Assembly: GCA_900088475.1 (NCBI GenBank)
Contig: FLMG01002721.1
Location: 1 to 64,000, forward strand
DNA: 64,000 nucleotides
From: Hyphochytrium catenoides
Lineage: Eukaryota; Protista; Hyphochytriomycota
Direction: 5' to 3'
In this document: piece by piece, positions 1 through 64,000 of the stretch
Numbering within the stretch: the first letter of the stretch is position 1
How the letters are laid out: every line of letters starts with the position of its first letter
Notes under the pieces: model-generated
The model's database searches: none
What the model saw: only the letters and a program-made list of their open reading frames with translations
Told to the model about the DNA's origin: nothing
Made by a program: the position numbers and the translations under genes

Positions 1-1190
1 AGAGAGAGAGAGAGAGAGAAGGAGGCAGAAGAAGCAGGGGACTGATAAAGGGCAACATGCATTGACAGAGCTGACTGGGCCAAAGCAAGAAGATAACCTT
101 TCCGTCTTCGCCTATCTTCAGCCCAGAAAAAGACTCTATTACGGGGTCGCGTAGAGAAGGTCGAACGTGTCGCCGAAGATCTGCCGTGCAAAGAGGGGCT
201 AAGTGTCTTGCCACCGATCGCCTATCGCCATCCGTGGGAGCTGGATGAGGGTGAGGCGCTGGACTCGGCAGCTTGTAGCGCGGGATCGGAGAGAGAGGCT
301 GAGGAAGAAGATGCGGATTCACTGGAAGAAGAGGAGAGAAGCCAAAGTTTCTGGCCAGGAGGCTTTGCACTGAGGGAGAGCCAGCCACCGCTAGAGGCTT
401 CTGAGGCGTCCTTCCATAGTAGCCGCAGACTGCAGCCGTCCAGTCGAGATATTAGCCGGGAGTCTCACAGCCACCTCAAGGTAGGCTGCCGCTTCGTCTT
501 TGACGGTTTTTATTATTTCTCTCTAATTAAAGGCTTGCTGCTACTAGCCACAACGGAGAAGGCACGATCCCGTAGCCGCATACCATCAGATGCAGGACAT
601 CTGGAAACAGGTGAGCAGGCACAAGGATTCTCAGCTTCTGAGCCTCTTACTCACCAGCTCTATTGTCTGCTTATCTCTCTTGTCATGGACAGAATGAACA
701 GCGCGCTCGGAGAACTAGGAGCGTCGTCTACCAGGTAGCTTATCACTTAGATTGAAGGCACCTCGAGCGATAAGAGTTTGAGATTAGAATGACCGGCGAG
801 AGGCAATTGCGAGGAAAGACACAGAGAGAGAGTGTGACGGGAGAAGTAGGAGTGAGTTCTCTGAGGCCGTGCTCCCCTGAATAGGATCCTAAGGCCTCAA
901 CCCTACGAGGGCGAACTGTGAGACCAAGCACTTCCTTGGCGTGGACATCTGCACAGCTCCAGCAGGTCTATCTAACAGCTTTATGTCTACCTCTCTTAGT
1001 TTCTGTACTAACGGTCCTACATCCACTCTGCAGGCAATGGGCCCGGCCAACTCCAGCCGCCAAAGTAAAGGCAAGGGGCTGGCTCAGAACCATTACATCG
1101 TCCCTACCAGCAAGCCCCGATCATCGCTGGTCTGGAGCGTGCGGGTATGTCCCAAGATGTCTAGCTTCTGTTTAAGATAGACTTCCGTCT
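1..1190 (-). CDS. Candidate spliced gene of unknown function, running off the left edge of the window
   Basis: Minus-strand blocks with plausible AG/GT ends: TEVYLKQKLDILGHTRTLQ (~1188-1105), VDVGPLVQKLREVDIKLLDR (~1028-907), FSERAVHSVHDKRDKQTIEL|gtgagt (~713-655), and a long Pro-rich open frame VCGYYGRTPQKPL...KIGEDGK (~430-100). No family recognised and exon phases not fully reconciled. Confidence 0.3.
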
Positions 1191-1512
1191 AAGAGATGTC
1201 TCTTTTTCTATAGCAACAGATGCGCCGCACGGACCAGGTTGGCTTCCACCTCCCGCTGTACAGGCAGACAGCATCTCTCCGGTGAAAATGCGATGTTTAG
1301 GAGACAGCAGTACAATATGGACTATAATAGACTTGGGATATAGAGCCGGCTCTACCATAAACCCCCTTTCCAACTCTCTCGACCTTGCCTACGCTATACT
1401 CTTCCTTCCCTTCTGGGCCTGGCACCCGCTCCGTCTTTCTCTGCTGCTTTTCCTCCCTTTCTCACCCTAAATCATCTCCGTTGTGAGTCTCCGTTACGGT
1501 TGTCCCATCACT

Positions 1513-3139
1513 TTAGAAGAACCCATTATCGGCCTGCTGCGGCGGGAGTGTGGGGAACAGGGTCTCTCGGATCTCTGGCAATCTGTCATAGTAAACGAGC
1601 CCCAGTCGGCTGCATCCAGATTCAGCAGGGCATTCGGCGACGACATAAAAGAGAGACATGGTCGTTTGGCATGTTAGGAAGAGAGGCAGAGAACAAATCG
1701 TAAGACTTGGTCTGCGGCATCTGATAATGGGGGAAACAAAGAGATGCTTACGCCTCAATCGTGTTGTTGCAAAGGATTCTGCCCTGATAAGCACCCAGCA
1801 CAATGCCGCCCGACCTGCATCAGGCAAAGCTCTAGAGTTAGAGCTCTATCTCCCACCCCAGCGGATAAATAGCAGAGCAGGGAGAGTAAAAGATATCTTC
1901 TTTCCCATAGCCAGCATATATAGGGTTATAGATGCAGCCAAGATGAAGCGGAAATCCAATGAAACATAGAGTTCACGCACAGACTTAAAAGGCGGACAAG
2001 GGACTGAAAGATGATCGCACAGGCAGGGTTCAGGAGACATACGATGTGGGAGGAAGCTGCTCATTCTTAGGAGCAAGCTGGACTTTGACTTGCGGGTCTT
2101 GCCCGCATTCCTTCTGCATAATCTTCTTATACTCCGACAGTGCAGCAGGGATTACGCTCTGCACGATATCAACGTCATCTTGCCGGCAGCGGATGAAAAC
2201 TTCCTTCTCGTCAATCTTGATCAGGCCCTAATAGAGTAGGATTAAAGCATTAGACAACAGAAAGAGAGAGAAGCGGAGCGGAGCGGGAGGAGAATGAAAG
2301 CTTCTCCGAAGGCATGATTGAACGTGAAGACCCAAGTGGCGCGGAAAGAGCTTACAGTGCACAGCAGACAGAGAGAGAAAGGAAAAGGAAGACGTCAATG
2401 TTGCCATATTTTTCACTAGTGCGTAGGAGAAGAGCGTGAGCAATAGAGACTCACCTGAACAATGAGATCCTGAAGGAACTTCGTATACTTTCCTTTATCG
2501 TTGCGAATCTGTGCAGCTCGCTGCCGCGCTTCAACCAACAGTTGCTGAAAAGGTAATGTGTGCGTGTTATGGACAGAAGCGTCAATGTAAAGAAAGATTA
2601 GTCGCAGCAACCGAACTCTGCAGATAGTGGAGCGGTGCCTTGACAAAGGCGGCAGCTGACACAGGAGAAGAGAGACGAAGAGCTTGACAGAGTACCGCCG
2701 GACTGTCACTCGTGACGCACCTGGAGGAGTTCTTCACGATCTGCCATTTTCTTTCTTCTGCATGTCCCAACCTCAGCGGAGCGTTTACTAGGGAGATAGG
2801 TGATAAGCTGGGTAACGTAAAATCTTGATCTGAAAGCAAGACCCTACATTCTCTTCTGAACTTCGCGGTCTTTCTCACGCCGAGTGAACTCCTCTTGGAT
2901 CTTGACCTTTGCATTGTGCACCAGCATCTGCTTCTCTAGGTTGAAATCGTGCTCGGTCTGAGAGGAGACGTTGGTAAACAGTTGTTCAGCTGTGACCACG
3001 GTCTAATGATATAAACGTAGAGCATGGCTGGACGGACAGTACGCACCTTCACACGGATCTCATTTGCCTTCTCTTGCGCCTCCTGCAAGATGAAGTTGAC
3101 CATCTGCCGGATCTGCTTGGTAGCGTCTGAAGGATTCAT
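1513..3139 (-). CDS. ATP6V1E: V-type proton ATPase subunit E (about 7 exons)
   Basis: Spliced translation MNPSDATKQIRQMVNFILQEAQEKANEIRVK|TEHDFNLEKQMLVHNAKVKIQEEFTRREK...|QLLVEARQR...YTKFLQDLIVQ|GLIKIDEKEVFIRCRQDDVDIV...|GGIVLGAYQGRILCNNTIEA|RLGLVYYDRLPEIRETLFP; hallmark Vma4/subunit E motifs. ATG at 3139, TAA at 1513-1515. Confidence 0.95.
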
Positions 3140-3882
3140 CGTTGCAGTAACAAGTGACCTGTACGGCAACCTCAGTACAAAACGTCGATGCTAGGCAGCA
3201 CTTATCAGCCTTACGAAGAGACACAGGGCAATGGCGAAGTTCGCTTGATCTAAGGCGCTTGCTTATCCCTAGCTCCCTGTGTAAACCAAAGCAGCTGGCG
3301 GTTCAAACAGAGCTTCTTGAAGATGCGATCTGGGATCTGTGTCCTTTCTTCGTCGTCTCCTGTCTGCCCGCGGAAAGTCTGTGACAGGAAATCTGCAGCT
3401 TTTTACGCTGCAGATCGGGTTTTGGATTTTTATTGTGTTGCTCTTCCTACCGCCCGTCCCGCGGCAAAACGTGTCGGCCCCACATAGATAATTCCCTTTC
3501 CGTCTGACATTCCACGTAGGGTTGGCCTTCCCCAGCGGGTCAGATACAGAATGATTCTTATCCTTATACGTGATAAGGAAAGGATGGGGGCGTATTGTGC
3601 GGAATGATCTCCCATGCATCTTTAGGCAAGTACAAGTGCTGCTGGTCCTGGAGGAGGTCTGGGGTTCAGGCGAAAGCACCCCCAAAAAGCCCAATAAAAA
3701 CTCCAAAAAATCTGCATTTGGCGCCGATGAGGCAGATCTGAGCCAGATTCTATCGAGTTCTCCCAGCAGCCTGGCGTCCTTCCTTATCTATCGCATATCT
3801 ATAGGCCTTCGCATATCCATTGGTCTGAGCTGGGCGTGAGCAGTAGAGCGTCTATCGCTACACTTTGGGATATTTTGGAAAC

Positions 3883-6506
3883 ATGGCGACTGCTATCGAT
3901 GCCACTGATGATGGAGATATTCCTGAAGCCTCACTGAGAAATCTTCTGGAGCAGACCACGCTAAAGTGGATTTTCGTGGGAGGCAAGGGAGGAGTCGGAA
4001 AGACAACCACGTCTTCATGTCTCGCTATCAGGGTAAATCTCTGTGAAGAATATGCAGAGATAATGACTGCAAAGCTTACCGCGTGGGTCATGTCTGCAGC
4101 TTGCAGAAGTGCGGGAGAAGGTTCTTATCGTCTCCACGGACCCAGCTCACAACCTCAGGTAGGAAGGGACAGAGGAAGGCTCCTGAGAAGAGCAGGGCAT
4201 GCCTTGCTACGACCTACCTCGTCTGCTATCTCATCAGCTTATCGCAAACCGTGTGACATTGGCAGAAAGCTCTATCGGCAGACTGTTCTTGCTCCTTCTC
4301 CACCCTAATGCTGTCATGTGCTTCTCTCCCTACACAACAGGAGGGTTCTTAACATTGACTTCTGATTAATGCAGTGATGCCTTTGGACAAAAGTTTACTC
4401 GGGAGCCCACGCTGATCAACGGATTCAGCAACCTTTTCTGTATGGAGATCGATCCGACCGCTGAGGTCTGCGCGGCATCCTGATACCTTGCGCTGCTCTG
4501 TAGCTGATTCGGCTTCTGTGCTCTTGGCTCTTACGGTGGCGGAATAGGTGGATGATTTGCCCAGTGATGGCCTGCAGGGCCCAGCAGCAGGCATGGCGTC
4601 GATGTTTCAGGAATTATCTCAGTCGATTCCTGGGATTGACGAGGTAGGCCAATGGGACAAACGGCCAGGGGTTATATAGAGGAGAGAGAGGGAGAGAGAG
4701 AGAGAGAGACAAAGAGGAAAGAAAATCGGACCGAGATAAGAGAAAGATGGACCAGAGGGAAAGAGTGAGGGACGAGAGACACAAAGAGCGTGATGAGAGA
4801 GACACATATAGAGGACCCAAGGCAATAGAGAGATGAGTGATCTAAGAAAAGGCCAGACAGCACTTGACATATGAGTTCTGTACACTGCTCACTGCAGGCG
4901 ATGGGGTTTGCGGAGATCATGAAGCAGGTTCAGACCATGGATTATAGCGTTATCGTCTTTGACACGGCACCCACAGGACACACCCTAAGGCTGCTCAGGT
5001 GCACAGGCTCTCCATCCGTCCGCTCTATCTTTCTCTCTCTCGTGCTTTCTATCGCAGCCACTCTGTCTTATCCGTTCTTTTTGGTAACTTTTGAAGAGCG
5101 GGAAAATGGCGGCTTAGCTTCATTTTACCGGCTCTCAGCTGTCGTCTCATAAGTGTGGATCTCTCCATCACTTAATTTTCCTCAGACTACCTGCATCAAT
5201 GTGAATCGACACTTTCCATTGCCTTTTTAGGGGACTGTGGCCTTTCTAGTCCTCAAGAGCATGGATTCCTGGCTGACTTGCCCGCTCTCTTCTCGGCAGC
5301 TTCCCGTCCCTATTAGAAAAAGCCTTTAGCAAGATCCTCTCCCTGAAGTCAAGATTCTCTGGAATGTTTAACCAGGTAGGCCCTGAGGGTCTCTTCTCTA
5401 CATATTGTCCACGTGTATTGAGCGACGATACTTCTCGCAGGCCTCAGCCCTGCTTGGTGCTAACATGCCTTCAGAAGAGATGCTCCTCGGACGGCTGGAA
5501 GCTACGAAAGAGATCATTGACAAGGTGCGCCGACTTCACGGCTGTTCCTTGCCTTAGTGATTGCTTGTTGCTTGTCATTGTGCCTCACTCTTTCTGGAGT
5601 AGGTCAACAGTCAATTCAAGGACCCAGATCTGACCACCTTCGTCTGTGTCTGCATACCGGAGTTCCTCAGCTTGTATGAGACGGAGAGGCTTGTGCAGGT
5701 GCGCATAATGGATGAACGGTGTCAAGGGGTTGATAAGCATGCAGAGAATCCTAGAGCCGTTTGTTTGCATTAGATTCTCAAGCTTACTTTTCCTTAGGAG
5801 CTGACAAAGTTTGAAATTGACACGCATAACATTGTCGTCAACCAAGTTCTCTTTGTGGAAGGTAACCTCTTCTACTCCAGGCTGTTCTGCTCTGCTGCAC
5901 TTCCGATGTGAAGGGTCCTACTATCTTCTGTCGTGGAGCTCTATAGGCCATGGCTATTATCCTAGACAATCTCCTCTTCAAAGATTCTCGCCTTCTCTGC
6001 CTGTTCTTCTAAGTCTCCCAGTCGAACAAGACGACATCGTGGTTCAATCTCGTCTCTTCAATTATAATAACCCTCTAACGGCGTGGCTACGGCCATCAGA
6101 CGGCTCAACTTGCAAGAAGTGCCTGGCTCGGCAGAGGATGCAGCTCAAGTACATTGATCAGATCTATGACCTTTACACGGTGAGACCTATCCTCTTAGTC
6201 CCCGCTACTGTCAGTATTGTCTCACCATCAAACTCGCGCATCGTCAGGACTTTCACGTAGTTGAAATGCCTCTTTTGGATCACGAAGTGCGTGGGATTCC
6301 ATCGCTGAAGGAGTTCTCTATGAATCTCATCAAACCGTAAGACTCCATCCTTGATGACCCGGTTAACAGCAACATTAACGCCTCCACTCCTCATGCCTCC
6401 GTGTACTGCTCTCTCTTATTCTTTCATTGACTATATGGCTTCTCTCTTTCAAAATCGAAGTTATGCGGAGACGATCAAGCAGAACTCATCAGCGGTCAGC
6501 TTCTAG
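3883..6506 (+). CDS. GET3: GET3/ASNA1 (TRC40) ATPase for tail-anchored protein targeting, multi-exon
   Basis: [18 protein letters not shown] (deviant Walker A), [72 protein letters not shown] and the zinc CKKC motif. The last exon ([15 protein letters not shown], stop 6504-6506) is inferred from a gtaaga donor at 6337; an unspliced stop at 6338-6340 is the alternative. Confidence 0.95.
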
Positions 6507-6748
6507 CCTAATATTTTATTCTTATAAGCTTCTGGCAATAATATAACACTGGGCATACCAGCAGTTTAGCATGGGAGAAGATAGGCTATTGGAACCAAGG
6601 GCATCGAAGGCCGAACTTGAAGAAGAGATAGAGTTCGGAGGGATAAGTTGAAGGACAAAGCTGTGCATTACGTCGGAGCGAGCAGGACCTCACCTCTTGA
6701 TGTCTGGTTCTTCCTGCAAGCAGACACTAGAGCTGACCCTCCCTTGGG

Positions 6749-8086
6749 CTAGAAAAGTCTCTCGATGGTGAACAGGATCAGCCCGCTAATAACCATGAGA
6801 GCTGGTGTGTCCATCGTGTGAGGCGAGGTAGCCTCCGCATAGGCCATTGCTGGAGGAAGTAGCAACATAGCCAGCCAGCACTGTGCAGGGTCCCTAAAGT
6901 CTTGATACTGAAGGGCAGGGAAGAGCATGCCGGACATGAAGACACAGGCGCTGCCCTCGTAAGAGCGGGTATAAGGTCTAGCAGAAAAGCAGCTCCTGAC
7001 AATGTATTTGTGGCGCCCGAATGTGACGCCGACAGGCTCTGCCAGTCCATCCCCTATCCCTGTGATGCAGATAATAATGAAGACGAGATTCTCCTGTCCT
7101 GTATAGGAGAAGAGCCCGCGGAAAAAGAGGATCAGAAGAAGGCCTGGGATAATGTTCCCTCCAATGATCCACTTCAGGGTATGTGGCCTGTCCTCTGGGC
7201 GGTCCAGCGAGTTGAACTGCAACATAAAGAACGTATACCTCTCTCTGACAGGTCGGATCATGAACAGAAACGTCAGGAGCGTAAAGAAGTCGCCCCAGGC
7301 CAACTCCAAGGCACCGGAGCAGCCGCACTCTGGCCCTGGCCTGATTATTAACGGGATGAGATAAGCTGCAAAGTGCTGCAGCTTCCTAGTATAGTTAACC
7401 TTGAAGGCAGAGTTCTTGGTGGTGACAATATAGCCGCGCTCGTCTACAGCGCAGAAATGCCTGCAAATGGCCCCTCCAAGAAGTGAGACAGACATCATGG
7501 CTAGCACTTTGGGCGCTTGATACAGCCAGAACTGGCCATTGAAAAAGAGCTCCGGCTTCAACCAAGTGGTAAGGATCATAAGGACAAGGAAGAAGCCAAG
7601 CATGATCCAGACAAAATAGTACTCGAAGGTATCTCGCCAGTCGCCATAATAAGCGCCAGCGACATCGCCAGGGTGCAAAACGTCTGAGCCATCAGAGCTG
7701 GCAGGGCTTGCAGGCGTCTGAAAGAGCAAGGGTGAAGGATAAAAAAGCAAGAAAGGCGGCGCAAACTACGTTAGTAGGACTATCGTCTTCAGAGTAGTGG
7801 AGAGCAATCTACACGCCGATACCTGTGCTTCAAGATGGGGACTATCCACCGTGGGAATGGCTCCATAGTTAGTCACAGCGGAGGGAAGTTTGAACTTGGG
7901 CTTCTCCTCACGTGGTTTCCAAAGATAGAAGAACACGATGATGGCTGCCAAAGTAAGAGACGGCCACAGCCAAAGAAGAAGTGTCTGACCGGTGGTTAGC
8001 TCAGGCCAGACAGGGGACTCTAACGGTGTCTCTTCTGATAGTTGAAGATCGGCCTGCATGCTAGTCGTGATAGCCGGCATATCCAT
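6749..8086 (-). CDS. Polytopic membrane protein of the CTP-dependent phytol/dolichol/diacylglycerol kinase (cytidylyltransferase-like) superfamily; 2 exons (8086-7823, 7717-6749)
   Basis: YTRKLQHF (RK..H motif), GIGDGLAEPVGVTFGRHKY (GD..A..G..FG), TRSYEGS (K/RS.EGS) and AEATSPHTMDTP motifs, with many hydrophobic helices. GT-AG intron 7822-7718 joins the N-terminal TM exon in phase 0. Confidence 0.75.
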
Positions 8087-8743
8087 CGAGCTGTAGGCGG
8101 CCTCAGCTCTCCGCTGAGATAAGAGAGAGCGGAACGTCTGGGATGGGACGAATGCGTCCGCCTTCTGATCCTACGGGTGTAGAGTGAACAGACAGCGGGC
8201 AGCAATCTCTTCTTCGTAGTGCCGTCTTCTCAGAAGGATCACCCTGCAAGACCTAGAGCGTCAGAGCGGCTATGAGGACCTCTCACAAGGTTTAGCCCGG
8301 TCCTGCAAACTCTAATACTCTGTCTCTAAAGGCCAGACTTCCAGCTGCTATGGAGGTAGAACTAGGTGCTCGGTCCGCCCCGCGCTCGAGCTCTCGGCCG
8401 CGCTGTCCCACCCCGAGCCCCTTAACGCCCACCACCTGTACCGGTAACGGCTAGAGTCCTTTATGTGGTGCCGTTCTAAATAGACATATTTGGGTTCCTG
8501 ATTCTGGGCAAGTCTCTTTTTATTATGCGGAATCTGTATTATAACCCCTCCTTCTGCGCAAATTTTGTCGCCTCTCAGATTTCGAAAGTGCGATGATTCC
8601 GATGATGAAGCTTCCACGGGCCCGATGGCGGCGTCTCCGCGGCGGTCCGCATCCCGTCCTTGGCTCGTAGAGGAAGACTCGATGTCGTCTTGATGTGAGC
8701 GCATTATAAGGGCGATTCTATTGCTTTGACTTATCCATACACC

Positions 8744-10222
8744 ATGGGAGCGATGGATCGCTATCTCATCAAGTCTGAGTTGCCTAAACAGCCTGTACCA
8801 TCAGCTGCCATAGGGCCAACTCTACATAATGCTGTGGCGGTACGGGCAACCTATGGCAGGAAGCGAAGGTTGCCTGATTCACCACATGTCGATGCATGTG
8901 AGACAAGGAGGCCCAAATGTGAGGTAAGCCGTCGGCCTGAGGCTCAAAAAGGGGCTCGGTTATTTATTGAATACGCTTGAAGGATGCCATCGGGGTGTCA
9001 AGGACCATCCTCCACTTGAAAGATGGAAGAGGGAGCAACAGCACGCATTCCGCTCGCCGTCATGGAGTGCAGGGGCTGACATCGCCTTCCAAGGCGCAGA
9101 AAGTCTCTGAGCAAATGTTCTTGGACTTTGGGCAAAAAGACTTCGGAAAGCAAAGGACCTGCCCGACGTGTGGCATGGTCTATACCTTGGGCCAAGCGGT
9201 GAGTAGGCCACTGTTCAACTCTTCCTTCTCATCCTTAGGCCTTGGCCGTTGACCCTTCGCACCGCTAGGAGGATGAGGGAGAGCATAAACGCTTTTGTGC
9301 ACGAGCCGTCCTTGGTATTCGCTATTCTGCAGGAAGTCATGAACGAGTGCACTGGCGGCAGACATCACCAAACGGTAAGCTGAAAACCACATCTTCTGCG
9401 CACTATCTATGTGAATGTTTAGCTGCAACTAACGCCAGTGTGGCTAACAGGAGAGGCCAAAATTGTAGAGATCAGAGGCGGAGACACGGCTTTCCAGCTT
9501 GCCAAGGCTCGAGAGGTAAGGACCCTAGCCATGAGGGGTGCTGGCATCTGGAATTAGCCTCATCAGGACAAGGGGACTATCTAAGATTAGTCAGAGGCGG
9601 AGACGAACAGAAAATATGAAAGGGAGCAAAAGGAGTGACATATTATAAGCCTGTCGATAACCCGGACTGCCAGGTCCTCCAAGCCATGGACGAGGAGCTG
9701 GGATCCAGCGGGTCAGATAACATTGATCAGGAGCTTGGAGAGTCTCGTCTCTTTCTCTATGTTCAACAGAAAAGAGTCAGAGGGGCAATGCTGGTCGAAC
9801 TTATCAGTGAAGCCTTTCCCATCCTCTCTTCAACTGAAACAAGCCAAAAGGTCGTGGTAGAGACAGAGTTCCAGCAGGAAGGCAAGGAGAACATTGTCCC
9901 GGAAAAGAAGAGTGTCGAAGGCTGTCTGATAGAGAAGCAAGAGGAAGCAGGCAAGATAGAGTGCAGCGCGAGAGCTGTCAAGGCCACCCTTGGCGTCTCA
10001 AAAATGTGGGTCGAGCGAGAGGGACGGCGCCAAGGCATCGCTTCTCAGCTGCTTGACATTGCAAGAGCGCGCATAATCTACGGCTACACGGTGCCCAAGT
10101 CAGAGATCGCCTTCACTCATCCAACGCCCCAAGGAAAGAAGTTTGCCGAGCACTACATTGGCACTGCTAAGATCCTAGTCTACTCTCCTTGTGTTCCGTC
10201 GTCTTCTACTCCTTTAACTTAA
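8744..10222 (+). CDS. ECO1: Cohesin acetyltransferase ECO1/CTF7/ESCO (about 5 exons)
   Basis: PIP-like QMFLDFGQKDFG, zinc finger CPTCGMVY...EDEGEHKRFC, and GNAT domain LGVSKMWVEREGRRQGIASQLLD...YG...EIAFTHPTPQGKKFAEHY. Stop at 10220-10222. Confidence 0.93.
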
Positions 10223-10463
10223 GAACTCCTGCCTGCCGCCTCCGCTTCTTAACTCTCATGCTCTCGCAAGCTTCACCCCGCGCCAGGTGAAGCAAGTGGC
10301 AGCTCAGAAGAGCGAGGCGTTTGTTCCTTTACTTCTTCTGTCTCGTTATCTGTCGCTAGGGCTTGCTTGTCTAACTGTGAGTGCTCATAGCAGTATAAGA
10401 CCAAGAGGCTCCAGGACAGGGTTCGGCACAGAGCTTTTATATAGAGTTAAAAAATGAAGCTAA

Positions 10464-12413
10464 TCAAACAGGACAAAGAGAGCTGGAGGGCCGCTCAAGA
10501 CTCAGTCTTCCTCTCATCTTTACGGCCTCCTCAAAGCTGCTTCTCTCTTCCCCTATCAGCGCAGAAATCCCCCTAGCTAGGGATCCAGTCAGCGCTGTGT
10601 TGCTCATGCTGCTAAAGCAAGGAGACCGCCCGCCGCCTCGTTCAACGGGGAGAGCAGAGCAAGAGCCTTGTCGTCAGTCTCAGCACTGATGATGTGCTGG
10701 AGAGATTTATGCAGCGTGGCGAGAGGCTCCTTGATCTAAGACAATCACAGAAAAGGAGAGCGTCAACAACCTCGGTTCAGTCGTAAGTAGAGAAGCTTGC
10801 GCAGCCCAAAAGGAGGGAAGTAGAACCTTGGTGTGGACGCTTCGCTTTGACATCTTTGGTGCCTGGTCAAAGACGAGAAGCAGAAGGAAGACTGCAAAGA
10901 TTATCCTCCGCCGTCTTTCATCGGCAGTGGTGCCAAGCTGACTGGGAATAGCAGTCAACTGCTCTAACAGCGACTTCGAAGTAAACACTGAGCCATGGAG
11001 GACGGGCAAAACGTTAGGGAGACAGAGGGGAACTGGGTCCGCAAAAGTAAGAGGCAGAAGAGAAAGGAGACGGTAGAGGAGTAGAGAGAGAGAGAAGATG
11101 ACAGGCAGCAAGAGCAGAGGAGAGACAAAGAGACGAGAGATAGACCAAAAGATAGACTGGGAGACAACAGAGAGTGAAGAAAGGACACGTAGAAGAAAAG
11201 GGAGAGGAGGGATAATCATTGCTTGACAAGGATAGCACCTTTACCTGAAGAGAGTGAACAGAGCGAGCGCGGAGTAGCAGAGAGATCGGAGAGCGCCTGC
11301 GATAGGTCAAAATCTGCCATCAACGTGTCGACGAGGATGGCACCTAAGTCCAAACAGATAGAAGTTAGGCGACGGACTGTGAAAAGGAAAGCGGGGGAAG
11401 ATAACTCAGGCTCTCTCTCTCTCGCCAGCCATACCGAGTTCCTCCTTCTTGCCCTTGCTTCCTGTCTCCATCATGCCCTTTAGCAACCTCCGTAGCTGCT
11501 TTACAATGAAATCCGATGGAGCATTCCTGCCACAGAGTAGAATGAGGGAAGCCAATCAGGCCAAGAGGTGAGAGAATAATATCAGGAAAGAGCGTGGACG
11601 GAGTGTAGAGAGATAATCTGTTTATGTGGTCTAAGAGTGTGAGGGGCGGAGCAGGAGAGAAAGAGAGAGGAACGGAGGGAAGAAAGAAAGAGTAGAGAGA
11701 GGGACGAACTGTTCGAAAGCTAGGGAGCTGGGAGAGCCGGTAGCATTATGCAGAACTGAGGGAAAGGATATCATACCGGAGAGTCTCAAGGACTCTTTTT
11801 ACAAGGATGCCGACCTCTATCCGCTCTCCGGAAGAAGGAGAAGAGGACCACGACAAAGACAAGAATCGGCAGAAGAGTCCAGCAAGCAGCACTCCTTCTC
11901 TAACATTCTCCTCTAGCAGTAGTCCCACCCTGCCTGACGCTGTCAAGAGGTATAACCACGAGGAGACCTCGTCCATCTGCTGCCCTATCTCCCCACCAAT
12001 AGCTGCACTCTCACACGCAAGGCAGAGCTTTCAGACCAACGTGACAGAGAGCCAAAGGAGAGACGAAAGAGAAGGGTTAGGCTTTATTGAAAAGTGACTC
12101 CCATCGCCGCGGTTCCAAGCAGGAGAAGAAAACTTACCACTGACGACAGAAGTCGAAGCCCTAAATCTCTGTGACTCTGGAAAACCTCGTCATCTAGAAA
12201 GAGAATAAAAAGAGGGTCAAAGAAAGAAGTACCAGGGGTGAAAGACAAAGATTGGACAAGCAGTGTAGTGGGTAAGAAGGGCCATAAGAGGAAAGAGAGA
12301 GAACAAGAAAAGAGAGCACAAGGAAGAACAGCGAGAGGAAGAAACCACAGAAAGAGGCCCACCTAGAGAGAGGAAGAGAAAGAGAGATAGAGTAGGAGAA
12401 ATGGAAAGAGGAA

Positions 12414-12449
<36 letters not shown>

Positions 12450-15400
12450 GGAAACTATTGAGAACAAACAGAACCAAAACAGGCCAAATAGTCATTCAAG
12501 AGGCACATCATTTGGATAGAAAGTGATTGCAAGGAAAAATGCGTGTAGCGACCAAAGGACCGCGCTTACCTGGGTGGGTCAGCGCTGGGACGACATGCTT
12601 AGATGTCCACAGCACCAGCTGGTTGAGCCTCTGTGGAGTGACGTAGCCTTGACTAGAGACTTCTTCTTTACCAGCCTCGTGGATTGTTAGCTTCCCGTAG
12701 ACGTGCACGGCCAAGACAATCGTTTCCTCCTGGCTCAAATGATCGATTCTGCTGTCTGAGGCCAGAAGCTTCTCCGTTTTCCCAAGAATGCCTTCCAGAG
12801 CGCGGAAGACGAGTTGCAAGGTCCTCAACTGTGAGAGAAGCTTCTCTCTCGGCGCAGGCTGAAGAGTAAAAGTTAAAAGAACACATTGGCCTTACGCTGA
12901 GACCGCAAAAATGGCTAAGACAAGCTCTACTTTACCTCGTTCGCTAAGATGTAATCAAGGATTTTTAGCGCTGACAGGACGGAGATCTGCCCAGAAGTTT
13001 TCTCTTTGCTGGAAGTAGACAATGAACTTTCGCTCTCGAGAGCTTTTAGTGCAGTCTGGATGAGCGTTTCTGCTCTCCCCCACGCACAGAGGCAATGGAT
13101 AAGTGGTCCCGCCTCCTCATCTCGCCAGGTGGCGAGGGCTTTGACGTCTGAGGTAGTATTGATTAGACATGTTGGAGGCAGTGAGCGCGGAAGGAGGCTG
13201 TAGACAACTCTGGAGGAAGATCAAGGGGGAAGAGGCCGGTCGTACCACTACTGAGTCTTTGGCCGGCACTGTCGTCACTGGGAAGAAGTGAAAATATCAT
13301 CCGCAGTGAGGTCGTGATAGCTGGCTGGTCCTTGTATCTGGGTTGCCAGTAGTTTGACAAAAGATAGTGAGAAGACGACAGACAAAGTCTAGAAGGAGGG
13401 CAGCTATGATGGACCCAGACAGCAACAGCATTTGATGGAGATCTAATCTACTCGGTCCCCAGGCGGTGTCCGTACCGATCCAGAAGTGCTCTTATATCTT
13501 GAGGCCTTAATTCCTGATGGAGCAGGAGCAGCGCCGCCTTATGTTTGTCCTCTTTGAGCTTCTTGCTGACGCTCTCCAGCATCCCCCAAGCGATCTGTAC
13601 CGTCGCGGTTACCAGCGGGATATCCGACGCCCTCAGAGCTGGTGTTTCCTTCTCCTCACCCTTAGCGGAAGGATGGAAAGTATAGAAGTTTAGCTTTCGA
13701 CTGAGGGAGAGGCGTAAGGGGATCAAGGATAGAAAAGACCTGTGTGCGAGTGTGAAAGGTAGAGTAAATCTCCATCAAGAAGAGAGAAGGAAAAGCAAAG
13801 CCACGCAGACCGGAATGCACAGAGGCACAAGTACGTGTTACCTTGTCTGTGCTGTCCTCATCCTTCGCCTTTCGCTTCTTCCGGTTCTCGTTCACATTCA
13901 CCCCGTCGGGAGAATTCTCGTCATTGCTTCCCACAACTCGTCGCTTCCCTTTGCCTCCGTCTTCTGCAGTGACAAGAACACGGAGAAGAACCAGTGCAAA
14001 CTTGCAAACCGCTCCGACGCTGGCGTGCAAGTGAAGCGAGCTGTAGAAGGTGGAAGCGGCAGCCTGATTGCGGCGCACGAAGGCAAAAAATCGCCGGATC
14101 TGCTCTGAGTTTGTGACACCCTGCAAGCAAGAAACTCCCGCATCAGAACTCAGCACTACGGTTAGGACTCGGAAAGAAAGGATCAGCCGTTAGGACTCGG
14201 AAAGAAAGGATCAGCCGTAGTCGCGAGGCGCCAGCTTGCGTTCACATCTTACGTAAACGTAAGGTTAAGCGGGGCATTCTAGATAGTCGCAAAGCAATGT
14301 AATAAGAAGAAAGGCTAGACTAGAGACCTGTGGGAAATACGAGTTCAGGAACAGCTGCGTGAGGGCAGCCACCATAGGGCGGTTGTCTTTGTCCTGGACC
14401 AAGCGTCCCAAGAGATCATCCACCTACACCATCCGCGCATAGCACAACATCCAATTAGGGACAGATAGCAAGATGAAGAAGGCCATACAAGCTGCTTAAC
14501 GCTCCATTATCTGGCAGAGACTAGGCTGAGCAAACAGTAAAGCGCTCCGTGTGTCGCTTACCTCCACTATCTTATAAAAGGCAATTCCTCTGATCTTCTT
14601 AACTCTCAGCAGCAGTCGAACAAACGACAAGCGGACAGGTGCAGCTTGATCGTGAATAAGCGGTGAGAGAGAAGGAAGAAGAGTCTTCATCACTCCATGG
14701 GAAAGATGATTGTCCAGGATGAAGTCCAGTCCTTGAAACACTGGTGGTAAGCGAGTCAGAGAGAGAGGACAGCTTCTTAGAAGGCGGAAAGGATGGGTTT
14801 TTGGTCATCTAGGGTGCGGAATTTACCCGCTGTACGGACGGCAGGTGATGCCTTGTCATAGACGAGCTCGCCCGCCAACTGTGTGAGAAGGAACTTGATC
14901 ATCTGTTGCCAGTATGCCAGAATACATTAGCCAAGAGATCAGTCTAGTTTATCCAGGAACACAATCTACAGCCCTTTCGTGGAAAGAAGCACTCTGCCAC
15001 CTGCCACTGTGTCCGCTCTTTTCTATTTCTTACTCATTTCTCCTGGCTTTGCCTATATCTTCACCCACCTGCAAGGGAATCAACTCCCAGAAGAGCCCGA
15101 GCACCCTACTGATTCCCTGGACACCGACGACTCGAACGGAAGGGTCTGGATCTTGAATGAGGTCTCCCAGACAGTCAAATTGCTTCTGCAATAAGGCATC
15201 AGCCTCAGACACTGCAGCCCCCGGGCTTTGCAAAGGGAAGACGTCCACAAGAAGCGTCGCTGCTTGGCGGCGAACCTGCGTGCGTGCGGAAAAACAGGTG
15301 ACATAGCGAGTGGCAAATGGAGGAAAGGTAAGGTGATGCGGCCGCTTCAGTGACCCTCGTGTAGCTTACGATGGAGTTAGCCGCCTTCAAAGACCTCCAA

Positions 15401-17084
15401 AGAATGGGCTCATACAACCGTAGTAGCATCTCATCCACTCCTTTTAGCCGTTTATTCTCATGAAAAGCTGAACAAAGAGTACGAATGCGTAAGGATCTTC
15501 CGAGGGGCTGCACGAGAGGGGAGCGATTAGGGTTGCACATCTTGCCTTTCAGGAGGAGCTTCAGATTGTTGAAAATCTTAGCGGTCTTAGCATGAATCGC
15601 TCTGTTGATCACGTCTTGGATGCAATTGTACTCCAGTTTCAGTGTATACTGGCCATTCGAACCTCGCCATGCCTTCAGATAAAGGTCGCCATATGTGGCA
15701 AGGACTGACTTGCGCTGGAATGGAACCTGCCGTTGAGCAGAGTTAGAGGTCTTCCGAGTGGCAGCAAGAGAGAGATAGGAGGCAAGGCTAGAGTGCATTG
15801 AGCCTGAGAAGGAAGAAAGCTACGCCGCTTTTCCAGCCACGTAAGATACTGTCCAGGAATGAGGAAATCCTTAAGAGCAAGAGAGTTAAATAAGAGAGAC
15901 ACACAGGAGAAAAAAGACGGAGAGGATCAAGAGGAAGAGGAGAAAGAGAGACAGACAGACAGACAGAGATGAACAGGTAGACCACCGGTCATAGCAAAAG
16001 GAGGACTACCCATGGGAAGGGAAAGAAGGCTCAGACGACGTGCCTGGTTAAGCACAGTGGCATGAATCTCATCAATAAAGTCCGGATGTAGGCCAAAGAC
16101 AAACCCCAGAAATCTCCGGCCATCAGCTGCCCTCAGATAGTTCGGATGGAGAAAGCAGCGCAGTAGCAGGCCCTTAAGGCTTTGAATACTTTCGTCTTCA
16201 AAGTCAAGGAGAAGGAGGGTGTTTCTTATGGCATAGACTCTCTTAACATCCACTTCCCTGGAATCCTCCTCTAAGGACTTTACGATCAGAAATGGCAGGA
16301 GCTGAGTAACTAGCAGCTCAGCGCCAGGCCGCTCATCCACCCACCACTTCTCACAGATTCTAGAGGCACATGCGACAGAGGACGCTCTTAAGAGTTATAC
16401 GAGCAGAAGAGCTAATAAGATGGCCCAACCTGGCGATGATGCCTTGCAGCGAAGAGCCTTCTACACCTCGCAGCTGAAAGATGATGGAATGAAGGTTACA
16501 GGCAACCTCCAGCAACGGATCTGGTGCCACTCTGCTTTTACTTTGAATCCAGACTTGCATGAGCTGTCCCACAACCTAGTGGTGCATAATAGACCGGTGA
16601 TGGTGACATCTCTCAGGAGCATGTTTCAGGGTAGTTAAGACTGCCTTGCTTACCCTTAAGTACCCGAGCGCATTCGCAACTTGATCGCGTGCATGGAGAT
16701 GCGCATCAAGGTCTGGCTCTGCGTCGTCCTTCATCTGTAGGCACGCGAGGTAAGTCAGGCTTTCTAACTACTAAGAGGTTTTCCACCAGCAGAGATGGTT
16801 TCCACCAGCAGAGATGTTACCTCGACATCGTCTCCTTCTTCCTCCGGACTAGGGCGCTGTTGAAGGAGGAATGATTGCTGCTCAATAAGCGGCCGAACTT
16901 TGCCAGCTATGTTCTCCCAGATGGTCTCATGCCCCTTTGTAGGCGTAGCATCGATGTGCTCAGAAAGATCGAAAGAGTCATTTTTATCGTGATGCCTCCT
17001 GAGTAGCTTCTCTAGATTAGAACAGTCCTTCACATCATCATTACTGGCAGCCGCCAGGAGCTCGCTAGCTTTCTTCTTCGTCAT
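10464..17084 (-). CDS. NCAPG2: Condensin-2 complex subunit G2 (HEAT repeat), many exons; 3' end approximate
   Basis: Spliced blocks LLLLDFEDESIQSLKGLLLRCFLHPNYLRAADGRRFLGFVFGLHPDFIDEIHATVLNQ|VPFQRKSVLATYGDLYLKAWR...LEYNCIQD...|FHENKRLKGVDEMLLRLYEPILWRSLKAANSIVRRQAATLLVDVFPL and LIHDQAAPVRLSFVRLLLRVKKIRGIAFYKIV match the CAP-G2 N-terminal domain as I recall it. The C-terminal exons are less certain. Confidence 0.88.
14161..14218. repeat. Perfect 28-bp tandem duplication in an NCAPG2 intron
   Basis: gttaggactcggaaagaaaggatcagcc at 14161-14188 and 14189-14216, followed by gt. Confidence 0.95.
16780..16816. repeat. 18-bp direct repeat (19-bp period) at the start of NCAPG2 intron 1
   Basis: tttccaccagcagagatg at 16780-16797 and 16799-16816. 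Confidence 0.9.
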
Positions 17085-18245
17085 TCTCCGAAAGCAGTCT
17101 TATGGTTGCTCTGACACCGGCATTAAGGTCCTCAGTTGACTGGCGAGGAGAAAAAGTGAAGTGGCGCGCTGCCCCTGGTATCCGGACTTTAGGGAGGGAT
17201 AGCGTCTCGTTGCGAGGTGATGAAGCGCTCGGGACACGTCTAAGCTTGGCGATACCACAAAAAAGTCTGATAGGAGCGGGAGCGACAAGCACAAAGAGAG
17301 CTAACTCTGGAGTATGAAGCAGCAGTCTAGCAACCAGCGGCCTCGAAAGGCATCATCCGACAATCGAACTAGAACTGCGTAAGGCATCGACGGCCCTTGG
17401 CTCTCCTAGAATCTTACTCGTACTCGCTGCTCCCTCTACTCCTCCTCAACGTCATCAGGCTCGCACCTCCCATAGAAAGAACTCCTTCCTCGACTCACCG
17501 AGCTCATCCCAAGCACCCAGCTCCCAGCTTCAAGCTTCACACTTCACGCTCACAGTGCGTGCGCCCTAGTCCGCGCTGGGTCTCTCTCTGGTGATGAGTG
17601 GGAAAACCTGCAAAACTCGAAAATTCAAAATGAATCACTCATAAAGAATCACAATTTACTAGCTCTAGTTATCAAAGCTTATCTCTCACTCACGACGTGG
17701 GATCCACATAGGGCTTTCCCGCTGCCTTGTTATTATCAATGGGGTAAATAAGTGTTTGCGAGACAGAGCGAGCCAAAGGTGAGAAGATGATGAGCAAGTA
17801 TCTGGTTTTTATCCAAGACAGAGTCCCTAAAGAGATATTGCAGGACTGCAGGAAGAGTGTTTCAGATCCAGAACAGAGAAGGCGGGCAATAATAAGCGAT
17901 GGGGAATCTGCGACAATGAACCTTGGGGACGTGCTGCACTACTCCGTCTGTCTCACATCTCACGAGTCTCCTTCTCCACGCTGCGCGCTGGCCGCATCTT
18001 CATCAGCCGGCGTCGTGCATCTCAATATTATTGACAGCTGGGATCATTGGAATAGAACTCTTGTCGGCATTCTTTCAAGCTGGGGCTGATAGCTTCGCTC
18101 CACTTCTGCTGGACTTACCAGTAAGCAGGCCCATTAGCTCTGCCGAGACCCAAGAGTGCACAGTTCCTTCCGCTCCGTAGAGTCTACCTTTTAGTGGACA
18201 AGTTAGCTTAGTTATAGTTGGTCTAGTTTGCTCTATAGACGAATA

Positions 18246-19719
18246 ATGGCTCAACAAGCCAAGAGAAAGTCCAAGTCCCCAACGAGGTCACCTGGCAAGA
18301 CCTCAGGTCCCTCAATTGAGGCACTTGAAAAGCAGTTGGAAGTTCTTACAGCGAAGAAGAAGCAGGCAAAGAGCTCCGTCTCTCTGTTTCGCGGCCCACA
18401 TCTAGTCCTGTACCACTTTGTCCACGTGTTCCTAAGCTTCCTCAGGAAATCAGTGTAAGTATTCAGTCCCGTAAGAATCGAAGCCAGTAGTTTTCTAACA
18501 GCATTATGCTTCAGCCTCTATGTCATCCAGCACCCGCTCACTGTCTTCGTGGTGGTTCCGGCGGCCGTTCTATGGGTCACACTGAGTCATATGCCAGGGA
18601 GTCATCACGTGTGGATGGACGAAATTCGCACTCAAGCAGAGTTTCTGGTGTGGTGGGTTGGACTTGGCGTCCTCTCCTCCGTAGGCCTAGGGACAGGAAT
18701 GCACTCTGGCATCCTCTTCCTCTTTCCTCATATCTTCAAAGTGGTGCAAGCGACAGAAGAATGCAGAACCACGGACTTTGACTCCCGCGGTGATATGTGG
18801 TTTGCTCCACATCCGTTCACTTGCCCAAACCACGGTGCAGATGGCACCGACACTTTCTCCCATATCTTCATGAAGATATTTCCAGCTTGTTTCTGGTGGG
18901 GTTTAGGGACTGCGGTTGGCGAGATCCCGCCCTATGCTCTATCTCGTGCGGGTAGGTGACGAGACTTGTACGTAACGAGGTGTAGGTGTGNNNNNNNNNN
19001 NNNNNNCATGGCCCAATATGGCCTTTGACCTCTGCGGTAGGTGACACTTTGGCTTGTAAGGAGAGGATATACACAGACCCGTTAGCCGTCACTGAGACAA
19101 TTCCGGTTGAGTCTTAATTCTTTATTTCATGCTTACAGGCATCTGCTGCGGCCACTTCCTGATGCCTTTCTGGACATTCTTCGGCGCCACGGTTATAGGA
19201 AAGGCGGTAATCAAGGTCAATATGCAGGCTGGTATGTTTGAGCCATCAAGCTTGGATCATAAACAGTACTTGTGGGCCTGACCTTTGTTCCTTTCCCTCG
19301 CCTCTAGCCTTCTTCATCGCGCTATTTAGTGATGTATACTTGAAGAAACTGGTCCACTTCGTAGAGAAGTACAGTCCCGAGCACTTGGGGTTAGATGAGC
19401 AACTTGAGGAGTTCCTTGTAGAAACAAGAAAGAAGTTCCATGATAGCAGGGATTCCCACGCGTCAGGAGATGAAGCGAAGTCAATCTTCTCCAAGGCAGG
19501 GAGTTTGGTCATGGTTGCGCTGATCGGGTGGTAAGGTTCTTCTTCTTGTGAGGAGTTAGGTTGGCCAATCTAATATGATCCTTGCCTAGGTTCGCTCTCT
19601 CCTGCGTCGAGCAGTTCGCCCAACAGCATGCTTGTCGCGAGATTGATGCAGAGATTGAGCCTGTGAAGGCTCAACTGAACAAGCTCCGGACAGGTGACGA
19701 GAAGAAGAAGGATAAGTGA
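18246..19719 (+). CDS. VMP1: Vacuole membrane protein 1 (VMP1/TMEM49/KMS1), interrupted by an assembly gap
   Basis: [46 protein letters not shown], then after the gap WPNMAFDLC|[33 protein letters not shown] 18246, TGA 19717-19719. Confidence 0.93.
18991..19006. other. Assembly gap (16 N) inside VMP1
   Basis: Run of N in the sequence. Confidence 1.
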
Positions 19720-20971
19720 GAGTATGGCCTAGTAGACTATTGTGAGGTTAGCGTCGTATGCGGATAGTCACAATAGGCGTTGCATGGTCTGACGGAGCTC
19801 AACCGCTAAGGAATTTGGACGGAAATGAGTCGTTATAGCAACCTTAATAAGGCCAGGCAGATGGAGGCTGTCATCTGCAGGATACTTTGTCTCAGAACTC
19901 CTACTCTACGCATATCTGCTATTTGTTCGTTGTGTGAATGGCTGGGTGTGCTCTTTGTCAGTTTCCACTCTGGCTCTTTACTATAAGAGAAATATGCAAG
20001 CTAATACTTTCTGAACTACCTGTCTCGAATGAGATGCGAGTCCTGCGGTTCTCAACGATCTAGGTTGAAGCCTCTTGCATCCCATGCTATAAGGACCGTT
20101 ACTGTGTGTCAATGGCGACATATCAAGCTGCTGCGGCTCGTTTTTTGACAAAGTTCGCTTTCTGTATCGAGGAAATCTGCACTGATGTGAGGTACTTGAA
20201 ACAGTTCCACGACTAGCTACAGGGTGCACTGTGAACTCTATAGTCTCTGATTGTCCTCCAGGAAGCTGGCTCCCCAGACACTGCTATAGCACCTATTGCT
20301 CTCTGAGCTTTGGCAATAACCCAAGAACCTCCTTTTATAACAGTGGGCTTACACTTCCCAGATCAATGATTCTACTCTTACCAACCCCGCCAGAGCCCCC
20401 AGATCTCGAATCTGTTCCCTCTTCTTCTGCCTACCTCAAATCATTGCGCTTTCTAGCTCTCTTCTTCTTTTGTCGCTTGTTGACCCAATGAACATAACTC
20501 CCTAGAGCCTATTGTTATCTGTCAAGAGTCAAGAGACATTCTCATCGAGATCTGGTAGTTCTAGAGTGTGCCCACAGTGTCTGGAAGTTGATGGGATGAT
20601 GTGAGAAGCAGAGCGGGGCTTATTATCAGTTATCTGTCGTAGCACTGGAATATGAATCACTAGCTGATAATCAGAGGCATGATTTACTCCAGGGGGATTG
20701 CTGAAGGGTAGCTCCATGCCTCTCCTAACATTATGACTTGGAGTTCCCCTCTCCTAATCTTATGACTGGTTATTAGGGGACACAGACAAAGAGCGAGAAG
20801 AGAAAGAGAAAAGCTCTGCATTGCTGGAACTATTGGGGCAGAAAAGTCAATAGCTGAAGATTATCGGCAAAGTGATGTTGACTGTGCGTTAGCTAGACGG
20901 TCACAGGGGTTTCGACGGGCAGGGAGAGAGGAAACGAGTAATTACTGGGGTGCCCAGAGACAGCAGACAGC

Positions 20972-21846
20972 ATGTTGGCCAGATCTATGTATTCCAAGGT
21001 TGGCCGAGGGGTCCTTCGACCTTCCAGAGTAAGTGATCGCGTTCAAGGATCCACTGGGTTGACCTAGGTCAGATGCTGATCTTCATGAACTTGTTTCAGG
21101 TTCTTGCGACTCCTCACGCGCTTCAAGAGCGTCAGTTTATCTCGGTCGTAGAAAAATATTCTCGTGCTGTCAAGGAGTTTGGAGTGAAAGGTACCTTGTG
21201 GAAGCTTTATTTCCTTGGTGATGTTAAGTTTGGCAAACTAGTGGGAGAGGATCGGTACGGTACGAAGTACTACGAAGACCTTTCAGAGCCTTATGGTACG
21301 TTACGCGTCAGTGTCGTTAGGTTTTGACATGCGGAGCATCTGATCGGAATCATGTTAGGCCAACATCGATGGGCGGAACCAAAATTTGCTTTTGAGGACT
21401 GGGATCCCTCCATGATTCCTCCTGAATGGCATGTCTGGGTCCACCACATGAGGGATGAGGTTCCTAGCGATCAAAAGGTACGTGATCTAATCAGTGTTCT
21501 GGGCTAACATCCACACAGTATCACTCTAACCACGGTTATATTACCTAAACTCTAGCCTGGATACTATGAGAATCGCCCCATAGTTAACTTCAGTGATGCG
21601 CCGTACAATAATAACCTGGGGCTTATGCAAAACGAGTACAAGCCCAATCTTACCACTCACCGATCCAGAGGCTACGGTGTCGGCAGCCTAAAGACCAAGT
21701 GGGGTGAGTCTGACAAGGAGTATCTGCAGCCCAACCACCCCCTGCGAAGGAGAAAGAGAGTCCACGATAATGTCAAGCATTGGAAGCCAAATGGCCAGAG
21801 TGACACCACACCAGATGAACCGCTGCGTGACCTCGAAAAGCTCTAG
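20972..21846 (+). CDS. NDUFA12: NADH:ubiquinone oxidoreductase subunit A12 (B17.2) with a mitochondrial-type Arg/Ser-rich presequence; 4 exons
   Basis: MLARSMYSKVGRGVLRPSR|...KFGKLVGEDRYGTKYYED...YG|QHRWAEP...WDPSMIPPEWHVWVHHMRDEVP; G.LVG.D.YG.KYYE, RW and S.IPPEWH.W.H are NDUFA12 signatures. Confidence 0.92.
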
Positions 21847-22124
21847 TTCCCTAATACTCGCCACAAAGAACAACCTTCTCCGCAACCGACAGATGACAGC
21901 GTGCGGGCCACTGTGGTGGGTGCCGCTCGACTAACGTTGCTTTAAAGCCACGAACGCGGTGGTCTGGTATAGACCGAGAAGGCTTGGTGGGAGATACGGA
22001 GGGAGAAAGACACGTAGTGGCGTTACAAGTTCAGTTAGGTGACAGCAGCAGCATTGCTGCCGCACGACATGACACATTTAATGATACGAAGGGTCTATAA
22101 GTACATGTGGGTGAAAACAAAACT

Positions 22125-24473
22125 CTAATCCCACGCATCGGCCGTCGTCTGCTGCTTGCGTGGCAGAGGTTGTGTGGGCCTTTGCGGTGTTCTGATACCC
22201 AGAGAACGGCTGATGAGCCGACTAGCTGTTGAGGTATTGGTGGCTGGTCGACGAGGAGGTGAAACGCCTGCGCGCACAGCACTCCTCGCTGCATCTCCTG
22301 CCTCATCTAATGGCCGCACCTGTAGAAATTCACTTCTCTTGACTGCGAGAGCGGACTGAGCCAGCGACCGTAATCAGTAGGTTAAGGGAACCACACCAGC
22401 CGAGCTTTAAGAGGAGTGTAGGAACAACATGTAGAGGTCAACAAGCGGAAGTTTCAATTTAGAGGAAGAGGGGACATGACTGGTACTTGGAGAAGGATAT
22501 GAGACCGGAATACTGCTAGAGCCGTCACTCCATGCTCGATCCACCTAAAGGAAAGTGAAAGAAAAGGTATCAGACACTTATATCACAATGCTTTTTTGCT
22601 AGGAAAGGAAGGCTGGTGCACCTGATGTCGCATCCCGCTTTTCTATAGGGTGCCAGCATCATGTCCAGCTGAAAGCTCTGCAAGCCCTGAGGAAAGCCTT
22701 TGATTTCCAAAATGTGGTCATCCGTCACAGGATCGCAGAACTCTGCGAAGGGAGAGCGTTTTAAACAGCGTCCAAGTTGAGAGAGTATCGACTGAGAGAA
22801 GACGGAGAGTAGATGAAGTGTGGAGGAGAACCTTCTATGCCGTCAAGATTGATGCCTCTCCTTGAATGAATGACGGGGCGTCTGGAAGAGCCGGCTAACA
22901 GATCGGTGGCTTGCTGCTCGGCAGCCTGCGCTAGTAGGGCTTGCTTCTTGCGTTCATCCTCCAAGGCTGGATAGGAAAGCTTTTAGCCTCTCACTCCTTC
23001 CTTTCAGTTCGCGAAGGTTTGCCCCAGCCCAACCTTCCGCTTCCATCCCTTTCAGAATGTTTTTACGCACAGACTCCACGGTTTTACACTCTATGAAGAG
23101 CTTCCACCGTCTATGATCGTTGGGAAACCCTTGACTCACAATCTGCTCCAGTCTCCACCTTTTACGTTGGTCGCCACCCTCTACGCTGCAAAACTGTGCC
23201 CTCGTCACCTTTCTTACCTATTTGCCTTCGAGCTTCCCCAATCATTCGCGTGATATTGGCGACGGCTTCGTCTATTAATAAGCACAGGACGGAGCAGATG
23301 GTTACAATCCAGGGAAGGAGAGTAAACATACGTGAAGGTGAGAAGGGGCAAGTGACATAGACAGAGATAAAGAGAACCGACACCAGTAGAGAAGGAAAGG
23401 AGCGATTCCGTGTCTTTCCATCAGTTCATACCTTCCTCATCCTCACTGCTCGTGGCCTTTGCTTCAGCTCCAGTCTCCTCAGCACTCCTCTTTGTACCGC
23501 CATCCTGGCCTCTTCCCTTTACCTGACCCTCCGAGTTGATGCCCCAGGACCAGCGGCTGCCAAGGTCAAGGTTCTCCTCTCTATCCTTGCTACCACTAGA
23601 CCCTAGCCGTGCACAATGATTCAGTAAGAAGAGAGACTGGTGCAAGAAGCAACATAGGGAAGATGCTAAACTTTGCGTCTGACATCCTTTTCTCTCACCG
23701 TTATCCCCTGATTGCGTACTCTGCTTCGCTTCTCCCTTTCTTTGACCTGCTGGCACCTTGCTATCCTCCGCTTTTTCCTTTCCACTCTTTGAAGCCAACG
23801 GCCCCGTGCTCTGATCAGGGGATGAGACGGCCAAATCTTTCATTCTTCGAGGAAGCCCATCATCCGCCTCAGCAGCTCTTGGCGGAGTGGAAGACATAGG
23901 GTTCGGGCGCCGCCTGTGCGGCGGGAGATAGGCAGCTTTTGCTGCTTTTTCCTTTCGGGGTGTCCTCTCCTCGGACTGCCTCTCAGGAAGCTTGGCTCGG
24001 GGAGGAGAGTTCAATAAGTCACTGTCCTCTGAGATCGTCATCGCTCCGTCGTCAGGCGTGCAAGCTGCCGGAGCAAGGGGATGGGCTGCGGCAGGAGCTG
24101 CGGCGTTGCTACTAACCCTCTCTGTTACTTCGTCAGTAGCAGGTGGCGCAGTAGGAGGAGAGGAGCTCTTCGGGACCAAAATCTTCTTTTTGCTCTTCTT
24201 TGCCTTGCTTGGCCTCTGCTCAGTCTGTTCTCCATCAGCAGTCTCTGCCAGTGTCCGGGGCTCTGCGCCGTTCTTTTCGGCGGCGGCGGGGGAAAGATAT
24301 GGAGGTGTCTCTTGTTGAGAAGTTGTGGCGGATGATGCCTCCCCCTGACCGGCATTTTGCTGTCGGCGGTGGCGAGGGACATAGAAAGCCACGGGAGCCC
24401 TATCTCTCTCCCTCTCTCTGGACCGTGTACAGGCGCCTCGGGGCGGCGTGGACTCACTGCTTTGCTCCCCCAT
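22125..24473 (-). CDS. R3HCC1/R3HCC1L-like protein: long disordered N-terminus plus C-terminal RRM-like domain
   Basis: Spliced C-terminus DHILEIKGFPQGLQSFQLDMMLAPYRKAGCDIR|WIEHGVTALAVFRSHILLQ|SALAVKRSEFLQVRPL...RPATNTSTASRLISRSLGIR...DAWD* resembles the R3HCC1-like pattern (H.IEI..FP...F.IKWVDD..AL.VF.S...RP.T....A.RL....LG). N-terminal RDRAPVAFYVPRHRR and a second YLPPHRR motif. Confidence 0.75.
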
Positions 24474-24523
24474 AGAGAGGTAGGATGAAGCAAGCCGGGA
24501 CTGAGTCCTTTCAGGAGGTATAA

Positions 24524-24570
24524 GGGAGAGAGAGAGAGAAAGAGAAAAAGAGAGAGAGAGAGAGAGAGAG

Positions 24571-24620
<50 letters not shown>

Positions 24621-24930
24621 ATCAGAGTACCCGTAGGAGGCCTAGACCATCTCTAGTGTCCAGGGCCCGACGTTCAGGACTGCCTCATGGCTCCTGCCAC
24701 CGCGCGAGGAGCCGTCAGAAGCCCTGGCGCCAGCTAGATAAAGAGAGAAGCAAGAGGATATGCAATGCTTTAACCTTTTAGGAACTATCCCGTCCCAGAG
24801 CGGCAATGAGAGGAGCGGGGAAGCTGAGTGATGAGATGCAAACCATGGCAATGTCTCCCCCTCTTTCTCCCTCTCGACACTTGCTCAACTCGCTCCTCCT
24901 CTTTGGCTAATTTACTTACCTATTCTCTCT

Positions 24931-24963
<33 letters not shown>

Positions 24964-25091
24964 CCTTTTCTCTCTTCCTTCTCTCTCTTGCTATCTCCCT
25001 CTCTGTCTCTTCTCTCTGTCTCTCTCGTGTCTCTCTCTTCTCTCTCTCTGTCTCTTTTCCTCTCACTCTCTCTTTCGCTCTCCCTTTCTCT

Positions 25092-25124
<33 letters not shown>

Positions 25125-25260
25125 TTCTTATCACTCCCTCTTCTCTTCTGCCTCGGTCTTCATATCTCGCGGTCTCCTTTCTCTCTGTCTTGCCCATACT
25201 CTGTCTCTCGTTGTATCACCATCTCTCTCTTCTCGCTCTCTCTCTCTGTCACGCTCTTTC
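24524..25260. repeat. (GA)n tract followed by an extended (CT)n/pyrimidine tract
   Basis: (GA)n at about 24524-24616 and CT-rich array at about 24925-25260; source of the spurious LSLSLS ORFs. Confidence 0.9.
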
Positions 25261-25474
25261 GTTCTCTGTTTGTCTTCCTATTCTGCTCGCTCTCTACAAG
25301 TGGTTAAAAGAAATATAGTGGCGATGTCTCCTAGGCAGTCGAGTTTTATTTATTCCTAATATCATGGGCTATAAAACAGTTATCTAGTATTAATAAGGTA
25401 AATAGTTCATTCTTTCAGAATAGGTAGGTATTGTTATAAAAGCCGTTTTTCCTCAAAATCCCTGCATTCTCGCC

Positions 25475-28400
25475 CTATTGCGAACCGGCGCCAGCTCCTG
25501 AGGAAGAAGAGGAGGAAGACCCACCGCCGCCTAGTAGAACATCAGGAGAGAGTTTGTCTGCGCCTTCACTCGCCGGAAAGAGCTTTCTCATTGCGTTTTG
25601 AGCTGCTTTATTGGCGCTTCCTGTCCCTTGATGGCCCATTAGAGGCTGCTCCAGCTTTACTGGAACAATAGGGATGCCGCCAATTATCCGCTGCTGCTGA
25701 GCCTTCTCTGCTATAGCGTCAGATGTTAAATATATTGAGCGGTAGGGTGAGACTGCGGACGAAGCAGGCAAGCTAGGCATTGAGTTGGCATTGGTACTAA
25801 GATAGGGTGAAGGCGCCGGTGTGCGCATTGTTGACAGGCCGAGAGACGTGCTTGGAGTCTTTCCGATCGAGGGATAGGAGATGAAGATGGTCTCTTGGCC
25901 CTTCAGAGGCTCACCATCCAGGTCAACAAAGTCCAAACCTGTGATGGGTCCAGCGTACCTCGCCCAGGTAACTCCATCTGGCAACGCCATAGACGTGACG
26001 GCGGTAGAGACAGGCGTGAAGGAAGGAGAGGAGGAGGACGGAAGAGTCATTGATGAAGGAGCACTGGAAGTTGGATTGAAGATAGAGGAGGAAGGAGTCA
26101 GAGGCTCAGATGACTGGAATACGGCGCTCAGCCCTTGATAAGCCGTCAAGTCATCGTAAGGCGGGACTGCTAGTGCATGGCCCGAGGGTAATCCCAAGCT
26201 GTCAGGATCTGCAACTGCCTGCACCGGCAATCCTTGATGCATAGCACTCTGTGGCCCCATGCTCGCGTTACCCATCGCTTTTGATAGAAGAGGGGGCGGC
26301 GACTGAGCGGCCGCTCCAGGTAAAGGCCCACCCGGCAACTCCACTGGCGGAGGGACAAGTCCCATCGTGTACGCCGCCACCTGCTGGCGCATGAACTCTG
26401 TGAAGGGCAATGAGCTCAGAGCGTAGCTGAAGGTTGAGGAGAAGTCAGGCTGGTCCGAAGCCAGCATGGAGATGGCGTTAAGAGAATCCTGATCAATCGA
26501 TGGCGTGCCAGGCACAGCGTAGAAGGGCTCAGCGTCGTCCTCATTAAAATCAGCCGATGTTTTAGGGAAAAAATGTTTGCCGTTATCACCGGGCGACGAG
26601 GATGTAGCATCAGCAGCGTAATCAGCTATTCGATTGGCTTCTTCTTCTTGCTTGAGCCGGTCAGCCTCCGCTGAGGCGATGGCCAGGGGCATATTGTACG
26701 CACTCATAGATGCCTAAGGACCATCAACGCAACAGTTAAAACACCTTGGTTCCGCAAAACTTTGGTCCCTCTATCCTCGACGTTGTCCCAGTCTTATTAG
26801 CTCCTTAGGAGCTGCGGTCTTCTCCTCCTGCCCTCTCTATGTGCTATTACGCTTGTTACCTCGTCCTCTTTCTTTATGATAGCCTTCACTCACCTTTACT
26901 GCCTTCAAAAAATGCTTCTCCAGCGCCGCAAGCTCCTTTCGCTGGTGGGCGAACTCCTCAGGTGTCATGGCCTTCAGTTTCTCTTCATCCCTCTTGAAAA
27001 TGTGTTTCCCGATGGCAGAATTGCCTACAAATTTTTTAGAGATGCGCATTGGATCGCACCGTAGAGCGTGAGCTAGGAACATGCGTAACATTGTGCCTTC
27101 AGGAATTGGAAGGATCCCCGCGTCGAAGTCAGCAATGAGCCGGTTCGCATACTCCTCTTCTTCTTTCGTCCATCGGCCTGACCGCAGGGTGCGGAAGTGC
27201 TTCTTAGGCGAAATGAGTCCTGCCGGGCCAAGGAAAGATGCATAGTTGGTTAGAAGAAGAGGACTAAGGGCAGCTGAGAGAGCTCTTATACCTCCCATCG
27301 GATCCGAGGCTCGCCTGTTGTTATAGTCAGGACTGGGTACGCTCTGGGACCGTCCTCGACGACTTCCCACGTGCACTGGGCCCCTGTATGGATTACATGG
27401 AAGGAAAAGACAACCTTAGCTCAGGTTCAGATTCCTTCTCTTCATCTTCAGCACTATTTCCTTGCACATCCTTGTAAGACTCTCCCTTCGCCTTCATTCC
27501 GTACTTTTCCAGTTCATGTACCTGTTCTCAGGAGCAGGGTCCGGCATTGAAGCTTCAAACTGCAAGTCCAGAACCTTGAGATGTCCATTCACATCTCCTT
27601 CTTCCTCAGGGTCTACTTCCCACTGACTCTTCTCCGTTACAGAGTCATCCTGCTGTTCCAGTGCGGCAATTTGCCTTCCAATCTGCGTCTTAGCAAGCTT
27701 CTTGAAATATTTCTGGGCGTGAGTGCGGATTTGCATGAGTGTTCGAGTCGGAACCAAACTGGAGATCTTCTTCCAGTCTCTGCCATAGAGTTGCAGCCCT
27801 TTTAGGAATTGTGACTGCTCCTCAGGGGTCCAGCGGCCTGTGAGGTGCTATCCGTTACTTTCATAGTAAGAAAAGGCTAAGATTGGGCTGTTTGACTTAC
27901 CGACGACACCGCTTCCTTGAGCGGGCCGAGGAGTGTCCGGTGAGGAGACAGGTGCTGACAAAGACCTCCCCCGTGATCCAGTCGAAGCATTGTCATTAAG
28001 AGAACCTGCGAAGGCAATCCCTGGCGCATCCCCGCAGTCGAGTTCCCCTGGGAAACCGAGTCCATTATCGGCATCTGGATCTTGCTCTTTAGCTTCACTA
28101 TTGTCGTCTTCAAGCAGGAGCTCGCTTGCCACAGTGGCATGGGAGTCGTCCTCTTCTTGGTCTCCTCCTCTAATCTTTGTCAGGTCAACCTCAAAATCGC
28201 TGTCTCGGATAGGGTGCACTGAAATCGGCCCTAGCGCGCTGTCGGTCAGGATGGTACCGTCGGTGCTGTTGCCACGGTGGTCTCGAGCAGGGGAGAGAGA
28301 TTGATTGGGGAGGATAAAAGAGTTGGGGTCCTCAATCTGAAGCTCTAAACGAAGCTTTCTCCTGCCTGGTGCAGGGGAGGACTGCCGCTCTGGGCTCTCA

Positions 28401-28492
28401 GAAGTGTGTGAAGGAGAGGCATTATGACTAGCTGCTTGAGAAATCGCCGCTCTAGGGCTGTCAGAACGAGGACTCCTCGGAATTTCACTCAT
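25475..28492 (-). CDS. Myb transcription factor (SHAQKYF class) with a second stramenopile-type Myb-like 'CDPMRISKKF' domain and Ser/Pro-rich tail; 4 exons (28492-27901, 27837-~27522, ~27384-26894, 26713-25475)
   Basis: GRWTPEEQSQFLKGLQLYGRDWKKISSLVPTRTLMQIRTHAQKYFKKL (Myb SHAQKYF) and LRSGRWTKEEEEYANRLIADFDAGILPIPEGTMLRMFLAHALRCDPMRISKKFVGNSAIGKHIFKR. GT-AG introns join all exons in phase. Confidence 0.85.
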
Positions 28493-29009
28493 TGTGATCT
28501 AATACCACTTGGACGACTCAGAGAACCCAACAAAGCTCGGAGATGTCACAATGCCCCTGCTGTCCTACGTACCAGACAGGGCCAAACTATGCGCTCTGAC
28601 CCACAGCCATAATAAGCTCAAGAAAAGACAATGTCTACGGGTTGCTAACGCATTCTCTATTTGTATGATTCGCAGTATATGGAAAACGCGAGACCGAGGC
28701 AGGGCAAGCGGCGGTCCAGAAAGGAAGGGGAGGTGTTCATCTCTGGGCTGCAGGCCTGCTGCGAAGCACTTCCTTCTACGGTCGCGAAGACTCTACCTTT
28801 TTTCTAACAGACCTCTAACCTCCTGTCTCTCCCCACCCATTCACTCGTCGCCGCTTCTCCCTTTTGCCCTACATTTGCCCTTCCTTACCCAAGCTTCCTT
28901 CCGTGCTGATGCACATACAGAGCAAAAGCTTCTTCATCGTCCTCTTTCCCTTCTTCCGCTCTCTTGTTGCTCTTCCTCTGGCTCTGGCAGCAGTTCCGTG
29001 GAAGCTGCA

Positions 29010-29073
29010 GGGTAGGGCTGGGGCTGGGGCTGGGGCTGGAGGAGGAGGAGGAGGAGGAGGAGATGATGATGAG
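29010..29073 (+). repeat. G-run hexamer repeat (GGGGCT)n plus (GGA)n(GAT)n; G-quadruplex-forming potential
   Basis: gggtagggctggggctggggctgggg (five G3-G4 runs with 2-nt loops) followed by (gga)n and (gat)n. Confidence 0.75.
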
Positions 29074-29230
29074 AAGCAGGAGAGCTGATGGGTGGAAGGT
29101 GGGCAGTTACTTTGCGAGACGGGACACAGGTGAGACACATCACCCTTAAGATTCGTGACATGAATGAGTCTTATTCTCTAGGATGCGATAGAGCCCTTAC
29201 CTTATTCCTAATACAAATAGTTGCAAATTA

Positions 29231-29311
29231 ACCCGAGTCTGATAAAGCCCGAGTCAAGCCCTAAAGTAGCACTGTAAGATTACCTCTTGACTCGGGAGAC
29301 TATACTCGGGT
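29231..29311. promoter_or_regulatory. Nested inverted repeat made of four CCCGAGT motifs in the Myb/DDX27 divergent promoter
   Basis: acccgagt (29231-29238) pairs with actcgggt (29304-29311); cccgagtcaag (29248-29258) pairs with cttgactcggg (29286-29296). A regulatory role is inferred from position only. Confidence 0.45.
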
Positions 29312-29544
29312 ATAGTACTGTCATGCCGTTAGCGCCCTTCTATTGGATGGCGGTGCCCGATCAGAAGCCCTGCTAGAAAGCGAAAGAGCACATGTCGAAG
29401 CTCTTCATCATCATCAGACGGAGATTATTGCGTTGAGGACGGAGCGCGGGAGGTTAACAGTCTTATTAGATAAGAGGAGGAGGGCGCGTAGACCGCTTTC
29501 AGGGTCGCGAACAGGTTCTGTGTGCACACAAACATCAAGGAAAG

Positions 29545-32500
29545 ATGAAGGGTCCTGTGGATGATCTGGTGATGACTCTGGCGTCCGATGATGAGGTAGG
29601 GAACGTCGTCTCCAAGACCTGCTCAGCGAGAAAATAATAGTCTCCGTCTGCAAGGTGTCTGTGGATGATGAGAGCGAAGATGAGATGCAATCTTTAGAGC
29701 CTGCTAAAGGCAGCAGAGGCATCAAAAAAGGTAGGCATTCTAGCACGCATAGCTTAGGTACAACCCCTGACATGTCGGTTAGGTGACAAGGACCAAGGCT
29801 TTCAGTTTCAGTTTGACGATGCACTGGGCTATGGTACCGAGGTAAATGTAGCTCCTCTGGTTGACATTCTTGACGTTCTGGCAATGACAGATGTCCTGAT
29901 GAATGACTCTTCCTCTCTCTCTAGGCCTACATATCGGGAGGACATTCTTGGAACTTTAAAGGTAAGAACCCTCTTTCTCCCTCGTTATCGTTAAACATGT
30001 TCCATGTTTACTAGGGCGCCACATCTAACCTCTCTGTGGCCCGCTGATGGGTTTATAGACGCTATTGCAAAAATAGAAGAGTCAGAGCGGCAGCGAGGGG
30101 TTGTCACAACCTCTTCATTAGAGGATAAGATCAGAAGGAGACTGGACGAGAAAAAATCATTAGAAGGAAAGAAGAAAGCAAAGAAGAAGAAGGCAAAGAA
30201 GGAAGTAGAGGCTGAAGGCGTAGAAGATGCTAACAATAAGGAAGAAGAGAAAGCAGGGGAGGAGGTCAAACCGAACAAAAGAAAGAATGCTGAACAGAAG
30301 GAGGAGGGTACCACAGAGAAGCCGGCAGAGAACGCCAGCGAGCAGGAAGAGGAAACATCTGGTGAAGAAGAGAGCAGTAGCGATGAGGAAGAAGGAGGTC
30401 AGGATGATGAGGTGGCCGAGGAAGAGGCAGGAGGCAGCAAAGAGACAGACCGGATAACAGTCCGACAGCCCAAGGAATACGCAGAATTCTTTGAAGAGTT
30501 TGAAGCAGATCAGCATCTTCCAGTCTCATGGACCCAGCTTAGCCTTTCTCGCCCTCTCCTGAGAGCCATTGAAGCTCTTGGATACAAGGCGCCCACTCCT
30601 GTACAGGTACGATGACGGAGGATAAAGAGAGAGAGACAGCCCTGAAGGAGCAACTCAAATGATCCCACTGCGTTTGGACACATTGTGGTGAATCCCAGTC
30701 AGACTACCTGTCACCTTTATGTGAGAATGGAAGGGATGTACGTCTCCAAAGAAGACTCAGTCTCATCATCGTCTTGTCTCGTTCGGTTGTCTCCCCTCTA
30801 GCAACGCGTCATTCCTTTGGCACTAGAGGGCAGAGATATCTGCGCCAGTGCTCAAACCGGCTCCGGTAAAACCGCCGCATTCGTTCTCCCGACATTGGAG
30901 CGTCTTCTTTTCAGAGAACAGAGAGTCTCAGCCACCCGTGTCCTTGTGATCACCCCGACCAGAGAGCTGGCAACCCAGGTAAATACGTGTGCAGTCCTAT
31001 CTTCACATGAAGGTTATAACCTCCACGTCTTCATTAATCTCTGAGTACATGAAGTCTCGTTCTCTGTCACGTTGAATCTCGTGCTTATGGCTGTCCTTCC
31101 TCTATTTCTCCTATAGTGTCAATCGGTCTTCCAACAGCTGGGGCGATTCTCCTCAGTGACTGTGGGGCTTGTGGTTGGTGGATTGAACCTCAAGGCACAG
31201 GAGGTGGAGCTGAGACGGAGGCCCGAGGTTGTGGTCTGCACTCCCGGAAGAATGATAGACCATCTCAGAAACTCCATGGTGAGAAGCCGGGAAGTGAAAT
31301 TGAATGTGTGAAGGTCGTTACACGGAGATAGACAGGTGCAGGGCTGGCCCTCTCCATGGGAATTCCGGGTTACGAGGGAGTTTGGAGGGGGGAGGTACTG
31401 GGTTGAATGTACCTGTTAGACTCTACTAGGGGGAGGGATCGGTTGGAGGATAACTAGCGAGAGAGACGGGGCCCTTTACGCTGAGGATAGGTGGTGGCCT
31501 CTCAACAGTGACTAAATATCGTTCTTCAGTCTGTCCATTTTGATAACCTGGAGATTCTAGTCTTGGACGAGGCTGACCGTCTGTTGGAGCTGGGCTTCAC
31601 AGAAGAGGTAAGGAAGTGAAGCCGACGGTCCCATGTAGGCGAACAATCAATTAGTCTCGTGCTCTCTATAAGTGCTTTCCCTATCGATTGGAAGACATGA
31701 TGGTTGAGGGAGTGAGGCCATATATTGTTGCCGGATGACAGGGCGAGCAAGAGGAAGAGTTAGAATATGACTTCTTGCTCTTTCTAGGTAGAGGAGCTGG
31801 TAAAGCTTTGTCCGGTCTCTCGTCAGACACTGCTTTTCTCAGCCACTATGACGACCAAGGTACGCTAGATCTCCTACCTTCTCTGACATACCTCTGGTCA
31901 CGCCACTCGTACAGCCAAAGGGTGCATCTGGTCCCTTACACTCGGAAGTGCCTGCTACCACTGTTCCTTCTCTCATGCATGGTTCTGAGTAACATATTGT
32001 TCTTTGAAACTTATGGTCCTCCATATCTCTGTTTCCAACCCGTAGGTGGACCAGCTAATCAAGCTGTCAATGAATCGCCCCGTCCGTATTAGCGCTGATC
32101 CTCTCTTCGATATGAGCCGCCTATTAGTTCAAGAGTTTGTCAGAATTAGAGAGAAGAGAGAAGAGGACAGAGAGGCCATTCTCTTAGCTCTGTGCACTAG
32201 GACCTTCAAGAGCAATGTAAGGCAGAGTGAAAGAGGAAGGCATTCGAGCGGTGGCAAGAGCTAGTCTGGATAATGGATGGGGGAGGAAGATGGATGGGAT
32301 AGTCAAACTTACCCCGTATTGCTATCGCCAGACGATCGTTTTCTTCCAGTCAAAGAAGTTGGCGCACAGGATGATGATTGTCTTTGGCCTTGCGGGCATT
32401 AAGGCAGCAGAGCTTCACGGGGATCTCACTCAGAAGCAAAGACTAGAGGTGCGAACCTCTTACAACTTGAACCCTCCTTTTTCCCGCTTACGTCCATTAG

Positions 32501-34997
32501 ATATTGTAGACCTTCTTTTTTCGTGTGGTTCTTGCGAAGTTCTCTTTCCTGATTAGTGTCTGAGTGCCCTGCCCTGACTGTCAAGCTCTTCCATCCTTGC
32601 AGTCGTTGGAACGCTTCAAGGACGGTGAGGTGGATATCCTCCTTTGTACAGACCTTGCGGCACGTGGTATTGATATCTCCGGCGTGGAGACTGTTATAAA
32701 CTATGAGATGCCGAAAGACATCACCACCTACGTACACAGAGTAGGAAGAACAGCACGAGCAGGCAGAAACGTAAGGACACGATGATTGCTATTCTTTAAT
32801 CTGCCGCGAGGATTTTGTTTTCTGGACGGTGTGATACCTCTTTCTCGTCATCCTGATAACCTGATGACAACAAACTGATTGCACATGCGAACAGGGTGTC
32901 GCTGTCACTCTGACGGGCGAGAGTAGACGTTTGCTGATGAAGGAAGTCATTCGGCATTGCCAAGGGTAAGCCTGGAGGAGAACATATAGGCTAGAGCTAC
33001 AACCGTGACGAGCGAGAAAGGAAATGCTGGAGGAGCGAGAAGGCTAAGGCGAAAGAGAGGGCGGAGGGTAGCCATCCATGCCTCTTGGGCACCTTTTGTT
33101 GACCGTGTGCGGTGCATTTCCTGCCATTTGGGTGGGCAACTCATCATACTGCTCTTTCTCTCATTGCAGTGCGGTGAAGAGCCGAGCTGTCCCTCCGTCC
33201 GTAATCGAGCAATGGCATGCTAAAATTGAGGCAATGGCAGATGACATTGACGCACTCTATAAGGTGAGGACTACTGGTTAGAAAGACACCTGTAAAATGT
33301 ACCTTGAGCCTAGCAGAAGAAAAGATGTCGGAAAGAACCGAACAAAGGGAGAGAAGCAAGATGGTGGAATAGAGCCACAGGCACCCTTAAGCGTTTGAAT
33401 TTCACCAGGAAGAGGCTTTGGACCGGCAGCTACAGAGGGCAGAGATGGAGGCAAAGAAGGCAGCGAACCTGATCGAGCATCATGATGAGATCAGCAACAG
33501 GCCCGCGCGGACCTGGTTCATGACCCAAAAGGAGAAGGAGGAGCTCAGGAAGAAGACTGCAGAAGAGCCCAAGGAAGAAGAAGTGGAAGAGGAGGAAGAT
33601 ACGACTGTTACGAAGAAAAAAAAGAAAGCCAAGAAGGAGGAGAAGGAGACGCCGAAGAAGCCTCACCGTCTCACAAGACAGAAGAAGAGGAGAATGAAGA
33701 TGGTTGAAGAAGAGCAAAAGTTTGCAGAGGCTGAAGCTGAAGAGAAAGGAACAAGTAAGTAGTCGCCTGAGGAACAATCCAGAGGCAAGGGAAAGAAGGC
33801 TATGGGAGTATCTGAAGAGGGATGCACAGAGGGCGTTGAAGAAAAATCGAAACTGAGAAATTGAGCATGTAAAAGAGCCGCAGCATGCTTGAGAGAGAAA
33901 GACAGAGAGAGGGAGAGGGAGAGAGAGAGCAAGAAGAAGGGGATCAAACATGGGGAATACTAGAGTTGACGAAAGAAAAGCTCACCTTCTTCTTTTCTTC
34001 CTCTTTTGATGGGCGCAGAGGTCGTTAGCAACGAGGTGAAGATGAAGGCTGTGGCGAAGACCTTCAAGAAAGAAGAAGCGAAAAGGAAGCGAGAGGAAGG
34101 TAAGCAACATTGCGGGTTGCTACTTCCTGCTTTTAGCTTCCTCTTTCTCCTTGGTGTTCCCTATCCTTCATTCTTCCACTTTATAAATCATTTCACTCTT
34201 CTTGTTAGCATCAGTCAGATCGCCTAGCTAGTGTTACATGCTAAGGCGCTGTCTCTAATCTGTCCGCGAGGAGGCAAGGCATTGTGCTGGCTGTATTCCT
34301 AAGCCCTATGTAGATCTACGTTTTGGCATACATTCTTACCCCGTGTTACTCGTTCCTTGTGTTGACGCTTTCCTGGCTCTTTCGCCTTTCTCCCTCTTTT
34401 TCTCTCTTTATCCATGGTTCATATCTTAATTCCCTCTCTCTGGCAGCGGATATGTCCATCAGCGAGAGGACGAAGAAGTTCAAGAAAGGGGGTAGGGCGC
34501 CTTCATCGGGAGCCTTCGATATCGACTTGAACAGTCGGCACGGTGCAGTCATTGGAGAAAGAAAGAGCGACAGAAGACAAATGAGAAAGGAGAAGGGAAG
34601 AGACGGCAAGGGCAAGAAGCAAAGCTTTGAGTTTGAGGAGAGGATCACGAACCTGAGGAAAGGCGGAAAGGTGGCGCGAAACTCTTTCAAGTCAAAGGCC
34701 AGGTATCTTAACAGCATTCAAGTTTACTGTCTCTCTCTCTCTTCCTCTCTGTGTCTCTCTCCCTCACACTCACTAGCCCACTCTCTCTCTTTCTCTCCTC
34801 CAGCCCCCTCTCCTGTTTGATTCTTCAGCTCTACCGCAATACCCTTGCGGCCAGCTAGCGCGTCTTGTTGTCCTCTGCCGGCTATTTGCCCAGCCTTGGT
34901 GCTCTTCAATAGCCCAACTTGTGGCTCTTCCCTGCCTCTTATGACCTCGCGAGCTAGTCTCACCACCCATTGATCCAGGTACAAGAGGCGGAAGTAA
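29545..34997 (+). CDS. DDX27: DEAD-box RNA helicase DDX27/DRS1 (60S biogenesis), multi-exon
   Basis: N-terminal [13 protein letters not shown]-motif [92 protein letters not shown], and the DRS1-type end FKSKAR|YKRRK*. Confidence 0.95.
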
Positions 34998-35366
34998 AGC
35001 TTCTAGACCGAGAAAGTGAACAAAAGAAAAGAGTGAGAGCTTCGGAAGATACTTCCAACCCAAGGGCAAGCCCTAGAGAGAGAAAGATTCATTGGCGAGT
35101 GAAGGACTGGTGACAAGTCTGCTATATTTATTAGGGAAACGCGACACAACTGGTGTCGATCTAGGACCCACCTAGGCCCTGGTAATAAATAAATGGAGAT
35201 AACTCCTTTGAGAAATCGTGGAAGGAGAGAGACAGCCTTGACTACCCGTACTTCTCTCTTCTGTCTCGCTCTATCCGTCTCTCCTTCTTTACCTTATACT
35301 CTCTCTCTCCTTCGCTGTTCCCGTACAGTCTCTCACTGGCAACGGGAACTCTGCTCCTCCCTTTTC

Positions 35367-37564
35367 CTATGTCAAGCGCTCGGGATCTTCACCTAGATCG
35401 TAATGGCTAGGCGGCCGAGGGGCGGACCGGGAAGGCAGGCGGCATATCCGCTCAGTCTCGGAAGGCACTGGAGGCGGACGTGACGGCCAAGCAGCTTTCT
35501 TCTCAGAGGTTTGAGGACGAGACTGGTGATGAACGGAAGACCGTTGGGGTGAACGCTTTGCAGGCGCCGTGGAGGCACGTCGGTTGTCTCTTGGTTCTGT
35601 CTCTTCCTCAATTCTGCCATCTCTCGCCTCGTCAGCCAGGTTGGGACTGGTTGACCCGTGGCTAGGGCTACCCTTACTTCTCTCTTCCCTCCGTCTTCGC
35701 TCTCTTCTCTCTTTAAACCTGCGGATGAGCTGTCGGGAGAGCCTGGACGCGGCGAGGACAGAAGACAGATTTGGTCTGCCTGCGATGGTGGTGACAGCCG
35801 TAAAGATCTCCTCCTTGGTGACCTCGATGCTCTTGCTCTGGAGCATCTGCCGCAGAGGATGCCGCCCATCGTCCGTCACCCAAGGGTGCTCCTGTGCAAG
35901 AAGTGTGAGATACGCATTGGGGAGAGAGGGTAACGAAGAATAAGGTGGCGCAGATTGAAGGTAGGAGGATTAGACAGAAGAGTGACGGAGGAAGGAATCA
36001 GGAGAAGGGAAAGGCAGAGACCACAACGGGTAAAAAGACATATACAAAGGGCGAGCAAAGGAGGGAGACACAGAGACACATAGGCAAAGAGACAGAGCGT
36101 GAGAGAAAAGAGAGAGAGAACAGAGAGAGAAAAGAGAGAGAAAGAGTTCTGGTACCTTTATCTGCGAGATTGTGGCTCTGCGGGCGGGATCCTTCTCCAG
36201 CATCTTCCGCAGCAAGTCCTGCAGGGCAGCGCTTCGCCGTCCTTTAGCAGGAAACTGCAGGGGTTGATTCTATAGGATAAACGCATCCAGGAAGAAGACA
36301 CTGGTGAGTCCTCAGGCCACAAAGTTTGAACAGGGGAGCCATGACCGGAGAGGTGGAATTAAAAGAGAGAAGAGAGAAGGGCAGGACAACGGACAGCAGG
36401 CGAGAAAGATGATAGATAGATCGAAAAGAGATAACAAAGCGGGTCCTTTCTCTCTGGTCTCTTCCTTACCCTGATTGCTTCATAGAGCTCTGCGATGGAC
36501 TTGGCCATGAAGGGGACATACCCATAGTTGAATATGAAAAGAGTGATGCCGCTCGCCCAGATGTCGATAGACTTGTGTGGGGTCATACAGATGGAGAGAA
36601 GGAGAGCATTGACGTAGAGGAGAGGCAGAAGGAAAAGACGAACAGAGAGGAGGAAGAGTTAAGAAAGAGTAAAGGAGGAAGAGTTAAGAAAGAGTAAAAG
36701 AGAGAGCGAGGCCCAAAGAGGATAGAGAGAGAGATGGATAGAGAGAGAGAGAGTGATGAATATAGAGAGAGAGATGAAATAGAGAGAGAGACAGAGAGAG
36801 AGAAAAAAGAGAAATGGGGAGTGGGGGAAGAGCGAGCCGAGGAGAAAGGACAAAGACGGAAACCAGCTGCTAATCCAACTCTTATGCGCTGACGGTGGCT
36901 GTGAAGCAACTCTCTCTTGCTCTTCCTCTCTCGGACACCGGATGTCGCTCTCAACAATGCACTTCACTCCTGTCTTCATCTTTAGCTGACAATCCGCTTT
37001 CCTTGCCCTTCCTCTCACTGCCAATCATGCTCCTCTGTCATTGAGCGACCCGCGTCTTACCTGCCCATTGAACTCATGGCCTGTGGTCATCTCTGGAGCC
37101 ATGAAGGCCGCAGTGCCTGCCGTAGCTCGAATTTTATCCTGCGCGTCCTCTAACACCTAGATAGACGGAAACGATCATGAAGGAACAATGGAAAGGCAAC
37201 GCCAAGGTAAATATATTATCAGACAGAGGCAGAGATGCTTGGTAGAGCTCGCAGCGTCGAGTTGCCATGCTCTCGATGCAGGGTCAAGAAGCAGGCATAG
37301 GCGCTCTTGCTAAGGAGTGAATGGCAAGGAAGAGAGGAAAAAGAAAAGGAGAGCGAGGTTGAGAGTGAAGGGTGCAAGAAAGAAGAGAAAGAGACAGGAA
37401 GATAAGGTAAGGAGCTTTACCTGCGACACGCCGAAGTCTACAATCTTGAGCGTCTTCTTGTCCTTGGACAAGAGGAGGTTGGAGGGCTTAATGTCTCTGT
37501 GTATAACCTGGAGAGTTGGAACTATTAGCACCTTTGTCCACGCTTACTATTATTCTCTCTCTCT

Positions 37565-37629
<65 letters not shown>

Positions 37630-37906
37630 TCCCTCTCTCTCTCTCCCTCTCCCTGTCTCTCTCCCTCTGTCATTTCGCGTTTCTGTCTGGTGGTGGCCAG
37701 TGCAGCTCCTATCTGCCGTCTGTCCTGGGCCTTCGCTTACATTGTTATGGTGCAGGTACTCTAGGCCGAGGATCTAGCAGTGAGACAGAGCAGTCGAGAC
37801 GTCGTTAGATTTACTTTTGAAGCAAGCGGAAGATGAAAAGTGAGGAGAGGATGGCTGTCAGCGAACTTTTCAAGTGAGGTTTTGGCATCAAACGGCCACT
37901 TGAGAG

Positions 37907-37950
<44 letters not shown>

Positions 37951-40306
37951 GAGAGAGAGAAAGAGAGAAAGAAAGAAAGTGAGAATGAGAGAAAGAAAAG
38001 ACAGAGACACAGAGAGAGAGAGAATAAATACCAGTTGACGAAAATATCGCTTCGCATCTTGCTCTAACAGGGGCTTCAGCTTCCTGCTCATACCCATAAG
38101 AGCATGTTAGGATTCAATAGATCAGAAGGCAAGACACAGCGAGGGGTTTCCAAGTGGAAGGCCATACAAGGGATGGAAAGGGCAGAGAGAGTGAGAAGGC
38201 TTATATAAGAAGGAAGAACAGGAGCGCGAGTATAGCGGTGAGAGGATATGTGACAGGCCGAGGCAAACAGAAAAGTCCTTGAAAAATAAAGCAAAGGCCC
38301 TACAGGCGACTATCCGGCATGACAGGACCGCCCTCGACGAGCTCGGAGACCATGTAGAGGTTGTCGTACTCTGCCCGGAGAGAAGATTGGGGTGAGAGGC
38401 GCTGATGCTCGTCATGCTCAAAAGACAGGTGGGGAAGAGCTAGAGACGAGAAGAGCGTTGACAAAGCGAAGGAGACATCTAGCACTTCTTCTCTATATGC
38501 GTCAGATGAAGACGAAGAGGGGAGCAGCAAAGGGCAATTACTAGGACTGAAAAGAGAAGAACAAGACAAGAAGAGGAGAGAGGACCCTACGTCTTACCCT
38601 CATCGTCGATCACTTCGTGGAGCACAAGGCAGTGCGGATGAATGACCTTCTTCCATATCGCGATCTCTCTCTGAATGTACTCCAGAGCGTTCCCTACCCG
38701 TCCAACTCGTGTCTTCTTCAGCTTCCGCTTGTCCACCATCTTCACGGCGTAGAAATTACCGTTAAGTCTGCTTTGCGCTTTGCGGACCATGCCGTAGGCT
38801 CCTCGCCCCAGTGTCTCAAGCAGAATGCTGAGTGTTCGAGAGACATCGCACAGGAGGGGAGGAGAGGAGGACGAACGTCAGACAGGTGTAAGGGCACAGC
38901 AAGGACCGCGTTGGAAACGATCAGTCGGAGACTAAGTTGACCTCCTAAGAACTGACGCACTGCCTCTATCAGACAGCTAAGAGCGGTAAAATGGGAGACT
39001 AAGATTTCATCATCGAGGGAGAGGATGTCCGAGATAGACCCGAGCTAGACAGAGCGAGAAGGACCCGCCAGGAGGAAAACAGCGATGGGAAGACGCCCTT
39101 ACTATTGGTTGACAAGGGTGTGCCCCTTTCTATTCCTAGCCTTGACGACCGTAGTGGTCACGTAGACAGCCGTCTTCCTCTTTTTCTTCTTTGCAGAGCC
39201 CTGACGCCGACGAGCGGTCTCCAAGACCACCAGTTCTTCATTCAACCCAAGCACTGCAGGTGAAGAAAACGAGCGGAAGAGAATCTTCTCGCAGATGAAG
39301 GAGTCCAAGCTGTTCAGCTCCCAGTCCTCTGCTTCGTCAGGCCCCAAGCGAATCTGCTCTAACTTCTTCTGCAAATAAGTCCTGAGAGAGAAGGAAGCCA
39401 GGAGAGAGAGAAAGAGCAGCGTGACAGACAGACAAAGAGAAGGGTAAGAAGAGAGACACACGAGGAAGCCCTATAAGGTAGTCGAGTGCCAGGTCGTCAG
39501 CTGCGAGGTAACTCCGTGCTTCCTGTCTACACCTTCAATGCTTGAAAAAGAATATATGGGAAAAATAGCTGCTCTCCCGCAACAAACTAGGCCAGAAGGG
39601 CTGCCTCTTAAGAGTAAAAAGAATATAGAGTCCAATGGCAGAGCAATGTAGGACCCATGTCCAAAAGCGCACGTCCACCTTGAGTCAGATGGCTAGTCGC
39701 TTACCTAATGTGGTCGGGGTTTTCAACAGTTAGAGACTGGGTTCTGGTTAGTCGCCGCCGACCATCTAACTCCAGCGTGCCCTTCTCCTGTCCTTTGATT
39801 GTTCCCTGTGACTCTCTTTCCTCTTGGATCCCCTCAGCCTGCAGCTTGCGTGATGCATAACGTGCCGCCACGGAGACAACCATGTTCGGGAGCCTCCATA
39901 TGCTCCTCTGCCGGTCCTCCTCCTGCTGCCTTTGTAAGGAGAGAGAGAGATCAGTGTACGTCGTTTCCAACTCTTCGAGGTCTATGGTCCCGCGGGCAAC
40001 GTCAAGAGCTCTAGAACTGGGAAGACTGGCATCACTGATTCTAGCGGGGGAGAGATGAAGCTGGGCAGTCAGTCTCCGCACGGTATAGGACTCCTTTGCA
40101 AAGTATTTCTGTGAGAGGCGCTTCCAATCTGACTTATCAGGCTTCAAAGCTTTCATGCTCTGCCCCGCGCTCTGCAGAGATTTGATCACGGAAATCCCTT
40201 GCTTCTTATCGGCGACCCGATCGTCACGCCCTGAGTCACCATCTCCAGCATGGTCCGTGAGCCGACTCTCGTGCGTCTCTACTGGGTGAGAGATATTGCA
40301 GCCCAT
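35367..40306 (-). CDS. CAMKK/GRIK-family Ser/Thr protein kinase with a long N-terminal extension starting MGC
   Basis: LVNQY|[16 protein letters not shown]...[13 protein letters not shown]...[88 protein letters not shown]...GYVPF, HPWVT; the NQY, GPVM and AF.APE features are CAMKK-like. C-terminal end approximate. Confidence 0.85.
36648..36697. repeat. Perfect 25-bp tandem duplication in a kinase intron
   Basis: aggaggaagagttaagaaagagtaa at 36648-36672 and 36673-36697. Confidence 0.9.
37553..38021. repeat. Intronic (CT)n and (GA)n microsatellites flanking a small kinase exon
   Basis: (CT)n at about 37553-37665 and (GA)n at about 37903-38021. Confidence 0.9.
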
Positions 40307-40583
40307 GGTCAACCTCTATCTAGACAGCAGCGACAGGAAGCCTATTTATAGGCGTTGTGATGCTGGGGAAGCTCATAGAACTTCGCCTCATCTATTGGCT
40401 GGCACTGGCATTCAGGGCGATGATGCACCTTGTCCGCTCAGAGAGTGTATGTCCTTGAATGTTGCTGAGGCCTTTTTAGTTGGTCGTCGAGGTCCAATCA
40501 GCTCTTCCATTTCCATCTCTAGAGAGCCCTTGGCTGACGTCCTGACCCCGAGGTGCTGAAAGTCTCTCTTCCAGAAGGACTTT

Positions 40584-41206
40584 CTAGAGACCATAAGAGG
40601 TGAGCATCCGAGGAGGAAGCTTCTCAATCAGCCGAAGGATGGCACGAAGAGGTTGGCATCGCGGCAGATCAGGCGGCTTTCGGACCTAAGAGACAAGAGA
40701 AGCCGTTGCCTAAGAGAAGCCGTAGCCTTGCCTGTAGCTTTTATGGAGTCCCAGAGCCATAAATATACATGGCGCTAATTCTCCTAGGGAATCCATTTAG
40801 AGACAGCCATATGTAGAGCGTGCCCATCCCACAGCCCTTTCTCCCTCTGCATCAAATGCACTCTCGCCTCTATCACCCTCCTTTCTCTCTTCTCTCTCTC
40901 TCTCTCTCTTTTTGTCTTCCTTCCCTCTCGCTCTCTCTCCTTCCTCGTCTCTCATTCGGCCTCTATTCCTCTGGCCTCATACCCAGCTCATCTCATGGTT
41001 GTAGCAGCGCTGGTCGATTAGTTGCTTGAAGGCCATGTCCCTGCAGCGAGGTCTGCCACCCATAGTAGAATGTCTGCGCATGTTTGCTCTTCTTTGAGAA
41101 GGAGAGGGGGTAGGTGGGAAGAGACAGGCGAATGCGCAGTACAAGTACGGCCACGATGCGGACCACTGAAGAGATGATGGTGGTGTCGCCTTTTGTGACT
41201 AGGAGT

Positions 41207-41237
<31 letters not shown>

Positions 41238-41726
41238 NNNNNNNNNNNNNNNNNNNNNNNNNNNNNNNNNNNNNNNNNNNNNNNGAGAGAGAGAGAGAGA
41301 GAGAAAGAAAGAGAAAGAGAGGAGAGAAGAGCAGCTTTCTGTGATGTATGCAGCTCTTCCTAACCACACCCAAGCGCCAATCCGCCCACCCACTCTCATC
41401 CGTTACAAGCAGTGCGATGATGAAAGAGAAACCTTCCTAGACAGGTTCCGAATAGGTCCAGCCATATCCTAGGTTATTCATATCCAATAGTGCCTTAGGT
41501 TTGGTGGCTGCTGCTGGGTCCTCACATCTCCTCCTTGGTCCTCCGCGCCAGCATCTGTCTCTCCGTCACTCGATGACATGCATGCGGGCGGGAGCTCAGG
41601 CAGGATCAGGGAGCCCTTCTTCTTAGTCTAAGATATTGACAGAGCCGGTCGGTTGTTTGACCGACTGACAATTCTTAGTCTATCGAGGCTCACCGTCGGC
41701 GTCGGCTGATAGAGTTTGGGTTATTG
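40584..41726 (-). CDS. Candidate small spliced gene of unknown function
   Basis: Phase-compatible exons ...DMAFKQLIDQRCYNHEMSW|gtatga (donor 40982) and ctcttag|VRKPPDLPRCQPLRAILRLIEKLPPRMLTSYGL* (40685-40584). Upstream exons are unresolved and cross an N-gap. Confidence 0.25.
41211..41310. repeat. (GA)n microsatellite containing an assembly gap (N 41238-41284)
   Basis: GA repeats on both sides of 47 N. Confidence 0.95.
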
Positions 41727-42168
41727 GTGCTCATTAGAGATGTCCTTCATAACGGAGACTCAGTCTCTGGGGCGAAGGCTAGGTCGGGTCGGACAGAAGG
41801 AGAGGCTTGAGTAGATAGTTGATAGCAGTCGATGTTCTTGGTAATTATCAGCAGGAGTTCTGAGATCGTTCCTGCCTGGTCTCTAGGAGGGGACTAGGTG
41901 CTAGTTCCATGTAATCTTTACATTGAAACACCGTGGGCAGCAAGCCCACCTGATTCTACTGGCGAAGCCTGACTTGTTCTAGCGTCATCTTTTTGAGCCC
42001 GATAGGCCAGAGCAGATCTGACCGTCCGGTTCGCTGGCATACCTTGGTCCTCCGTAGAGCCATTGAAGGGTGTTAAACTTGCTTTCCTCGGCAAAATTAC
42101 GGGCCCAACCGTCTGCGATGGAGACTCACGCTAACCCTTTGAAGTATCAAGGGGGCCCACGATCTGTT

Positions 42169-43674
42169 CTACCGCAACGCCTTCATGCTTTGGGGTAGGT
42201 CTGCGAAGTAAGGATGGCTCATGGCCTCCGGGGCAGATATCCGCTTCGATGGATCGAACTGCAGCATCTTAGCCATGAGATCTACGCCTTGGCTATCCAG
42301 GGTTGGCACCAGGTCCTTTAAAGAGTCTTTTGATAGCACGGCGGATGTGGGAAGAGGTAACGATGGCATGCAGGGATAAAATGGTGTCAATAAACAAAAA
42401 GCCTAGTCGGAGTAGTAGGAAGCCTGAGAACTGATGAGGTTATACGACCGAAAGGCTATATAACATATTGGAAAGAAGAAATGAAGAGGAAGCCCGACAA
42501 AAGCTGGTCTTGCTTGAAATAGCACCATCATACTGATAATGCAGAGAGAGAGAGAGCTTCACATCACTGACGCTTTCAAAGCGCACCTGGCTTGGGATAC
42601 ACAGGGAAATCGGGACGGTAGTCAGGAAGCTCCACAATGGCTGGATATTGGTCTGCGGACGGCGTGCCCAGATGTCTAAAAATGCGATCAAGTTGGTCAG
42701 TCTCTGACGTCCCAGCAAAGAGAGGCCGGCCGTTGACCATCTCCGCAAAGATGCAGCCGATGCTCCAGATATCCACTGGAGTCGAGTACTTTCTGTGGAG
42801 ACTTATCAGTTAGATATAAAGGAGTCTGCGGAAGGACCTGGGAAGCGATCTCCGTACCTTGAACCCATCAGGACGTCTGGCGCCCTGTACCATAAGGTGA
42901 CGACTTCGTGAGTATAGCTCCGCACAGGAATGCCAAAGGCACGTGCGAGTCCAAAATCTGCCAACTTCAGCTCGCCCTCTCGATTGATAAGTAGGTTCTG
43001 GGGCTTGAGATCCCTATAAATCAGCAAGTTGTCAAGCGATTCCCTCATGCGGATGATATCAATGTGGGCACCATCTTTTACCTATGGAGCACTCTGTGAT
43101 GATGGCAATAGGCCACCCCTCGAAGGAGCTGATAGAGGAAAGACTAGATGCGGGAGCCACGTGGTCGTTAGGGCTGCACAAGGAGGATAGCGGAGAAGGC
43201 ATGTAAAGCGCTACCTTGATGATAGCCTTGTCCATTCCGCCCTCACATACGTCCAAGTACTTCTTGAGGTCCTGATCCAAATACTCGAAGACCAAAGTGA
43301 GCTTTCTCTCGGTATGCACGACATCGTAGAGACTGTGAGAGCAAGAAAGAATGAGTACTTTTGGTAAGAGTATGAACAGCATTGTAAGCTTTGCCGATAC
43401 CGGACGATGTTGGGATGTTGAAGCTCTTTCAAGAGCGAAATCTCTCTGATGGCTGTGCTTGGGATACCCTCATCCTCTGCTTCCAGTCGGATCTTCTTCA
43501 AAGCGAAGATCTCCCCTGTTAATGCGCCAGGATGCGCGAGACAGTTAGCAACATCCTTCCACACTAACACACTGCGTGCCGGTAGTAACAGTTACCTGTG
43601 ACGCGGTCCTTGGCCTTGTAGACAACTCCGTAAGTTCCTTCACCAATTTTCTCTAACTTTTGATAGCGCTCCAT
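42169..43674 (-). CDS. CDKA: PSTAIRE cyclin-dependent kinase (CDKA/cdc2 type), 7 exons
   Basis: [21 protein letters not shown]..., [97 protein letters not shown]. Confidence 0.96.
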
Positions 43675-44448
43675 GGCAGTGGCCGCTGTTGCCCCTATGA
43701 AGGCTCCCCAGGCGTTAGGCTAGAAATCCCGTCACGACCTTCAACGGCGCGGCATGATCTCCATCCAACCCCGTGCTTCTTCCCTCACAAGATATATCCT
43801 CTCTTGGCCGTCGCTAATATGCTCAGCCTATGACAGCCAAGTCCTGACGCCATGCATAGCATCTCTCTGATGCACGGTGAAGGGCTGCGAACATCGAAGA
43901 GTGACGTCTGCAGCTCGAGAAACATCTTCATTATCTGGGTCTCAAGGTCCAGCCGCCATCATCAGAGTCCCTAGACCTTGGTTGAGAGCTTCACAGACAG
44001 AACCGAGCTTGACCACTCCCTCCTTACTTTATGCCTCCCCAGGCTGGTTCTAAATAATGTGCCATGAGTGTGGTCTATTCCGGTCGGACATATTGTGTAT
44101 TCGAGATCGGGGTTGGAGCCGACAGAAAATTATATTCGGTCCATTCAATTCGGTTAGTTGATAAAACCTTCATCTGAAGCTCTTCTCCCAGCAGGGGAAG
44201 ATCTTGTTCCTTGGCACTTTGAGAAGAGGATGAAGGCCAGCGCAGGTGCTGTCGCTGCTGCTGAAGAGCAGGACAAGACTGCTGGAGACTGACAAGGCTG
44301 GAGACGATAGACGTGGTGAAGAGGAAGGGGCAGTCGCATACTAGAAGATAGAGTGGAGTATGAGAGAGTCGGGAGACTGTGGGGACGAAGTCTTATGGTA
44401 TGAGGTGCAGGAATAGAGCTCATGGAGGCGGAGCATGAATGAAGAAAG

Positions 44449-45507
44449 ATGATGCTCTCCTACAGCAATGCAGAAGATGAGACAACGCGCCTTCTTCCCT
44501 CGTCTGTGACTCTTGTCGCTCTCAAAGCCACGGGGAAGCGCTTTGTGACGGGCATCGCCTCCTCCTATGACAATACCTTCCCTCCAGCACTCTCGGGTAT
44601 CGCTGGTAGGTAGCAAAGCTAGAGAAAGGACGAGACAGACGGTCTACGGAGAGGCGCGAGGAGTGAGGAGGGAAGAGACGGGAAGGATGATTAGACGTAA
44701 CGAACTAAAGGAAGAGGGAAATCAAGAAATGTGTGTGTGTGTTGGGGGTTGAGGGGGAGAGAGAGAGACAGAGAGACAGAGACAGAGAGAGAGAAAGGGA
44801 GACAGAGAGAGAGGAAGAGGAAGAATAGGCAGGCGTCGGGCAGAGAGAGAGAGAGGAGAGAGAGAGGCAGAGATAAAGGGAGAATAGGCGGGCGTGAGGT
44901 AGAGAAGAGAATAAAAAGAGGGGTGAGAACAGTGATGAGCACCGTGCTAACCTTTGACTGCAGAGGAGGACGAGTTTGCTAGCGCCTTAGTGGAGATCAA
45001 CTGCACCTTGCAGGACTATTGGCCGTGTGACTGCTGCTTCATCGCTGGCTACCTGTGCTGCCCCTGCACCTGTGGACTTTCCTTCCTTGTTCCGAACCTA
45101 TGTATTAGAGATGTATGGCCCAACCCCTAACACTTTAGAAGAGCCGCTTCCTTCGTGGTTCCCCTCTCTCATGCCAGTTTGCTTGAAACAGGTAGAAAAG
45201 TACGTGGAGACGGTGTTGGCTAGGCTGAGTAGGCGGAAGTACTGGCAGGAACGAGGCATCACATGGAGGCTGAGAAAGAATTGGCTCTCTCCTGCGGTGA
45301 GGCTTGACTATTTCTCATCTTCTTTCAGCCATTTTCTTTGCATAGTCAGGCCTTTTATGTTCACTTATGACTCTTCAGGTCTGGCGCCAACATCTCTTGC
45401 TGCTCTCTTTGGTCGCCTGTCCACAGCCTCATCTCTTCTACCCGCCCTCTCTTACTTGTCAGATTGAACTTCAAGTTGACCGCGCGGCCCAAAAAGTAAG
45501 GACCTAG
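44449..45507 (+). CDS. Cysteine-rich hydrophobic (CHIC)/Golgin-A7-ERF4 family protein, about 151 aa; exons 44449-44605, 44964-45112, 45192-45296, 45463-45507
   Basis: Spliced: ...ATGKRFVTGIASSYDNTFPPALSGIA|EEDEFASALVEINCTLQDYWPCDCCFIAGYLCCPCTCGLSFLVPNLCIRD|VEKYVETVLARLSRRKYWQERGITWRLRKNWLSPA|IELQV...; matches the CHIC pattern F..EFP..L.G.V..EEF...I..VN..L...G.LCCC.T.G.S..P..C...L.W.L. All introns GT-AG and in phase; start and last exon tentative. Confidence 0.8.
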
Positions 45508-45983
45508 CGAAGCTGCATAGACTTAATTGGTGAGGATAGAGAAGCTCAAGGGGCTGGCAGGGCCAGTCCACCTTAACAGAAAGAAGGGAAGGAGATAACA
45601 AGGGGAACGATAGCAGCCCTGTCTTGGCCTGTTAAGCACAATAAATTATTAGCTGATTGACCTAGGTCCCGCTACATATCTCTGACAGCTGCAGAGGAGA
45701 GCTGGAACCCGCTCTGCCAGAAGCTCTGCGTCTATTGCTTGCCCTACCTTCCCTACATCACCACTCTCTTACAAGCCCATCTCCCTCCTGCAATCTTGAT
45801 CCCATGAGAGTACACATTGGGAGCTGGACTATCTTGCATCGACTGATATCATCTCTAATACCTACGCTTTCTTAAGCAAGCACACACCATATTCTCTCAC
45901 CAGTAGCTCGTCTGCTTCAGAAAGGCAACAACTACCATGGCTCTTAGGTGAAGGAAGCTGGAGATGGAGGTGAAGAGGCTGCC

Positions 45984-48900
45984 TCATCCGGTCAGAAAGC
46001 CTCTGACAGTCACTCTAAATGGTGTCATCTTCTGCGTGAACTTGTCTCTGTTGTTGACCTCAAGATTCCGTCGCACGTCGACAAAGAGTTTGGAAAATGC
46101 TTCTTCCAGCCGAGCCTGGTTCTGAGGGCTTTGCGTCATGATGAGCTGCTGCTTACACTGCTGGAACGCCTGGGTTTACCGGCACAGACCACATGAGATG
46201 GAGAGGTCAGGAGAGAAGTGGAGCTGAGCTGATAAAAGAGAATAAAGGCAAGAACATGCTTGAGACATCGCCGTGGAGTTCTGACAAGACGTACGAGGTG
46301 CATCAGACAAAGAGAGCTAACTAATATGGCCTCGAGGGCAAGCGAACCTAAATCTGCAGAATAGGCTTGGTAAACAACGACGTGCTCAGCTTACCTCCTC
46401 ACTGGCAAGTGTAATGCTGAGAATTGGTCTGGAGAGAGACCACTGGATATTCGTCTCGCCAAAGAGGATAATATTGAAAAGGGTCGAGAGAAGAGCTGTC
46501 AGAAGCCCTGGGTTGGCGCTGAGATGCAGCTTCATCTTCCTCATTATGGGTGTGTCTTTGGAAGAGTTTGAGAAGTGGTAGGTAGCAAGATAGTCCACGG
46601 CGGAGGCGCATTGTGTACAAAGGGTTGAGTCTGGAGACACGAGCAGCAAGAGAGATAAGCTGAGTGGGACCGCACAGGGCAAGTGCTCTAGACTGCATGC
46701 GAGGCTCCCATGGAGTTGCAACAATGCTTTCCTCGACTATAGCCCTTGCTTCTCACTGGCCTCTGACTTACCTAAGGAGTTGAGTCCCTCGTGCAAGGAG
46801 TTGATCAGCTGCATGAAGATCGGTGTGTCCAGCATGATCACGAAAGGAACGTGGTTCCGGAACAAGATTTCCAAAAATGAGAAGTATGCTTTTGTGAGCT
46901 TAGGATATGTCTGCAGTCAATGGGATGGCCGTGGATAACGGTACCGGGAGTAGGAGCAATGTTAGATTAACTGACAGAGCGGTAGTAAGCCGGGGTTACT
47001 AGACTAGCGTTTACAAGGTTGATGTCTCCAGAAAGAAAGCGTTGAGCAATATCAACTCTAGCGGAGGAGCAAGGAACAGTGCTACAAGAGACGCTCAGCC
47101 GAGCAAGGAGATGCATTACACCCAGTATGGTCTATGTTAAGGAGACCACGCTCACAACAGAGCAAGAACCAATAGGCAGAGAATCCCTTGAGAGTATCGG
47201 CAGATAAGTATAGGGAGAGTCGGGTGATGGCAAATTAGCAGAATCGTCGGCGACGAGGAACAAGTGAGTGGAAGGTAAGATAGCTCAGAGAAGCCACGGA
47301 GGTCTGGACACTATGAGGTGAGAAGGGTAGTACCATGAGCTCCTGTAAGGGCACTGAGAGCGCAAGCTGCAGCGCTATTTCCAGTGCATTATCCAGGGCC
47401 TTGTCATTGTACAACGCAAACACGCCAAAGTTAACGTAGCCGCCGGCTGCGAAGGTCATAGAAGTGGTAAAGGATATTGAGATTAGTTTACATCTGTGAA
47501 GGGAGCGGTAAACGGTGGTACATGAAGAGGAGAATATGATACATCTGCATCACTTTCTGGGTTACATTCAGAGTGTAGCCACAAAGGACCGGCACCAAAG
47601 GGCATGGGAGATCGCGCCAAGGATAATGTAAGCGAACATTGAAGGAAGAGAGGAGACACAAAGCAGCTCCAGAATAGGTGAACCAGATTGAGAAAGAGGC
47701 AGAGGAGAACGTATCACAAGGTCGGGATGTGTCACAGGTCATACCGAGTGCTCTGGATAGCACCGCTAGCGTAAGCCTAATCCCCTTGTACTTGTTTCGA
47801 TAGAGATCAGACCGCTGGAAGAGCCGGTCAGTCAGTACGCCGCCATTGCCATAGAGGCAAGGACTGAGCATCACAATACGACAACCTAGGAAAATGCAGG
47901 AGACATACGGCGTGGCTGCAGCTAACGGGACCCAGAAGCCGAATGCCTAAGCAGACCCGTCTAGAAGAGGCAAGCAAGCCACCCGCGAGCATGGCGATAG
48001 TAGGGAGCAAGGAGCAGTAGCGACCTCGTCTTACCGGCTGATAGTTAACAACCTGCCTTCCATAAGCCACTATAGTCTCTGAGATTTCTCTAAAGAGCAG
48101 GATGCCGTTGGGCGAGGACTGATCAAAGACCACTCTATGCGACTTATTATAGGCGAACTCGTTCATGAACTGAAGCAACGCGGTTATCACGCTAGGGTCA
48201 TCGTAGCACTCCTTGCCAGCCCGCACGAAGACAGGAAAGTATGCTGGGTAAAGGTACTCGAAGAGGCAGCCATAGGTTTTTCTGTTATGCGTGCTGGAGG
48301 TGATGCCTCTGAGGTCTCTGCAGACGCCAGTAATGGCTTGCTTCACGCTATCTGTGCGGAAGTTTGGAGTCTGTTGCAGTTGTGCTACAAGCAAGAGGGC
48401 CATTAGACGCACAAAGAGTAAAAACGTTCAAACTAACTGAGAGGCGGCAAAACAAAGAGCAGTAGGAGTCCGTGAAAAAGCCATCAGATTATGCGACCAA
48501 GTAGGAAGAGAGAAGGTCGACTGAGGGGTAAACATCTGAAGGAGCGTCAAGGAGAGACAACACTGACAAGGATGGCATTTCCCTTACCTAGAGTATTAAG
48601 GATGGGCTGCACAAAGATGTCAAATCTTTCTAGCGAGTCATCAATGGATGAGAGCAGTATCTTCGTGAGAGTCGAGTAGAAAAGTGTCCGATGGCGAGTA
48701 TTGGCAGGATAGCTAAGGAAAGGGAAGTCCTCGGCAGTATGGTGCTGCATCAAATACTGCACAGTGTCCAGGGAAAGAAGGAGCTTCCCGCTGCCATAGC
48801 CTGAAGCGATTTCCCAGAAAAGCTCTAGAGTCTTCCCTATAATCTCTTCCTCTTCCGCCCAATACTTTAGATTGTTCCCTATCTTGGTGACAATCATATT

Positions 48901-51900
48901 CACAACGACGATATGGTCCCCCAGACCCATTCTCTCGAACATACGCTGATAAGCTCTTTGTTTTCCGGAAAGGGCGGTGATATCCGTGCTCTGAGACGGC
49001 ATTCCATGCTGCTCCCCGATGTAAGACCGTCGGAACGCGTGGAAGTAAAAAAGGAGAGCGAGTTCAAGCTTCGTGTCACACCTGCTCTGTCCTCTCGTGC
49101 TTGTGGCTCTATATTCTACGATCCTCATTAGTTCAAAGGTTCTCCTGGATAGGTCAGCGTCAACCGACTCATCACCATCCCTAACTTGGCTAGAGGCCCA
49201 AGCGTGGCCTCCAATGACCGCGCCCACGAAATAAGTCAGCCAGGTCATCTTTCCTTCTAAGGATTGCAACTTGGCGGCTGTGGGTTGATCTGACGGAGCT
49301 GGATTGACTTGCAATATGTCCTTGTATTGGCGAAGTAGCGGATCAAAGAGAGAAACGAGGTACTGTCCGATGGTCTCATATTGGTGTCGAACTATGGTGG
49401 GCAGTCTTTCCAGCTGCTCTTTGAGATTGCCCTCATCCTCAAGCGGATCCTCGAAGGCCTCATTCTGCAACACCATGTCCACAGAGTCGATACGAGACTG
49501 CACATAAGCCTGCACCACCTAATATCGAAGAAGAAGGACACCTGAGGTTAGTCGAACTCGAAGTTCCTACTATCTCAAACAAACAAGAGCGCAGCCATTG
49601 AGGGCCTTAAGGCACTAGACTACTCGCCACCTCGTAGTGGGCGGTTGACAGATATCTCAGGGATATTCACAAAGGGTAATGCTGGTCAATGAGTGACAAG
49701 ATAGAGAAAGGTGGCGGGCAAAGTACCCTAGGAATGTATCCGTCCAAGTTCGCTGCAGATCTCCCTTGCGCATCCGGCTTGACGTATGGCACGGCCGCCA
49801 CCAGCCTCGCCCAAAGGCTCAGTAAATAGTGCACACTGTTTGCAGAGAACTAGATACACGTTGAGAAGGCGATAACTGTTCAGTATTGGGGCGGCAGTGA
49901 CAGAAAAGCAAATAAAGCAAGGAAAGAGCAAAGCCCATCTACCTGAAGAACCAGATCAGGTGTCAGACAGAGCACTGGAGTAGAAGAACTTTAAAAAAAT
50001 CACCAGTGCATACTTGAAGAGTAGCAAGGAAGTTGGCGATCCTTATGTTTACCTGCCATTGCTGAAAGCTATTCACAGTGAAACTGGCTGCTAAATCCAT
50101 CCACTCCCGGTACCCGTCCGTCTTGACCAGCTCAGAGAGTTGATAGTTCGTCTTTAGCCGACCCAGCAATCTGCAGAACTCATGATAGTTGGCGGGATCA
50201 GACAGCCCGACCTGCTTCGATAGGATCTCTCGGGTTCCAGAGAGAAGCTGTGCCAGGAAGCGAGATAGCTCCTTATCCGTGGAAAACAGTGAGCGCCGAC
50301 AGGATGAAAGGAGAAGGAGAACTTCTAAAGCCTTCGCGCTATTAGGCGGCTCTGATTGCTGGTAAGCCTGAAATAACATATCCATGGTTGCAGGCTCTTG
50401 GATAAGAGGTCGCCATGTGCTAGGCACCTACAAAGCACATCAGACTCTTAGTAAATCATGCGTGAAGCCACTCGGACTGACAAGGCCCATAATCAAATTT
50501 GAGAGAGAGGAAATCCTTTCTGTGGCCGACAAGACTTCTCAGAAGGAGCAAAATGTGATAATGGCGCAATGGCGAAGAAATTGAGTAAGTAGCTCAAAGG
50601 CGTGGGAAGCGCTAGGAGGTGGGTCTTCCCTCTAATACTTTCCCAATTTAAGACAGAACGACACAAAAGACGCGCTGAAGGTGGAGACCACTGAGAGAAG
50701 AGGATTGAGATAGAGGAAAATGGAGAGAGTCAAGTCAGCTGCACCTGGATAGCTCCGATGTCCTCTGCGGACTCGTCCGGGTTGGTGCCAATGAAGTCAA
50801 AGGACAGACATTTGACGGCAAGGTCCAGCGATAGCTCGGTCATTTTATTCTCCTGGCTCTTATCCGCTGTCACCACTGTTCTTAGTTGTAGCTGTCGCAG
50901 AGTTGTGAGGGAGACCTGAAATATCTGTTAAAAGAAAGAGGCACACGGTTCAGTAGTCTGTTGACGGGCGGAATCGAGTCCTCTGTAAACTTAGGTGAGA
51001 GGCCCTCCCTAGATTGGCGTCTTAGACACCACACGACAAAGAGAGTATGAAGAAATTGAGAAAGAGCAGAGGAACCGGGAAAGAGCCAAGGATGCCGAAA
51101 GTAGGCGGGGCAACCGTGGACCTGACGCGTTGTTTCTCGGCCCAGTATGCCTTAGAAGGTGGGAGCGTAAGATAACTGAGGGCTGGCCCGTCATACCTGA
51201 TAAAGAGACTCATCTCTGAAAGATACAGCGGTCTTTCTGTGCTGCGCAAGAGTCCGTCCGCTGGTAGGTTGATTCATCTCATTCACTAACTCAATGAGGA
51301 TTTGCAGTCCTATGAGGCAGTGCTCCACCGTCGCCTGGGCAGTGAGAACAAGCTTAATAACCAGCCATGTGCAGCTTTTTCGAGACAGCACCAGACCAAG
51401 GTGATATGGGATATTTCGACGCTTTAGACAGGGACCAAGGAACAGAGAAGTGGGTAACAACGCACACCAAGCAGAGCTTTCTGAGAAGTACATATGACAA
51501 GCCAGGCTTTCACATGCTGGGATTGAGAGAGCATAGACAAATAGAGAGCCAGAGACTGCGAGCTGAATAGAGGATACCAGGCCGGCAAAAATGGTGAGGG
51601 CAAAACGGGGGAAAGTCGGGGAAAGAGTTTACCTGTAGGAATTTGCTGACTTCCTGAGTAATTTTCCTGTGCTGGTCATCGTCAAACCAGCCGAGCTTGC
51701 TGATACGACAGACGAGTTGGATTAGGGAAACGTTGACAAACTTTTCCATCAAGGGACCTTTCTGGGCGAGATAGTTCAGAATATAGTTCCCTGTGCGAGC
51801 AGTCAGAGGAAACACGTGAGAGCTGAGCCCATACGGAACCGCAGACCGGGCGCTATAGACATAGAATAACACAAGAAGATTGAAAGGTGAACCACATAAG

Positions 51901-52314
51901 GAAGTAGTAGAAAAACTTAAGGGTGCGCTAGGGCTGTGCCTCAAGACAGAGACTGTCCCAGTAACGAGCCTCGGCGCGGGAAAACAGAAAGACTTGCAGC
52001 CGCAACGAGTCAGTGGGGTCGCTACAATGGACAAAGAGATAGGATCGTCGCTCGGACGTACTTATGTCAATCCTTTGTGGCACGCTGAAGTTGTTCCAGT
52101 GCGTGGTGATGAGCTTGGTGAGACTGTTACTAGCCACCAGGAGCGCGAAGGGCACTTTGCTATTGTCCAGAACATACTGGCATTGAGGAATATAGTCCGC
52201 GGAGCTTTGTAGCACCAAAACCTGCTGCTGCGCATGAACTCGCTCCGCCTCATTGGGGGAGCTATAGAGAGTCGTGCACAGCCGCTCTATCTGCGCCAGC
52301 TGGGTGCCATCCAT
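45984..52314 (-). CDS. XPO7: Exportin-7 (RanBP16/17), multi-exon
   Basis: MDGTQLAQIERLCTTLYSS...YIPQCQYVL, RNYILNYL, LVCRISKLGWFD, ELVNEMNQ...HRKTAVSFRD, CLSFDFIGT.PDES.ED...IQVP..WR, NYHEFCRLLGRLKTNYQLSELV, GLCRDLRGI-type motif, FDQSSPNGILLFRE, GGYVNFGVFALY, QWSLSRPIL, NRDKFTQKMTPFR; TGA at 45984-45986. Confidence 0.95.
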
Positions 52315-52614
52315 TCTGTCGGACGTTAGGCTACCAATGGGACAGAGAAGCGTGGCAGGGAAAACCAGGACCCTACGATGCCCTTCTAAATATAAGTGAG
52401 CCCAATGTGCATGAAAGGTTCTGTGAAGGAGCCGCGACAAGAACTTCAGCGGGCTGGAGAGGTGGGAAGGCCAAGCCCGGGCACTCGCAGCCGACAAGGT
52501 CGTGATTCAATCCCCTGCCGCGATGATGCTTATCTCAGTCTATACTTGAGTCCCAGTACGTTCAAAGGATTACGCTGCAATCGAAGAAGTGGGCTGACAG
52601 GTGGTGAGGGTACC

Positions 52615-53344
52615 GAGAGAGAGCGAGACAGAGAGAGCGAGACAGAGAAAGCGAGAGAGCGAGAGAGCGAGAGAGAGAGAGAGAGAGACGTTGCTCTGCG
52701 GATGAAGATGCTCGTGGGAGGTGCGAGTGCTGGTGGCGGATCTAGTGACATGATCTTTCCCCTGCGCATCAACCGCCTGGCCTCCCTCACCTCATATCCT
52801 ACAGACATTACGAATAAGGACTCTTGTATTCGGGACCTGTATGGCTTCTCATGATTCTCAGTTCATTTGTAATCTATTCGGTTTTATTGTGAGATAATGA
52901 TGATTCTACTGAATCATATCGGGGATTTAGGCTGAAGGTAATATCTGGATGAGTACAGTAACACAAACAAATGAATCTTCTTTTGTGTGAGAGACAGAGC
53001 AGAGAGAGAAAGGCAGAGACAAAGAGAGGGTTGTCTAGGGACGCTGGCAGACAGAGTACGGAGAGAGAGAGAAGAGTGAGAAAGAGAGAGAGAGAGAGAG
53101 ATTGTGTGTGAGAGAGAGAGAGAGAGAGATCAAATGTGGCTTTCGATTTTCAGGCCTTCTGGAGTTCTGATCAATCTTCTTGACTCTCCCACGTCCCCGG
53201 CGGTCGCCCTTTCGCGCTCACTTCCCATCATGCTCGCTCGCCCTCTCTTCCGCTATTCTCCCGCCTCCTTTCCGTAGCCTGTCTAGCCTGGTTCTTCTGT
53301 TTATCTCTCTCTCCCCCCCNNNNNNNNNNNNNNNNNNNNNNNNN
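52615..53344. repeat. GA-rich microsatellite blocks and an N-gap (53320-53344) in the XPO7/TSEN2 divergent intergenic region
   Basis: (GA/GAGC) tracts at about 52615-52688 and 53060-53128; 25 N at 53320-53344. Confidence 0.85.
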
Positions 53345-53478
53345 CCCAATCTACCTCTCTCTCTCTCCCCCACATCTCATCGAGAGTGTGCTCCATGATC
53401 TAGCGCAAAAGAAACTACTTCTTTTCTACCTCTGCTTGCCTGCCCTGTGAGGCCACATCATGAACGCTGCCACCAGCT

Positions 53479-55292
53479 ATGGCCTGGCGAGTCCGAGGCT
53501 GCCTTCTCCCATCCGCCGTGGCAGTGGATGATCCAGAAGCCTGTGCGCTGCTCTATCAATGTGGCTGCTATGGCTTACGCTCCCCGCATTTTGCCTCCGG
53601 CGGGGGCCTCATCCTCTCCTTCGAAGAGATTGCCTTTCTAATGGCGGAGGGCGATCTGGTGCTTGACATTGCTGATGAAGCGGGAGAGATCATAACTCAG
53701 GAGACGCTCTGGTCTACTATCATCAGGTGCTGCTTAGATGCTGTTGAACGGCCTTTCTTCTCCCTTTCCTCCCCGCGTTCTCCTAACGCCCGGCCATAGC
53801 CTCTTCTATGCTCAGCAGCCTTACTGTCTTCGCCTCCCTGCTTTCATCTCTCTGACCTCTTGAAGGCACAGGGCATCCTTCCTTCCAAGCTTTATCGTCT
53901 ACGCGCACTTTCGCCGCTTGGGTTGGATACTTCGGCGAGGCCACAACTATGGAACAGACTTCCTCCTTTACCCTGGCCCTCCCTCAGAGTTCCATTCTCT
54001 CTACTGCGCACTCATAACAGAGCCCATCCGGAGCGTCAGATGGAAGCAGCTGCAGGTGTGACAAACCTGAACTTGGTCCTACTTCTGTCTTGGCACTTGT
54101 CCTGGTCGCTTGTTGTTCGCTAAGAAGGGATCTTATTCCGCTTTCTCTCTATACGTGAATGACTTATCTTTGCTTAGAGCTATAAACCGGCGTGGGTTGT
54201 CGTCACGAAGTCCACCTCACGGACAATCTCTTCTACTCTCTCGTTCCCCTCTATTCCATCTGCTTTCAGGGCCTTCTTCGCATTATGCCCGATGTCAAGA
54301 AGTCGTTGCTCCTTTGCTGCGTGACAGTTCCTGCAGAGCTAGCAATCCCTTCCTACAACTCGGAGAATCTGCGTGCCCTGCTCAGTAGAAGCAGCGTTTC
54401 TGTCGTCTCCATGAAGTTTGAGCCCTCTCCTGTGCGCCTGTCTAGTCCAATATTCTCCTCTCCTATAAGCAAGCCTTCCTACCAAACTTCCAGCTCTATT
54501 TCTGGACTGAACCCCTACTCTACGTCAGAGAAGGGGATCCAACAACCCTCATCTGCCGGCTTAGCTTCTGTTGAGGATCTTAAAGAGCTAGCGGCTGAGA
54601 AGCGCTTCAGGATGGTGCTTCTTGTTGGCCTTCCTGGTAGCGGCAAGAGTTTCCTGTCTTCTAGAATCTTTGGCGGGGAAGGTGAGGTGGACTAGCCTGC
54701 TGCTTGTTCTTCGCTAATGCCCTTCTTTCGGCTCCCCTTCTTACATCAGATTTTGCACTCTATGTAGGCTGGGTCATTGTCTCTCAGGACGAATTGGGTT
54801 CCAGACAGCGTTGCGTCGACCTTGTGAAGGTAAGGACTGCAGCAGAGAAGAAGTAAGCTCTCGTACTCACGTGCTCTTCACACCACAGAAATCTATGAGC
54901 CAAGGCTCTCCTTTTATCATTGATCGCTGCAATGTGACGAAAGAGAGCAGAGCAGAATGGATTGACTTGCTGAAGAGACATAATGAGGGCGCCCAGAGCT
55001 GCTGCATCACACTTCTCTCTCCCTTACAAATATGTCGTGACCGTGTCTATACCAGGGTAGGTCATAAAGCTCTGAAAGGGAGAGAGCGTGCTATGCGGTA
55101 AGTAATTTATGGCCGTCTCCTTTTGACCGCTTTATAGGGTTTCACGTCTTTGCTCTAGCCCGTATGTCACTATATCATTCACCCCCCGTCCTTTGTCCCT
55201 CGTCGCCCAGGGTCGTAGATATCTTCGCTCGAAGCTTTGAGATGCCGGTGGAAGAAGAAGGTTTCAACACATACTACATTATTCAGCAATAA
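53479..55292 (+). CDS. TSEN2: tRNA-splicing endonuclease catalytic subunit (Sen2-like) fused to a C-terminal P-loop polynucleotide-kinase-like (AAA_33/T4-PNK fold) domain, about 400 aa; exons 53479-53726, 53866-54055, 54270-54681, 54768-54829, 54889-55097, 55211-55292
   Basis: Endonuclease: LILSFEEIAFL; FIVYAHFRRLGWILRRGHNYGTDFLLYPGPPSEFHSLY (catalytic Y and H, 8 apart); WKQLQ|GLLRIMPDVKKSLLLC (catalytic K). Kinase: MVLLVGLPGSGKS, WVIVSQDELGSRQRC, FIIDRCNVTKESRAEW, ICRDRVYTRVGH, FEMPVEEEGF. Five GT-AG introns, all phase-compatible; total 1203 nt. Confidence 0.88.
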
Positions 55293-55355
55293 ATAGGAGG
55301 AAATTGGACTTCTTCTGGAGAGCCAACCTCTGCTACTGATGAAGTGGACGTATTG

Positions 55356-58300
55356 CTAGACTGCGCGGACGGTCGGGGGTGCAGGCTTTTTACCGTCGTT
55401 GAAATATCTAACGGCAGACCTCACCTCTTCAGCGGTCCTTCTGCGCATATCTGATCCATCTTTCCTACCTCCTGGCCGGCTGAATCTGCCCTTAGTCTGA
55501 CCCTTGCTATCGTCCACGTAGCCGCTGTACTCAAGGCTCGCGGCGTCTATGCCTTGGTGTCGAAGTCTGCCGCGAATAGCCTCCTGATCGCCTCGCCGGA
55601 TTCCTATATCATTCGTGACTTCCTCCACAGTCTGCAAGACAACATGACAGGGAGAGGAGTTAATCTTCCGTCCACTCTCGTCCATTTCCCTCTATCTCTG
55701 GCCCTCTAGTTCCCAAAGCCTCTGCCTATATATCCGTTTTCCTCACTGATCTCAAGCCGGGAGCCTTACCTGAGAGCCGTCCTTATTAGTCACCAGCACT
55801 CTTCTGTTTGATGTGTTCTCACACCAGCCCTTCCCTCCAGAGATGTGCCAGGCGTTCCTTATCATAAGCTCAAAGTAATCATCGCCGTCAATAGCTGCAC
55901 TAATGTTCCTATAATATTCTTCGAACTCCTCCCGAGTGACTATTTCGTCTCTTTCTCCTGCCGAGCCTTTGCCTCCCTGAAAGTTGTCCAAGAACTCTTT
56001 CAAGGCTTGTCCCTTGGTCATGGTACCGTCTAGGACTTGAGGATGCTGGGAGACGTCATATGCCCCTTCTAGATCGTGGAGGTCAACCTGTCCATCTCCC
56101 GTTCGATCAAGGATATCAAAAGCTTGATGGACAAGCCGGAGTCTTCTCTCGTTCATTGGTCCTCTGAGCCCTATCATCAGCTCATCGAAGTCAATGCTGT
56201 TACTCTTGTCCCTGTCCAGGTAGGTGAAGAGATCATCCAACTCTCGGGCATTGAGCAGTAGACCCTGCCCGGCAAGACCACTCTTCAGCTCTTCTCGGGT
56301 CAGCTTCCTGTCCCCATTATCGTCAAACCTACCGAGTGCTCTCTGTACGGCATGTATCCCATTTCCCCCACAAGACTGAAGAATCTTCAGTCTCAGCCTC
56401 TCCACTGTAGAAAGAGGCTCTGCAACTTCTTTCTTCCCCTTTCCAAAGCGCTCTTGAAAGTGCTCATGCAGCCGGACGAGGTCGATGGTCCCTGAACCAT
56501 GAGGGTCTAAACTCTCAGCCAGCTGTTGCGCCACTCTCCTCGAGAGAACCTTCACACTTGAGTCCTTCCTGTTTAGTCTTTGGGTCAGGTCCAGAAGCTG
56601 GTGGGCAAAGGCATTGACATTCATCTTTTCAGCACCATCGGCAAGGACCCGATTAGCCCCTAGCCTGTTGGTCATCTCCTCCAATGTGAGCGCCTTGGAG
56701 AGAGTAGTGGTCCCTCCATTTGCTGTGATAACTGTCTCTTTGGGCGTGTACAGAAGTTCTTTCAGCTGAAGGATAGCGTCTTTCTCTTCTGGCTCCTTAG
56801 ACAGACGGATAGTTCCTTGTTGTCCTCCAGAGGATGGTCTTGATACTGGCCTGCGCGATGTAAGCGCAGGCTGTGGTGGAAGAGCTTCATCACCACTTCC
56901 GTTGAGATATCCATCCCACTCATTGCCCTGATCTTCCTCTAACCTGCTCTTTGCCTTGCTGGTAGTACCTGGAGGGCTGGAGCGCCGTCGATCTATGATC
57001 TCTCGGCTAGTTCTTGCCCTACCGCTATGTGTAGAGAGGGATCGTCTCTCATTATATCTGAGTTGTTCTTCGGCCGCGAGCTCCCTCCGTCTCACTGTGT
57101 CACGTCCCCCAGGAGATCTTAGTTCCTGGGTTTCGACTTCCTGATGTCTTTCTGAGTGGCGTTGGGGCGCCTTGTCGGCCCTCCTCCCTTGGCGATTATG
57201 CTCATCCATTCCGTACCTCGTATCTCTCGCAGTGCCACGCTCATCTCTTCTCCCTCCTCCTCCTACTTCTCCGAGAAGGCCTGGCCTCTTCTCTGGCTTC
57301 CTAGGCTTTTCCGTGGCATCAATAGAGCCGTAATATCCCAGCTTCTCCCCCTGCCGTACTCGGTTGTCTTGCTGCAGCTTGTTCCTGATGGCGGCCTCAT
57401 CTCGGCCTCTAATCCTGATATCATTTCTTACCTCTTCCACTCTCTCATTTCCATCTTCCCCTTGTACTAGCACCCGCCTGTTACTGCTGTTTGCTGCTGC
57501 GCCCTTCCCTCCCGCTATGTGCCAAGCATTCCGGATCATTAGCTCGAAATATCCATCATCGTCTATCGACGCGCTAACATTTCGATAGTACGCATAGAAC
57601 TCCTCTCGAGTAATAAGGTTGTCATAGTTGTTGCTAATATCTGGACGCTCCCACTGCTGCATAAACTCCTTTACGACCTGCTCCTTCGTCTTCCTCCGCG
57701 CCACCACGTCAGGGTGCTTGCTAGCATCATATAGCTCTAGCATCTCTTCAAGAGAGACCTCATCGTTCCCATTCACATCCAGCTGATCGAAGGCAAGGTC
57801 TATCAGTCTCTTGCGGACTTCATTCAGCTCCCCTCTGAGACCTGAGAGGAGCTCATCAAATGATACTGAACCTGAGCCGTCATTGTCTAAGAAATGGACG
57901 AGGATGTCCAGCTCCTTGGGGGAGAGGTCAATGCCAAAGTCCCTTAGTCCATAGTTTAGCTCCTCAGCGGATAGCTTCTTATCCCCGTTATTGTCTAGGA
58001 TACGGAAGAGACGAGCGATGGTGTGGAGCCCATTGGCACCGAGGCGCGCGGTCAGAGTATCTCGGATGCGGGCCAGTACCTTCTGCTCCTTCTCCTGCTC
58101 TTCTTCTCCGCCGAATATCCCGACCAAACTAGTCTCATTTCTTCTAGCAGCCGATGGGCGTCCAAACACCACTTCGTCATCTTGTCGTGAGGAGATACCA
58201 TGGTGTCTGACGGACCCAGAAGAGAGCGGCCGGACGGATCCTTGAGCCGATCTTGGCCGTAGGCTCGGTCCGAGAGGATGTTTCCCTGAGCTCGGCCGTA

Positions 58301-59376
58301 CCTGGGCAGGGCGTACACCTGCAGATGGTGGCCTCCTCATAGGAGTCGAAGAAGTAGATAACTTCCGTGGCTCTTCGTCTCTCTTTGCCCTCCTAGCCTT
58401 GGTATCCAGTGCTGCTCTCAGCTGTTGTGACCATGATGCTTCAATGGTACCATTTGGAGTGAGCAGCAGCTCCAGAGCCGGTGCCAGACTAAGCCGGACA
58501 GACTTCCTCTTCTTGGCATGCTCACCTGCGACTGCTATGATGGCCTGGACAGTTTGCTGTAGGTGCTCACGGTTAAGAGAAGATCTCTTGGCCAGCTTGG
58601 ACCAGTTCATCTTCGCAATCGGCGTCGGTGCTATAGGACGTGGGAGAGGCATACGGCTAATCAGATATCACGCGGAGAAGGCATCGAGAGCAGGGTTGCG
58701 CACAGAGTGGTGGGAAGCTGGCGAGACGGAGGCGTGACAAGAAAAGCTGATGAACTCGCTGTAAGGGAATTGGACGAGCATGTGGTTGAAGAGGAAGTAC
58801 CGATATGAGCAGGAAGGAATCGCTAAAGCACACTAACTGCAAGACCAAGGAGGCCAGCTTAGGCGTTCGAGAACAAAGGAATCGTAAGCTGGCTAGAAGG
58901 AGGTAGCGCGCGTAATAGAAGTTCAATGTTGCCTCTTGCTTAGAAGGGGGTGAGTAGAACTAACCCAGGGGAGGAGGAGACTGCTGCTTGACATTGTACT
59001 GCTGTTGGAATCCATTAGAAAGAATGAACACCAAGGTCCCTGCTTTGGAAATAGCGAAAGTCCCTAGGCCTTCAATGTTCAGTGGCTGGAATTCAAGAAG
59101 ATGGTGGAGGACGTAATCTGACAGCTCTTTCCAGGCCTTTAAGGTGTCGTCCTACGTCGTACGGCAAATCGTCAGAAACACAGGTGAAAAGTACTGGCAG
59201 AAAGGACAGCTGTGCTGGGGTTGAAAGAACCGGAACAAACGCGATGCAACGCCTCGCCATGTGCCAACACCTGTAGTAATGAAAGGACTCACCAATGAAA
59301 AGAGTTTCACACGCTCTTGAGCCTGGCAGACAAGCTCGGCAAGCGTCAGATCTGGAGCGCTCTGCGTTGGGGCCAT
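55356..59376 (-). CDS. CCDC81-type tandem HU-like domains plus two calcyphosin-like EF-hand modules, about 1135 aa; exons 59376-59293, 59151-58965, 58630-55770, 55631-55356
   Basis: N-terminus KAWKELSDYVLHHLLEFQPLNIEGLGTFAI...VFILSNGFQQQYNVKQ...PIAKMNWSKLAKRSSLNREHLQQTVQAII (HU-CCDC81-like). EF loops DNNGDKKLSAEE, DNDGSGSVSFDE, DVNGNDEVSLEE, DDNGDRKLTREE, DRDKSNSIDFDE, DRTGDGQVDLHD. The calcyphosin signature EEF..YY.N.SA.ID.D.YFELMIRNAWHI occurs twice. Confidence 0.85.
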
Positions 59377-59729
59377 CCTTCCTTCTGGAAGGCTACCAAT
59401 CAGCTGAGCTTCAGCCTCCCACGTGGGCCTGAAGAATTAAACTTGTGACTCTTCTCAAAGCTCAATAAACCCCTTGTTCTCCACGTCCAGGATGGCGCAT
59501 CCGCGCCCATTCTCATCAACAAACGCCTCCGCCGCTGCTCTCCCTACCGTCTGACTCTGTAGGTGAGAAGCTCCGTCACAGGCTGACTGGAGCACTGATG
59601 AGCCGCCAACCGCCGACCAAACCATCCACAGAACAGAAAATGTAACGACCTCTTCCCGAACCTAATGATTACTTATGTTAGATCTATATGTGATTAATCA
59701 ATTAAGGTTGGCGCCACCTCCAACCCCCG

Positions 59730-59740
59730 TTCCCGCCAAA
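59730..59740. promoter_or_regulatory. Candidate E2F-binding site upstream of POLE2
   Basis: ttcccgccaaa (reverse complement TTTGGCGGGAA) about 280 bp upstream of the POLE2 ATG; a second ttggcgcca at 59708-59716. Confidence 0.5.
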
Positions 59741-60018
59741 TGATTTGTATGAAAAGCTCTTCTTCCCATCAGAGCTCCTCCGATCCTTTGACTCGAGCAG
59801 AGCTCAAGAAGGCATTGTCTGGAGCTCTGGGAGTATGTAGGAGAGTGAAGCGTTGCAGACTGAAAGCACCTGTGGATGGAAGTTGCATTTGCAATCGTTC
59901 TTAAGACTAGCATCTGTGCCGTTTTAGCTGTTAAAGACCGTGATAACTTATTGCACAAGACCAAGCTTAGCGTTTGTACATATTCTTGGCTCTGGGAAAC
60001 TTCATAACATAGAGAGGA

Positions 60019-63000
60019 ATGGGGCCAGCTACAGGACAGAATGCCGCAGCCCTACAGCGAGACATTGTTCGCAGCTTTCGCATGGAAGGGCTAATCCCTC
60101 AAGCTGCCTCGGTTAAAGCCTTGATATCCGTACTGTCAAGGTAAGCTGCGAGGATTCTGTGGTAGAGGAAGAGCGCTCCTAATCCGCGTACCTGTGCCTA
60201 ATATTGTCAGGGAGCAAGACAGTGATGCCGCATTGGAAGTGATAGTCCGTGCCATAAAGGAGAGAATTGAGCGCAGAGAAGGTACGCAGGAAGAGATTCT
60301 CATCGGTCTTAAAGCTTAGCACTTATGAGGGCAATTCGCTGTCTAACCGGCAGTGTTCTTTAGTGTCGTCCGCGCTAGTCACCGTGGAGCTGATAGAAAA
60401 GATTGTCGCGGACCTCACACAGACAGATGAAGATGTTGGAGCCCAGGCATTGCAGGTTGGAACGCGCACAGCAATCCCGAGATAAAACAGCCTCTCTCTC
60501 TTGAGTCGTACGCCTACCCTGCACATTCACTCACCTATCAGTCCCGCAGTCTATCGCGTGACCTTAATTGTGGGTCTGACCTGGCCCATTCCTTCTAGGT
60601 GTTTGACTCCTTCAAGATTCCTGCGCTCCGGTTTGACAGCGTTATAAGAAAATATCTATTGGAGGAAGGCCCCCGACGGCTGTTCGGAGATCCTGCGACT
60701 AAGACAGCCATGTTTCGAGAAAGGTACTCATTGGCTCTGAATTCCTTAGGTCTATAGGCATTACTTGCTTACTCCATTGCAGATCTGTCCCTAACTGCTC
60801 TTTCGCTACCAGTTGTTCCACTAGTTCAACTGATAGATGAACTTCTCTCTTGGCTCACTTTTAGGTTCAAACTCATGCAGCAGAGAGTCAAGCGATGTTC
60901 AATCTTCTCGCCGCCTGTGATACGATCGGCCGAGGCTTCCTATATTGAGGTCTGTGTAGATGCTCTATCGTGTGACCTGTGTATGACCATAATCGTTGAC
61001 TTTTGCAAGTGTAGCTCAAGGCCGTTGAGTCTCTCTTTGGCCATAAGGGGCAGGTGCGCGTGCTTGGAATGCTAGTGAGAGGCCAAAATGGCACCTTCGT
61101 GCTGGAAGATCTTACCGCAACGGTGGCGCTAAACTTTTCTGAGGCCGTAAGATTGCTCCTCATACTGGTTTCGTCCTAGTGATAGTGGCTAAGGCTCTGC
61201 ACTGCTCTGTCACCGTCTTCGCGCCCGTCCAGCAACCCACAAGTGGCCTAATCACAGAGAACTGCATAGTCCTAGTGGAAGGAGTGATGCAGGGCGAGGT
61301 GCTGCATATCCATGTATGGTAACTCTCGTCTGCAGAGATTCTTCGCGTCCTCATTTCTTCATCGCTCCTTGTGAACTGTTCTGCGGGTTTCCTGCAGTCA
61401 ATAGGCTTTCCTCCTCCTGAGCCACGGGCACAGACTGTGGCTTTGCTGGGCCAGCAGGATGCCCTCGGCCTCAAAATAAGTGCACAAAGACTGCGGGAGA
61501 TGAAGGAAATGGAGGAGCGAGCAGAAGATAGCATGTTTGTCATTCTGTCGGACGTGCACCTAGACCAGCCAAAAGTAAGGGCTTTGTTTCTCCGGCTCCC
61601 GGGCTCTGTTAGGGGAAGCTCTAGCTTTTTCCTTCAGCGTCTCTCCACTGCCATGTTTTTCATGGGATGCACCGCGAACTTCTGCAACCTGCCAAACCTA
61701 CCTCGCTATCACTACTTACCGTGCGCATGCCTGTGAACTGCAGGTCATAGAGAAGCTACATATGCTCTTTGAAGGATTCAGTGCGGTAGTACCAACTCTA
61801 TTTGTCTTGATGGGAAACTTCACGTCAGAGCCTATTGGCCACGGTAAGACCACAAGCCGGCTGCATAAGCTGCTTGCTAGCCAAACGCTGCTGTCTGGTT
61901 TTGTTCTAGGTTGAAGCTCCAGGTGCTTGAAGAAGTATAATCGCTCTTGTTTCTTATGTTGATCGTCCATTTCTTGGTAGCCAAGAGCTTGGTTCCGCAG
62001 GTCTGTGCTCTCGTCTGTCTACCTGTGCTTCCTTCACACGTCCAGGAGCACTGGACCTTCCACCTATTGCATTTATCCTTCTCAACTGAGCCTTGCTCTT
62101 AATCTTCGCTCTCGTCACAGGCGCTCTCAGTATGAGTGACTATCACGGCTGCTTCCAGCGACTCTTGACTGTCATTCAGAGCTATCCTGCTTTGGTTGAA
62201 GGATCCGCCTTCCTTTTCATCCCTGGACCCCAAGATCCTGGCTATGGCAATATTCTCCCTCGGCCGGGGGTGAGCATCCTCCTTCTTCGCTCCCTCTTCC
62301 TTCTTCCCACTGGTCTCCACCTGCAATCCTCCTTCCTTCCCCCCATTCGCCCGTCCCATAATGGATGGCGGCGTCTTGCTGCTCTGCTGCCATGTCAAAA
62401 AGTCTCCTCCCTCGTGAAGCTAACTTGGCGTTTGTAGCTTGCCTCCTTTTTCACTGAAGGTTTGAGGACGAAGCTTCCCCACTGCCATTTCCCCTCAAAT
62501 CCAGCAAGGTGACTCTATATATATCTTCGGTTCCCCTCTGATTCTAGTGCCCTTCAGGTCCATTTTGCGTTGATACATACAAGCTGTATGCTCTAGTTCT
62601 TTTGAGAGTCTACCATCTGTACAGCTGCCGAGAGTGTCATTGTTCTTGAGCCTTGCGGTACGGTCAATGCTTCGCTCTGCTTATGAGGCTTCTTACGTTG
62701 GCTGGCAGGGTTCGGTTTTATACCAAGGAGTTTGTCTTCTTCCGTGCCGACATTCTGAACAAGATGCGACGACACTGCGTCCTTCCTCCTCAGGATTGTG
62801 AGGAACAACACTTGGAAGGAGAGGAGGAGAATATGGAGGAGGAGGGACAGCAGGATGGAGACAAGGAGAAGAGAAAGAGGAAGAAAATTCAACCGTCGGA
62901 ACATGTACAAACGATATAGCCTACTAACATGCCGTCTTTCTTTCCTTCAATCTCCTTTGGGACTCATGTAGGGGGAAGACGAGAGGGAGAGAGGACACAC

Positions 63001-63659
63001 CTTCTCTCACACCTCTCTCTGTTCTTGGGTCTCTGCTCCTCTCTTCCCTAGCCCTTAGCGCTTATTTGTCGTTCTGACGCGCGTCTTTCTTGACTGCCTA
63101 TTGACCACAGCTGGTAAAGACTATTGTTGAGCAAGCTCATCTGTGTCCATTACCTTTATCGGCTCGCCCCATCCACTGGCAGTATGACAACGCGTTGAGG
63201 CTGACCCCTTTGCCCCATGTGGTAAGTCATTGTATTGAGGGCAGGGCTGCTTTATATAGGATTGCGGTGTCCTTGGACCCTCACCTTTCTCTGGCGGGGA
63301 GTCAGCTTACCCAGATGATGATAATTCACGTCTCGCTCTCTCTTTAGCTCGTCCTAGCTGACCACACGGATCAATATCAGTGGGGGTATGCGGATTCATT
63401 AGCTCTAAATCCAGGTAAACAGCCTCAGAACAAGCCTCTCGAGACATGTGATGCCTGCCCTTTAGCTCCAAGATAAAGATGTCGCCTCAGTGGTCTTATA
63501 TTCCTGTCTTACATTAACACTCACTCTCTCTCTCTCCCCTCTCTCTCTCTCTCTTCCTGCAACCTGTGAAACTTTTTAGGTCCTTTTAACGTGGATTACT
63601 CCTTTGTGGTACATCGAGTCACGGCAGGAGAGACAGAGTTTAGCAGGATCGATGATTGA
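60019..63659 (+). CDS. POLE2: DNA polymerase epsilon subunit 2 (Dpb2), about 16 exons
   Basis: KTAMFRER|[13 protein letters not shown]...[45 protein letters not shown]|[35 protein letters not shown]|[29 protein letters not shown]...[13 protein letters not shown]|GPF; TGA 63657-63659. Confidence 0.95.
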
Positions 63660-64000
63660 TAGCCTTGCGTCCACAAACCCCATATCCCGGGCACCCGGTG
63701 CCTTACTCCGCTTAACCTTGTACACTAATTCAGCTGACCTGAAGCTAAGGACATGTACTATAATCATCTCAGCGTCCACCAGTAACTATTCTAGAGAGAT
63801 AGTCCGCCATTATTGACGTGAGGGCTGGGATCGTAAGCAGCGGACTGATCCAATGCCAACGTATCGGCCGTCTACATGTCTTCTTTTTCCTCTGTTTTTC
63901 CTCTCTCATCCTGCATAATCGATGTTTGTCGTTCTCCTGTCGTCTTTCGTCCAACTCCTCTGTCTTGGACATCTCCGTGGTGCCGGTCTTCAAGGTAGTC

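What the first reader, a model, noticed from the sequence alone, without database searches (positions are those of the whole stretch)
53479..55292. tRNA-splicing endonuclease (Sen2-like) fused to a 5'-OH polynucleotide-kinase-type domain: a possible single-chain 'cut-and-heal' tRNA intron processing enzyme
Seen: the end of the endonuclease domain (GLLRIMPDVKKSLLLC, carrying the catalytic Lys), a Ser/Pro-rich linker and the kinase Walker A (MVLLVGLPGSGKS) lie in ONE stop-free exon (54270-54681), so the fusion does not depend on a splice prediction. The Tyr-His-Lys triad is intact. The kinase keeps the P-loop, the SQD aspartate, DRCN, the following Arg and an RxxxR lid, ending in P...EGF. Established: TSEN/Sen endonucleases leave 2',3'-cyclic phosphate and 5'-OH ends, and Sen2 cuts the 5' splice site, making the intron's 5'-OH. 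In metazoans the kinase CLP1 binds TSEN non-covalently; in yeast and plants the kinase is part of the Trl1/RNL ligase. The motifs here are T4-PNK/PNKP/AAA_33-like (similar to the kinase domain of plant aprataxin-like bHLH140), not CLP1-like. Inference: this lineage may have tethered a different RNA 5'-kinase directly to Sen2, to mark excised introns for XRN decay, block RtcB circularisation, or heal 3' exons for a separate ligase. I know of no described Sen2-PNK fusion but cannot search for one.
Basis: partly seen in the sequence, partly recalled or inferred. Interest (0 to 1): 0.9.

Follow-up and report, generated by a model that had tools for sequence, protein, structure and literature searches.

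The report
tRNA-cutting enzyme fused to RNA kinase
In this soil protist, one gene joins the enzyme that cuts introns out of tRNAs to an enzyme that adds a phosphate to the newly cut RNA end; I found this pairing in only one other sequence and in no paper, and it links the kinase family directly to tRNA splicing.

Summary
A six-exon gene at 53479-55292 (+) has five GT..AG introns and encodes about 400 aa. It has a tRNA-splicing endonuclease N-domain and catalytic domain with the Tyr-His-Lys triad intact. A Ser/Pro-rich linker of about 90 aa follows, then a P-loop polynucleotide 5'-OH kinase. The end of the nuclease, the linker and the P-loop lie in one stop-free exon (54270-54681). RNA contigs confirm only the last two introns.

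A 455-aa protein (P0125) is a complete ORF on an intron-free environmental contig. It shows the same collinear fusion (29% identity, E 3e-33).

The closest solved structures to the kinase are the Mucorales stand-alone tRNA-splicing RNA kinases (RazKIN 9D8A; profile E 7e-29), then PNKP. No CLP1 chain is listed at E<=1. The P-loop, catalytic Asp and both lid Arg are kept. The GTP-specifying G-loop is absent.

The oomycete catalytic subunits I examined, among them the one most identical to the window's, lack the kinase. I found no paper describing this architecture.

The genome is a stramenopile pseudofungus, probably Hyphochytrium. Its endonuclease is probably an (alpha-beta)2 enzyme, so "Sen2" is only a label.

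Verdict: a real and rare new domain architecture. The cut-then-phosphorylate function is inferred, not shown.

The parts
53479..53726 (+). Exon 1: start codon and N-terminal domain of the tRNA-splicing endonuclease (aa 1-83)
   Evidence: Pfam tRNA_int_endo_N 2.9e-8 over aa 6-78, covering profile positions 2-67 of 67. An in-frame stop lies upstream of the ATG. The donor is CAG|GTGCTG.
53866..54055 (+). Exon 2: core of the endonuclease catalytic domain, with Tyr118 (53969-53971) and His126 (53993-53995)
   Evidence: Pfam tRNA_int_endo 1.5e-12. It aligns to human TSEN2 residues 338-384, placing Y118 and H126 on TSEN2 residues 369 and 377. A phmmer search found 463 relatives at E<1e-3.
54270..54326 (+). 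Start of exon 3: last strands of the catalytic domain, with catalytic Lys157 (54300-54302)
   Evidence: P0125 aligns to TSEN2 through residue 416, and the model aligns to P0125. The motif RIMPDVKKSLLLC matches the oomycete RIAADVKKTVLLC.
54327..54596 (+). Middle of exon 3: Ser/Pro-rich linker of about 90 aa (aa 166-255)
   Evidence: The frame is open (0 stops, against 7 and 8 in the other two frames), and 3.5% of shuffles of the linker alone are stop-free. P0125 has a linker of similar length that is not conserved in sequence.
54597..54681 (+). End of exon 3: kinase strand beta-1 and P-loop GLPGSGKS (54627-54650)
   Evidence: The best PDB hits for this piece are RazKIN 9d8a and 9drz. Pfam matches AAA_33 positions 1-20.
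54768..54829 (+). Exon 4: kinase segment WVIVSQDELGSRQRC, with the putative catalytic Asp291 (54788-54790)
   Evidence: It aligns with the RazKIN/9drz segment INQDD(L/M)GSR. MciKIN Asp36 is essential (PMC11571804, outline). The 3' junction is confirmed by an RNA contig.
54889..55097 (+). Exon 5: kinase core IIDRCN (Asp316, 54922-54924) and lid arginines R356 (55042-55044) and R360 (55054-55056)
   Evidence: RazKIN (3.4e-6) and 9drz are the only PDB hits at E<10. R356 and R360 align with RazKIN Arg99 and Arg103. Both flanking introns are confirmed by RNA contigs of X1.
55211..55292 (+). Exon 6: last kinase helix and strand (..SFEMPVEEEGFNTYYIIQQ) and the TAA stop
   Evidence: It aligns with the ..EGF.. 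ends of P0125 and P0166. An RNA contig runs unspliced across the stop to 55301. The protein ends where the RazKIN G-loop would begin.

Best explanation
This is one real gene for a roughly 45-kDa bifunctional protein. Its front half is the catalytic (alpha, Sen2-like) subunit of the tRNA-splicing endonuclease. A flexible linker of about 90 residues ties it to a polynucleotide 5'-OH kinase of the PNKP / Mucorales-KIN clade.

Shown: both domains are present in one reading frame, their known catalytic residues are intact, and the architecture recurs in a second organism.

[quoted passage not shown] The tethered kinase then phosphorylates the 5'-OH ends released beside it. These are the 3' exon, readied for a 5'-phosphate-dependent Trl1/RNL-type ligase, and most likely also the intron, readied for 5'-to-3' exonuclease decay. 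On this reading it is a covalent 'cut and phosphorylate' module, a convergent counterpart of the non-covalent TSEN-CLP1 pairing of animals. Because the protein stops before the G-loop that makes the fungal kinases GTP-specific, I predict relaxed NTP donor use.
For: Gene and frame: there are six exons and five canonical introns, and the junction exon is stop-free at a level 0.28% of shuffles reach. RNA contigs confirm introns 4 and 5.

Domains: Pfam hits on the exon translations. The Tyr and His of the triad align directly to human TSEN2, and the Lys aligns by way of P0125.

Kinase family: RazKIN and 9drz are the top PDB hits for each window piece. The family profile scores 7e-29 against RazKIN and 1e-17 against PNKP, and no CLP1 chain is among the 60 best of 91 matches. 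The P-loop, Asp, and lid Arg99/Arg103 equivalents are kept.

Characterised relatives: the Mucorales kinases replace the kinase step of tRNA splicing in yeast and phosphorylate 5'-OH RNA in vitro (PMC11571804).

Independent second instance: P0125 is a complete 455-aa ORF with an upstream in-frame stop on a 1443-nt intron-free contig. It carries PF01974 and PF13671 and is collinear with the window protein at E 3e-33. With the two fusion proteins forced together, the best tree found has a log-likelihood 61.9 higher than the free quick search, p-AU 0.91.

Context: (alpha-beta)2 TSEN is expected outside Amorphea (PMC10485636). An unchecked scan note reports a Trl1-architecture ligase elsewhere in this genome.
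Against: No RNA read covers exons 1-3 or the E3|E4 junction in this organism. Met261 sits just before kinase strand beta-1, so a kinase-only isoform from an internal start cannot be excluded.

No activity data exist for either domain. If the genome's Trl1-like ligase has its own working kinase domain (an unchecked lead), exon healing by the fused kinase would be redundant.

The oomycete catalytic subunits I examined lack the kinase, so the coupling is dispensable in close relatives. Only two full-length instances were found, and the endonuclease tree is otherwise unresolved.
Confidence: 0.65

Rival explanations
1. The fusion protein is the same, but the kinase serves disposal rather than repair. 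It phosphorylates the excised intron's 5'-OH (and perhaps stray tRNA halves) so that a 5'-monophosphate-dependent exonuclease destroys them. The exons are healed by the kinase domain of a separate Trl1-type ligase, or joined directly by RtcB.
For: A first-stage note reports a Trl1-architecture (ligase-kinase-CPD) gene elsewhere in this genome (unchecked), which would already supply an exon-healing kinase. The TSEN review discusses the same role for CLP1 in animals (PMC10485636). In yeast, intron decay needs the Trl1 kinase and Xrn1 (my own knowledge of Wu and Hopper 2014, not read here).
Against: The closest characterised kinases act in exon healing when tested in yeast. A tethered kinase in an (alpha-beta)2 enzyme sits next to both 5'-OH ends and has no evident way to ignore the 3' exon. 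If the ligase were RtcB, phosphorylating the 3' exon would block ligation.
Confidence: 0.25
2. Two proteins, not one. The locus mainly yields a short endonuclease subunit and a separate kinase that starts at Met261, through an internal promoter, alternative polyadenylation or proteolysis in the linker. On this view the long ORF is a minor or transitional form.
For: Met261 lies four residues before strand beta-1, where the stand-alone Mucorales kinases begin. No RNA evidence spans exons 2-4. The linker is low-complexity and poorly conserved.
Against: The 270-nt linker is stop-free and in frame with both domains. P0125 encodes the whole fusion in one ORF on one contig. There is no stop codon that would end a nuclease-only protein in exon 3.
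Confidence: 0.08
3. The kinase does something unrelated to tRNA introns. It could be DNA end repair like PNKP, or processing of other RNAs cut by the endonuclease. It could also be a nucleotide-binding regulatory module rather than a kinase of nucleic acid ends.
For: PNKP is the second-best structural relative. MciKIN phosphorylates DNA as well as RNA in vitro. The AAA_33 family is fused to many end-processing domains (PNK3P, Macro-HIT) in other proteins. TSEN has an essential non-tRNA function in yeast.
Against: Fusion to the enzyme that makes 5'-OH RNA ends is itself the strongest functional hint. The acceptor-activating Asp and the lid arginines are conserved in both fusion proteins.
Confidence: 0.07
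4. Artefact: an assembly chimera or a wrong gene model has joined two neighbouring genes.
For: The assembly is a draft, with an N gap 130 nt upstream (53321-53345) and heterozygous haplotigs.
Against: The junction lies inside one exon. An independent contig of DNA run X2 spans 54215-55372 without a break. P0125 shows the same join in another organism.
Confidence: 0.02

Closest known systems
Mucorales stand-alone tRNA-splicing RNA 5'-OH kinases (MciKIN, RazKIN PDB 9D8A, LcoKIN; Ghosh et al., RNA 2024, PMC11571804)
   Different: The fungal enzymes are free-standing proteins of 163-208 aa, whereas this one is the C-terminal domain of the endonuclease subunit. The window protein ends about ten residues after ..EGF and lacks the G-loop (Ser146) that gives the fungal enzymes GTP specificity. 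The host is a stramenopile, not a fungus.
Eukaryotic tRNA-splicing endonuclease catalytic subunit (TSEN2/Sen2; archaeal EndA alpha subunit)
   Same: It has the N-terminal and catalytic domains (Pfam PF02778 and PF01974) and a Tyr-His-Lys triad with the same spacing as human TSEN2 residues 369/377/416. The highest pairwise identity over the catalytic domain is 49%, to the Lagenidium subunit P0160. The oomycete subunits share its RI..DVKK..LLC motif.
   Different: No described Sen2, Sen34 or EndA carries a kinase. The nuclease part is compact (about 165 aa, the size of an archaeal subunit) and lacks the long insertions of animal TSEN2. Orthology to Sen2 rather than Sen34 is weak for the window itself (31 against 26 bits) and is probably moot if the enzyme is (alpha-beta)2.
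Metazoan TSEN-CLP1 complex
   Same: An RNA 5'-OH kinase is physically coupled to the tRNA-splicing endonuclease.
   Different: CLP1 binds non-covalently through TSEN54. No chain named CLP1 is among the 60 best of the 91 PDB matches to the kinase profile at E<=1; that CLP1 belongs to a different P-loop kinase family is my own knowledge. Here the link is a peptide bond to the catalytic subunit.
Trl1/RNL trifunctional tRNA ligase (LIG-KIN-CPD) and mammalian PNKP
   Same: They use the same logic of fusing a polynucleotide kinase to another end-processing activity. PNKP's kinase is the next-best structural relative (1e-17). There is a weak sub-threshold Pfam tRNA_lig_kinase hit for the relative P0166.
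   Different: The fusion partner here is the nuclease that makes the ends, not the ligase or phosphatase that finishes them. No ligase, CPD or phosphatase domain is present.

Membership tests
tRNA-splicing endonuclease catalytic subunit (EndA/Sen2/Sen34) | Catalytic C-terminal domain (Pfam PF01974) | tested here: met
   Exon 2 scores 1.5e-12 (47.9 bits, cutoff 27) over profile positions 1-58. The rest of the domain is at the start of exon 3 and aligns with P0125 and TSEN2.
tRNA-splicing endonuclease catalytic subunit (EndA/Sen2/Sen34) | N-terminal domain (Pfam PF02778) | tested here: met
   Exon 1 scores 2.9e-8 (33.5 bits, cutoff 21) and covers profile positions 2-67 of 67.
tRNA-splicing endonuclease catalytic subunit (EndA/Sen2/Sen34) | Tyr-His-Lys catalytic triad | tested here: met
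   Y118 and H126 align with TSEN2 positions 369 and 377. K157 aligns with position 416 by way of P0125. The review states that the triad is Tyr, His, Lys. The human residue numbers as the catalytic ones are my own knowledge.
tRNA-splicing endonuclease catalytic subunit (EndA/Sen2/Sen34) | Orthology to Sen2 rather than Sen34 | tested here: inconclusive
   Window exon 2 scores 31.1 bits against TSEN2 and 26.5 bits against TSEN34. P0125 scores 65.4 against 21.2 bits. The tree is unresolved. Non-Amorphea probably have one catalytic subunit.
tRNA-splicing endonuclease catalytic subunit (EndA/Sen2/Sen34) | Assembly with a structural subunit, and cleavage of pre-tRNA or bulge-helix-bulge RNA | not testable with these tools
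   Only this 64-kb window can be read. It contains no tRNA genes.
Polynucleotide 5'-OH kinase, PNKP / Mucorales KIN clade (Pfam AAA_33) | P-loop GxxxxGK[ST] after strand beta-1 | tested here: met
   GLPGSGKS at aa 266-273.
Polynucleotide 5'-OH kinase, PNKP / Mucorales KIN clade (Pfam AAA_33) | Aspartate that activates the acceptor 5'-OH (MciKIN Asp36) | tested here: met
   D291 in VSQDELGSR aligns with the NQDD(L/M)GSR segment of RazKIN and 9drz. The essentiality of Asp36 is taken from PMC11571804.
Polynucleotide 5'-OH kinase, PNKP / Mucorales KIN clade (Pfam AAA_33) | Lid arginines contacting the base and phosphates (RazKIN Arg99, Arg103) | tested here: met
   R356 and R360 align with chain positions 101 and 105 of 9d8a, which are Arg99 and Arg103.
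Polynucleotide 5'-OH kinase, PNKP / Mucorales KIN clade (Pfam AAA_33) | G-loop with Ser146 giving GTP specificity (Mucorales KIN and fungal Trl1) | tested here: not met
   The protein ends at ..EGFNTYYIIQQ, and an RNA contig reads through the stop. The RazKIN G-loop lies after this point.
Polynucleotide 5'-OH kinase, PNKP / Mucorales KIN clade (Pfam AAA_33) | Overall sequence membership | tested here: met
   The profile of window pieces plus P0125 and P0166 scores 103.9 bits (7e-29) against RazKIN, 99.3 bits against 9drz and 67.6 bits against PNKP. Window exon 5 alone hits RazKIN at 3.4e-6, with no other PDB family at E<10. Pfam AAA_33 on single exons falls just under the cutoff because the domain is split (25.7 against 27 bits).
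Polynucleotide 5'-OH kinase, PNKP / Mucorales KIN clade (Pfam AAA_33) | Phosphoryl transfer to 5'-OH RNA | not testable with these tools
   This needs a biochemical assay.
CLP1 RNA kinase | Sequence similarity to the CLP1 kinase domain | tested here: not met
   No chain named CLP1 is among the 60 best of the 91 PDB matches to the kinase profile at E<=1, nor among the 38 matches of P0166's kinase at E<=1.
Trl1/RNL kinase domain (Pfam PF08303) | Match to tRNA_lig_kinase above the curated cutoff | tested here: not met
   There is no hit for the window pieces. The relative P0166 scores 19.3 bits, below the cutoff of 22.7. PDB tRNA ligase 9r3w scores only E 0.026 against P0166.

The most novel reading that the evidence does not exclude
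A lineage of stramenopiles has hard-wired an RNA 5'-kinase to the catalytic subunit of a symmetric (alpha-beta)2 tRNA-splicing endonuclease, so that every cut is immediately followed by 5' phosphorylation of both the 3' exon and the intron. This would be an independent, covalent reinvention of the animal TSEN-CLP1 partnership using a different kinase family. It would also be natural 'Rosetta stone' evidence that the recently found Mucorales-type kinases are true tRNA-splicing enzymes, and that kinase coupling to TSEN is functionally selected rather than incidental.
Probability: 0.5. Interest if true: 0.75.

Novelty: new variant of a known kind. Interest (0 to 1): 0.62.

Why it matters
Why animal TSEN carries the kinase CLP1 is unresolved and is tied to neurodegenerative disease (PMC10485636). 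Which enzymes heal tRNA halves where Trl1 is split was only partly answered in 2024 (PMC11571804).

A natural protein that covalently joins the cutting subunit to a kinase of that 2024 clade argues, by gene fusion, that 5' phosphorylation is functionally coupled to intron excision. It also offers a compact single-chain system in which substrate choice (3' exon or intron), channelling and NTP use can be measured directly.

It further flags non-Amorphean (alpha-beta)2 endonucleases, which have hardly been studied, as a source of new biology. The finding is limited to two sequences and rests on sequence inference, so its weight depends on experiments.

Tried and rejected
1. Searching for the window's own protein or close orthologues. 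A word-based search with exon 3 found nothing. phmmer with exon 2 against 1.84 billion representatives found no close copy of the window's own protein among the 150 listed; the best identity was 61% over 41 aa. The organism's proteome is apparently not in these collections.

2. RNA support. Only one RNA run held the gene, and only two read-sized contigs lay on it.

3. More fusions in JGI metagenomes. An exon 5 query found nothing. A scan with conserved nuclease motifs found P0125's own contig and three ordinary nuclease loci with no kinase within 3 kb.

4. A profile search of 5.8 billion proteins with P0125 plus window pieces found no further PF01974+PF13671 protein. It did find P0166, a kinase of the same clade whose 5' end is cut by the contig edge, so its upstream domain is unknown.

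5. The ESM Atlas has no cluster of 50 or more members with this architecture among the nearest neighbours.

6. Gene neighbourhood in oomycetes. The gene downstream of Pythium oligandrum Sen2 is a RING finger gene, not a kinase. In Lagenidium giganteum the only other gene called within 6 kb is a second endonuclease copy. I therefore rejected the idea that annotators had split a fusion.

7. The tree of 163 catalytic domains is unresolved. Only the constrained test was informative.

8. Structure prediction was not run. MAFFT misplaced the kinase fragments once nuclease homologues were added, so the kinase half of P0125 would have been folded essentially from a single sequence.

9. Papers. Three full-text searches and four papers read gave no description of an endonuclease-kinase fusion.
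Full report
**What is there.** Reading 53000-55800 in three frames gives a six-exon gene on the + strand.
- E1 53479-53726
- E2 53866-54055
- E3 54270-54681
- E4 54768-54829
- E5 54889-55097
- E6 55211-55292

All five introns are GT..AG and 59-214 nt long. The spliced CDS is 1203 nt and encodes 400 aa. An in-frame stop precedes the ATG.

Pfam on the exon translations gives tRNA_int_endo_N for E1 (2.9e-8, full length of the profile) and tRNA_int_endo for E2 (1.5e-12). It gives the first 20 positions of AAA_33 at the end of E3, and AAA_33 positions 67-121 for E5.

Exon 3 alone contains the last strands of the nuclease domain, a Ser/Pro-rich linker of about 90 residues, and the kinase P-loop. Its reading frame has no stop, while the other two frames have 7 and 8. 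Only 0.28% of shuffles of the exon are stop-free. The fusion therefore does not rest on any predicted splice.

**Transcript and assembly evidence.** Only one RNA run held part of the gene. Two 151-nt contigs from it carry the E4|E5 and E5|E6 junctions exactly as modelled. They also read unspliced through the stop codon to 55301. At the places where they differ from the window they carry the same letters as the DNA run, so they come from the same organism. Nothing covers exons 1-3 or the E3|E4 junction, and the reads tool was then exhausted.

An independent contig of DNA run X2 spans 54215-55372 without a break. Two haplotype contigs differ in intron 2.

**The nuclease half.** Exon 2 aligns with human TSEN2 residues 338-384. 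This puts Y118 and H126 on TSEN2 positions 369 and 377, with identical spacing. K157 corresponds to TSEN2 position 416 through the P0125 alignments. The TSEN review confirms that the triad is Tyr-His-Lys.

By pairwise identity the closest listed sequence is the Lagenidium subunit, at 49% over the catalytic domain. The Phytophthora and Pythium subunits share the window's catalytic motifs.

For the window itself the preference for Sen2 over Sen34 is small (31 against 26 bits). For P0125 it is large (65 against 21 bits). The review by Hayne et al. argues that eukaryotes outside animals, fungi and Amoebozoa generally have one catalytic and one structural subunit, giving an (alpha-beta)2 enzyme. 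"Sen2-like" is therefore best read as "the catalytic alpha subunit". In an (alpha-beta)2 enzyme two copies of this chain would place a kinase near both cuts.

**The kinase half.** Each window piece finds the same two best PDB entries, 9D8A (Rhizopus azygosporus kinase) and 9DRZ. For exon 5 these are the only hits at E<10.

A clean alignment of the window pieces with two relatives (A4) was used as a profile against the PDB.

| PDB match | E-value |
|---|---|
| RazKIN (9D8A) | 7e-29 |
| 9DRZ | 2e-27 |
| Mammalian PNKP kinase | 1e-17 |
| C. thermocellum Pnkp | 3e-5 |
| T4 Pnk | 0.06 |

No chain named CLP1 and no fungal Trl1 kinase appears among the 60 best of the 91 matches at E<=1.

RazKIN belongs to the stand-alone Mucorales kinases described in 2024. 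These phosphorylate 5'-OH RNA and DNA, prefer GTP, and replace the kinase step of tRNA splicing in yeast (PMC11571804).

The window protein keeps these residues:
- the P-loop (G266-K272-S273);
- the Asp equivalent to the essential MciKIN Asp36 (D291);
- IIDRCN (D316);
- the two lid arginines equivalent to RazKIN Arg99 and Arg103 (R356, R360).

It ends ten residues after ..EGF, so it has no counterpart of the G-loop and Ser146 that explain GTP specificity. I therefore predict an active kinase with relaxed donor choice.

**Is the fusion found elsewhere?** phmmer with exon 2 against 1.84 billion representatives gave 463 hits at E<1e-3. Three of the 150 best contain a Walker-A-like string. Only one, P0125 (455 aa), has it in a kinase domain downstream of the nuclease domain.

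P0125 has Pfam tRNA_int_endo and AAA_33. It is a singleton from a JGI sample. It is a complete ORF with an upstream in-frame stop on a 1443-nt intron-free contig, most likely a transcript. It aligns collinearly with the window protein over both domains and a linker of similar length (29% identity, E 3e-33). All the kinase residues above are kept, except that the Arg of IDRCN is Cys.

With the two fusion proteins forced to be sisters, the best tree found had a log-likelihood 61.9 higher than the free quick-search tree (p-AU 0.91). This is compatible with one origin, although the tree as a whole is unresolved.

Further searches found no other full-length fusion. P0166 has a kinase 36% identical to the window's, and its reading frame is open to a truncated 5' contig edge. 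Its upstream part is unknown.

The oomycete catalytic subunits I examined are 189-278 aa and contain no Walker-A string. In Pythium oligandrum the next gene downstream is a RING finger gene. In Lagenidium giganteum the only other gene called nearby is a second endonuclease copy.

**Organism.** Notes from other windows call the genome a stramenopile 'pseudofungus' from soil. The similarity to oomycetes, the short introns, the diploid heterozygosity and the absence of its proteome from the protein collections all fit Hyphochytrium catenoides as described by Leonard et al. (PMC5795050). I did not prove the identification.

**Mechanism.** Shown: one reading frame, two domains with intact catalytic residues, and recurrence in a second organism. 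[quoted passage not shown]

An unchecked first-stage note reports a Trl1-architecture ligase elsewhere in the genome. A 5'-phosphate-dependent ligase fits exon healing by the fused kinase. If that ligase has its own working kinase, however, the fused one may mainly mark introns for decay. I favour a kinase that acts on both products. The split between these roles cannot be decided from this window.

**Novelty.** Three full-text searches and four papers on TSEN and on the Mucorales splicing enzymes mention no endonuclease-kinase fusion. Both domains belong to known families, and what is new is their combination. I rate it a new variant of a known kind. It is rare (two full-length instances) and of real interest to RNA-processing specialists. 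It parallels TSEN-CLP1 and supports, by gene fusion, the tRNA-splicing role of the Mucorales-type kinases.

Noticed in passing
window 54020-54244 (intron 2): DNA run X2 holds two haplotype contigs here that differ by several substitutions and by indels of 6, 3 and 1 nt. This fits a heterozygous diploid, as reported for Hyphochytrium catenoides.
   Followed up: partly
window 55752-58652 (-): A 966-aa single-exon gene converges on the fusion gene, with the two stop codons 460 nt apart. It has two similar halves, each with EF-hand pairs, and a weak CCDC81 HU-domain hit at the N-terminus.
   Followed up: partly
window 52500-53400: A GA/CT dinucleotide-repeat-rich stretch and a 25-N assembly gap (53321-53345) lie just upstream of the gene's start, so its promoter region is incompletely assembled.
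   Followed up: no
window 48550-49518 (-): A long exon encodes the TPR part of an exportin-7/exportin-4-like protein (Pfam TPR_XPO7, 3.3e-79).
   Followed up: partly
P0001 (Papaver atlanticum KAI3903264.1, 535 aa): This poppy protein has two complete tandem copies of the endonuclease N-domain plus catalytic domain in one chain, reminiscent of the fused archaeal alpha-prime-2 type. It is conserved in three Papaver species.
   Followed up: partly
P0123 (Cymbomonas tetramitiformis, 443 aa); P0023 (Trichinella pseudospiralis, 828 aa): These are other unusual partners of the endonuclease domain. One is a C-terminal PTM/DIR17-type Tudor domain in a green alga. The other is a metallo-beta-lactamase plus phosphopantetheinyl transferase in a nematode model, which is probably a merged gene model.
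   Followed up: no
window 54249-54442: An untyped run (X7) and a plant-associated metatranscriptome run (X6) hold contigs about 93% identical to the start of exon 3. X7's contig includes 21 nt of intron 2. X6's contig stops matching at 54442, inside the linker. Close relatives of this organism therefore occur in the environment, and their linker differs.
   Followed up: partly
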